Shown piece by piece: positions 1-64,000 of a stretch of 64,000 nt of DNA. Made by a program: the position numbers and the translations under genes. Positions within the stretch are counted from its first letter, which is position 1; every line of letters starts with the position of its first letter. Under the pieces are notes generated by a model. It ran no database searches, had not been told where the DNA came from, and saw nothing but the letters and a program-made list of their open reading frames with translations. This stretch comes from Azolla caroliniana (Eukaryota; Plantae; Polypodiophyta): assembly GCA_043228905.1 (NCBI GenBank), contig JBHGNT010000008.1, positions 7,378,001-7,442,000 of the forward strand, in the 5' to 3' direction.

Positions 1-2200
1 CTTCTTGCTCTTGTATCTCTGTCTCTCTCGTGCTCACGTCTGTCTCTGTATGCCTTTCTCTTCTTCGATTTTCTTCTTTCTCTTCTTTTTCTCTCTTTCT
101 TCTTCTTTTTCTGTCTTTCTTCTCCGTCTCTCCATGTCTTGCATGACTTCTTCCATTTTTCCTCTCTTTCTTTCTCTTCTTCTCTGTTTGTGCTGCTCCA
201 TCCTTTCTTCTCCATCATTCTTTTTTCTTCCTTTTGCACTATTTATCCTCGTTCTATGCCTGTTTTTGCTTCCTCTCCTTCTAAAGCTCCATAGTATCCA
301 TCCCTCGGCGCCAGTCGCCGTCTGTCTCTGCCTCTGCAACCGTCTCTGTGCGGCCACTGTCCGGCGTCATCGTCTTTATTAGCCCTATCCGGCCTATCTC
401 TATTCCGGCCGTCGATCCGGCCGCTGTTCACCCTTCTATTCGTCCAATGTCTCTGTCCAGCCCTTTCGGTTGCCTCTCCGTCACTTTGGCCATCTCCTAG
501 CTGTTGTTGTCCGTTGTCCGGCCGTTTGTCCGGCCGTTGTTTGGTCGTTATCGTCAGGCATCTTCGTCGTCCTGCCGGCTCTGTCTGACTCCCGCCACCA
601 TTTCCGTTTTCTTCTCCGTCTCCAGCCACCAGTTTCGCCGTCTCTGTCTAGCACTGTCATTCATCTTCCGGTTCATTTGTTTATCTGGTCCGGTCTGTTT
701 TAGTCCATCCGGCCGTTCTTACTGGCTGTTTCTGGTTATGCGCCCAACCGCTGCTGCTCTGGCCGACGATCCGTCGTCATCCATCATTCCGGTCGTTTCC
801 GACTCTGTTGTCCTTCCACTCCGGCCGTCGTCAATTTCTGTTGCCTCTTCTGGCCTTCCATCTTTGTCACGGTTTCGGCCTTCCTCCAGTTGTCGGTGTC
901 TTGCGTCGTCGCCATCTGGATGTCGTCATTGTCTTCCCGTCCGCGTCTGCATCTCTATCTCCGTCTCCGGCCATCATTGTTCGGCCGCCTATCCATCTTT
1001 GTTACGCTTCTGCCGTTGTTCGGGCGCCTCCGTTCCTACGCCGTTCGGCCACTCCGACTGCTCTTCGGTTGCTCTTCGGCCCGTTCAAGTCCGATCAGGC
1101 TGGTTTTCCGGTAGTCAGTTCGGCTGTTATCCGGCTACTCCCATCTCTGGCCATTCCAGTCGGCTCCCGCTCCGGTCACTATTGCTTTTCTCAAGCTTTC
1201 CATTGGTTGGTCTCTGTTTGGCCGACTCCATCTTCGTCCAGTGTCTCTCCGATCTTATTTCGGCGTCATCATTGTTCCTGTCGTCGGTTGTCGAGCCGTC
1301 GCCATCGCTCCAGTCCCTATTTGGCCATTCCCGCCGTTCTGGATGTTGTCCAACTACTCCAGTCGCTTTACAGCCGTTGTCTGGCTATTCTAGCCACTTT
1401 GACAGTTAGTGTCGTCCTTGTCTTTTTGGTTGTCTCTCGCACCACACTTTCCTGCACACACACATTGTCGTTAACCACACACTTGAACATACGTTTGTTG
1501 CGTATCCTTTTGGCGACCACTAAGGCGACCCCCCTTTGGAGACGAAGTCGAAGACTAGGATGCGGCAAAGACATGGCAACGATGAAATGTGCGAGAAATC
1601 AAATGGATGATGTGCGGGAAATGGTGATGTTGATTAGAAGCCGTCGAGGTCGAGCAATCCCATCGTGGTCGCCAAAAGGTGTTATAGGTTTTAGGGTTAG
1701 GGTTAATGGTAATGATGATTATCGATGACGAAGATAGAAATGGTGGAATAGTGAAGATGGTGGAGAGTATGATGGTGAGAGAGATTGAGATGAAGATGTT
1801 GACAAGTGATTGAGAAGCATTACGGGGTGGGGGGTGGTGCCTAGAATGGCTCCACCCCCCTCCCAAGGGGGTTCAACGTTAAGGGGAGATAGAAGAGAGA
1901 GATGACAAGAGAGAGATTGAGAGAGAGAGAAATGGTTATTCATCATTCATTCCCCATAAGGGGGTTAAATAGTACAAGAGGGGGTAGATACAAAGGGGTG
2001 TAAGCCCCCTAGAGCATTCATACTGGACACTCACTCATACCTCCTCGTATCCATCCACATGCACACACGTGTGCATGTGTTCACATACGTATCGACTCAC
2101 GATTACATTTATGCCCCCTAAAAACACACAACAATCATCATGATAACATTTGACCCTCGCTCATCACATTGACTCTCCGTACATCTCGTACGGGGTAACA
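1..2200 (-). mobile_element. Element B: 5' part of a minus-strand LTR retrotransposon (5' LTR 1680-2200, PBS, low-complexity internal region running off the left edge)
   Basis: Segment 1680-2200 is bounded by TGTTA...TAACA. Just inside it on the minus strand is TGGCGACCACGATGGGATT (1656-1674), complementary to a tRNA-Arg 3' end. Sequence right of 2200 resumes inside element A's LTR. No recognisable protein domains in 1-1650. Confidence 0.7.
1656..1674 (-). promoter_or_regulatory. Primer-binding site (tRNA-Arg type) of element B
   Basis: Plus strand aatcccatcgtggtcgcca resembles a tRNA-Arg(UCG) 3' end including CCA and lies 5 nt from the LTR edge. Confidence 0.75.
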
Positions 2201-4425
2201 AACCACACATCTAGCATATAATCATGTATATACTTCCTCATTGTAGGTTTTAGCTAGCATCATGTGCATAATTTCTCCCTTGTATTATTTACACTTGGCA
2301 CATGCATGCGTAGCTATTGCCTACATGCTCTATTGTATCACATGTGTGCAACAAGTATGCATGCCACTTTGTATAAATAGTTGAGTTCACCTTGAAGGAA
2401 TTCAAGGTGAACAACGCCAGTCATGGACATATCAATCTAATATTCTCGTTTCGCCCAATCTTGTCTCCTTAATCTTCATCTCTATCTTTATGCTCATGTG
2501 TCATTCCGTCATTGCTTCGTCGTAGCCTCATCATCCGTGCTCCGTCTTAGTCCACGCTTGGTGTGTCCGTGACAATTTGTTCACCTTCCAACTAGAAGCA
2601 TCACCCGTCTCCGTCATCGCCCTTGCTTCTAGAGTTACCATCGTCACCGTAGCATCATCAACATCGCTTCATTTCCTATCTTCCTCGCCGTTTCTATCTC
2701 CTAGTTTTTTCTCATAATTTTCATTGGTTTTTAGTTTCTCCTCATCATTGTCTCTATTTTTTAGTTTCTTTCCCGTTCGTGTTCGTGTTCCAGTTCCCAG
2801 TAAGGGCAACACAAGGCCGTTCACTCCTGTTGGTGTTCATGTTCAAGTTCCCAGTGAGAGCTGCATGGTCGCTAAAGCTCATTCGTGTTCGAGTTCCTAG
2901 TGAGGGCTGCATGGTCACTCACGCCCGTTCGTGTTCGAGTTCCCGGTGAGGGCTGCATGGTCGCTCACGCTCGTTCGTGTTCGAGTTCCTGGTGAGGGCC
3001 GCATGGTCGCTCACGCCCGTTCGTGTTCGAGTTCCGTGTGAGGGCCGCATGGTCGTTCACTCCTGTTCGTGTTCCAGTGTCCGGTGAGGACTGCACATGG
3101 CCGCTCACTCCCATTGGTGTTCATGTTCGAGGTCCCGATGAGGGCCGTATGTTCATTCACGCCCGTTCGTGTTCGAGTTTCCGGTGAGGGCTGCATGGTC
3201 GCTCACGCCCATTCATGTTTGAGTTCCCGGTGAGGGCCGCATGGTCACTCACTCCCATTCGTGTTCTAGTCTCAGGTGAGGACCGCACATGATCGCTCAC
3301 TCCCGTTGGTGTTCGTGTTCGAGTTCCCGGTGAGGGCCGCTTGGTCGCTCATGCCCGTTGGTGTTCGAGTTCCCGGCAAGGGCCGCATGGTCGCTCACAC
3401 CCGTTCGTGTTCGAGTTCCCGGTGAGGGCTGCATGGTCGCTCACTTCCGTTCCTGTTCCTGTTCCTGGTGAGGGCCGCATGGTCACTCACTCCCGTTCGT
3501 GTTCCAGTCTCCTGTGAGGACCGCACATGGTCGCTCACTCTAGTTATTTTTCATGTTCCACATCCCGGCGAGAACTGACATGGTCGCTCATGCCCATTGC
3601 GGTTCATGTTCCAGTTCTCGGTGAGGACCACACATGGTTGCTCACTCGTTCGTGTTCCAATTCTCGGTGAGGACAACATGGTCATTCACACCCGTTGGTG
3701 TTTGTGTTCCAACTCTCAGCGAGGACCGTTCCAATTCCCGGCAAGGACCACACATTGTCACTCATGCCCCTTGGTGTTCATGCTCCTCATGAGGACCGCA
3801 CATGGTCACTCACACCCGTTGATATTTGCATTCTAGTCCTAGGCAAGGACCACACATGGTCGCTCATGCCCGTTGGTGTTGAATACGTCGTCTTGTCTAG
3901 GGTTCACAAAATACATTGGAGGTGATCTAAGATTTTCATCAACAATATGCCCTTAAGCTGACAAACGATTTGGGAAGGCATCGTTGGAGGGGGAATAATG
4001 TCAAGATTTGAACTCTTGACATGACCATGTTATAATCGAGTGTTATGTGTTAACCACACATCTAGCATATAATCATGTATATACTTCCTCATTGTAGGTT
4101 TTAGCTAGCATCATGTGCATAATTTCTCCCTTGTATTATTTACACATGGCACATGCATGCGTAGCTACTGCCTACATGCTCTATTGTATCACATGCGTGC
4201 AACAGGTATGCATGCCACTTTGTATAAATAGTTGAGTTCACCTTGAAGGAATTCAAGGTGAACAACGCCAGTCATGGACATATCAATCTAATATTCTCGT
4301 TTCGCCCAATCTTGTCTCCTTAATCTTCATCTCTATCTTTATGCTCATGTGTCATTCCGTCATCGCTCCGTCGTAGCCTCATCATCCGTGCTCCGTCTTA
4401 GTCCACGCTTGGTGTGTCTGTGACA
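2201..4425 (+). mobile_element. Element A: non-autonomous LTR retroelement (TRIM/LARD-like). 5' LTR remnant 2201-2574, 3' LTR 3999-4425
   Basis: 2201-2574 matches 4052-4425 with about 7 mismatches. The 3' LTR has TGTCA...TGACA ends and is preceded by a PPT (GGAGGGGGAATAA, 3986-3998). TATA box at 2372 and 4223. No coding domains inside. Confidence 0.85.
2770..3885 (+). repeat. Tandem array of ~46-bp units (occasional ~54-bp variants), about 22 copies, inside element A
   Basis: Repeating consensus GTGTTCGAGTTCCCGGTGAGGGCCGCATGGTCGCTCACGCCCGTTC; copies degrade toward both ends. Confidence 0.9.
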
Positions 4426-4726
4426 CTTTCTGGTGGAGCCTCATGCAGTCGTCATATAGCTCCGGTCATACATACTTGAGCTTCACCTTGCCTTTCACTC
4501 TGGTCACTTTATAGACGGACAACCAGTCTACATCACTAATCAATTTGTCTGTTAGAACAACATGGTCAATACCCTCTAGCGACAGACCATATATGTTGTT
4601 AAAGTCCTCCTTTGTCTTGCAAAACTTTGCAAAGTTCAGCACTCAAGGATATGGAGGAACGAGCCATTTGAAATAAAAAATCAATACATGTTACCTCTGC
4701 TCTACTGGGACATGTGTATTTAGAAC

Positions 4727-5210
4727 CATAATTGGTAGGGAAGAATCAAAAATAAAAAATCAGTCACATTCACCCAAATCCTAAATCAAGTTTGGGGGAA
4801 GTTTGCAGACACACAACCTTTGAAATCAGAAATGTGAATTGGTGCAAAATTATAACGCTAAATCGGAAATTTTCAATAGTAATCCGAAATCAACCGCTTA
4901 AAAAATCAGAAACCCTAATCTGAAATATGTATGAAATGTACCCTAATCATAATTGGTAGGGAAGAATCAAATATAAGAAATCGGCCACATTCACCCTAAA
5001 TCCTAACTCAAGTTTGGGGGATGTTTGCAAACACACAACCATTGAAATAAAAAATGTGAATTGGTGCAAAATTCCAACACTAAATCTGAAAATTTCAACA
5101 ATAATAAGAAATCAACCGCTTAAAAAATCAAAAACATTAATAAGAAACCCTAATCAGAATTCAAAGGAAATCAGAAACCCTAATCTGAAATATGTATGAA
5201 ATTAACCCTA
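4727..5210. repeat. Tandem duplication of a ~220-bp AT-rich unit containing AAACCCTAAT motifs
   Basis: CATAATTGGTAGGGAAGAATCAAA starts at ~4727 and ~4948 and is followed by colinear sequence in both copies. Confidence 0.8.
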
Positions 5211-5353
5211 ATCAAAAAAATTGTCAATCAGAAACACACCTACTACTACACCCCGATCTTCAAGACATCCTTGTTTGGAACTCCAACGACTTCGCCCTAA
5301 TCGTTATTTATAAAAGATGAACAGTCAATAGACTTATAGTTATCAGAAAGGGA

Positions 5354-5790
5354 TGTTAACTCTTAGGGCCGGAGAATGGCCTAACATAGGGTGTCTACGG
5401 AAGACACTTCACCAAAGGGGTGTTACGGCAAGAGGATTATCCTTCAACGATTAATCCGCCTTAATTAGGTTACTTAGCAAGATCGTCCTTAATGATCACA
5501 CGCGTAAGATATAACAATGAATGCAAAACGGCAATTAACACACAGAGAGATAAAAACATTAAGCTTTATTAATTAACCGCTGCTCATTACATTGTATCCG
5601 GGCCTTTAAATAGGTTTCCGGTCTGTAGTACAAAACGGTGCCATCCGCACTTGTTCGGGATCAGTCCGGATCCGGAACGGCATACCGATTCTGGTCCATC
5701 CGTCCACACTAATAGCTTACTTACAACCATTCCTAATAATTAATTAACTCCTCGGTTTCCCACTCTGGACTCCTTTGCCGACCGGTAACA
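5354..5790 (-). repeat. 3' LTR of element C
   Basis: Direct repeat of 24190-24626; TGTTAAC...GGTAACA. Confidence 0.95.
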
Positions 5791-5845
5791 CATGGCACGC
5801 CTGTGGGACAGTACCTTGTACGTCGAATCCACCATCCGACCCTTG

Positions 5846-7801
5846 CTATTCTTCGTCCAAAATATCCAAAATGCTTTGTTCGAGAGTCTCCAATTGTTCA
5901 TCTGGAATTGGTTGTTGTTGTTGTTGTGGTTGTTGCTGCTGCTCCGTTGATGGCTGCTACGACTGGTCCTTTGGTGGCTGCTGCGACTGCTCCTCCGTTT
6001 GTTGCTCTGACACCGGCGTCTTCGTCGTTGTTCCCTCCGTCGTAGTGGTCTCCGGTTGACTGGTTCCGGCCTGGCCCTCGGCCAACGACAGTTCCTCATC
6101 ACTAAGGTTAACCGTTGCCGCTTCCCGTGCTTTTTCTTCCCGAACCCTGGACCGCTCGTAGCTTTCAAATTGGATTTGAGCGTCCAACCTATCATCGTCT
6201 AGCTGAGCTACGAGTTGCCGGACCTGCGCCAGCTGTTCATCCGCCAGGACTTGGAAGTCTTCGGCCAGCTCGTCCCGTATGGCGGTGAAGTCCTCGGAAG
6301 TCAACATGTAACAATCATTTCCTTCCTTCCGCCGGTTTGCCACGTCTGCCCGTAGCAATTGGAGTTCCGCCGCATTTTGTGCCCACTTTGTCCACCATCT
6401 TACGGAGCTTTCGTCAATCAAGCATTTTGTCTGATTCAGCCATGCCTGGAGGATGCACTGAATCCGGCCCGTTCCCAACTGCGATTTGATCTCCGCAGCT
6501 TGCCGTTCCTCCTTCAATTGCTTGATGATTTTGACGTTGTCTTCCGCCTGCTCCTTGTAATGCGTCAATTGCCTTTGATATGTGCTTTGTAATTTTTGCA
6601 ATACCATTGACACTCTCTCCTTTTCTTCCTGTTGCTGCTTCTGGAGCTCCATTCGGACCTTCTCCGCCTCGTCCAACCGTCTTGTATTTTCCGCTCGTTC
6701 GTCGGCGAGCGCCGTCGCGGCCCGATCAACTTCCTGCTGGAGCTCGGCCAACCGTTCCTTATGCTCCGTTTCCAGCTGTTTGTAGTCCCGGTGCAGGTGC
6801 TCAAAATCATCTGTCTTTTGCTTGAGCCGTGCGTTGATCTGTCGACGGGCCCGGTCCTCGCGGTCCTTCTACTGGCAGAGCTCTTCCTTTAGCCGTTCAA
6901 TTTCCGTTTCCGCCGTCTTCCGCAGCTTGTCCTTTTCCTGCAACACTTTGTCTTTTTCCTCCCTTAGCCGGTCGTACGCTTGATGGCCTTTTTGGAGGCT
7001 CTCCTCTGCCCGGCGGAGGTTCTCAACAGTCTTCTTTAATTCTGCTTCGGCCGTTGTCTTCAATTCCCGTTCACGGCTCCTTAGCGCTTCTTGTGCGGCA
7101 AGTTCATCTCTCAATTCCGCGAGCTCCTGGGCCAACGCCGCATCTCTCTCTGTGACGGGTTCCGTTGCCGAGTCTTATTAGTATGTACAGGTTGGTCTGG
7201 TTCTTTGTTCTGTACACTTACCGGAGTCACCGGTGATTGGATCTATGTTGCCGTTAAGGCCATTTTGGCCATTTCTGTCGTGACCTGATCCAAGTCTTTT
7301 TCAAGGCACCGGATTCTGGACCGGGCCGTCTCTAGTTGTTCGGTTGTGACGAGCAACCGTTCGCTTTGCGCTCTTTCTTCCGCCTCAATATACCCCACTA
7401 CTCCGGCAATCTGTTTGCCTATCCACCAGAGCCACAGGCTACCAGTGCATTGTTGTTGCACTTGCACGAAGGTTTGACGGATGGGCTCGCTTGTAGGTGG
7501 GTGGTCCTGCCTAATTGCGCCGAGTTGCAATTCCGTTTCTGCCCGTGGACCACCCTGTTGTCCTGGTTCCCCTTGCGCTTCTTCTTGGTTGGCCGAGGGA
7601 AGCTACATTGACCTTTCCAGCTCTGGCGGGATGGGACTTGCCGATGCTGCCGGTGGTGCAGGGGCTTCTGATTCCGGTACCATGCGCACCGGTTCCGGTT
7701 CCTCCCTTGGCGTGGGAGTCTCAGTATGGGGAGCCGGTGTTCCCTCCGTTAGAGGGTCCGAACGTTTCCCTGCTGCCTCAACGGTCCTTGCCGACGACCG
7801 T
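5846..7801 (-). pseudogene. C-terminal part of element C extra ORF3 (Pro/Glu-rich linker, long coiled coil, Gln-rich tail)
   Basis: ORF pieces 7243-7530, 6869-7135 and 5957-6751 join through in-frame TAG stops and one frameshift near 7175. The frame continues to the TAG at 5846 and joins 17203-18048 in frame once element D is removed. Confidence 0.7.
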
Positions 7802-9591
7802 TGTCACGAAGTTTTGCGCGCGTGTGTTACTTGGGCAGGACCACGGGGGTCTCGGACTAGGGAGTACTCAAGAGATATAGAAGACCCGAGGTTTGCTTTA
7901 TGAAAATACTACTTCCCCACCCCTTCCCGAGCAAGGTCTCGTTCCCCTTTTGTTTTGTGAGGCCGGTGGCTCTCGTTGATCACGATTCGTCGACCTTCCG
8001 AGATCACCGTACGAGCCAAGTGACCAAACGAGTACAAGCAAGATGAGCACACAACATGAACGCACAAGGGGACGATAACACAAACACGAATGTCTGTACG
8101 GCTTTATGAGGAGAGGTGCATGGGCGCGCCTGAACGCTCCCTCGTGACAAGACGTCGAACGTACGAGGAAGACACAAAACACACGCACAAAATGCTCGTA
8201 CGCATTTATGAGGAGGAGAGGTGCATGGGCAAGCCCGAACGGTCCCCTCGTCACAAGACGGTCGAACGTACAAGGAAGACACAAACACACACACAAATGC
8301 TCGTACGCCTTTATGAGGAGGAGAGGTGCATGGGCAAGCCCGAACGGTCCCCACGTCACAAGACGGCCGAACGTACGAGGAAGATACAAATACATGCACA
8401 AATGCTCGTACGCCTTTATGAGGAGAGGTGCATGGGCAAGCCCGAACGGTCCCCTCGTCACAAGACGGTCGAACGTACGAGGAAGACACAAACACACGCA
8501 CAAAATGCTCGTACGCCTTTATGAGGAGGAGAGGTGCATGGGCAAGCCCGAGCGGTCCCCTCGTCACAAGACGGCCGAACGTACAACGAAGACACAAACA
8601 CACATACAAATGCTCGTACGCCTTTATGAGGAGGAGAGGTGCATGGGCAAGCCCGAACGGTCCCCTCGTCACAAGACGGCCGAACGTACAAGAAAGACAC
8701 GAATAAAGAAAGAAGGAGAGAAAGAAACACGAACAATATTGACCAAAGAGTTAAATACGTGTTCGATTCTAATGCAAGAGGACCCTTTATAAAATATGGT
8801 TTTGTTTACGATGGCAACTTATAGTTAACCACAAGCTCAATCAAAACATAAATATTAAATGCCCTTAGAGACAAGGCAAAACCGAACACGGCGAAGACGA
8901 ACACACGAGCACCACCAAAATGCCAATCCCAACGAACCACGACCACTCGAACGGCAAGCACACGGGCTTGCAACGACGAACAGGGCGGAGCAACGTCGAG
9001 CCAACGAAGCTTGGGCTCACGAGCACGTGGCGATGGGGGGATGAAGGGGTATGAGATGAAAAAAAGTGGTGAATAAGGAGATGAAGAGCTTTGAAGGAAA
9101 ATTGGCGATAGTCTCCTCCTCCCAAAACGTCCCTCCGAAATGAGCCCCCCTCGACCTCCTTTTATAGGAAAAAAGGAAGGGGGGGGTTGCCAAATTTGTC
9201 TTCAATGAAAAAAGAATAAAATTCCTTAAATCACGCTACATTGTAAGACTAGATTCGAACTGTGCACCTCTAACTAGTAGTCAATGTCACTATCCACTAA
9301 CCCACTAACTCTTTTTTATATAATATATAATTCTATCTCTATAAATTTATAGTCTGTCTCCCCTCTACCCTTTATCTCACCTCTCGCTTATTTTTTGCAC
9401 GAGCTTCTATACCTCCCTTTTACCCTTTCTTTTCCTTTTTTATTTTGCATATGCACAATTAATCGCTTTTGTGTGCACACACATTGCATATGCACAATTA
9501 ATCGCTTTTGTGTGCACACACATTGCACATGCACATTTTTGACCCCCTTTTCGCTGGTTTTTCCCACCCTCGAGCACGCCACATCACGACA
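7802..9591 (-). repeat. 3' LTR of element D (six ~105-bp tandem units, extra 39-bp duplication)
   Basis: Near-identical to 15341-17202. Confidence 0.95.
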
Positions 9592-9651
9592 TCCACCCCC
9601 ACCAAACCGCATATCCTCCGGTATGTGCCAAGAATGGCGGGCTGAGGGTGG

Positions 9652-12600
9652 TCAATAGTTCATTTCCTCCTCCTCATTGACCCCATGGCTTGTTGTTTGC
9701 TCGCCTTTGTCTTCGTCAAGTTCATCGAGGTTTGGCTCCTTGTCGTGTCGCTTTTTGAAGATTTTTACCCGCTTCCCGGCTATTGGTACTGCCAGCTTAG
9801 TCCCATCGAGTTCAGCGAGGTGGTAGGTAGCATTATCGTTTGCACTCGTTACCATGTACGGCCCGAACCACCGCTTTGCGAATTTCCGCATCGACCTATG
9901 TTGATTGTCGAGACTACTATCATATACAATCACCCAGTCTCCTTCTTCGATCTTCTGTGGGCGTAGTCGGTGTGTCTTGTCGAATCGGGCTTTGTTACTT
10001 AGCCTAGCCGCTTCTAACCTCTCCTTTGCTAACTCCAAGTCTTCGGGTCTTCTCTCAAGTTGCCTTATCCTTGTGGCTAGAAGCTCTTCTCGACTCATCT
10101 CGTTTTCCCACGGCATCGCTACCCATGAAGCGATCGTGTCTTCAATGGGCATCACCGGCTTTTGTACGTACATGAGTTCAGCTGGCATGAAACCTGTAAC
10201 TGATCTATGAGTTGTTTTGTCGGCCCACAAGGCATAAGGTAGTAACCGAGGCCAATTCCCGACTCGCCCATCACAAGCTCGTACAATGGCTTTTACGATA
10301 GGCCCGTGTCCGCGTTCTATCTTTCCATTAGCCTTCGGGTTATAAGCGGTCGTGAGAGAGAGCTTCACTCCAAGTCGGTCAAAGAGCTCTGTAGCTTCGT
10401 GAGCGTTCAGCTCTCCTCTATCGGCCACTATCTTTCCCACACATCCGTACCGGCAAATGATATCCTCGAGTAAGAATTTACACACCCCCGTCGTCGTTTT
10501 GTTTGCTAAGGCCCGCCCTTCTACTTGGTTTGTTAGGTCTTCTCTTGCTAGCACCAAATATTTTATTTGGCCCACTCCCATCGGCATCGAAACCAAATCC
10601 ACCATCCATTTGAAGTGTATGGTGAGTGGGTAGGTCGGGTGCAACTCGTCCCTATGGCGTATGTTGGAGTGTATCTGACAGCTTTCACACGTCCCCACGA
10701 AATGGGCGACATCCTTGTACATTCCTGGCCACCAATACTTCTCCTTTAACTTCTCGAATGTTGCCCACGTTCCTCTATGGCCCGCCCAAGGACTCTCGTG
10801 GAATTCAGACACCAATGTTGTCTGGTCCTCTTCCTTTATGACCCCTCGTTGTGGCGTCCCCGTCCTTCTCTTCGGGTGCCTCCAAAGGAATCCCCCTCGT
10901 AGGAAGTACTTGTACGCTTTCTTTCGAACTCTTTGTGCTTCTTGCTTCGACCATGAACTATCCATTGTCATTGAGCTTAAGAACTTGCCAATGTGTAGCC
11001 ACTCCCCTTCGTATTCACTTTCGTTGAAGGCGTGGAGTACTCGCACATCTTGATCATCTATAGACGCTTGGGCTGTCTTAAAGAAGTCAAGAGCGACATC
11101 CTCATCTTCAGACACCATGTCACTTTCGCCTTCGAACCTTGCCCTCGATAGCATATCTGCCATGACATTATTCTTCCCTGAAATGTGGTGAATCTCCGGG
11201 TTCATTGATTTGATGTAAGCGATCCATCTTAGCATAGCTAGGTCAGGTGTTGCACACCCCGAAACCATCCCTAGGATTGGAAGGCAATCCGTCTCTATTA
11301 CCACCTCTGACCCGATTAGGTAATCTTTATCCACCTTCACTGTGGACACAATACCCCAAAGCTCACGTTTTACTTGGGCGTATCCTCGTTGTCGCTCGCT
11401 TAAGACCTTGGCTCCGAACCGGATGGCATAGCGTGTACCATCCTCTCCTTCTTGGTTGATGACCCATCCAATCCCTGTTGGACTCGTATCTACCGTCACG
11501 TAGATGGGCACCCCTTCCTTGTATACGGCTTTTCGTAAAGCTGGTGCCGCTACCAACATTCCTTTGAGCCTCTTCATTGCCTCTGTGTGCTCTTCCTCCC
11601 ACTTGAACTTCCGCCCCTTCTTAAGTAGCCCATACAAGGGCTCGGCTAGGTGAGCATAGTGCGGGATCCAGATGTGGTAGAATGCACAAGCACCAAGAAA
11701 TCGCCTCACCTCTGTTTGCGATTTACATTCTTCCCTCATGTCTGTGATGGCGTCCACCTTTGCCGGGGACGGCTTCCGTCCGTACGCCCCGCACAAGTGT
11801 CCCACCACAAGGATCTCTGGTTGGCCGAATGCCGATTTCTCACCCGAGAAGGTCAAGCGTGCATCTTCGAGTCTTTGTAGAACCTTCTCGCAATCGGAGA
11901 TGTGATATGCCACAAAACATCTGCACCCATACTCGTCCAAGGTTTCATCTTTCCCCGCTTCAGAGCACCCTTTTATGGGGATGTCATCGAGGAACGTCAT
12001 GGTGATGTCAGGGATGCAATCTCTCAGTACCTTGTTCATTGCATTTACCATGTGGGCTACAAAGTTAGTGCCTCCTTGTGGCAAGGTACACATTCGTACT
12101 AGGCCGATAGGAGTCCGCATCGTCGTGATGTCCCTGCTCTCCACAGCTAGTTGGAATTGATCATACCCCGAGTATAGATCACCGATCGAATAAATAGACC
12201 TTCCAGCGAAGGCCTCGGCGAATTCGTCAACGCTCGGTCCGACCCCGGCATTTCGAATTGTCACTTGATTAACAGGTTGTAGGTCTTGGATGAAGCGTAA
12301 TGTGCCGTTCTTCTTTGGCACAGTGAACCACCGATTCGAGTATGGGGAGCTTGATGGCTCAAGGATACCCATCTCGATATTTTCCTTGAGTAGCTCAATC
12401 AACTTCGAGATGTGAGCTCTCGGAACGGGGATTGGCTTGATGTTCCACGGTACATGCGGCACCGTAAAGATCACCATTGGCTCCACGATCTTAGGGTTTA
12501 CACACCCTATCTCACCCGACGAGAAGGCGAAAGCCCTTCCGTGGCTTTCGATCATCCTTATAAATCTTTCCTCCTCCCTAGGCAATAGGAAGCCACCCCC

Positions 12601-12957
12601 ACCAATCCGGAGCTTCTATCGCGTCTCGTCGGTGAATCGATGCCCTATGCCTCGTGGGTCCCGCAAGCTAGGATCAGCCGCTACCCCCTTTATCCGATCC
12701 CAACTATCGTTAGGCAATGGGGCAGCCACAAGCTTCACCTTCTTGTCCACAGTCTTGTACTTTGTTTGCACCTTGACCGTCCTCGCTTCCTCAATCGACC
12801 GCCCAAGCTCTTCGATGGCGGTGTACATGTCAACTGAGTTGACTGGAATTACCTTGTCTTCATTGAGGCCCGAAACGACTACCCTCTCCATCTCTCTGAG
12901 AGTGTCGTCGAACGAGACCGCCTCCATGGCGCCGCTTATGGTGTCATCTTCCCCCAA
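9652..12957 (-). CDS. Pol of element D: reverse transcriptase, RNase H, integrase (one in-frame TAG at 12616)
   Basis: 977-aa ORF 9652-12585 with RT motifs (DLYSGYDQ, LPQG, FLDD), RNase H (VDTS...RELWG...TDC), integrase HHCC (H-GH...CESC), DDE core and a GPY-like C-terminus. ORF 12616-12957 is in the same frame. Confidence 0.92.
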
Positions 12958-13149
12958 TAAATTACATTGTTTGAGATACCTTTCGTATCTCTTGGCCCTA
13001 GACTTATCTCTATCACTTAAACTAGTAATTTTACAAGCTCCATTTTCGGAGAACCAAAAATGGTTTCCTATTACATTTAATAGTTTTACAAGGGTTTAGG
13101 GTCTTAGTTTGCCTCGGGCTATTGCGGCCCCACTCTTTAATAGCCCGAA

Positions 13150-15322
13150 TCAAAAATCCTCTCGGCTATCCCCTTTGAGGGAGGCTCGATTGCGCTCATG
13201 GTTGGGCCTCACTGTAAGGAATTGGACCGAATGCTTCCCATCTTGGCTCTTGACCCTCGCATATGCCGACCCGTTGTCTAGCACCTTCGTCTCCATACGA
13301 GCCGCCGTGATGTATGGTTCACCCAAGATGACCGGGTGCGAGGACATCTCTTGAACAAAGAAATTTTGATCTATTTCTACGTCCCCCACCTTCACACGTA
13401 CATTCGGGCAAGCCCCGTATAGCTCCTCGGTTGCTCGGGTCGCCGCTCTAATCTTCCACCCGTGCTTCATGTTGATCGGCCACTTTCCCTTTTTATAAAA
13501 GTCCATGGACATAAGGTTGATCTCAGAGCCATGGTCGATCAAGGCTACCACCGGCTCTTTTACATCTCCGACCCATACCGGTGTCTCCGTTGTCGCTCTC
13601 GCCCAATGCGGCCTCATGTAGTGACTGTCCGCATAGTCTTCATCTTCCTCGGGGACCTCAGTTGACAATGCATTTACAATCGCGGGTTTTGCCACTTCTT
13701 GCTCCGTTGAGAGCCGCTTCCTCTTCATTAGGTCGATGATGACCTCGTGGAATTCTTTCTTGGAAATTCCGAGGACCTCTCACAAAGGAAACTCTACGCG
13801 ACTATCGAGGATCCTCTCCTCCACTACCTTCTTCAAGTCCGTTTCTTGTTCGATCTCCGAGCAAAGCTTGAAGTTGGGGGGGTTCCCCTTCTCTTTCTAT
13901 CTTTCGTCGCGTGCTTGAGACTGGTTCGGCTCTTCCCTTCTTCGTGCACCTCGAGCGTCGTATTTCCTTGATGGACCGGCTCCCTCGTCATTTCCTACCT
14001 TCTTCTCTTCTACCATTACTTCGTAGTTTTGGCAAGCGGCTTCCACTAAGCCTGTCTTTTCTTCCACCGGATCCTTCCACCCGGTTGCTTCTTGGACCCT
14101 TCTTTCCGCCTCGTCTGCTTCTTCTCTTTTGAACTTCCCCTTAGAAAGGCTTCCAAGGATTGATGGCCAAAAGTCAAACTCTTTCTCCTCTTGCCTCCTC
14201 CCCTCTTTCCCCACTCGGATCCCAGCCGACGCCGAGTAGTGGACGGATTCAACATGTCGTGCTTCAGCCTCCTCCATTAGCCTTCTCATGCCCCCTCGGC
14301 CTTGATTCAATCCCAAGGGCGCCTTGTCTCCATCGAATAGACCCTATTGTTCCAAAGATAGAAATTATCCTTTCTTAGGGCCTCTTGAAAGTCTCCACAC
14401 TCCCTTCGTAGGTGGTTGGGGTTGTCGCACCACATACATCTTTGCGCGAACGGGGGGCGTCAATCTTGAGGGCCGCCACTCTCTCTCCTAGCCTGCGCTA
14501 TTTGGAGATCTCGCACCATCTTTGTGAGCTCGTCTATTGCCGACCCTCCCGACGGTGCTTCAACCACGTTTCTCTCGGGGATGAACCTTGCATTTGCTTT
14601 CTTTCTTGAGGTATTCTACTAGCCCTGGGTTCATGTGTCTCACTAATGGAGCCTATGGATGTTTGGCCGATCAACGGAGACCCGTCATTCCATTCCCTTC
14701 TCTTATCGAAGCGGCTACAAACCCGTTTTACCATAGCCCAATCCGTCGTGAGCCCATCATCAGTTTCGAGGAGGGACCCCACCTTCTCTCGGTCTCGTGC
14801 ATCAACAGTCTTTATGAATAGTAGGACCTTGCTTGTGTCAAGCACCATCCTATCAAGCGTCGAGAGTCGCACGAAGCGCTTCTCAAATTCTTGTAAAAGT
14901 ACCATAGTATTTCTCCCCTTGCCGGGAAGCTCAACCCACTCCATTAGATCCCTTTTCGAAATTCTGAGTGAGTCATCAAGGCTGTACTTCTCGAGGAGTC
15001 TTTCTTCGAACTCCACCCAATTGCAACAGTTCGCTTGGATCTCGAGTACCTCCGCGTGGATACTCGGCGTTACCGCTCTAGCGAATCCGGTTAGCCGCCT
15101 ATCTTCGGGGACGTTTCGCATAAGCATTTCGGCCTTATAGGCATCCAAGTAGCTCGTTATATCTCTTCCATTGAACCGCCCCGTTGTGCTAACCATCGTC
15201 TCTATGGCCTGGTCTAGACCGGTGATGCCTTCTCGGGCATTTACCAAGCGGTCCACCGCCGCCACCATCGCTTCAGTGAGTTCTCCTCCTCGCATCTTGG
15301 TTCTCCCTTGCCGCCCTTTCAC
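13150..15322 (-). pseudogene. Gag plus aspartic protease of element D (frameshifted)
   Basis: Gag ORF 14534-15322; zinc knuckle CMWCDNPNHLRREC at ~14400-14450; ORF 13150-13728 has protease motifs LIDHGSEINLM and ILGEPY. Confidence 0.85.
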
Positions 15323-15335
15323 GTCGGGTTCACCA
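15319..15335 (-). promoter_or_regulatory. Primer-binding site complementary to tRNA-Trp (element D)
   Basis: Minus strand TGGTGAACCCGACGTGA is the complement of the eukaryotic tRNA-Trp end TCACGTCGGGTTCACCA; 5 nt from the LTR. Confidence 0.85.
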
Positions 15336-15340
15336 ATTTA

Positions 15341-17202
15341 TGTCGCGAAGTTTCGCGCGCGTGTGTTACTTGGGCGGGACCACGGGGGTCTCGGACTAGG
15401 GAGTACTCAAGGGATAGAGAAGACCCGAGGTTTGCTTTATGACAATACTACTTCCCCACCCCTTCCCGAGCAAGGTCTCGTTCCCCTTTTGTTTTGTGAG
15501 GCCGGTGGCTCTCGTTGATCACGATTCGTCGACCTTCCGAGGTCACCGTACGAGCCAAGTGACCAAACGAGTACAAGCAAGATGAGCACACAACATGAAC
15601 GCACAAGGGGACGATAACACAAACACGAATGTCTGTACGGCTTTATGAGGAGGAGAGGTGCATGGGCGCGCCTGAACGCTCCCTCGTGACAAGACGTCGA
15701 ACATACGAAGAAGACACAAAACACACGCACAAAATGCTCGTATGCCTTTATGAGGAGGAGAGGTGCATGGGCAAGCCCAAACGGTCCCCTCGTCACAAGA
15801 CGGTCGAACGTACAAGGAAGACACAAACACACACACAAATGCTCGTACGCCTTTATCAGGAGGAGAGGTGAATGGGCAAGCCCGAACGGTCCCCTCGTCA
15901 CAAGACGGTCGAACGTACGAGGAAGACACAAATACACGCACAAATGCTCGTACGCCTTTATGAGGAGGAGAGGTGCATGGGCAAGCCCGAACGGTCCCCT
16001 CGTCACAAGACGGTCGAACGTACGAGGAGGACACAAATACACGCACAAATGCTCGTACGCCTTTATGAGGAGGAGAGGTGCATGGGCAAGCCCGAACGGT
16101 CCCCTCATCACAAGACGGTCGAACGTACAAGGAAGACACAACCACACGCACAAAATGCTCGTACGCCTTTATGAGGAGGCGAGGTGCATGGGCAAGCCCG
16201 AACGGTCCCCTTGTCACAAGACGGCCGAACGTACAACGAAGACACAAACACACATACAAATGCTCGTACGCCTTTATGAGGAGGAGAGGTGCATGGGCAA
16301 GCCCGAACGGTCCCCTCGTCACAAGACGGCCGAACATACAAGAAAGACACGAATAAAGAAAGAAGGAGAGAAAGAAACACGAACAATATTGACCAAAGAG
16401 TTAAATACGTGTTCGATTCTAATGCAAGAGGACCCTTTATAAAATATGGTTTTGTTTACGATGGCAACTTATAGTTAATCACAAGCTCAATCAAAACATA
16501 AATATTAAATGCCCTTAGAGACAAGGCAAAACCGAACACGGCGAAGACGAACACACGAGCACCACCAAAATGCCAATCCCAACGAACCACGACCACTCGA
16601 ACGGCAAGCACACGGGCTCGCAACGACGAACAGGGCGGAGCAACGTCGAGCCAACGAAGCTTGGGCTCACGAGCACGTGGCGATGGGGGGATGAAGGGGT
16701 ATGAGATGAAGAAAAGTGGTGAATAAGGAGATGAAGAGCTTCGAAGGAAAATTGGCGATAGTCTCCTCCTCCCAAAACGTCCCTCCGAAATGAGCCCCCT
16801 TCGACCTCCTTTTATAGGAAAAAAAGAAGGGGGGGGTTGCCAAATTTGTCTTCAATGAAAAAGGAATAAAATTCCTTAAATCACGCTACATTGTAAGACT
16901 AGATTCGAACCGTGCACCTCTAACTAGTAGTCAATGTCACTATCCACTAACCCACTAACTCTTTTTTATATAATATATAATTCTATCTCTATAAATTTAT
17001 AGCCTGTCTCTCCTCTACCCTTTATCTCACCTCTCTCTTACTTTTTGCACGAGCTTCTATACCTCCCTTTTACCCTTTCTTTTCCTTTTTTATTTTGCAT
17101 ATGCACAATTAATCGCTTTTGTGTGCACACACATTGCACATTCACATTTTTGACCCCCTTTTCGCTGGTTTTTCCCACCCTCGAGCACGCCACATCATGA
17201 CA
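15341..17202 (-). repeat. 5' LTR of element D (seven ~105-bp tandem units)
   Basis: Near-identical to 7802-9591. Confidence 0.95.
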
Positions 17203-18048
17203 CCGTCGCTGGCGGTGCTCCGTAGGCTCCTCCTCTATTTCCTCTTCATGAGTCCCGGCATTGAGTTTTGCCGCCAAGTGGTCCGCTTCTCTATTCACCG
17301 GTCTGCGGAGTGTAACCTTTACGGGCCGTACCGGTGGTTCCTCCTGCGCATCCGTTGGCCACTTCTGGCTGGCGCTCTCCTTTCCCGCCTGTTCTGCATC
17401 CGCCGCCTTCCCCTTACTGGCCTTAGAGGCCAACAGTTGTTGTCTTTTGGAAGCAGTCTTTGGGGTGCCGTCCGCCACTCTTCCCCGCTTCTTGGGCTCG
17501 ACGTGCTCGACGAGTGGCACAAGCAAGGTGAGCCACTGCGTTACTGCATGCCATATCCTCCGTCCGTCTCGGTCTTCTTTGTTGTCTTTGCCTCTGACGA
17601 TCTTGATCGCCGCACACAAACTGTCTGGGATCAATACCGGCCAATCCACCTTGATCCCTTCATAGGTGGCGATGATCATCCCTGCCCGGTTCTGCGGCAT
17701 GACAGGGGGTCTAGGGTACACATGGTCGTATTCGTGGAGCACACGAGCAATCTCACGGAACAACATATCTCCGCCGCCCTGTGTCCGGTATCCCTTGCTG
17801 GCTAGGGAGTACTCACCAAAATACTTGATGAGTTGCTCCTAGGTCGAATTGTCAATCGTGAGTATGCCTCCCTCCGGAAGGCCTATTAACGCACAGATCG
17901 CCTCCGCCGTTATGACCTCTGTGTCGATTTCTTTGATCACCTTGTCGGCTTCTTTGTGTGGCGGTACCTCCATAATCGTCAAGAAGCCCTCGAGCCCGTG
18001 TTGCTTTAGCCATTTCTTGGCGGCTTCCGACAACGTTTGCGGGTCCAT
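17203..18048 (-). pseudogene. N-terminal part of element C extra ORF3 (resembles Athila ORF2/env-like 'plant transposon protein' domain)
   Basis: ORFs 17839-18048 and 17038-17766 are in one frame across a TAG. The motif RAGMIIATYEGIKVDWPVLI resembles Athila extra-ORF domains (recognised from memory, not searched). Confidence 0.6.
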
Positions 18049-18416
18049 GTCTGTGTCGAGGTCGAATTGTGGTGGCGAGGTTGGATGGTGATGAGAGTGA
18101 GATTGAGAGAGAGAGAGAGTTCAGAAAGCGGGGGTTCTCTGTGCGTAGGTTCTCGTCTGATGATCTTCCAGCGCCTTGGTGCTTCTGTGCTCCTGGGTTC
18201 GCGAAAGTAGAGGGTCTCCACGCGCAGTGGTTTTTCTCTGTGCATTCTGGCGCCTTTTTCGAGTGTGCACGTCGTGTACTAAAATAGCATTATGTCCTGT
18301 GGTGGCGCTTAAATGCCCACTACGTACCTTTTCGCTCCTTACTCTCTCGTCCATTCATACCTCGCTTTTGCATGATTACTTTGTTTTTTTTTTTTTTTTT
18401 TAATGTTAGTGTGAGG

Positions 18417-21400
18417 TTACTTGTTCGTTGGTCCTATCGGACCCTTACCGGCCTCATTCTCCCTAGTTACCGGCTCGTCGTCTCTGCCGTCTTGGTGGTT
18501 GTCGTTTCCCTCATAGGTTGTCGTTTCTGCACCGGTGTCGGTCCTTTGCTCAAATGGGTTTTTGGGCATCGGTCCTCTATATGGCTTCAATCAGAATCCG
18601 TTGACCCATTTGCCTAGCATTTTGCCGGCAAGTGTCCCTAACTGGTAGGACCCATTATACTCACGTGTCAGCCAATACGGGCCGGTCCATCTAAACCGTA
18701 GTTTACCCGGCATCTTGCCCATCTGGGTCTAAAATACTAACACCGGCTTGCCGATTGCGAACATTTTTTCATTTCCTTTTTTGTGCCGGTCGACAAGTGC
18801 AGGATGCTTGCCAGTCATTGTTCCTTGAGTTCACACAGCGTTGTTAACTTTATTGCCTCCGACTCCTCGTTCAGCCTTTCTCGTAGCTGGATCCGTAAGC
18901 TGGGTACTTGGAATTCCACCGGCATTACCGCCTCTAGTTTGAATGCTAACCAGAATGGTGTTGTTCGGATGCTCGTTTTATATGTTGTCCGGTATGCCCA
19001 AAGCGCGCTATGTAGCTTGGTATCCCAATCCGTTCGGTTTTCGTTGACGATCTTCCGGAGGATATTCTAGAGCGTTTTGTTCGTTGATTCAGCTAACCCG
19101 TTTGCTTGCGGATAGTATGGTGTGCTCCGTTTATGGACAACGGCATAGAATGTCGTTAGGCTTTCAATACTTGGCCGAGAAAGTGCCCCCCTTGGTCGCT
19201 TATTAATTCGATTGGGCATCTGTAACGGCACCAAATGTATTCGTATAGAAATTTTGTCGTTGACGCAGCGGTGTTGTCTCTTAAGGCTTTGGCCTCCACC
19301 CATTTCGTGCAGTAATCCGTCACGACGATGACGTACCGATTACCTGTTCTCATTGCCAGTGGTTTGAACGGTCCAACAAAGTCCTGCCCCCACTTCTAGA
19401 ATGGCTCGAGTGGTAGTACAGGCTGGTGTGGCATCCGAGCCTGCTCCGTTGGTTGGCCCATTCGCTGGCATAGGTCACATTCTTTTGCGTACCGTACAAC
19501 ATCTCTTAATGTAGTTGGCCACCATAGGCCACTTTGACATATTTTCCTGGCCGTCGCATCTTCGGCATAGTGACCTCCGACAACTCCGCAGTGGGCTTCC
19601 CTCAGTATGAGGTCCTTTTCATCGCTGCGCACAGCCCGTCTCCATATGCCGTCCGCGCCCTTGTGGTAAAGTGTGTCTCGCAGTAAGCAGAAATGTCAGC
19701 TTTGCACCGCCAGGCGTTTCCTTTCGTCCCGGTTCATCTCTTCTGGAGGCAGTCCTGTGCTCAAAAACTGGTGCATATTTGTGAGCCACTTGTCTTCTTG
19801 TGCCACCGTCTCATCTGTTGTCGTTTCCGTAGTGACTCGAAACAGCTCCGCATCCGGAAACTCGTACGCTACTCCGTCGCTCGTCTCTCCGGACTCTAAT
19901 CGGCTTAAATAATCCGCTACGGCATGCTGTATACCGAGTCGGTGGAATTTTTCGAACTCGAATTCCTATAACAGTAAGGTCCATCGGGCCAATTTACCGG
20001 TGAGTGACGCCTTGGACACTAGGTAGAGGAGTGCCGAATGATCTACATGGAAGGAAAACTTACTTCCCAATAAATAATGTTGAAACTTTGTCACACCATA
20101 GATCATCCCTAGAGCTTCCCGTTCCGTGGTAGAGTAGTTCCATTCCGCTTGGGATAGCTTTCGGCTGGCATAGTAAACTGGCCGGTACCACTTTGGCTCC
20201 GTAAGCTGCATCAGTACGCTTCCAATTGTGATGTCGGAGGCGTTCACGAACACATGAAATTCTTTACTCCAATCTGGAGGCTGCACTACCGGTGCTTGCG
20301 ACAATAGTACCTTGAGGGCCCTATACGCCCTATCCTCAGTGTCGGTCCACCGGAATGGTGTCCGATGTACGGCGGCATGCAACGGTGTAGCCAAGTCGGC
20401 CAAGTATCGGAGCATCCGGTTGTGCCACCGGATCTGGCCTAAGAACTGGCTCAATGCCTTTGCCGTTGCCGGCGCCGGTGCTTCTAATATGGCTTTCACT
20501 TTGTCTGGGTTGACTGCAATGCCTTCCTAGCTCACAATATGTCCTAGTAAGGTTCCACTGGACACGCCAAATACACACTTCGCCGGATTCAAGCTTAGCC
20601 GGTACACTCTACACTTTTCTAAACAAAGACGAAGGTGCTGAAAATGGTCCTCCCGGCTATAAACGGCGAAATCGTCAAGGAAAACCTGCATAAAAGCCTG
20701 GATATATTCACCAAAGATTTCCATGATGATTCGTTGAAATGTTGCCAGTGCGGTTTTGAGTCCGAACATCATCACCACGGCCACAAACACCCCCATTCGG
20801 TGACGAAAGCCGTTTTCTCTTGGTCGTCGGGGTGCATCCGGATCTGATTGTACCCGCTAAATCCGTCTAGAAAACTATAGACCTCATGGCCGGCGACGAC
20901 ATCCAACACTCCATCTGTGAACAGAAGTGGAAACGCATCCGTTACCGTAGCCGCATTGAGTTTCCGGTAGTCCACACAAACTCGAATTTTTCCGTTCTTC
21001 TTCGGTACGACTACGATCGAGCTCAACCATGTCGCTTTCTTTACCGGATGGATAAAGCCCACTCTTAGCAGTTTGTCGATTTCCTCCTTAACTTTGGCGG
21101 CATAATTGGGATTCATCCGGTACCGTCTTTGTGCCACTGGTTTTGCGTCCTTGCTCAAGTGAATCTGATGCTGGTATAACTGAGGGTCGAGCCCTCGCAT
21201 GTCTTCGTATGACCAGGCGAACACGTCGCGAAATTCCATGAGAAGTGTAACCATCGCCGTTTTGTCTTCGGACTCATCTCCTTGGCGATGTGCACCGGTT
21301 TTGCTTCGTCTGTGGTCCCTAGGTTCACCTCTTCAAGTTGCGACGCTTTTACGCGCTGTGAAACGGCCATTTCCCGTTCCAACGCTTCCTGCGCTTGCCG

Positions 21401-24136
21401 TAACTCTCGGATTGCATCTTTATCCGGTTCTGCTTCGGGCTCTTCCGGCTGCGGTAAGTATGGTGCTACTGCTTCGGCAATGTCAATTTCAAAGAGGGGT
21501 ACGATCTTCGGGTTTTCCTGCAAGTACTGAGCTTCTTCTTCGTCAGCTAACCCTTCTAGCATGTTGACGCACTCTGCATACAATGGTGTACATTCCTTGC
21601 CAGTGCTCGTCCTTGGTTGTGTTGGTACCCATACCTTGGCTTTTCCTCGCCAGAAGGTAATTATATTTTTCCTCCAATTTTGTTTGATATGTGTCGTTTT
21701 CAACCACGGCCGCCCCAGCAATAGCGGGTATGCGCCTTGTGCCTGTAATTGTAGCACTACTGTCGAGATGTGAAATGTATGACCGCCAACGGTGACTTCT
21801 AATTTTCGTATTAATCCTGTCGGCCGCACTGAGCTTGTATCGGCCATCCGTAACCAGAACGGACACGACTCCCACTCGTGGATTCCCAGGGCATCACACG
21901 TCCGGAGGCTTATTACATTCACCCCGGAGCCTCCATCTATTACTGTGTCGGGGAGTTCTTTCCCTTTTATAATGGAAGTAATTACCGGACTGTTGGTGTC
22001 CACCATCGTTGGTCCCTCCTCTGGATTCGAGAAGAGTACCAGTGCCAGTGATGATTCTCCTTCTGTCATGGCTGTCTTCAGTCCTTCTGTGAATCTAGGC
22101 ACGAGCTGTAGGAGTCAGCGTAATCTGGCATTCTTGCAACGCCTGCCATGTCTCGTTCTCGGAGTACCTGCTGCCGGCAAGCCCTACGGTGTTCTCCTTT
22201 TGCCGTTGTAAGTCTATGACATTTTGCTCATTTGCTTTCTTCACCCATTCCGTCGCTTGCTTCTGGATGGTCTCCTGCGTCTCCCATTCCTTGGCCATGC
22301 CCTTCGACCTTGTGGTCACCTGCTGCAGATCTGCCACTTTAGGGACTACCATATTTACTGTCGGTCGTTTGTCATAGCTCTTCGTCGGGCATTGATTTCC
22401 TATCGGCAGTAGTAGCAGTAGGCTTTCCGGGTATTGTTGGATTCGGCATTGTCTGTTGTACCCGAGGCAGGTCCCGTGGTAAGCGCGGGGTTTTGGGCCA
22501 GTTGGCTGCTTGAAGCTCCTTGTTCCGGATCCCGTGGGTAGCCGCCTTTTTTGAAATGCCATTTTTTGTTATAGTTCTTCTTATTGTGGTACTCTTGACG
22601 AGGTTGGTCGTTATATCTGCCGTATTCCTCCCGTTGCTGACGATACCCGGGGGAGTGCTCCCGGTCGTAATGTTCATATCGTCTATTGTAATCCCGGTAC
22701 CGATCATATCTATCATGCCGGTCATAGTTATCCCGCCGATCACCGTACCGGACATCCTGTGCCGATCGGTCGCGGTCCATTCACCGCCAGCGTTCCTCTT
22801 CTTCATCCCGGCTGCTGCATGGCTCTATTTGTCGGACGGGCAGTGCTTGCCAGTTCAATAGATTATACTCGCACCTATCCGTCGTATGGCCCTTGGATTG
22901 ACAGATTACACATTGCGTCCTCATAGTGCATTCTAGTGCCGAGTGTCCGGAATTCAAGCAGGTTGTGCACTGTATTGCTTGCCGAAACCGGAGGTCTTCA
23001 TCGGATGGTAACGCCCGTTGGAGTGCTCCCAGTGTGAGCCAGGAGCTTGTCTTTTCCATCTCTCTCACCCGGTCAATGACCTGGTCGATGGTACTTGCGC
23101 GGAAGTCAATTACCGTGCAAACCGTGCGTAGGGGTTCCTGGAGCGCATTTAGGAATATAGTCCATAATTCCTCCTCCGGGGGTGCGCGGGCAAGCTGACT
23201 ATGCATCCGTTGAAACCGGATGACAAACTGGAGAAAGCTCTCCCCTGACTCCTGTCGGATGGTATAAAATAAGCCCACCATTACTGTCTGGTCCACCTCC
23301 TTTTGGAAAAAATGCAAGAATTTAGCTTTTAAATCTACAAAGGTGGTGATGGTAGACGGGTCCTGCGTCCGGCGCCATCTTGCTGCCGGTCCCTCCAATG
23401 TGACGCCAAATTCCGCTATTTTAGAGCGTTCCTCTTCCTCTGGGGTCAATCGTTGGGACACATGGTTTGCTTCCCATGTCTGTTCAAAGGCGTGAACATG
23501 AGCTTCCGCGTCCGGATCATCTCTATACTTGGAGTACTGGAACGGCATGTCGTCGTCCGGTATCGGTGCGTAGGCTGGCGGTGTTGGTGGTCGTTCCTGG
23601 TTTTTCTCTGGCGTCGGTGGTCTTTCCTGATTTATTTCCGACGTCGGTGGTCTTTCCTCTTCTTTTGGTGACGGCTGCCTCTCCTCCTCAACTTCCGGTG
23701 TCGGAGGTCGCTCTTCCTCTGCTGGTTCCGGAGGTTCCAGCCTTAGCACTTCTGGTTCCGGTGTCGGTAAGGTGTCTGATCCTTCGTTCTCCGGTCCGCC
23801 CGGGGTTTCGTTGCTGCTACGGTAGTTCGTGTGCACGTTGTATTCTCCTTCGGAATCTGATTCATACGCTGAAAAGGCTTCTGCTTCGCCTTCTCCGTTT
23901 GCCAACGCCTGGAGAAGGGATTTGGTTTCCCGGAGGCTGCTTAGGCTGCTGCCGTCGTCCGGGTGCGATGTTTGCTGTAACCAGAGGGAGTCCTCCGCTA
24001 CTCTCCGGATTACATTGGAAAACGAGCGATCCGCTCTAATTTCCTGCGCCGCTTGCTGGAAAGCCTCACGTCTCCTTTGCTTTTCGGCAAGGTGTCGAGT
24101 TCGATCTGTAACCAGGTCGTGCGTTGATCTAGTCAT
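18417..24136 (-). pseudogene. Degenerate gag-pol of element C
   Basis: Gag with CCHC knuckles (22781-24136); protease VIDGGSGVN and LLLGRPWL (21155-22102); RT CVDYRKLN, FLDGFSGYNQI, FLDD; RNase H YYASRKLS...EREAL; integrase H-GH...CDLC, DYCTKWVEA, YPQANGLAE. Several stops and frameshifts. Confidence 0.92.
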
Positions 24137-24189
24137 CCATCCGTGCCGTCGTTCGCTACAAAAACAAGAATCGTGGTCGCCAAAAACTG

Positions 24190-24626
24190 TGTTAACTCTT
24201 AGGGCCGGACAATGGCCTAACACAGGGTGTCTACGGAAGACACTTCACCAAAGGGGTGTTACGGCAAGAGGATTATGCTTCAACGATTAATCCGCCTTAA
24301 TTAGGTTACTTAGCAAGATCGTCCTTAATGATCACACGCGTAAGATATAACGATGAATGCAGAACGGCAATTAACACACAGAGAGATAAAAACATTAAGC
24401 TTTATTAATTAACCGTTGCTCATTACATTGTATCCGGGCCTTTAAATAGGTTTCCGGTCTGTAGTACAAAACGGTGCCATCTGCACCTATTCGGGATCGG
24501 TCCGGATTCGGAACAGCATACCGATTCCGGTCCGTCCGTCCACACTAATAGCTTACTTACAACCATTCCTAATAATTAATTAACTCCTCCGTTTCCCACT
24601 CTGGACTCCTTTGTCGGCCGGTAACA
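24190..24626 (-). repeat. 5' LTR of element C
   Basis: Direct repeat of 5354-5790; PBS TGGCGACCACGA at 24171-24182 on the minus strand. Confidence 0.95.
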
Positions 24627-26109
24627 AGGGAAAACAATTTTTTTAATGTGTAACTAATACATACTTGGATGAGGCTTGAACTAGTGGTGTGTTGTAGCTA
24701 TGAAGGTGCAATGTCGATATCAGAGTTTTTGTGTTGTTACGAGAGCTTCGTCTACGTTCGTGCTCAGAGTGCTTCGTCTGTTTGGATTTCAAACTCAAAC
24801 TCAAGATTAACAGGAATGTGGTGACATTCAAATCGAGTTTAGATGAGGGCACTGTTGCCCAAGTTCCACTACGTTAGAAACCAAAGTCCAAATCTTTTAG
24901 TATTCTCATAAATTAAATGACATGTATTTAACGAATAAAGCATAAAATTTCGTAAATGATCCTTATGATTTGCCCACAAAAAACTAGCTAAACAAATAGC
25001 TAAATAGTTATGGCCATTTTAGCAGCTAATTCGCTATAATAGTGTTTCCACTCGCATGCTTTTACCCTCTAGTATCCGTGCCCACGCAGGTATTGGTGCT
25101 TGTTCATTCAACAAACATGATGATTAGATAGAGACATCAAGATTAAACTCAATAAAGCCAACCATATAACCTAAAATAACCTTTAAACACACACTCCATC
25201 AAAATCTTCTTATTTGCAATGCTACATGCAATGTTCTTTACTGCCTATGTCGTGGGTCACTTGAAAGCCTTGATACACTAAACCTGAAGTCAAGCAGGAA
25301 GTAGTAGAAGTTGCCAAAATCCGTGTCCATCTTGTGAGCACCATCACTGAAACAATGAAGATAAGGTGCTCAAGGTGAGGGATGTCTTTGTTGCAACTTA
25401 GAAGAACGCAAATGAATATTACCAACAAGCTTGTTAGAGAGCGATATCTCTCTCACTCTCTCAAGCTCACTCTCATAGACAATAGGGTAATGGATATAGA
25501 CAAGAGTAATGAATATGTTTATTAACCCTCTTTGCTAAGAGGTCTTGCACCAACAAGGGAGAGAGATTAGTGTTCTCTAACTAAACACCTCACTAATCTC
25601 TCTTAAGCTTAAAGGTTACAAGAAGGAGGAGAGGAAGCTCTAGCTCTTAATCAATAGGGAGATCTTTACAAATGGAGGAACCCCTCTAAAGCCACCACCA
25701 TGTGGTTTATATATCATTTATGTTTAGAGTATGGACCTTTCACACTTGGATCTCCTTTAGCCCTTTCTCCTCTTCATAAGTCCTTTAGCCATACTACGTC
25801 CTTGTTGATGCGCTCTTCTTCATGAGTAGTCGTGGTGCAATCCAACAACTTAAACACCATAATTGTTGTCAATCATACCCTTATTATCATTGTCAATGAT
25901 TTTATGAAAACCCTCATTATTTACACTCACGTGAAAACTAACACCATCCTCATTCACCCAAAAACTAATATTGTGACTATCACAAACCCCATTAATCTTA
26001 ACGTATCTTTTTTTACCATGCAAAGAGTTGCAACATCATAATTTTTAATATTACAATACCATTATGAGGACTAAGGTATTTTGTACTTAGTTCTTATGTA
26101 AATAGACAT

Positions 26110-29100
26110 TTGACTAAGCTTTAATGATCATATATGCAAACAAAGTGTTCAATACAATCATTCTTTCTCCAACTTCCCAATGTAAGAAGGGGACAAACAA
26201 AAAGGAATGAAGGCTCTCTCTCTCTCTCTAACCGCTCTTCTAGCGATGAAAAAGATCCGAACCAATTTGGGAAGTTACTCCTACAAATGTGCAATAGTAT
26301 CAGATTGCTTATTGCAAATGGTATTTCCTTATGGCCCAACACTAATGGTTTTACATGTAGAAAACACAACGGAAATAGTGTGATTGACTATATGCTACTT
26401 TCCGAAGGTATTTTGGATTGTATACATGAATTCTCACTTGGTGAATGGACACCAGAATCCGATCATAGGCCTTTATGTATTGATCTCAAATGTATGCATA
26501 GGTTTGATTGTGAGAAGGCTATTGAAGATAATAAACAACCACACTTGAGCATGAACCTTAAGCGAGCGCCCATGTATTCCAAGATGGTTGAGGATATGTT
26601 ATAAATGACAAAGATACAACATGGTGCCACACTACAATGCAAATGGGAAGCTTTCAAGAAAGTCATTCTCTCCTGTACAAACAAATGTTTTTCGACCAAC
26701 TGCACATCTTGGAAATGCACCAAGAAACTTAGGAAAAAATGGTTTGATAAAGAATGTTGTGAAGCTCAAAAGTGCCTTATGGTTTTTGATGTAGTTAAGG
26801 ATAAAGAGAATTACCAAAAGCATTTGCATGAGTATAAAAGGTTTATTCAAAGAAAGAGAACAATATGGGAAGTTACTCGACAATTTATCCAAACGCAAGA
26901 GAACGCACATGCATGTGCTAAATTTTGGGGAAATCTAAAAGGGAACGTTGTCGCGGAAATCCACGCCTGCAGGTTAGTTGAAAGGGACCGCCGGGGTCTT
27001 TGACTAGGGAGGATGAATTGGGTGACTTGTGCTTGAATCGGTCATTTAGGTTTATCGTCGGGTCATTCTTTGTTGTTGAAGACACTTGTGTGGGTTGGAC
27101 ACCACTTAATGCAGTTGAGAGCGAGGAGCGAGAGAGAAGCGGAATGAGAAAGTATTTAATATCGATAGGTAGGTAGATAGTTAGAGACGAACGGATGGAA
27201 ATTCCAATTTCGGGTTTGAACCCTTGACTTCAATTTCGAGAAACAAGACACATCACCAATAAGATAACTAGGTTTTTTTCTCATTAATATCTTGATTTAG
27301 TACATAGTTTGATTCCCTACATAAATTGATTGATTCCCTTCTCTTTTCTTTTTTCCCCTTTATATTGATGCCCCCATGCATATGATGCATGTCAGGGTGC
27401 AAGACATGCATACAATGTATGTAATGCATGAAATGCATGCGAGCATGTTTGCCACTTGGTGCTCATGCATTGTGTGTGATGCATGATGTCCATGTCCCTC
27501 ATCGAAGCTATGAGAATTTACATGTGAAAAATATAATGGAAAATACAACTTTTAAAGAAATGACTTGGCTTAGTGGTAAATCAATTGTGATATGTAAGAT
27601 TGTCCCTCCTTGTGGGGGAGTCGGCCGGAAAGCCGAAACGAGATTCGGTTGGCCGAAATCGACAAAAAAGCTGAAATGAGAGTCGGTTGGCCGAAATCGA
27701 CCAAAAATAACCGAAATGGGATTCGATCAAATGAAAGTCAGCCATATAGAAGTTCAAACGAATATACACATACATATATATACATAGTCATGACATATAT
27801 ATATATATGTGAGATAAGTTAGTATATATAGAGAGAGAGTCGTATTAGCTGCATATATATGTGGGATAACTCACTGAGGAAAAAAAACAGTGAGAGAAGC
27901 GTGAAAGTGAACCCTTCTCGGTTATCTCCTTTCCACGTGATTTTCTCACCGTTGCCGAAAATCTTCACAACAACGTGTTGAGAGTTATGATGACTTAACT
28001 CTTCACGACTTGTCTATGCATTTTAAGAATTTATATGAGTTATCTCTTGCCAGAAAGATGATGTGTTATGGTTCTCTTTCACATATGTCGCTCTTCTTTA
28101 CAATTGAAGATATATACATAGGACTTAAGAAATTGACCTCTCAAAAGACAAGTGATCTTCAATGTATAAAGGCTGAAATGCTCAAATGGACGGGAAAGAA
28201 GCACATGGATGGATAAGTGATATGTTTAATGATGCATTGCAACATGGTATGTCGTACGATTGGACTACAAATTGGATCAAACCTTTACATAAAGATGGAG
28301 ATGTAAATAATGTAAACAAATATCGAACCATCATGGTTGGCTCATTAATGGAAAAACTATTTGGATGTATAATGGATTCAAAGATAAGTGTATGGGCTGA
28401 AAAAAATGGTAAGAGAGCTCATAGACAAGCTGGCTTTCGAAAACACCATTGATCACCTTATCACCCTTCGAGTATTAATGGAGGAAAGTCGCCTTAGAGG
28501 TAAAGGTTTATATTGTTGCTTTGTAGACTTCAAGAAAGCTTTTGATATGGTACCTCGTGAGCATCTTTGGAGGTGAATGGAAGAACTTGAGGTGTCAAGT
28601 GAATATATGCTTGCAATTTCCCGAATTTATGAGAAGTTTATATGTTGTGTGTGTATGAGAGATAAACTTTCAGATTTTTTCAAAAGCATTATTGGTGTTA
28701 AGTAAGGATGCCCACTCTCACCAGCATTATTTGGTCTATGAATTGATGAATTGGAAGAAATGGTTACCAAGTTTGCAAACGAAGAATGTGTTGAAGAAGT
28801 TGCCATTGGGAATGTTGTGATTATGCTTTTGTTATATGTAGATGATGTAGTGCTTTTTGCAAATACTTTAGGAGATGCACAAAAGCTTATGAAGGCATTG
28901 GAAAAAAAGTGCATGCATACTAAATTAAGTGTCAATAGCTCTAAAACAAAGATTATGCTTGTGAAGAGCCAAAAAAGAGATAACCCATGCGTTATGTACA
29001 ACAATGAGCCACTTGAATGTGTGGAAAGCTTCAAATATCTTGGCCTTGAAGTTCCTTCAAATCATAGATGGAATGAATGTGCTACACGCCGCTTAGAGAC

Positions 29101-30114
29101 GGGTAAGCGAGCATACTATGCATTTGAGAACACATGCAATCTTGGAGATATAAAGTGTTGGGTCCTCAAGAAATATCTTTTTGACACTTTGGTGACACTG
29201 GTTCTTCTCTATGGGTTGGAAGTATGGGGTGGTAGCATCCCTAAATCTATGTGGAAAGAGTTTTAAAATGTCCAAAAACATTTTCTTACAAAGTTTCTAC
29301 AAGTTAAGAAACAAACGCCCTACACCCTCCTCCTCCTTGAGACAAGATCGCTTCCCATTGAGATCATGGCCATGGAAAGGGTTGTTGAATACATGCTTAA
29401 GGTTCAAAAAAGTCCCTCACATCGACTTCCTAGAATTGCATGGGAAGCAAGCAAAAAGATCTAAAAGATGCATAAAAGCAAAATTTTGTGTTCCATTTGG
29501 ATGCAAGATATAGAAAAATGGTTTGGTAGATGGGATGCGAGACACTTGCTTCATGATGCATCTCTAGTTTTCTTTGTAAATGAGGCCTTTTTGCAACGCC
29601 AATGTATCATGACATGGGACAAATGTGGAGGCTCACACTTCACACATTATACTACACATGTTGCACCTAACTACAAAACCATATTCTTTGCGGAATGGGG
29701 AAACCGTACACATCGATACATGTTAGAACCCATACCATTATCTGCCATTTGAACCATTGCTTCCATGCGACTTAGCTTCCATGCATTGCGATGTGAGACA
29801 GGGCGTTGGGGCACAAGTGATGAGAGTGGTCGGTTATGCACACTTTGCCCTAAACAAGTTCGCGAGTCTGAGTATCACACTTTGATATAATGCTCTGCAT
29901 TTGATCATATTCGACCATGCTTTCCACATCTCTTCAATCGAGCCCAATCCTTGCATGAATCCCTCTCACAACCACAATGTGCACTCTCGATTGCAACATT
30001 CATTGGCAAAGTTCTTGAACATCGAGAGTCACTACTCACTTTCACATGTATCACGTGAAATGTAATATTTTTGGTCTCATAGGTCATATTTGACCTCCGA
30101 AGATGAATCATAAT

Positions 30115-30118
<4 letters not shown>
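26110..30118 (+). mobile_element. 5'-truncated, degenerate non-LTR retrotransposon (RTEX-like LINE), interrupted by a solo LTR
   Basis: APE endonuclease C-terminus (NQFGKLLL, SVIDY, SDHRPL); RT (FVDFKKAFD, GCPLSP, LYVDD, FKYLG); C-terminal RLSFHALRCETGRW...CTLC...EYH...C motif; ends at a (TC)n tract. Confidence 0.85.
26949..27972. mobile_element. Solo LTR (1024 bp) inserted into the LINE
   Basis: TGTCGCG...CACAACA termini; 4-bp TSD ACGT at 26945-26948 and 27973-27976; LINE coding sequence resumes immediately after it. Confidence 0.85.

Positions 30119-30202
<84 letters not shown>
30119..30202. repeat. (TC)n microsatellite at the LINE 3' end
   Basis: About 40 perfect TC units. Confidence 0.95.
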
Positions 30203-30207
<5 letters not shown>

Positions 30208-30879
30208 AACACAACATTATATTTATAAATGTGTGTAAAAAACACTACTTACAATGGGTGTTGCAATGGAGTATGACTAATTGCACGGGTAGTGGAACGT
30301 GTTGAATTGCCAATAGGCAAGACGAACAACCCATTGAGGAACGAATTTCCACTTGCTTTAATAAAGAAAATTGCCACATTAGTACTCCCTTCAACTTTCG
30401 TAGATATGCTTTGACTCCATGCCGACCATCAAATACAAAAGCATTGTGCATATCCTAACTACGAAGCAATCCCCAATACCTCAAAAATAGGAAAAAAAAA
30501 TCATCCCTAATTTTGGGTTGACATGTGTGAATTGTGCAAATACCCACTATCTTGACATCAAACACCAAATTTGAGAAATGTAACTCCAAATCTAACAAGC
30601 AATCGAATATTGTATGAATCGAAAATACTATCTTCCACTTTAATAGTGCAAAAGAAGCAATTGCCCATTACTAGTCCATGTCACTTTAGAGCTAATCCCA
30701 AAGGCAAACCCCCACCTCTCTATTACTTTGGAATGGAAGTGTTTGCTCACCAGAAAGTGTAGAACAATTTGCAATCCCTTGAGTTAAAATGAATTGGAAA
30801 AAGATTGAAGAGTGTGCACATATTAATTAAATGTATTTATGAAGAAGTGAAGAATTGAACGATTACTATGGTTAGGGAT

Positions 30880-31716
30880 GCTACCCCCATCCTTCTTGAG
30901 ATAAGATCAGTTCCCATTTATATTATGGCTATGGAAAGGGTTGTCAAATACATGCTCAAGGTTCAAAAAGTCCCTCACATCAACTTCCTAGAATCGTATA
31001 AGAAGCAAGCAATAAGATCCAAAAGATACATAATAAAAAATTGTGTTTCAATTGGAAGCAAGATATATAGAAAAATGGTTTGGAGTATGGGATGTAATGC
31101 AACATGCTTGCTTCATGATGTGTCAATAGATTCCTCTATGAATGAGGCCCTTTTTGCAATGCCAATATACCATGACATGGGAAAAATGTGGAGGCTCACG
31201 ATTCGCACATTATACTACATATGTTGCACCTAACTACAAAACCACATTCTTCCTCAAACAGGTAAACCACACACTTCAATACATGTGAGATCCCATCATG
31301 TTGTCTAGCATTCGGACCATTGCTTCCATGAGAATTAGTTCACATTCACTACAATGTGAGACGTGATATTGGGGCACATGTGATTAGAGCAGTCAATTAT
31401 GCACATTTTTCCCTAAACAAATTCAAGAGTTTGAGTACCACACTTTGATACAATGCTCTGCCCTTTATCACATTCAACTATGCTTTCCACACACATGTTC
31501 AGCCAAACCCAATTCCTACAAGAATTTCTCTCACGGTCAAAGTGTGCACTCTTGATTGCAACATTCCTTAGTAAAGTTCTTGAACATCAAGAGTCTAGAC
31601 TCACTTTCACATGTATTACATGAAAATATTATCTTTATTGTCTTATCTAGGTCATCTTTGACCTCCAAAGGCAATAATAAAATCTATTTGTTTATCGATA
31701 TCACACACACACACAT
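30880..31716 (+). mobile_element. Second, more degenerate 3' fragment of the RTEX-like LINE
   Basis: Colinear with ~29320-30110 (MAMERVVKYMLKVQK, GCACCTAACTACAAAACCA); ends in (AC)n. Confidence 0.85.
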
Positions 31717-32871
31717 TCTTCTAAGATTAGTTAGTCAACTAGTAACTCTTCTAACCCTCTTAGCCGACCTATCATTAGAGTAGAGTTGTGCTCCTCTTGT
31801 ATTGCCATTAGTAGAGTGTGCTCTTAATTGGATGTTGTAACATCTCAATGTTGCCATACAAGGGTAACATTTAATCAACTCTTTTTAACTTTTTGTTTGT
31901 CGACTCTATTTTATCTTATGGTATTAAGTTTGTATGGTAAGTGCTCTACTAATCGTAAGTCATTAGGATTTTCATTTTTTAACAAAGTTCAATCAACACA
32001 TGCCTCAACTGCCCTCCACTGACTATTTATTATTGATTGCTATTTATTGGTGTCCACCATAAACTATACATACGTAATTGGGTACAATGCATGGTAGAAT
32101 CCTTAGTCGTTTTACCACAAATATCAACAAAAAATTGTTTAAATGAATATTAACATTAGTTTTACGTTATCAAAATTCTTTTTAGTATCAATATCGACAA
32201 ATAAGACAATGTATGAGATTGTCGAGGAAGTAATGAATGTTGACAAAGTGTTATTGGGAAATGAGGTGATATTGCAGAAGCCCAATTACGGTTTGATAAG
32301 CTTGGGCAAGAGAGTACCATCTCAACTTTTGAGAATGTGCTAGGACATTTAGGAAGAGTTGGGCCCTAACAATGAATTGCGGCAACGAATACAAGATGGG
32401 GCGAAGGAAATAGTAGTGGAGTGTGATTTGAAGGCATCCCAAGTCTCTCAACTCCCTTAGGCATTTGCATCACATTATACTTTTATTGTATCTTGTTTGG
32501 TATAACATCTCTTGGATGTCTACAAACAACTTCCATATGGCATCCAAGACATGATTAAAACCTTGTTATGGCCGATATTTTCAAGAGCTTGGAAGGAGCG
32601 ATGGCGGGAGCGCGAGCAGCAGAACGGGGCGCGCAAACAGGGCGAGCAGGAGCAGGCGCATGCGCAGGTGAACGATGAAGAACACGCGCGTTGTCCACCA
32701 GAGCAGGAGCAGGAGCACAACGCCAGTTGTTGTCCAGGTACTCCCACACCCACAATCCTCCCTCCCTCCCCCAACCAGAAAACGCACATTAATTAATTAA
32801 TTAAAAAACCCACAAAACAAAGGGGGGAGGGAAGACCGACATATATAGCCTCGCAAGACACATAACTCGCT

Positions 32872-34279
32872 ATGGAGGGAGGAATCGAGCTTCCACCAGC
32901 GACCATTTTGCTTGATGAAGAAGGTGGATCAGATCTCGACATTACGTTGTCCCCTGAGGCCAACCGTTTCTTATCGGAGGAAATCGAACGTCTACGGCGT
33001 ACCTCCTTCATATGTAGGTTTCTAGCAGGTAGACCAAGTCGGGGAATGGTTCGGGACATGTTCCAGGTGGCTGTGATGGAGAACATGCCTGTGATCAAGA
33101 GTGTTAGGGGTTTAGGGAAAAATTCTTCCACATCGAATTAGGTAATGGCTCGCTGGCGCAACCATTGGTCGAGCTCAAGGTACTCGAACTGAAGTACGGC
33201 AAGGTGTTGGTCCAGCCATGGTCACCAGGGTTCAATCCAATTGAAGAGTTACGGAAACTCAACAACCCTAGGGTGATCATCGCAACATTTCCCGGCCTCC
33301 CTCCTCATTTGTGCCATCTGCTCCCTCTTTTTGGTGAACAAATAGGGAAATAGGGATGATATGTCCTCAAAAAGTGTCAATGGCAGACATAGTTGCGGAG
33401 GTGCCCAAGTTGCGCATCTTGGTGCCTTCCCTCCATGGACTTCCATCAAGGATTAGACTCTACTTTAAGGAGCTAGGTCTCACAGTGGTGAAAGTGGTTT
33501 ACGAGGGACTCCCGGGGCAGTGTTTCATTTGCAAACAGACAGGACACCTAGCTAAGGCATGTCCTCGCAAGACTGGAAAGGGAAGCTCGGGACCTCGACC
33601 CTCGGGCAAAGTCGGGACAACCAAGGGTGACGAGGCTCCTTGGATACCCGTTAAGAAGAAGGGGAAACTTGGAGGCCTAGGTGCATCCTCTTCCACCCTT
33701 TTTCATGACCACCCCTTTGAAAGAAGTCCCGCTACCTTGTCACCAACAAGCGCGGACGAGCAACCCTTGAAACGGGTAAAGATCCTCTCCGGGAGTGTCG
33801 ATGCACCCGACCTACAGGTGAGAGCTACCAACAGATTTACACTTCTTCAAGGGTTAGGGGATGGCGACCCAGAAGCGTTGGCAACAATGTTGTCCCCATG
33901 CGACTCCTCATGCCTTCCCCCACGAGAGCCTGAACTTGTGTTCTCTACCCCGATGGAGATGCAACCCCAACTCGTATCGTCCACCCAGGAAGAGAAGTTG
34001 GCAAAGCCCCCCCTCCCGCTGGAACGTGAATGTGGTAGTGGCCTCAGATTAGTGAAATCGTGGATCCGGACGGGCAAGCTCAAGGACAAGGGAAAGGGTA
34101 AGATAGGCCGACCAACACCTGGTTTGGCGACGACTCTCTTAGATAGAGGGATGCAAGAGGTGCCACCGCTTCGGAGCACAAATGTATCGCGGGATCTATT
34201 TGAAGCGGGCCGGGAACGACCGGTTGAAAATCCCACAGGGGATTTGCAGCCAGCTGTGGAGACCATACCCCCGAAATAG
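32872..34279 (+). pseudogene. L1 ORF1 (DUF4283-like region plus CCHC zinc knuckle), disrupted
   Basis: ICRFLAGRP, VQPWSPGFNP, CFICKQTGHLAKAC; frameshift near 33120 and stop at 33351. Confidence 0.85.
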
Positions 34280-34343
34280 GTGTTAGGTTGCCCCATAACA
34301 TGGGGATCGGCCCGAACATGGGCGTCAACATCACCGCTTTCGG

Positions 34344-37300
34344 ATGAGGATCCTAACGTGGAATGTACAGGGCCTTGGTGGAGGCCGACAACACCAAGAG
34401 TGCAGAAGACTTCAGGAGGAGCTAAATCCCCTTAATATAGGGGGCCATATTGACATATTGCTTTTGCAAGAACACCACCTCTCGCAAGAGCGAACTCAGA
34501 GCTTAGTAAACCCCTTGTCGGGTGGGTGGACCACATGGTGGTCAGCTGCACAGGGTGACCTCCACCGAAGAGGAGGGGTCTGCATCTCGATCAGCGATAA
34601 GGCCCGATACGAAATAACATCATCTAGCACGTTGGTGGAGGGTCGGGCCTTATACGTGCTTCTGAAATGGAATCACCTACAAGTTGGGGTGCTAAACATT
34701 TATGCCCCTAACTCAGCCCTCGAGAGAGCAATCTTTTGGAGGATGTTAGAGACAACATTACCTGATGTCGAGGCTTGGGTAATGGCAGGTGATTTCAACA
34801 TGACTGAACACCTGGGAGATAGGAAAGGAGGGACCCAGAGGCCTATTTATGGTGCGGAGCTGGATTCATGGGCTTTCCTAATTGGCAAAATCGGGGTGAA
34901 GGATACATGGGGCTCTTCCCTTAGGAGAATCTCACATTCGTTGCACTTTTCCAGAGCCGTCGAGAATGCTAGGGGCGGTAGTCTTACACGGCTAGATCGC
35001 ATATACATCAGCTCATCCCTCGAAGAGCTTGGGGGCGCCTTTGCTATCTTGGCAGGTCTTAACTTTTCAGATCATCAGCCAGTGAGACTAGACCTTAACC
35101 CACCCAACGATAGCAAGGGCAGTCTCAATGTGAAGATCCCCACAAAGATCATGAAGAGTGAAGAGGTGAAGGCCGGTTTACAAAGTATATGGCAGGACAC
35201 CATGGGCAGTGAATCAGCCAGCGAAGATTTGCAAAAAAAATTGGCCCTCTCCTCCTCCTTACAACAGGAGACCAAGTGCGCCCTCCAGTAGGTTAGAGCC
35301 ATTGAAACAAAATTAAGGAAGGCTGTTGCGGCAGCGCAACGGCTGCTACAGGTAGACCCTGGTTGCACTTGGTCTAGAGCTAAGCTGGAGGAAGCAAAGA
35401 TGAAGGTACATGAAAGGACTTTGGAGAAGAACCGAATGTTGTTTCGAAGAAATGCAGCATGGTGGGCTAGAAAAGACGACAAGGTCAACCGACATTTCTT
35501 TCACTACAAGGAACCCAAGGGTGGTGGTGGACGTATACAAGGGTTGCGAAAACCAGACGGCTTGATAACGGAGGACAAGATTGAGATTCCGGAAATGGCA
35601 ACACAATACTATCGTGACCTCCTCGCACCTATGCAGGTGAGGCAACACACGAAGCTAGTTGATCGCGTGTTGTCTTACATTCACCCCAAGGTAACCCAGG
35701 CGATGGAAGTTGTGCTCGATAGCCCCATCTTTCGTTTAGAACTCTCGGAGGCGCTTAGGGGATTGCGAAGGGGTGCATGCCCCGGCCCTGATGGTCTCTC
35801 ACGAGATTTCTTTGAGATTCATTGGGAATGTGTCATCCCGTCTTTGGAAGCTGAAGTTCAAGAGATTTGGTCCTCAGGAAAGATGCCAATTGGTTTGGCT
35901 GAGGGGATGATATATCTCATCCCCAAAGCGTTAGAGCGAAGCCTAGAGTTGCGCCAGTGGCGTCCAATCACAATCCTTAACACGGCATACAAGATACTCG
36001 CTAAAGTCCTAGCTCGACGATTAGCAAGCTTCTTACCAGACATCATACATGACAATCAAACTGGATTTGTCAAGAACATGTGTATCTTTGATAATGTGTT
36101 GCTTCTTTGGGAAGCTATGGCATTGGCCGGCCGCTCCGTATCGAGCTTGGCTATTCTGATGTTTGACTTCGAGAAGGCCTACGACCGGGTGTTATGGCCA
36201 TTTTTGGAAAATGTGATGCGAGCTTTGGGCCTACCTCAAAAATGGAGGAATTGCACTTCTGCACTCTATCGGACAGCTACGAGTCGCCTTCCAACTACAA
36301 CGCTCAGTGAGGCAAGGTTGTCCCCTAGCCCCATATCTCTATCTCTTTGTAACCGAGGCTTTCTCTGCCTACTTACAAGCACCAACCAGCGGGCTGCGAG
36401 GATTGCCCATCCCCAATGCGACTGAAGATTTGTTGTTATCTGAATATGCCGACGATACGATTCTTTTCTTGCAAGGTGATGAGGAGAATTTGCAACGGGT
36501 TGAACATATTGTCGAGGACTTTTGTCAGGCGGCTGGTTCCAAGATCAATTGGAATAAAACCCAAGGCCTATGGTTCAGCGAACAAGAGAAACCAAGATGG
36601 CAACCCCATGCCGATTTTATGTGGGTCCCTGATGGGACAACGTTCAAGTACCTTGGATTTACGATGGGGAGATCAATCCCCAAGGGAGCGCAATTGGCCC
36701 ACGTACAAGCCAAAATAAACAGGAAGTTGACCCAATGGAGTAGATCTAAACTATCCCTCGCTGGTAGGGTCCTTGTTGCGAACCAAGTGTTGCTCGCTAC
36801 CATGTGGCACTCAGTCTCCTGCTGGATTATGGACCCTGCAAGTCTGCACGCGATTAAGGCTGCCATCAAGGGGTTTATATGGTCAGGTAAGGACAACCCA
36901 AGGGCTGCTGCCAAAGTGTCATGGTGTTGGTTAACGCAACCGCGGGCCAAAGGGGGGCTTGGCCTCATAGACCCCTTAATGCAGAGTCGTTCATTGCTAG
37001 CTAAAATGGTGGTTCGCTGCCTCCTGCCAAGTAAGGGGTGTTGGAAGGTACTACTTCGCAACAAGCTGCAAGCAGGGACTCCCAAGTATGGTAGGCCTTG
37101 GCCCGACTCCTTGAATTGGTGTTGCATGAGCGGAGTCCCACCCAAGCTAGCTTGCCATCCAGAGGACAGGGTCGCGAACTCCATCTTGCGGGCATTGTGC
37201 CATCTATGACAGCATTTGGTCAAACACACCCCGGAGACATTGACCGAATGGACTAGACAGCCACTATTCTGGAATCCCCACGTGCGAACAAGTGACGACA

Positions 37301-38591
37301 CGATGTTAGGGCAACTTAAGGGCCTAGCATGGGGAAAGCTGGCACAAACATGCCTCCTATCTATAGACGATTGGAGACACATGGCTGTTTCAGGAAGAGC
37401 CCAAGAGGACCTTTTCCCTCCCCCCAAGGGAGCTACGAAAATGCTGAGACTGATAGTTGAGGCAGTTGACAAGGTTCCGATGGGGGAGGCGAGAGAACTG
37501 CATGGTTCAGTCTCTTTGACGAGGTTGGAATGGTCAAGTCGCTAAAGGGTGTGAGCGGATCAGGGAGAGATATAGTTTTTGGGGACAGTTAGAGCAGGGG
37601 CTCTTAGCACCCAATCCGAGTGGTGGCACAGGTTGACAACATCTGGAAGACAGACCCGGATATTGCTAAGGTGGAACCCCATTGGAGGTTAAGGGTATAT
37701 GGTTGTCACCCCCTTGTCGATCTGGATTGGGACCTAGGGGATTTCAGATGGAAACATGATGATAGACTCCATCACTTCTTCGATTACACCACTAAATTGG
37801 GTCGGACTTTGCAGCTACAGCTAGGCAACCCCCTTCGCAATGGCTGGCGAAAATTGGGCATCCCCGATGAGGCGCTCATTACCTTTTGGAAAGGTCTCTG
37901 GCGTCTCCACATGCCTGAAAAGATCAAGCTCTTTTGGTGGCAGATCGGTCATAATGTGGTGCCCGTTGGCGAATGGCTAGATAAACGCGGCGGCCCGTTA
38001 GGCTGCCCACTGTGCTCTCAACCTATTGAGACTCTAAGACATTGTCTGTGGGATTGCCCTCAAGCTCAAAAGATCTGGGATAGAGTGACTCGCCTCCTTG
38101 CGGCATGTGAAGTTGAAGGAACAGCCTCGTGGAGCATTGTGGCATGGATTGGTCACTCGATCGAAGGGTGGACGGACACCATCAATGCGGATAGTTGGTG
38201 CTATGTATGCACGAGAGGCAAAATCGTCAAGATCCGTTTCGAAAGAGGCTTGCAGCCCGCATCCCCTAGGTTTCCAGAAATCTGGATGCTGATCGCAGGT
38301 TTCACCTTGTGGTATATATGGAAAGCGCGTTGCCTCAAGGTTTTCCAAGGTACAGTACGGCCCCCGGAGGAAGTGATCATGGACATATGGTTCGCGATTA
38401 TCAGCTGCCTACGAGGGCAACTGGAAGAGATTTGCAGCCACTCCAACGACGTGATCTCTGCCCGGTTGCGCTTTTGGCAGAAATGGAGGAACACGCCTAT
38501 GGTGATGCAAGGCGGGAGTGGCCCAAGGTGGAATTACCAGCCCCCACGCTGGTTGTTTCCTACTCACCTGCCACCCCTCTCTTCGTTGTAG
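34344..38591 (+). pseudogene. L1 ORF2 (APE endonuclease, RT, zf-RVT), disrupted
   Basis: MRILTWNVQGL, LQE, GDFN, RLDRIY, SDHQP; DFEKAYDRV, RQGCPLAP, YADD, KYLG; CPLC...HCLWDC. In-frame stops and frameshifts present. Confidence 0.92.
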
Positions 38592-39755
38592 GCCCCAAGA
38601 GCCGACTTGTACTAGGCAACATTGAAGGGCATCGCCTTAGATATAGGTAGCTTCTTACATTAAGTTAGGCCGCAAGGCATTGTAAGTAGGCTCATCTTCT
38701 TTTACTTGATTGGAGGAAGACTCCCCGATGTGTGTATAAGTCTCCTTGTAGACTCTCTATGTAATAATCCTTCCTAACTAATGGGAAAGTAGCTTCATTT
38801 TGGGAAAAAAAAAAAAAGAACCTTGTTATGGCCCTTTGTACATAGCCAATGCCCTTTTTAGCTTTAAGAGAGATTATCTTGTTTTAGCTTTTTATCACAC
38901 ATACATTTTGATAGAAGTACATATACTCTTCCAAGATTGATCATGTGATAACGGAGCTCATTTAATTAACATTGCTTTTTTTATTCTTCCAAAAATCACT
39001 CAAATAAGTATGACTATGATAAATCATCAACACCCCACAAAGTTGCTTTTCAAAAGTAGAGCAAGCAAATTGTTACATTCTCCTAAAGTTGTAACTTCAA
39101 GAAAATATTTATTATCATCCATATGTAGATTTTGGAGGCCATATGTTAAATCTAATTCCTTGGTAAAAAAAAAGGAACATCATTTACCAATAGATAGATG
39201 CTTTGTAACTATAGATAAACAATCTATCTCTACAAGTAGAATGGTAGTAGAGGAAAGTTTTTTATTTATTTGTAATCAGGACTTCATTGAACCACACATA
39301 CATTACGAAAAGAAAGACCCAAGTATCATTTAACACCCTATAAATACATGCCAAAGGTTTGCATTAAGTTCAAATAGTGCAAGTTACAACCTAAACCAAG
39401 ATTATTTATGGTTAAAGTCTTTATCCGAGCATTGAATTCCTAGCTTTTAGCCAGTAATAACCTCCTCTTACTTATCAGTTATTTGGAGTCCCTGTTAAGA
39501 AAAATAAACGATCCTACCAATAAACAATGTTTGGGAATTTCAAGTTTGTGAATTGGCATATTGTAAATTTAGCAAATCCTAAACATGTTTGAATCATTCA
39601 CAATTAGCTCATTACATTAGTATTAATATAATGTCCTTTGTTCTTAGGACTTGTGTAAGATGGCAAAACATTGAACAAGAACATCCTTCACTTCTTCATT
39701 AATACATTTAATTAAGATGTGCACACTCTTCAATCTTTTTTCAATTCATTTAAAC

Positions 39756-42533
39756 TCAAGAGATTGCAAGTTGTTCTACACTTTCTGGTGAGCAAACACT
39801 TCCATTCCAAAGTAATAGAGAGGTGAGATAATTCACCCTCTCTGTTGGATGGAAAGCATCCCAAAATACATATTTATTAGCGTCGGGGCAAGCCATCTGT
39901 GGAAGAACACAAGTCATCCATCCACCATATTTACCTGCACCGCAACATGCAGAGTTTCGATTCTCGAAACCTAGTGCCAAGAAGAAGTTGAATTTTATAT
40001 CAAAGCTACATAAAAAATAAATTGAAATTCTTAATCAAGCAAAATACTTCCTTGAATAGATCCTATGTCCACAAGTTCAAGTCTAAATCAATTACATGTC
40101 GATATCAAATTCTTTGTAAAAATCATTTTCTTTTTTACCTTGAGATCTTATATCAAAGTAGATATTATGTAAACAAATCAACATAGGGGTAAAAATAAAA
40201 TTTTGAGACTACTATTGAGATGCATGACTTTCTACATTTTCCGAACCTAATATTGATTAAAGTACATATGATCATGCTTATATACATGCAAACATTTAGC
40301 AATGGGGATTTTATGATATCTCTTTCGGATGAGATTAGAGCAAGGCGACCGATTGATACATACATATGGGTGTGAAACCATTTTATAATGTATTATAAAT
40401 GAAATTGATCTTAATAGACATTGAGAAAATCCTTGTTTCTACTGCAATAACTAAAACAACTCACCCAAACATGCTTCAGGAAAATGTTAAAAAAAAGAGC
40501 AGCTTTACCATATTCTTTTGCATTCAAAATGATGTCGTAAACGCCTTTGAATATATCACAAAATATAATTCTTGAGTCGGGGAATTCGGACCGGAGTCGT
40601 AAAGTCAACAAGTTAAGGTTATCATTATATTCTTGTACTAATGAATTGATTTCCGGAATGCATTCTCCAACTGAACTATTATACGAAGACAAGAAGTTTG
40701 GAGCACATCCGATCGGACCTATACCAACCAACACAACTTTCTTCATACCTGCTCCAATGAGGAACTGCATAGAAGCAAAACAATTAACAATTTTTATAAG
40801 AAACACATACATTCTCTGTGATAAAGCACACAACCACGACATGTGTGAGAAGCGATGCACATCTTTATTGAATATCATAGAAGTAAGCTATATATTTTGT
40901 TTAGGGTTGTAACCTAGTGATAATCTCATGCAAGTTTTTACAATCTCATGCACTAGGCTTCAAATCTTACATATGCATTCCTTATGAGATTACCCCATGG
41001 AATGTAAGGGTTGAGTGTGTGACTATCTAGTCTCCGCGAGACAACCTAACCAACTAATCCACAATCAATTGAGCTATTTCTTTCCTTTGTATGTATGTGT
41101 ATCCCACAATCAACAACATTATGAATGAACAACACTTCAAGTTTTCCCCTTCAGGAAACCTTTACACTCTTTCTTTGTCTGACTGTATTTGGTTTGAACA
41201 CAAGACATGATGACATGCTCAGACAATAGGTTTCCTGGCAGAGACCAGAAGGTCACATTCCGCAACGGCATCTAGTAAAGTTGGGCATCCCTGGGTGCAT
41301 AGGTTAGTAAAAACTTGGCTTACTACTATGGTACACCTTAGGACGATATAATTGTGGCCCTAATCGTCATTTTTCCATAATCGTTATGATGGATTTCTAT
41401 CACATGTTGAAGTTTCCCATTAGTAACACAATGTAGCACAAAAATAAATAAAAAGTTTGTGTGTGCATAATTTATGCATGTACTAACATTACAGTTTTTC
41501 ACTAACATGGTAAGTGTTTACTAAATGCAAGGAAATAAATCATCAACACTTACTTTTAAATGGGTTCCCAAGGTTTCCAATAGCATTCTGCTGAATTGTC
41601 TAGGATTCTGTTTTTCCAAGACACCGGATACATTGCGAAGGTAGTAATGAATAAAGTCATTATTGCCAATGGAGAAATAGAACAAGGACCGTTGTACGGT
41701 TTCTTTTGTATAATGCTGTCCCAAAATGATGGACATTTTTGCCTCTGAATCTGAGAACATGCCTAGTTGTTCAGTGAGAGACATGTGCTGGCCCTGGATA
41801 GTAGTTTTCAAACTTTAGGAGAGTTTTGTACATTAAAAAGCTTATCTCCACTCTTTTGCAGCATAATGCCACTTGAAAAAAGAGAGTATATTTCCTAGTT
41901 CTTACAAGATCAGAACCCGATTCTGGAAGTATTCCAGCACCCGCCGAGGCAAAGTTAAGTCCTTTCGTCATGTTCGTGACATTTGGGGTTCCAAGCACAG
42001 GTGGAACCATCGGTAAACCCATGTAAAGTGCTGGGATTTAAAATAATGCAATGTGAGAAACAAGACACTGCCACAGCTGAAGCATGATGTGAAGTGATTG
42101 CCTTCAGATATTATGTACGAGACGTAAGACATGGCCACGATTGATCGGTTATAGATAGTTGATGTGGTTAGCTGGTGCAGAAAATTGAACTTCTAAAATG
42201 GAATGTATAAAAATGATGGTGCATCAAGCATGTGCATTGCAATACTAAGGCTTTGCATGTTTGAGAAAAGGACTTACCAAGATAATCCACACTTATTTTT
42301 CCATTACTGAATCTTCCATTTGGCCGATGGTCCACGAAATCTCTTCCATATGGTGGCATATCAGACCTTGCAAGGGTTACTAAGTAGTTATTGTTTCCAC
42401 AATCAACTGTAGAGTCACCAAATATATATAGACCTGGAACCGTAGGCTTAGGTGCCGAATCCGAGACCCCAACATCAGCATATAAGAGAATGCTCAGTCC
42501 AATTAGCAACCCCATCATTTCTCTTTGTCTCAT
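39756..42533 (-). CDS. GDSL esterase/lipase (SGNH hydrolase), 5 coding exons
   Basis: Exons 42533-42278, 42030-41906, 41793-41554, 40764-40509 and 39970-39756 have GT-AG introns in consistent phase. Signal peptide, FGDS, GRFSNG, NFASAGAG, IGNND and WDAFHP catalytic motifs. Confidence 0.95.
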
Positions 42534-43912
42534 GTGAAGTCTTCTTCTGATAGCAACTGGAAAATGATGACCAACAATAACATCATCATTTTACTTAGTG
42601 ATCTCAAGTTCAAACGAACATCCTAGGAATCTTGAAAAAAATGCAGTCAATTAGATGAGATAGTAGTTATTTCTTCGACATAGTCTGTTGAATTATCATT
42701 GAGCTCACCTCTAGTGTCTTCATTCCAAAGGAGTTTATACAATGTTTTCAGCAATATTATCACAGATACAAACTAGAGACTAGGCTTCAAAAGGATGACT
42801 AAAACAAAGACAAACATTGTTATGATGTGCCTTTCATGAACTGTAATCCACCATTGATGGAATACTTCTAAATTTCCTATCTCTCGGACAATTGTTAGAA
42901 CCTGCTAGTCTTGGCTACATAATCTTGTTGACCTCGTGTTAAATAGAACCCTTTGAGAGAAAGAAATTTCCATAATTGAGAAGGCATTTACCTCTTATAT
43001 TCGTCTTAACGGCATCTGCAGCTTGATTGGTTACCTCCCTTCCTATATCAAAATCCCAAAATCAATGTCTAGCAAGAATTCGACCCATAGATATTTTGGA
43101 TCATGATGCTTAGGCTAATCATAGAGACACTTAGAAGAATGACAGTTAATCACAAACCAACTCCATAAATACATTGTACGAGTGCCAAGCATCCAAGGTG
43201 TTGAACGTGTGATAACAATTCCTTCTCTTATATGGCACACACAATACCACATTTGTGGTTTGATGATCTTGTGGCTTCCCATGATTATAATGTAGCTCCA
43301 CCACAAATGGCTAACTTGTATACACAATCTACACCATTGGTGAGGATGTAAGTAGCTCAATCAATGATTGATAGAGCTTTGTTATTCTTCAAATAGATGG
43401 GCAGCTAATGCTATGGTTCTTGTTGCACATCCTTACAATAATCTAGTAAAAGGTTCTATAAACCTAATCACAGTCCTTGATGAGCTTTCCAAAGAACTTT
43501 GACAATTTGCAAGTTTCTCATGGTCAGTATGGAAGCCCTCCATAGGGATAATGTATACAAGAGAAATAATGTTTTATTAGTATGGATGAATTCACTACAG
43601 TTGGACTGCTTTACATATGATTGCTCTTGTTTTTAGAAGCAACAAGATAATCTGAAGATGTTGCATGCTCCCGAGGAGCCCGACTGTATATCCTCGAGGT
43701 GCAAGATGATCCACTTTGTCTGATATGGATGTAACAGATTGTACATCATCTTTTGGAAAATTGTTGTCAGCCCAAAAAGCAAGATCAGCTACAAATATAT
43801 ATAAAACATGTGTGCATGAAACATGCTTATGTTTACGTCCACAACATATATATACCAATACACTCTCATACATACACACTGATGTATGTATGTATGTATG
43901 TATTCAGGTCCA

Positions 43913-44255
43913 TCAGGTCCATTAATTCATGCATTTTTATAATGGGAATATCGCCAGATATAGAATTAATTTTTTGATGAAAATGGCTTTAAGATGGATT
44001 TTTCCTAGAGAGGATCTGAAATAAAATACTCAATACTTAACAGAAGAAGAAGCAATTACAACCTGGTTTGATCATAATGTATGCAGGTCCATTAATCCAT
44101 GCATTTTTATAATGGAAATATCACTAGATATAGATTAATTTTAAGGTGAATGTGGCTTTTAGTGTCGATTTTTTTCTAGAGAGGATCTGAAATAAAATGC
44201 CCAATACTTAACAGAAGAAGAAGAAGAAGAAGCAATTACAACTTGGTTTCATCAC
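43913..44255. repeat. Tandem duplication of a ~172-bp unit
   Basis: CAGGTCCATTAAT...AGAGGATCTGAAATAAAAT...GCAATTACAAC occurs twice (from ~43913 and ~44085). Confidence 0.8.
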
Positions 44256-44465
44256 AGAAAAGAAGAGTATCTGACTATGATGAACAAAACAAGTGATGAA
44301 TTAAAAGCACAAACACATAAAAAAAAGGCAAGCTATTACAAACTATCTGTGAAACCCATATCTAAGAATTAAATAAGAAAATGAAGGGGAAAAGGCAAGA
44401 TAAGAATAAATACCTTCTCCTTCGTTTCCTTGTTTTCTTTTCATTCTCCTTCTCCTTCTCTTTCA

Positions 44466-44496
<31 letters not shown>

Positions 44497-44962
44497 CTTC
44501 TTTGTTAAAACAGAGCAAAAGAAGGAGGAAGGGATGCATACCTGCATGACTGACCTGTTGATGAGAGTGTGTCATGAGGTTTGGAATGTTGAAGACAAGA
44601 GTTAGTTAGGTCAACTAACTTTTAACTGTATTATTCCATCAATGTGGGCATGACTCAAATGGGAGGTATCTTTGTCAAAAACATGCCCTTTTCAAAACTC
44701 CCCCGGAATATACCCGGCAGTCCGGGGAATTCGGAATCTCCGGAATATTCCCCGGAATCCCCACCCGGACTTCTTGACTAGACCTCAATGGGCCTGGAAA
44801 GCTTCGATTGTGGGCCCAAACGAAGCTAACTCACATCAACTTTCCTACTACCATTGCATGGGAAAAGCAAAGATAGGTAGATAGATAGATATTTTTTCGC
44901 GTCCATAGAGAGGCCATACATTGACCCATAAGGAATAAAGCTCAGACTTGAGACAAACACAT

Positions 44963-44964
<2 letters not shown>

Positions 44965-45007
<43 letters not shown>
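44965..45007. repeat. (CA)n microsatellite
   Basis: About 21 CA units. Confidence 0.9.
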
Positions 45008-45009
<2 letters not shown>

Positions 45010-45849
45010 TGCAACATATCGAGTTTCTAGTTTGACGCAAGATATTGAAAGTATGGTCTCGAAGATGGACAACATTGCACTTGCTTTCGCGATGCCTTGC
45101 GAGATTCCTCCATGGTACGTGGGTTTAAGGTTTAAGGTACACATTTATATTAGATATGTTGCGTCAAGCTACAAAACCATATCGTATTCTTCAAATGAGC
45201 AAAATGCACACATTCATACATGCCAAATCTCATCCCCTTCTTAACCATTCGTATCATTGCTTCCATATGATGTAGCTCACATTCTCTTTGATGTGATGCA
45301 AGGTGTTAGGGTAAATGTGAAGACACACTCATCAGCCATGCATATTTTTCTCGATCAAAAGATCATGAGTCTACCTATTGCACTCTATTACAATATTGCT
45401 CGAGATTTGAGTTTCGTTTCCCACATTGCCAATATGAGCATACACGATGTGGTAAAGGTTGTACATTGACACTCCTCCGACTCAATGACACTCAAGTTTG
45501 CTTTCCCCACATTGACTTCTTTGTGACCATAAACGGCACATTCTCGAATAATTGTTATATTGATATTTCCCCTCCATAAAAAAGGACATTTGGCACAAGA
45601 TTGACAAGGAAGCTCAACAAAGAAGCAATATGCCTCACTTTCTTGCAAACTTAATTTTTTTGTGTTGCGTGAGTGTGGATTTATGTTAGAGCATTCAGTT
45701 TGAGAAATGTAGCTTTCCAAGTTGTCTGACAAAGAAAAAGGATTAGAGAAGTATATTGTGTACATGCATGTGCATATATTAACACCTTGATAAGGTGTTG
45801 TAATGGAAGTTTCGCATACGCTTGTCATGTAAATATCTGTGTATGGCAA

Positions 45850-47861
45850 TAACAATTGGCAACGGTTTGGTTCAAAAGTGTCAAACTTGAACCGTTTAAA
45901 ACTTTTGAAACTAAATAAAACCAAACTCAACAATGAAACCTTTAAATTGAACCATTACAAAAAAATCCAAGATCAAACCAATCGGTTTTAGAGATTTTCA
46001 AACCATTAAACCCGCATTTTCACTGTTTAGTTTCAGTTTCCACTTAGTTCAAACGTCAAGTTTAAATTTTTTAAATTTTCAATGTTTCCTTTTTCCAAAT
46101 TCAAAATTTTAAAGATTTTTCAAATTAGGCTTTAAAACTAAAAGATTGTTCAAAAATTAAAATAATAATCAAGTGTCAACCCTAAACTGTTAAACCATTT
46201 AAACTAGAAACCATTAAGTTGATAAAGGCCAAATCGAATTGTTGACCCCCAAACCAAATCAAACCCAAACTGAACTAAACCATTTAGATTGTTAATCCAT
46301 AGAGGGTTGGGGATTCTCCAAAAAAAAATTGTCGTGGATGCCCATAATTGGATACATTCTTTTTACATATATAATTTACCATTAGAAGTTTGGGATAGTA
46401 TAGTACCCCAAAAATGGAAACTCAAGAGTCTTGCCTTCTCTTCTTTTTGTGAATTAAAAATGAATTATTCTTCTTTCGTTGATTGGTTGCAAGTTTTCTT
46501 GACTTGCGATAGATCTTAACATTGTTGTAGGTTCATTAACCATGTAATGGCAATCCTACTTTGTGACAGAATCCACGGTAATGGCTTTCGCAGTTTGGCT
46601 TGGTTTGGTTCAAACCGAACCATTGTTGATTGTTGTAAGGCAATAAGTCATTTGAAAAAAAATGGATCACCTTGGGGAATATTCTAACTCAAATTCAAGC
46701 ATCATATAAAGGTGTATGGGAAATCTGAAAACCAATATCCATTAATCATGAGGGCCCTTGAATTTGTTAATGTCTTAGCACAACACGATAAAAAAGGCTT
46801 TATGTTGTGAGCACAACTTGGAAACATTACCTTATTTTTTATTTGTTCGTGACGCTACATTATTGAAATTCTCAAATGTTAATATATGAGCATGATGATG
46901 CAATGGTAAAGCTCATCATTTGCAAAATTAAGGTTTAGGTTAAGTTTTGATGGAGGCAAAGATGAGACATTCATGCACAAACCCAACATAGGTCATTTCC
47001 ACGTAAGAAGAATTAATGTTCCAACTTGTGGATTCACAAAGACCACCAAAGATCCATCTTTTTACAAACCATTTGGTTTTCATGCATTTATTTTCACACG
47101 AGCCAAACCCTTTGGCACTTGGCGCATTTGAATGATACCTTTTATGAAAATTAATCACAATAAAAGCTATTGCATGGGAACAAATGACCATGAAGTGAAA
47201 ATTGTCACCTCCTCACGGCAATTGCTCGAGTCATGCATGAGGGACCACAATTTTGTCTTTTCGTGTCTAAAGTGGTTTAAAATATCTCATGAATTTATCA
47301 ATTTTAGTAAGGTCTTCCACACAACTCCTAAAAGGGCATCATGCCTACTTACTTAACCATTGATCATGTGAGTGGAAAATGAGCCTTAAGCTTTTTCTTG
47401 GGCATGTACTCTTGTTTGAGAAAAGAGATTATCTTCATTCATTGGAGTGTTTGTTCGATTTGTTTTGAATGCGTGGGCTAAAAACATTTTTAAGAGAAAC
47501 AAATCCACTAGAGACGTGTAAATCCACAAATAAAACGCTAAAGTTTTGTGTATTTTCTCGTGATGTCCTATTAATTAATATATGTAAATGCAAGTTAAAC
47601 ACATGAGAACCATTATTTTAAATAAACATTTAAGTTCAATTAATTAAATCAATAAAAAACCATTAAATTAATAAACTATTAAGGTAAAAACAAAAGTTAA
47701 CCAAAAACCTATAAACCTAAGTTCTAGAACTGAACCAAACCGAAATCGAACCGTTTATTGAAAATCCAAACCAAACCATTAAATGTTTTTGGAACCAATA
47801 AACCATTAAACCATGGCTTAACGGTTCGGTTCGATTCGAGCCGAAACTGTGCCCATTGCTA
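45850..47861. mobile_element. Degenerate non-autonomous DNA transposon remnant(s), hAT/MITE-like
   Basis: Imperfect inverted termini TAACAATTGGCAACGGTTT and (reverse complement) TAGCAATGGGCACAGTTT, with dense AAACC/GAACCG subterminal motifs. No matching TSD found. Confidence 0.45.
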
Positions 47862-48334
47862 GAATTAGATAACAATTTAGCATGGGAGGAGAAGGCAAAT
47901 TGGGGCATTTCTTCTTACATTTTGTATCTTCTTCTTGTCTCCGTGCCCGCTAGACTTCGGGCGAGCCAACATATACATACATACATACCACTACGGTTTT
48001 TCCTTTTTTCCTTTTCCTTTTTCCTTTTTCCTTTTTTCCTTTTTTCCTTTTTTCCTTTCCTTATTATTTTTTTGTATGTGGAGGGTGGGCGGGGTTATTT
48101 TCTGTAATTTCCAAAAACTAGAGGGCTATGCTTAGGAATTGCACTAAAATTTGGATGGGCCCCAAAATCCTTCCTCTCTTTCTCTTTATATCTTTCTTCC
48201 TTTCTTCCTTTCTTTCTTTCTCACAACACAGAAGAAAAAACAGAGACAGTAGTGACACAGAAAAACAGAGGAAAAACAGAGGAAAAAACAGAGGAAAAAA
48301 CAGAGGGAAACAGAGAGCGAGCGCGAGGAGGGAA

Positions 48335-48452
48335 CACAGAGAGAGAGAGAGAGAAGAGAGAGAGAGATAGATAGATAGAGAGAGAAGAGAGAGAGAGAGA
48401 TAGAGAGAGAAGAGAGAGATAGATAGATAGATAGAGAGAGAGAGAAGAGAGC
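48335..48452 (+). repeat. GA/GATA-rich tract in the 5' leader of the RING gene
   Basis: Mixed (GA)n and (GATA)n directly upstream of the ATG at 48466. Confidence 0.85.
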
Positions 48453-48465
48453 AGGAAGGAGGGTA

Positions 48466-51400
48466 ATGCCCAGCGCAGATGAGATGGAGCGAGGAGGAGG
48501 CGGTGGCGGCAGCGCCCCTCCCGAACGCGCCTCGCCCAACCGATCCTCCTCCCCAGATGGAGGCGCATTGCGCGCTGCTTGGGTCTGGGTCCTCCGCCGG
48601 AGGGAGGTGATCTTCAGCATGATGGGCCTCGCCATCGTCGTCTTCACCCTCCTCTTGGCACGAGTCAATGACACGCTCCTTCTCGTCACGCCCACCGGTG
48701 AATCCATCGCATTCCCTGATGCGGAATCTAGCTTTTGTAAGCTCTTTCATCCCCTCCTGCCCTTCCCCTTCCCTTGCCTCTCTTTTCCTTGTTGTTTCCT
48801 GATCCTTACTTAACAATTAAATCCATTTTTAATGTATGCATGTATTAAATAAAATACATATTCACTCATATGCTTGTTGCTCTAATTTCATGGTGCCATC
48901 AGAGCCTTCATTTGTATTGTGCCTGTTACGCCATTTTATGACGCCATTGAGTCTTCGTTCGTATTGTTTATGATGACTCTGGTGGTGTATAAATGTTGTT
49001 ATGAGTACTCAAAAGCACTCAATTAGGAAAAGAAATTAGGTCCATTACCTCCTGCAGATCGGTCCCACTCTGGAGAGCTATTGACCAGGCATACTTGAAA
49101 TCATTACTTTAACGGAGTCAATTAACGGAGAGAGATTGGCATAAGCTGGTGGGATGCAATGTGTCATGGCTTATGAACATACACAAAGTCATTTTTTCGT
49201 GGATTTGTTTAGGCCTAGCATGTGGACAACCATTAACCATTTGATCAGTCACACTCTAGATAGATATGGTTTGAGTAAACATGAAATCATTACATTAATG
49301 GAGTCAATTAGCTTTGGATAGCTACCACAATCTCAATAGGTATGTCTTGGATATGGAACCTATATATAGGTTTATTGACCCCATTTGAAGCTATTACATA
49401 GAGTTCAAAGGCATGGTATATCGATGTTAATAGCATACATGTAGTCAAACACTAAGGGAGACAAATTGTGCAGAGATGGACCCCATGGTTCTCGAAAAGC
49501 CATTGACCACAGTCTGGATATGTACAATTCGCGCATAATCAGTAAATATAGGTCTTTTGACTTTATTGCTTGCTTCACCTCTCGCAGGTTCTGAGCAATG
49601 AGATTTGGCTTCACCTCTTGCATAATGTGGATGCCACTGAAAGATGTTCTCCCTTGAGCTTTTGTTCTGATTGGCAATTCTTTTGGAAAACTTCTAGTAG
49701 CAGATCCAGAGGTTACTGACCAGTGATGCCTCTGGATTCGGGAAGTTTGACCACTTCGTCATTTGGTATGGAATCCAGGAGAGTGGATGTGGGTCTCTGA
49801 TGCATATGAATGTGCTGTTCACTCTTTTTTTGCCTGGATGGTGGATTTAGATATTTTGATTGGTCAGGAGGGTACTGCGCTTATTTCAGACTTGACCATG
49901 TTTTTCTTAGTTATTTTGTGGGCTTACATCTCGTCCTTCACTGGCAGATTGGGCTTGTAGGATTACCATTAGACACATGGCCAGTATAGTTGATATTGGA
50001 ACATGATCCCCAGTGAGGTAGATGTGATAGACATGTGCCAGATTTGCAGGTAACTGCTTGTGACTCTCATACATTTTGTGGATGGATATTCCCCCTAATG
50101 TGATGTGGCATGAGTCTCATGCATGCGCATGTAGTGTGATATGCTGTGAGTCTTTTACTATCCTAGGCTGCTGCACACAAGTTACATCTTTTGGGGAACA
50201 GTGCTGTCGCAGATCAAGAATTCATTTACACTGTGATCCATTTCAGGGTATTCCTTAACCATTCTAGACATGGTGCCACCACGACTGGGAGTATCATCAC
50301 AGGGATACAATCTTCTGCAAAGTTCCAGGATCTCATTATTATATATCTTGAAGAGCTGGATCTCGCATGCTTGGGTCTGAGTGCCAGACTAGATTGGAAA
50401 CGTAGGTCATTATTTGATCTGATCTGATCGTACTTTGAAGAGCAAGTCGGATGCATCACCTGGTTCTTCCAAGGCATTTGACGTACTTCAACTACAGTGA
50501 TGACGTACAATGATAGTGTATGCCATCACTGTAGTTATTTTACATGGTGCATCTCAGTTTGGCTACAGCGATTTTTGGTTTCCTCAGAATTAAGCCACTA
50601 TATTAATCTGAATTCTTGTACAGACATGTATCATTTTCTTGAGTTAGTCTATAAAATCTATAACGAAAATTAGGAAAGATAGTGTCTGTTATGGGATTCT
50701 TCAGTATCATCAGTTGCAAAAGGGTCTTTTATTTCAGGAAATGCCTGGGTAAGTTATTGAATTACATTTCCAAAACTGTGTCACGAATGGGAGTTTCATA
50801 TGGCGACTTGAAATATAACTTCGGTTTATGTATATATTAATTTACATAAAATGCAACATTAATAGTGAATGTTATCTCACTGATTTTCAGCACGAAGAAT
50901 TTCTGGTGCTGGTATTGTAGGAACATTGTCTGCAGCAAATCCTCCAAGTGCTTGCATGCCTATTCCAACAGTTGAAAGAAAAAGATCAAACTTTCCCACC
51001 TTTCTTCTAGTCGAACGTGGTATTTGCAGTTTTTTGACAAAGGTACAGAATGCCCAAGATGCAGGCTATGCGGCTGCCATTGTGTATGACAATCTGGATG
51101 GCCATGATTTAATTACAAGTAAGTAACTTGGAAAGGATTAGTTTTCTATCCCGTAAGACCTTAGCAGTCCAGTCAATGTTTTGGAGGTAACTTATTTTGT
51201 CTAACCTCATCCTATAAAGTTAAAATGACCCAACCTTTTTGTCATCATTTACCATGTACTGTAATTTTTTTTAAATGATGGCATATCACGCATAGGCCAC
51301 ATACTGTATTCTTTCTTTGCTGCATTTGTAGTCTTGGTATAGCTAGGATTTGACAACTCTCTAGGATGTTTTATCATATCTAGGCCATGCACTGTGTATT

Positions 51401-54005
51401 CTTTTCTTACTTGTATAGTCTTGCTAGTAGTGGAGTGTTTACCGATGCTCAACCTAAAGTACCTTCTGCAGTACGGCTTTGCTATCTATGCAGATCGATG
51501 GAAGAAACTTCTTAAGAGTACATAATGCAACAACTGTACGATATATAGTTGAACTTGTTTTTGGCTTGAAAATGTTTAGAGAGAAAAGCAGCTTAATATG
51601 TTACTTTAGAGCTGATGTTGGCGAAATACTTAAGTTATTGTCTAGTGAACCATGCGTGCACTAATCTGGAATGTGCATTCAGTCCACAAATCCAGTCAAA
51701 GATAAAGGGAAGTGACTGGCATGCATTGGTATGCCATAGGAACAAATGCATGGAGCTGTGCAGTGGGTCATTCCCATGAATGCGTACTATCTATGTAGAT
51801 ATTGGTGCATCATGGTTGGTGCAAGTTCCCATTAGAAAAAAAGTTACAAAGCTGTAGTTTTTATGCATTGATGGATGAACTGTTGTACAATGGCACCAGT
51901 ATTTAAAACTTGCTCTATCCAAAGATGACTAATGCTGATGATCATGTTCTCATGTATGTCGGGTATTATTGAGTATGTTGGGTACAAATTCGTACTTGAA
52001 ACACAGTTTATTATTATTAACCTTCTAAGGCTTCAGTTTCTATTAATGGATTAAATAAGTTGTTGCACTAGAATGGAGCTTACTTTATCTTAGATGGCTT
52101 AATTTGATGATTTTGTTCCTCATTATGTATGACACTTGAGTGTCTAGGTATTGTTCATCTTGTTGGGTACATGCTTATGATAGAAACACAACTCTTTTTA
52201 ACCATTTATTTCTCTGGATGAGTTTAATGCCTACTTCAGAATGCAACTTGCTTAATCCTAATTGTGATTGCAGTGGCTGGGGATGCATCTAACATCGATA
52301 TACCTGCTGTTTTCATCACAAGAGAGTCTGGCTATGTGCTCTCACAATTTATAGATGATAAGGATGTGAGATTGTATCTGCTACCAGCACTAGAAAGTAG
52401 TGCTTGGCCAATTCTTGCGATTTCATCGATTTCTTTGCTCACACTTTCAGCTTTATTGTCTACATTCCTTTTTGTCCGGAGGCAGCGGCGTAGACGGGCT
52501 ACATTACGAATGCTCCAAGAACCCACTGGGTTGAGTGATGAGGAGGTTAAAGCTCTTCCGACAGCCATTTACAATAAAAAAGACATTACAAGCCCTGAAA
52601 CTTGTACTATTTGTCTTGAGGAGTTTGTGCCTGGAGATAAGCTTCGAATGTTGCGATGCAACCATGGTAAGAATATTGACAACAATCTATTTTTGTGGAT
52701 GATTTATTTATTTGATATTGGATGAAATGGCTACGGATAAATTTCATATCGCATGAACTGGAGAAACATATTGATTTTCATATCGGCAACTGTCTATCCT
52801 TTGGGATTATATGCATTTGACATTCGATTTGATTGATTCTGGTAATTGATTCTTCAACGTAATTTCATATTCACAATAATCTATTTTTTGTATGATTTAT
52901 GGTTTTGATATTTGATATAAAATGGAGTAACATATTTATTTGGTATTGACAGCAACTTGTCTTTTTGAACAATTTACATTTGATATCTTTTCAATTGCTT
53001 TGGTTACTTGTGTTTTGTAGAAAACCGATTCATATATTGATTTTGGCAGGTTTTCATGTAGCTTGTATTCATCCATGGTTGATTCGGAGACCCTTCTGTC
53101 CGGTTTGCAAAAGGGATGCATATGAGAGGGGTACTGAAGGAGACCCTTCTGAAAGTACTCATCTGATTTCAATGAACTGGCATGCAGATTCAAGTGGATC
53201 TGAAGCTCGAAATGTGCCCAACAACACTCCAGGTAGGTCTTGTGATGATATCTATGAGTTTTTTTATTAGAATGGTTATGCTTTTCTTTTTAGTTGCATA
53301 GGAGGGAAGGAACAATTATATTTTGGGTCTCTTGATCAGCATGGTTATGTTGGTTTAGTTGTGAAATTAAAAGCTCAAATGAGAATGTGGTTTTGGGTCT
53401 CTGATCAGCGTGACATGTTTATTTATTTATAGTTGCAAAGGTAAAGCCCAAGAGAAAATGATGTATATTGGATATTTGATTAGCATAATTATGGTTTTTT
53501 CATTTATAAAATTAAAGCCCAAGAAAATTATATCTTGGTTGGGTTCTTGACATGAATATGATGTTTTTGTTGCAAAACTGAAAACCCAAGAATACTATGG
53601 AAATTTTTCTTTTCTTTTAACTACGAAGTTGAAAACTATGAGAATGATATTTGGGGTTTTTGATGAACATGCTATAGTCACAAAATTAAAGCAAGCCCAA
53701 GAGAGAAGGACATTTTGGGACATTCTTTTTCCTTTGGTTGCAAAACTAAAACCAAGAGAAATATCTTTCTGGCTCTTTATCTGCATGACTCTGTTTTTTC
53801 TTGTTTTATTTCGAGGACTAATTACAGAATTGAACCAATGACCGCGAGGTTGTCAAGCATAAGCCATTTTATATGTTCCAATGTATGTATAAAGGGAATG
53901 CTCTGGCTTCATTGCATTATCACAGAATGCTTTATTTCCTTGTTGCTCTTGTTTCAAGATCTGATTATCTTTCTTGCTTTGTTTATTGCAGGTGATATTT
54001 GCTAA
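48466..54005 (+). CDS. RMR: PA-domain/transmembrane/RING-H2 protein (RMR-type vacuolar sorting receptor / E3 ligase), 5 exons
   Basis: Exons 48466-48736, 50891-51118, 52274-52666, 53050-53232 and 53992-54005 have GT-AG introns in phase. PA domain (LVERGICSF..KVQNAQDAG..AAIVYDN, IPAVFI), TM helix, RING-H2 CTICLEEF...CNHGFHVACIHPWL...CPVC. Confidence 0.92.
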
Positions 54006-57000
54006 ATAGCTGGAGTCGGGACCTCATCTTCGTAAATTGTTTGGGAAAACATTTATGTGCATATGTGTATATGATACCACATGTATCTTGGACATACTTT
54101 AGTGAAAGTCGAAACTAGTAGTAACATCATATCATATCATATCTATTCTATTCTAATTCTTTCCAAGATCACACATATCATGTAAAATAAAATTGAGCCT
54201 GGCCGTATTTTGGGTCTATGAATGTCTCGTTTTCTTTAGGCCAGAAAGCCCAAACTAGGAGCAACCTATTATTAAATGAAACTTTGTTATCATCTACGTG
54301 ATGCCGTGTATGATGGAACCCATGGCATTTCTTGACTCTTATATATTGATTATGTACAATCCTTCTTTATTTCGATTAAACAACTAAACTTCCCAATGTT
54401 GAAGGTAGAACCGATTGAGTTGGTTGCACCTATCTAACAAGAACTACTAGTTTCTCTTGCATATGTTACATAAGATCCCAACTCAATCTGTATGATTGGA
54501 TGTGAGGAATTCATCAATCCCCTTGTTTTGGCCTTTGTGTTGGATTGATCACATGTAATTTGTAGTCTCCAATTACATTGGATGTATTCCAGTTAAATCC
54601 ATTTGCTGTTGCATTCTTCATCGACCAATATTTGCAGAGAACTGGTCAGAACTAAAGATTATTGGAAGCTAACCTACAAAAATTGATGTGAAAACTTCAT
54701 TATAGTGTTATTTTAGTGACTCCAATGTCTCTGGTGGATGTGCATGTGCGTGGATGCATTTTTTTTGCATGGGTACAACCTTGTGCTTTGTGAACAAAAT
54801 GAGTATATTGCAATCATTGTATGTGGTTGACCTATTATGATTCATATACGAGGGATTTTGTATGTTTTGAGTTTGAAACTAGAGAGTGGAGTATTGGTCT
54901 TTTGTTTGTAATTCATTTTTTAGTGGATTTTCACTTCACATTGATGTTTCTCTCTAGAAATGTTAATGTATAAGATTACAAAGTGTACACTCACTCTAAA
55001 TTGTTGGGACAGTAATGCAGCTATATGTATTTTTGGTTTAATGTCCCTTTAGATTTGAGATTGTAGGGTCCAACACGAGCAACATTCTCTTGTATGCACA
55101 TGAATGCTACAATTGGATTTTCTATGTTTGGGAAGATATTTCCTTGTCAAAATATATTTGTTTTATAGTTGGTGAAAGCATGGAAATGGGAACAACTTTT
55201 AGTTGTTGTTCACATAGCTTATTAGCTAATGCAAAAGCTATATGCAAAAGTTAGTTGATTGGCCTTTATAGCCATTAGTAATTTGTGATCTCAAAATAAG
55301 GGCATAAATAAATGTTTAGGGCATAATATAATGTTAGACTAATAGATTCTAGGTGGATTCAATGCCCCATTATGCATGGTCAATCACCAAGGTAATGTTT
55401 GTGGCATCTTGAAGTTCATGTTGGTCTTGTCTAATCCTTCATTGTTACTCCTTCCTGCCATTGTTCTTGTATGTTGTAGGTTTGCCTTTGTATATATCTT
55501 CATGCCATCACGTCTTGCTCTTCCTCACCATCGTCTTGATCTTGTCTGTGTGTTTGCATATGCAAAGATATTGCCACTTTTGCACATTCCTTGTTCTTTC
55601 TCATCATTCTTATTTATTGCATATATCTCCTCTATACATGGGGTTGTTTTCATTACTCCTTCCTACCATCACTCATGTTTGTTGTTTAAATCAACTTTGT
55701 TGAGATCTTAGTTGTCTATTCACTTTGTTGATCCTACCCTTTACACTTCCCTTCTTTTATTTTTACTTGCTTCTCCCTACCAACTCATGAATGCCATGTT
55801 TTTGATGCTATATAGATCATACATGATCACTTGACCTCCATTGTGGTGGCAACCAAAATCCTTCGTCCTTGCAAACTTTGCTCACTCACCAAGGTAATGG
55901 TTGTGCCTCTCCGTTTTGTTCCTTTCTCTTGCTTGTGGTCATCTTTTAATTAGTTAGGAAACATTCATTACTTTCGTACTTCTATGTATGATTCTTCTTT
56001 TTTTATCTGTCAAGGTTTATTAATGGAAAGTGATCATGAGGGTTTATAAATGACTCTCATGAATCTTATCGAAAGGGATATGGCCATTAGTAGACAAATA
56101 TGAGGGTCATGTTGTTTCTCACATTCTTAATGTACCTCACGTATTTGTGATCTATGAAAAGTTTCATTTGTAATGATCAATTAGTTATTCTTCTTTGGCC
56201 TTCAATAGCTAACAACTAATTTAACTATTATTTATCTTTTAGGTATTTATGCATAGTGATTTGTTCACTTCAACATAACTAGGTAACATCATTAATAATA
56301 AATATAGATCAATTTTAAGTTATTTAAATTATTGTGAAATAATTAAATTAAGTATTAGTTAATAGCCTTCTAGTTATCATTCTCTAACTACTTACTAGAC
56401 CTGTATATCATTTGGCTACTTAGCTAATAAACTATTCGTTGTCAATTGGGTAGTTAGCTCCTTATTAACAAAAACCAAATAACCTAAATTGGCTAATAAG
56501 ACAAGGTCACTTGTTATTAGTACTCTTAATGATTAGTTATATAATTAAATGGCTATATTAACTATTAACCACAACTATCTAGCTAATAGCTAACAAATGA
56601 ATATCATGTGAAACATATCTTATGAATCAATAGACCAAAAAAAGAGCAAAAAGGAAGGTGAATAGATTGGATAGAAGAACATGATTCTCTTTAACGAGCG
56701 GCTTATAATCAAGATAAGTATAGCCAATATACCACAGACATCCCATATTGATTGGATATTAGGATGACTATTACCTTGAAAGAGATAACATGATTGTAGC
56801 GAACAAAAACAAAAACAACTAAGATCAAATACAACAATGAATACTATGTCATCTAGTTACAAAGTTACGTTATAGCTTGTATATTAACCCCTAACTCTTT
56901 GGTCGTGTTCACACTAGGATACAAAGTGGATGGAGTCGACTGGTTATGCCCACACATCTTGCCTTGGTCTCTGTGCGTTCTTTAAGACCTGTACTTTCTA

Positions 57001-58039
57001 TTTCAAGCTCAGTGCTTTCTTGTTGTTTCAGTTTGCATGTCGACAACATGGCATTAATCGATCATGTTATGATGGATAATGGTGGACAGGGATCCCAAAT
57101 CGTTGCGTTGTTTCAATTTAGTTTTTTTTCATTTCACAAAACAGAGATACTAAGCCGGAAGTATCGACCCAAGTTCCGAGGACGATTCTTCCTTCCCTTC
57201 ATCTTGCATTTCCCGAAACGGCTCCACTTTGGCTTGTAGTGACCATCCATTGGTTTCAACCATCCTTTCCACATTAGACACCAATAGCAATCCAGATCAA
57301 CTACACTGCCGATCGGTTCGTCACACAAAGAGTTATGCAAAACTTAAGGAAATACACGATTCATTAACACACATTATTACAATGTACATGCCCCTTTTTA
57401 TAGGTAAACATGTGAGATTACATAAGCCGTCATTTCGGATCAGCATTTCTATTCAAACACTAACCCTAATTGACAAATCTATTCGTAATATAACTATACG
57501 TATTATAAAGATTGTAAATGTGAACGTGCGGAAGCGTATTACAAACCGGCTCTACCGGATAGCAACAGTTAGAGAGGAAGTCTTCCAGTATAAAAGACAC
57601 CGGTGATAGCAGAGAGCATGGAGGAGCTGTAAGTTCCCCCTGGCGTAACGTGTTGGCCATCTTCTTCTGAGATTGCAGGAGTCGTTCTTTATTTTTTCCT
57701 CTGTGCCCTTCAACAACTCAGTAAAAAGGGTCCAACATTAATATGTCCCTTTCTCTGAAATGGGCACTCTTATTTTGTTGCCCTTTCAAACCAACGAGAA
57801 TGCATATCGTCAAGTTCCATAGTATGAACCATATGTGCATTTCGCATTCGCGAATGTTTCAATCATTCGTGTAAGGAAAACACCTCGTAGAATGATAAAT
57901 ACCATACTTTTGGATTAAATATTTATTATGAGGTAAATAAGCCTAAAAAATAGAAAAAAAACATTAAAAAAATGGGAAAAAAACAAAAACAGAAAACAAT
58001 TTGAATAACATTCGCATTTGTTTTCCAATGTAGGAAAAC

Positions 58040-58400
58040 AAATGTTATGCTAGACGAACATGAATTTGACGTACTATGTCGTCAACTATTACATTTAGAG
58101 GGGCCATCAACTACTACTACTACTACTGCTACTACTACTACTACTACACCAAATGGGTCAAAGAAAACGGTTACCACACCAAGTGGGTCACAACAAAAGC
58201 CTCGCGCAACAAAGACGTGGACTCAAGAGCTCAGCTCAGTTCCTCGCTAGACATATTTTCTGCAAATTCGGGCGGCCTATTAAAGTAGTGAGCAATCAAG
58301 GAGAATGCTTAAATTGTCAAGACTCAATAGCATGATTCCAACATCTCACTGAATGGTATGTTATCGGGGCATCCTTGCTTAACACCCATACTGTTAGTGA
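58040..58400 (+). mobile_element. Gypsy integrase remnant
   Basis: YYTKWV and FLARHIFCKFGRPIKVVSNQG align by eye with the element C integrase (DYCTKWVEA...FLYEYIWCRYRCPIELISDQG). Confidence 0.7.
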
Positions 58401-58419
58401 AACAATTTTAAATTCCATC

Positions 58420-58800
58420 ACTTTTACATGCACACGACATATAACCTTCTTGGCATAGATTCAAGAACTTTCAAGCATATATTGAAGAGGTACCATATCA
58501 AAAGCTTTCACGAAGACCATGCAATAACAATATGAAACCTTACCTCTCAAAGGCTTTCTTCCATTAACATTCAAAGAGTGGCGAGGTGGTCGATGGTCCT
58601 ATGGTGTTCTCGAAATACCTCTTACGTCTAATCAATGCTAGTGTTGTGGTGAGAGGGAGGGAGGGAGAATATCTCATTTTTTCTCCAATTGTTGCAAAGG
58701 GGCACCGTTTCTATAGGTTTATTATAAGATGTTCAATAGCAAGATCTATTTGGACATTTATATTCCCAACATAAGCTTTTGATCCAACTTGAATGCCAAA
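58420..58800 (-). mobile_element. RTEX-like LINE RT fragment
   Basis: Reverse complement matches ~28260-28600, e.g. GCTTTTGATATGGTACCTC (KAFDMVP). Confidence 0.7.
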
Positions 58801-60171
58801 ACCCCCTTTCCAATGGGTGTTAGCTTGAGGTTAAGTTGGGTTGCCAAGATCCTTTATAATTGGGGATTATGGCATAATCAGAGTATGTGGAATGCTTTAC
58901 TTTCTTTGCTCAATGTGGAAGTTCAAAGACTTGTTTGATGCTTAAAAGGCATATTGGTATGATAATTCTCCTTCGTCGAACTTCTAGAAGGCTGACCCAA
59001 GTTTAACTAGATGATTGTAGGCTTAAAATCATATCTGGAATTTGCATTGGCCGTAAGGTAATGGAATAGGTCCATCTAGAGGAAGAAGAGGGGGTTCGCT
59101 TGATATTGCACACCCCCATCCAATATAGTTATACATTTTGTGATTAATACAATTACTACTTACGAAGAAAAGAGGGAAAAAAGAGAGAGAATATCGTGGT
59201 GAACTACCTTCATGAGATTAGAGAATCGATATTTGACCAATAGAAAGGCACAAGGATACTTTTTGAGAATTTGGGAAACATCCTACATTTTTTTTCTCAT
59301 TTGCTAGAGAATTGGTGGCGTGTTCATCCACTAGAGAATTTGTGGTCTTTGTAATCACACCGAAGCAAAAGCAAAAAGGGAATGGTAATGTGGAACCACG
59401 AACAGAGAAATATATATTTATTTAAAAAAAAATGCCATGTAGATAGTGAGATGTTGACATGGGTTGCCATGTATGTAATCATCAAGAAGTACAATTTTTG
59501 CCAATTCATCCTCAACCCTTCAATTTGGAATTCCTGGGCCCTTATGAAAGAGACTAGCCTCATCATTAATATGTGCATCGAAAGTAAAACAAATACACAA
59601 GAGAGTGAGAAGGAGTCAAGAACATGATGGAAACATTTTTTCGACCCTATACACAAACACTAAAACCACTTTTTTGAGTACCTCGTAAATTGATTATAGA
59701 GCTAATTTCCCTACCATTGGCTCAGTTGGTTTGGTCCATGAAGAAGGCAACAAATGCAAACTGAAGCTCATTCACATGGAACAACGAATGGAGGAAAATG
59801 CTTTGAATCAATTGTAAGGTTGTCGATGACACTTTAGGTTTTTTTTTTTTTTTTTCCATTGGGCACATAGTCACTAAAGAACAAGACCCCAATGCCATGT
59901 ATGCAAAGACGATGGCACGAACGTGGAGCCAATTGGATTGGGGTGAATTCTTGTTTTCACATTCACCACAATATAAGGATATGCACATAAGTGCAAGGCA
60001 TACGAGACATGGTATAAATTTCGGAAGGATTGCATTGTGACCGGCCGTGCCGGGCACATTCATTCATTCGAGGGGCGTGTGGCATGTGGCGAGTGAGTTG
60101 TAAGTGAGAAAGGATGAGGGAATGTGAGAGAGCAAGACAACGGGGGAGTGAGGCGTCCTTTGCTTTCGATC

Positions 60172-60543
60172 GTGTGTGTGTGTGTGTTCGGGATGGGTAT
60201 GTATGTATAATGTTATGTATGTATAATGTATGTATGTATGTATGTATGTATGTATGTATGTATGTGGGTATCAGATGCATGTATTTATATGGGTATGGTA
60301 TGGTACGCATGTATGTATGTATATATGGTATATGGGTATGGGTATGGTTGGTACGCATGTATGTATGTATGGTATAATATTTTATGTATGTATGTATGTA
60401 TGGGTATGGGTATGGTTGGTACGCATGTATGTATGTATGGTATAATATTTTATGTATGTATATATGTATGGGTATGGGTATGGTTGGTACGCATGTATGT
60501 GTATGTATGGTATAATATTTTATGTATGTATGTATGTATGTAT

Positions 60544-60580
<37 letters not shown>

Positions 60581-60588
60581 ATTGTATG

Positions 60589-60631
<43 letters not shown>

Positions 60632-60640
60632 GGTATGGTA
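60172..60640. repeat. Compound (TATG)n/(TATGGG)n/(TATATG)n micro/minisatellite
   Basis: Directly visible; includes three copies of a ~65-70-bp higher-order unit containing GGTTGGTACGCATG...GGTATAATATTT. Confidence 0.9.
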
Positions 60641-60747
60641 AATATGAATTGTGGAGTGTGTGGTGATGAGGAGGGCCAGCGGAGCGAGTAGGAGGCTGGG
60701 GGCTGACGTGGAGGCGCGAATGGAGGGGGGAAGGGTCCAATCCTCCC

Positions 60748-60836
60748 GTCACGTCCACGTCGGCGCCTACGTGGCCGGTGGCGGACACGTGGCCGCTCCC
60801 GCCACGTGGCGGCCTCTCCTGCGCCCGGGCCTTATC
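60748..60836 (+). promoter_or_regulatory. Light-responsive promoter module of PsbS (clustered G-box/ACGT elements plus I-box-like CTTATC)
   Basis: CACGTC twice, TACGTGGC, GACACGTGGC, GCCACGTGGC and CCTTATC within ~90 bp, about 300 bp upstream of the ATG. Confidence 0.7.
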
Positions 60837-61105
60837 TTCTGCTTTGCCCCTTCCCTCTTCAAAAACTCAGACAAAAAAAGAAAAGAAAAGGAAGAAGAAG
60901 AAGAAAGAAAGAAAGAAAGAAGAAGAAGAAGAAGTACAGCAACAGTAACAGAAGAGAAGAGAAGAGAAGAGAAGAGAAGAAAGACTGTGGAAGCAGCAGC
61001 AAGCTCTCGCCATAGCCGCCAAGCTTTTTCCTTCCTTCCTTCCTTCCTTCCTGAATTTCCCTTGTGGAGAGGATACTGCAGTCGATACGCTCCCGCTCTC
61101 TCTAA

Positions 61106-63213
61106 ATGGCAGCTCAATCCGCTCTCCTTTCTGCTGATCGCTCCTTCCTTCTCAGCTCCTCCTCCTCTGACTTCCATTCTGGCCTTCGTCTCAACCACAT
61201 TGCTCCTCTCTCTCTGCGCAGACCTTCCTCTGCATCGCTCCAAACCCTAGCTCTCTTCAGCTCTAAACCTAAGAAGGTAAAACAACCATGACCACGTTCT
61301 TTCTTTCTTTCTTTCTTATGCGAGTTTCTCTGTTCAACGTCTCACTTAAAGTAAATGTGACTACTCCCTTTCGTCATCCTTTTCTTTTTGTTTCTCTCTT
61401 CTGTGAATGTCTTTAAAATTCCAGGTTCAATGGTTTCTGTAAACAAACTTCTTTATAGCTCAACGTCTCCATTGATTTTCTGTGAATTTCTTTATATTTC
61501 AAGGTTCAATCGATTCTGTGAATGTATTTACAGTAGCTCCGTAGATTTTCTGAATGTATTTACTGTACCCCCATGGATTTTCCATGAATATTTTACAGTT
61601 CGAGTATCCATGGATTCCGAATCATTGAACACTATCTCCATGAATTTCTGTGAATGTATGGAGATGCTATGTACATGGTTTCTGTGTGAATTTCTATATA
61701 GTATCTCCATAGCCTTTTTGTGAATCTCTTTACGGTATCGCTATGATTTCTGTAAGTTGTTTTAATTTGTATATACATACATGGCTTGCCGTGTAGAATT
61801 ACATACTTTACGCTGTGAACTTTCTTACAGTATCTCCATGGATTTTCTGTGAAATGAACTTCTTTAAAGTTCATGTCTGATCCCTCCATGGTGACTTGAA
61901 TTTCCTTACAGCTCAAGCCTGATTTCTCCATGGCTTCTCTGTGAATCTCTTCGCAGTACAAAACCGGATCTTTCTATAGCTTTTCTGTGAAACGTTTAAA
62001 CAGATTGACCCTGATCTCTCCATACCTTTCTTATCTATTTTTGATTGATTGATTGCAGGCGCCTGAGCCAAAGGCTAAGGCTCCAAAGCCGAAGCTGAGG
62101 ACAGAAGACGGTATTTTTGGAACGTCGGGAGGTATTGGCTTCACCAAGCAGAATGAGTTGTTTGTTGGACGAGTTGCTATGATTGGATTTGCGGTAAGCT
62201 ATGCCAAGTCAAGTTATCTCTAGATTTATATATTGTTGTAGCCTTTTAGGTTGAATCTCCGCTAGGTTTTTAAACTGCGTGTTTGGAGAAGAAACTGTGG
62301 CATCTTGCATCCAAAATATCTCTAGAAATGTTGCTGTTTTTAGGCATTCATCTCAAGATTTCTCCATCCTTAGATTCCTCTAATGCTATGCAATGTTGTT
62401 TGAGATAGACTTAATATTGCCTTCTATGCCAAATATCTCAGGATGTCATGGTTTCGCCATTGCATTCATTTCAAAAATTTCAAGATTTCTTCGTATTTAC
62501 TACTATTGCATTCACCTCAGACAAGCCAAGGATTCACATCTATCTAGGCAATGTTGCTGCAAAAAGGCTTACCGTTGTACATTCATCTCCATGCTTTTTC
62601 ATGGTTGTTAGACTTCTCTTGCAAGGGGTTAGTGGACGCTAAGAAAAGCATTGCTTACGCTTGTTTTACATGGGTTACGCTCAAATTGATTACTGGTTAT
62701 TATACTTGTTTTATATAAGTTATGCTTAATTGATTACATATGGACTTGTTGCCAAGATTGTTTAAGAGGCATTCATTGGCATAGTAAAGAAAATCAATTG
62801 ATTATACTTGTTTTATACATTGGTTAACATGAATTGATTAGTTATGGTAGTATGACTCTTGGTTTATATTTTGTCGGTATGATTATGACTTGTAATCATT
62901 TATGTCTATCGGTTATGTATATTGCTGATGACCTTTATTGATTTATGTAAATGTTGGTCCGTATTTTGGTAGGCATCTCTACTCGGTGAGGCATTGACAG
63001 GGAAGGGAACTCTCGCTCAATTCGATCTCGAGACAGGCCTTCCCTTGACGGAGACAGAACCACTCCTTTTGTTCTTCATTCTCTTCACTCTACTAGGGGC
63101 CATTGGAGCTTTGGGAGACAGAGGCAAATTTGTGGATGAGCCTACTGGGTTGGACAAAGCCATTATTACACCCGGAAAAGGGCTCAAATCAACCCTAGGT
63201 TTGGCAGAAGGCG
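61106..63213 (+). CDS. PsbS: Photosystem II 22-kDa subunit S (PsbS/NPQ4), exons 1-3; the rest lies beyond the window
   Basis: Exons 61106-61276 (transit peptide), 62059-62193 (EDGIFGTSGGIGFTKQNELFVGRVAMIGFA) and 62973-63213 (ASLLGEALTGKGTLAQFDLETGLP...GALGDRGKFVDE); GT-AG introns. Confidence 0.96.
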
Positions 63214-64000
63214 GTAAGCGAATAAATTGAGGGCATTTCCATTCTAGATCATCTGGTTTTATGTTAGGATTGATTGGTGTAGGGGTAGAGATATGTGTGT
63301 CCTTATCTTTTCATTTGCGTCTAAGATTGGATTTTACACACCTAATTTGATATCACTTAGAGGTTTGAATGGAGATCTTTGTGAAGAAGATCCTAGAGGA
63401 CATTGCCATTATAGCTCATTTAGTTTTTATGTTGTAAGTTATGCGTAAGTGTGAGTGGAGATCTATGTGAAGATCCTAGAGGACATTGCCATTGTAACTC
63501 ATTTAGATTTTATTTTGTAAGTTATGCATAAGAAGCTGCACAAATGGAATTTATCACTAGGGTTGTGGCAAACATTTTCCTCTCATTTGCACCTAGGGTT
63601 TGGATCCATAGAAGCCCATAGAAAAGGTTCACCATATATACATACTTCACACACTAGTATTGTACCACCATCATGATTTTCCATTGTATTGGGCAAAATG
63701 TTTGCATTTTGCCATAATATTAGAGAACAAGCTTTCTCTCTTCTCTCTTTATCGTGTTACACATATTGTCCCTCTTTCATGTAAATGGGGTATGTCACTA
63801 CCAGGGGAGGCCTGTGTTAGACAAACTTATTTTTCTTGCCGCTCAATGTAGTGTGAATCTTTCTCAAGCTTAAAATATTTAGTTAAGGTGAAGATTTTAA
63901 AAGAAAAGCACCAAAATACCCCAAACTTGTTGGGTATTCAAAGCATTACTAGAATCCTAAATTTCAAGACATTACTAGAATACACCTTTGCATTACAAAA

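What the first reader, a model, noticed from the sequence alone, without database searches (positions are those of the whole stretch)
2372..2587. Non-coding LTR element that appears to self-prime (Tf1-like, tRNA-independent)
Seen: the PBS position of element A has no TGG tRNA complement. Instead TTGTTCACCTT (2577-2587, 2 nt past the LTR) is the perfect 11-nt complement of AAGGTGAACAA (2404-2414). That stretch starts 32 nt after the TATA box (2372) at a C/A initiator, the likely +1. In addition, GTCATGGACATA (2420-2431) can pair with the U5 end TGTGTCCGTGAC (2562-2573; 12 bp, two G-U), stacking next to the primer helix. Known: S. pombe Tf1 primes with the first 11 nt of its own mRNA annealed to the PBS, helped by R-U5 pairing. 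Inference: this is a non-autonomous plant retroelement using that mechanism, presumably parasitising a self-priming chromovirus such as a Tcn1-like one.
Basis: partly seen in the sequence, partly recalled or inferred. Interest (0 to 1): 0.85.

Follow-up and report, generated by a model that had tools for sequence, protein, structure and literature searches.

The report
Self-priming non-coding fern retrotransposon
A high-copy, protein-less jumping gene, most likely of a fern, has a primer site that pairs with 11 bases of its own end repeat instead of carrying a tRNA site, and a sister subfamily has changed four letters on both sides while keeping the pairing, so it likely starts its DNA copy with its own RNA, a trick already known from yeast Tf1 and predicted for some plant elements.

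Summary
The element is a non-coding LTR retrotransposon (5' LTR 2201-2574, truncated by a nested insertion; 3' LTR 3999-4425) of a high-copy family; a host gene points to a fern. 16 of 22 linked copies pair at all 11 positions, 2 at 10; 4 hybrid LTRs pair at 7. The switch is one evolutionary event. A decayed chromodomain end before the PPT points to a chromovirus parent (weak in the window's own copy). No helper was found and the transcription start is unmapped. Self-priming is known (Tf1) and predicted in plants for Tcn1 and copia TAR; this scan found such elements before in other genomes. New member of a known kind; the fern host and natural compensatory swap are the points of interest.

The parts
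2201..2574 (+). 5' LTR, lacking its first 53 nt because another element is inserted at 2200/2201
   Evidence: 7 mismatches in 374 nt against 4052-4425; the missing start is nowhere else in the window; 41-56 Logan contigs per run leave at 2574 into unlike flanks in 3 listed runs
2372..2379 (+). TATA box, 32 nt before the primer in both subfamilies
   Evidence: sequence
2385..2412 (+). 12-bp hairpin (2385-2396 with 2401-2412, loop GGAA) whose 3' arm holds primer nt 1-9; only a shorter, weaker stem in the other subfamily
   Evidence: -18.6 versus -8.0 to -12.1 kcal/mol
2404..2414 (+). predicted self-primer, R nt 1-11 (AAGGTGAACAA); +1 inferred, not mapped
2420..2435 (+). R arm of the 16-bp R/U5 helix
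   Evidence: 94% of cells paired; one both-sided change in one copy
2558..2573 (+). U5 arm of the R/U5 helix, also the right attachment end of the LTR
   Evidence: this side was fixed by my search pattern, so its conservation is not independent
2577..2587 (+). primer-binding site TTGTTCACCTT, complementary to R nt 1-11
2588..2763 (+). non-coding pyrimidine-rich leader shared by both subfamilies
2764..3880 (+). array of 46-54-nt tandem repeats replacing gag-pol
   Evidence: 14.9 copies of a 46-nt unit at 2835-3538; no Rfam match at 1450-4500 other than one chance hit outside the element
3881..3960 (+). decayed, internally deleted end of a chromodomain-coding sequence
   Evidence: negative in Pfam and weak for this copy itself (4.4 bits, E 2.6)
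3986..3998 (+). polypurine tract GGAGGGGGAA plus TAA before the 3' LTR
   Evidence: sequence; conserved in family copies
3999..4425 (+). complete 3' LTR, 427 bp, TGTCA...TGACA
   Evidence: contigs arrive at 3999 from unlike flanks in 4 of 4 runs

Best explanation
This is one copy of a non-coding LTR retrotransposon family, likely derived from a chromodomain-bearing Ty3/gypsy element, that likely primes minus-strand DNA synthesis with the first 11 bases of its own RNA. Steps: (1) transcription would start at 2404, 32 nt after the TATA box (inferred); (2) nt 1-11 can pair with the PBS and R nt 17-32 with the U5 end (pairing shown in sequence and by covariation; formation in the cell inferred); (3) a helper element's RT/RNase H would cut after nt 11 and extend the 11-mer (inferred from Tf1); (4) plus-strand synthesis would copy the primer into the PBS, which explains why the PBS changes with R and not with the leader next to it (pattern shown, cause inferred); (5) Gag, RT and integrase come in trans from an autonomous self-priming chromovirus, probably of the Tf1/sushi-Tcn1 type (helper not found). 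The U3 hairpin of the window's subfamily would mask the primer in upstream-started transcripts and in the second copy of R at the RNA's 3' end (predicted only).
For: Exact bounded 11-mer and shuffle test. Two subfamilies linked on single contigs with four both-sided changes: 4 of 11 pairs, 99.4% of cells paired in 15 selected rows, 95.5% in 20 distinct rows including hybrids, 0 of 500 shuffles reach the covariation score. 16 of 22 linked metagenome copies pair at 11 of 11, 2 at 10 of 11. In 8 of 14 beta copies the 50 nt after the PBS are 92-100% identical to the window although the PBS differs at 4 or more of 11. Both variants of R and PBS show in Logan contigs of several organisms. None of 27 family-leader junctions starts with TGG. 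Beta folds the same way (z -3.67). Solo LTR with 5-bp TSD (L002). Chromodomain profile of 73 proteins ranks the alpha 3' ends first among 23,076 fragments (E 0.013-0.017).
Against: The covariation is a single alpha/beta switch, not many independent events. 4 of 22 linked LTRs (L003, L016 twice, L064) join a beta primer to an alpha PBS (7 of 11). No RNA reads: +1 and cleavage are untested. The third duplex of the Tf1 'pretzel' was not found above chance (no p below 0.05 in 21 rows). No autonomous helper found. The chromodomain remnant fails Pfam (0 of 3 frames), scores weakly in the window's copy, and is not detected in beta copies. A PCR survey found no Tcn1-like clones in ferns (PMC2864245).
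Confidence: 0.85

Rival explanations
1. Self-priming is right, but the helper is a Ty1/copia element of the TAR lineage (or another non-Tcn1 element) rather than a Tcn1-like chromovirus.
For: TAR elements are predicted to self-prime (89% of 203) and share the 5-bp TSD; Tcn1 was not detected in ferns; Selaginella Galahad elements also carry a group I chromodomain but group with Galadriel; beta copies show no chromodomain remnant.
Against: The alpha subfamily ends in a chromodomain-like sequence directly before the PPT, in sense orientation, as chromovirus pol does; no copia remnant was seen inside any family copy.
Confidence: 0.2
2. The PBS binds a host RNA in trans (a half tRNA or other small RNA) and the match to R is a structural by-product of LTR hairpins and inverted ends.
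For: The window's U3 holds a second near-copy of the PBS (9 nt, 2385-2393), and the R arm of helix 2 resembles the LTR's left end in beta copies, so internal repeats abound; the host's tRNA set could not be tested.
Against: In beta the PBS matches R at 11 of 11 but the U3 arm only over a short stem; a host primer would not make R change in step at the same four positions; helix length and position match Tf1.
Confidence: 0.08
3. The signals are inherited relics: the family now spreads by DNA-level tandem amplification or recombination and no longer depends on priming.
For: Tandem LTR-internal-LTR arrays and hybrid LTRs on high-coverage contigs (L009, L016, L064); no RNA holder confirmed.
Against: Dispersed insertions with diverse flanks, a solo LTR with TSD, 1.9% LTR divergence in this copy; tandems are also a known product of Tf1 cDNA recombination (PMC11042837).
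Confidence: 0.07

Closest known systems
Tf1/Tf2 of Schizosaccharomyces pombe and the Tf1/sushi group (PMC7175516, PMC4600332, PMC5341516, bioRxiv 10.1101/2022.12.06.519325; passages read)
   Same: First 11 nt of the predicted transcript complementary to the PBS just behind the 5' LTR; a second duplex between R and the PBS-adjacent U5 end; chromodomain at the end of pol; tandem elements sharing one LTR.
   Different: No coding capacity; third duplex of the three-duplex 'pretzel' not found above chance; start site and cleavage not shown; extra U3 hairpin over the primer in one subfamily.
Plant chromovirus clade Tcn1 (REXdb, PMC6317226; PMC2864245)
   Same: Self-priming-type PBS by the same criterion (at least 10 bp, starting 0-5 nt after the LTR), 5-bp TSD, non-seed plant host, chromodomain remnant.
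   Different: Reported only from mosses and club-mosses, not detected in ferns; this element has no RT, so clade membership cannot be tested; 2.2-2.3 kb instead of 5.5-9.4 kb.
Ty1/copia TAR lineage (Fourf, Houba, Osr-1; PMC6317226)
   Same: Predicted self-priming in plants, 5-bp TSD.
   Different: Copia domain order and no chromodomain; nothing copia-like inside this element.
Non-autonomous plant LTR elements (TRIM/LARD sensu PMC13570524; Cassandra-type tandem arrays)
   Same: Non-coding, LTR-PBS-PPT only, high copy number, subfamilies, tandem and reshuffled copies.
   Different: The 115 sugar-beet families were described with tRNA-derived PBS motifs (the screen used a tRNA database; the word 'priming' does not occur); this family has none.

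Membership tests
LTR retrotransposon, non-autonomous | Two direct LTRs with TG...CA ends, PBS position and PPT | tested here: met
   5' end of the 5' LTR lies outside the window
LTR retrotransposon, non-autonomous | Target-site duplication | tested here: inconclusive
   left flank of this copy is outside the window; one family solo LTR (L002) has a 5-bp TSD, the only TSD among the loci screened
LTR retrotransposon, non-autonomous | No gag-pol, multi-copy | tested here: met
   45 of 94 metagenome loci match the element; 1140-1748 contigs laid per run
Tf1-type self-priming elements | PBS complementary to about 11 nt in the 5' LTR, no tRNA-type TGG site | tested here: met
Tf1-type self-priming elements | The complementary stretch is the 5' end of the RNA | tested here: inconclusive
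   TATA+32 and C/A in both subfamilies; only contigs, no raw RNA reads, were available
Tf1-type self-priming elements | Duplex between R and the sequence 5'-adjacent to the PBS | tested here: met
   16 bp, 94% of cells paired; U5 side fixed by the search pattern
Tf1-type self-priming elements | Third duplex with the sequence 3'-adjacent to the PBS | tested here: inconclusive
   candidate duplexes exist but none below p 0.05 against shuffled leaders in 21 rows
Tf1-type self-priming elements | RNase H cleavage after nt 11 and extension of the 11-mer | not testable with these tools
   needs biochemistry or cDNA end mapping
Chromovirus clade Tcn1 | RT-RH-INT phylogeny | not testable with these tools
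   the element has no pol and no helper was recovered
Chromovirus clade Tcn1 | Chromodomain at the end of pol, before the PPT | tested here: inconclusive
   remnant in alpha copies tops a chromodomain profile search and fuller copies keep the W-x-G-Y core; Pfam negative; not detected in beta
Ty1/copia TAR | Copia pol domains | tested here: inconclusive
   no copia remnant inside the element, but there is no pol to classify
tRNA-primed LTR elements | PBS starting with TGG 0-5 nt after the LTR | tested here: not met
   0 of 27 family-leader junctions; half-tRNA priming against the host's tRNA set was not tested (no genome held)

The most novel reading that the evidence does not exclude
Ferns carry an unreported Tf1/sushi (Tcn1-like) self-priming chromovirus lineage whose non-coding parasites have reached high copy number across several related species; primer and PBS are inherited as one unit through primer copying, hybrid LTRs break just behind primer nt 11 as self-primed strand transfer predicts, and one subfamily has gained a U3 anti-primer hairpin that makes priming depend on the exact start site.
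Probability: 0.3. Interest if true: 0.62.

Novelty: new member of a known kind. Interest (0 to 1): 0.42.

Why it matters
Self-priming has been shown experimentally only for fission-yeast Tf1 among the papers read; for plants it is a prediction from complementarity. A natural four-base compensatory swap between sister subfamilies is comparative evidence that the pairing is used, and a 200-nt RNA with two natural alleles is a ready substrate for testing it. It also points to self-priming chromoviruses in ferns, where a PCR survey found no Tcn1-like clones, and shows a class of abundant non-autonomous elements that screens based on tRNA-derived PBS motifs would miss. It is not a new mechanism.

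Tried and rejected
No own genome held, so no copy count, host tRNA comparison or helper search in the assembly. Pfam on the three frames of the 3' remnant: 0 families. Homologue search with the remnant: 1 candidate, none scored; representative search: 2 hits, both repeat proteins unrelated to retroelements, rejected. Viral-contig scans: 6 chance loci for the LTR pattern, 0 for two chromodomain patterns. tblastn with two chromodomains gave only E 1.4 for the remnant. The gypsy elements in the window and in L068 have TGG-type sites and no chromodomain and were rejected as helpers. ARAGORN 0 genes; Rfam 1 chance hit outside the element. Third pretzel duplex not above chance. 6 of 51 LTR ends have TGG within 5 nt (L002, second LTR of L013, L041, L067, L075, L077); each continues differently and none is followed by the family leader; L002's is its TSD; they were read as flanks and not tested against tRNAs. 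Literature searches for Tcn1 in ferns or a self-priming non-autonomous plant element found no such description; two searches were swamped by unrelated papers and subscription journals are not held, so absence is weak. Levin's primary papers were not held. Additional files 1 and 3 of PMC6317226 (per-element PBS table, sequences) were too large to read and bear on whether Tcn1 or TAR sites resemble this one.

Full report
1. The observation. AAGGTGAACAA (2404-2414) is the exact reverse complement of TTGTTCACCTT (2577-2587), with a mismatch on either side, so the helix is exactly 11 bp. It starts 32 nt after TATAAATA (2372) at C/A. The R/U5 helix is real and extends to 16 bp; a fold from 2404 gives both helices (-42 kcal/mol, z -3.8), separated by a 5 x 3 internal loop. 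In 5000 shuffles of the LTR none held an 11-nt complement to the PBS window.

2. Anatomy. The 3' LTR is 3999-4425 (TGTCA...TGACA), preceded by a PPT. The 5' LTR (2201-2574) lacks its first 53 nt because another element is inserted there, so this copy's TSD cannot be checked; the LTRs differ at 7 of 374 positions. The interior is a pyrimidine-rich leader, an array of 46-54-nt repeats and 120 nt before the PPT; no retroelement protein. A neighbouring host exon is closest to fern proteins (named hits Ceratopteris and Adiantum, 65-67%). No genome is held.

3. The family. Twenty public runs of several organisms hold part of the stretch. Four were laid on 2201-2730: 1140-1748 contigs each; none of the 40 best-supported substitutions shown (141 not shown) lies in 2371-2439, 2557-2574 or 2576-2593; loose ends reveal a second allele of both R and PBS. 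A metagenome scan with the U5 end gave 94 loci, 45 of which match the element. They fall into two subfamilies: alpha (window) and beta, with R(1-11) AAGGGATTCAA and PBS TTGAATCCCTT, again at TATA+32. Of 27 LTR ends followed by the family leader none starts with TGG; 22 also hold R on the same contig: 13 pair by 11 Watson-Crick pairs, 3 by 11 pairs with G-U, 2 by 10, and 4 by 7 (L065, a further 11 of 11 beta copy, missed the filter; some rows are probably the same locus from related samples). Pair counts: 4 of 11 primer pairs change on both sides; 99.4% of cells paired in alignment A1 (15 rows, hybrids and five other rows left out) and 95.5% in A2 (21 rows, 20 distinct, three hybrid rows included; L039 and two duplicate L016 rows left out); slid controls 30-46%. 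This is one evolutionary switch, not four events. But it is confined: U3 and U5 differ between subfamilies, while the 50 nt behind the PBS are 92-100% identical to the window in 8 of 14 beta copies. The PBS follows R, 170 or more nt away, and not its neighbour, as expected if it is copied from the primer (inference). Helix 2 is kept (94% paired) but its U5 side was fixed by my pattern and is also the integrase end; it shows one both-sided change in one copy.

4. Results against. Four LTRs (L003, L016 twice, L064) have beta U3 and primer but alpha R12-U5 and PBS. They are on contigs of 9-34x coverage, three of them internal LTRs of tandem arrays, and L009 resolves the same U3 into a wholly beta LTR. 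They may be misassemblies, recombinants in the shared R segment (hybrid tandems are known for Tf1/Tf2, PMC11042837, passages), or real strand-transfer products, whose crossover just behind nt 11 would fit self-priming; the data do not decide. The third duplex of the Tf1 pretzel (10.1101/2022.12.06.519325, passages) was not found above chance. No RNA reads were available.

5. Parentage. Alpha copies end, before the PPT, in a broken frame resembling the end of a chromodomain, and Logan loose ends show that some copies keep the W-x-G-Y core lost here. A profile from 73 non-redundant chromodomains (102 of 120 proteins selected by their integrase region) ranked four near-identical alpha 3' ends first among 23,076 fragments (15 bits, E 0.013-0.017; next 0.098); the window's own copy scored 4.4 bits. 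The seed protein L101 had been found with a pattern holding the same tail motif, so the test is partly circular; Pfam confirms the seed as Chromo after a Tf2-type SH3 domain. Pfam on the remnant itself and two protein searches were negative. A chromovirus parent is likely (about 0.75); its clade is untested.

6. Mechanism. Most likely Tf1-type self-priming with proteins supplied in trans: nt 1-11 anneal to the PBS and are cut off by RNase H between bases 11 and 12 (PMC7175516, passages; PMC5341516, passages). Shown here: pairing potential, covariation, position, non-coding status. Inferred: start site, cleavage, helper, role of the U3 hairpin (strong in alpha, weak in beta).

7. What is known. 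Neumann et al. 2019 (PMC6317226; passages, sections 15 and 20, Additional file 5) predict self-priming for 12% of plant elements surveyed: Tcn1 (83% of 1500, mosses and club-mosses only) and copia TAR (89% of 203). Novikova et al. 2010 (PMC2864245, passages) found no Tcn1-like clones in 26 ferns and horsetails; a repeat survey of two Tmesipteris ferns does not mention Tcn1 (PMC9916801, passages). Also read as passages: PMC3350952, PMC4600332, PMC13570524, PMC6934838, PMC13469084, PMC8282616; PMC4659654 and PMC2206039 gave only an unrelated reference. My searches found no description of a self-priming non-autonomous plant element or of Tcn1 in ferns; coverage is incomplete. This scan has noted similar non-autonomous self-priming elements in at least 7 other genomes (unchecked notes).

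8. Verdict. Observation confirmed, interpretation supported. It works like Tf1 (0.85); membership of Tcn1 is open. New member of a known kind; interest 0.42, up to about 0.6 if a fern Tcn1-like helper, the crossover position and the hairpin switch are confirmed.

Noticed in passing
window 1650-2200: The element inserted into the 5' LTR: an LTR-like segment 1680-2200 (TGTTA...TAACA, judged by its ends only) preceded by a tRNA-3'-end look-alike ending in CCA at 1674, where a PPT would be; a TGG-type site also lies near 1512. Fits the 'tRNA site in place of the PPT' lineage noted earlier in this genome.
   Followed up: no
window 24626-5354, minus strand: A gypsy element (437-bp LTRs, 96% identical) with a TGG-type PBS whose 3' LTR is preceded by a non-purine-rich stretch; a second gypsy element (about 17200-7800) with an intact 987-aa pol frame is nested in it.
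   Followed up: partly
L009, L016, L064, L005, L010, L061: Tandem family units sharing single LTRs, some mixing alpha and beta parts; several on contigs with 10-34x coverage against about 2x for others, so collapsed assembly is possible.
   Followed up: partly
beta LTR left ends, e.g. L061:50-62: Beta LTRs begin with a 12-nt stretch that resembles the R arm of helix 2 and forms a long terminal inverted repeat with the U5 end.
   Followed up: partly
window 3999-4021: The LTR start is a palindrome (TGTCAAGA...TCTTGACA) and holds a reverse-strand stretch like a Pol III box B (box B pattern recalled, not tested).
   Followed up: no
L101, L102: Two bacterial MAG contigs are eukaryotic Tf2-like chromovirus pol genes (RT, RNase H, integrase, chromodomain), i.e. 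contamination.
   Followed up: partly
window 33338-38591, 39700-42590, 52228-52725: An L1-like LINE (endonuclease, RT, zf-RVT), a GDSL lipase gene and a PA-RING E3 ligase exon.
   Followed up: partly
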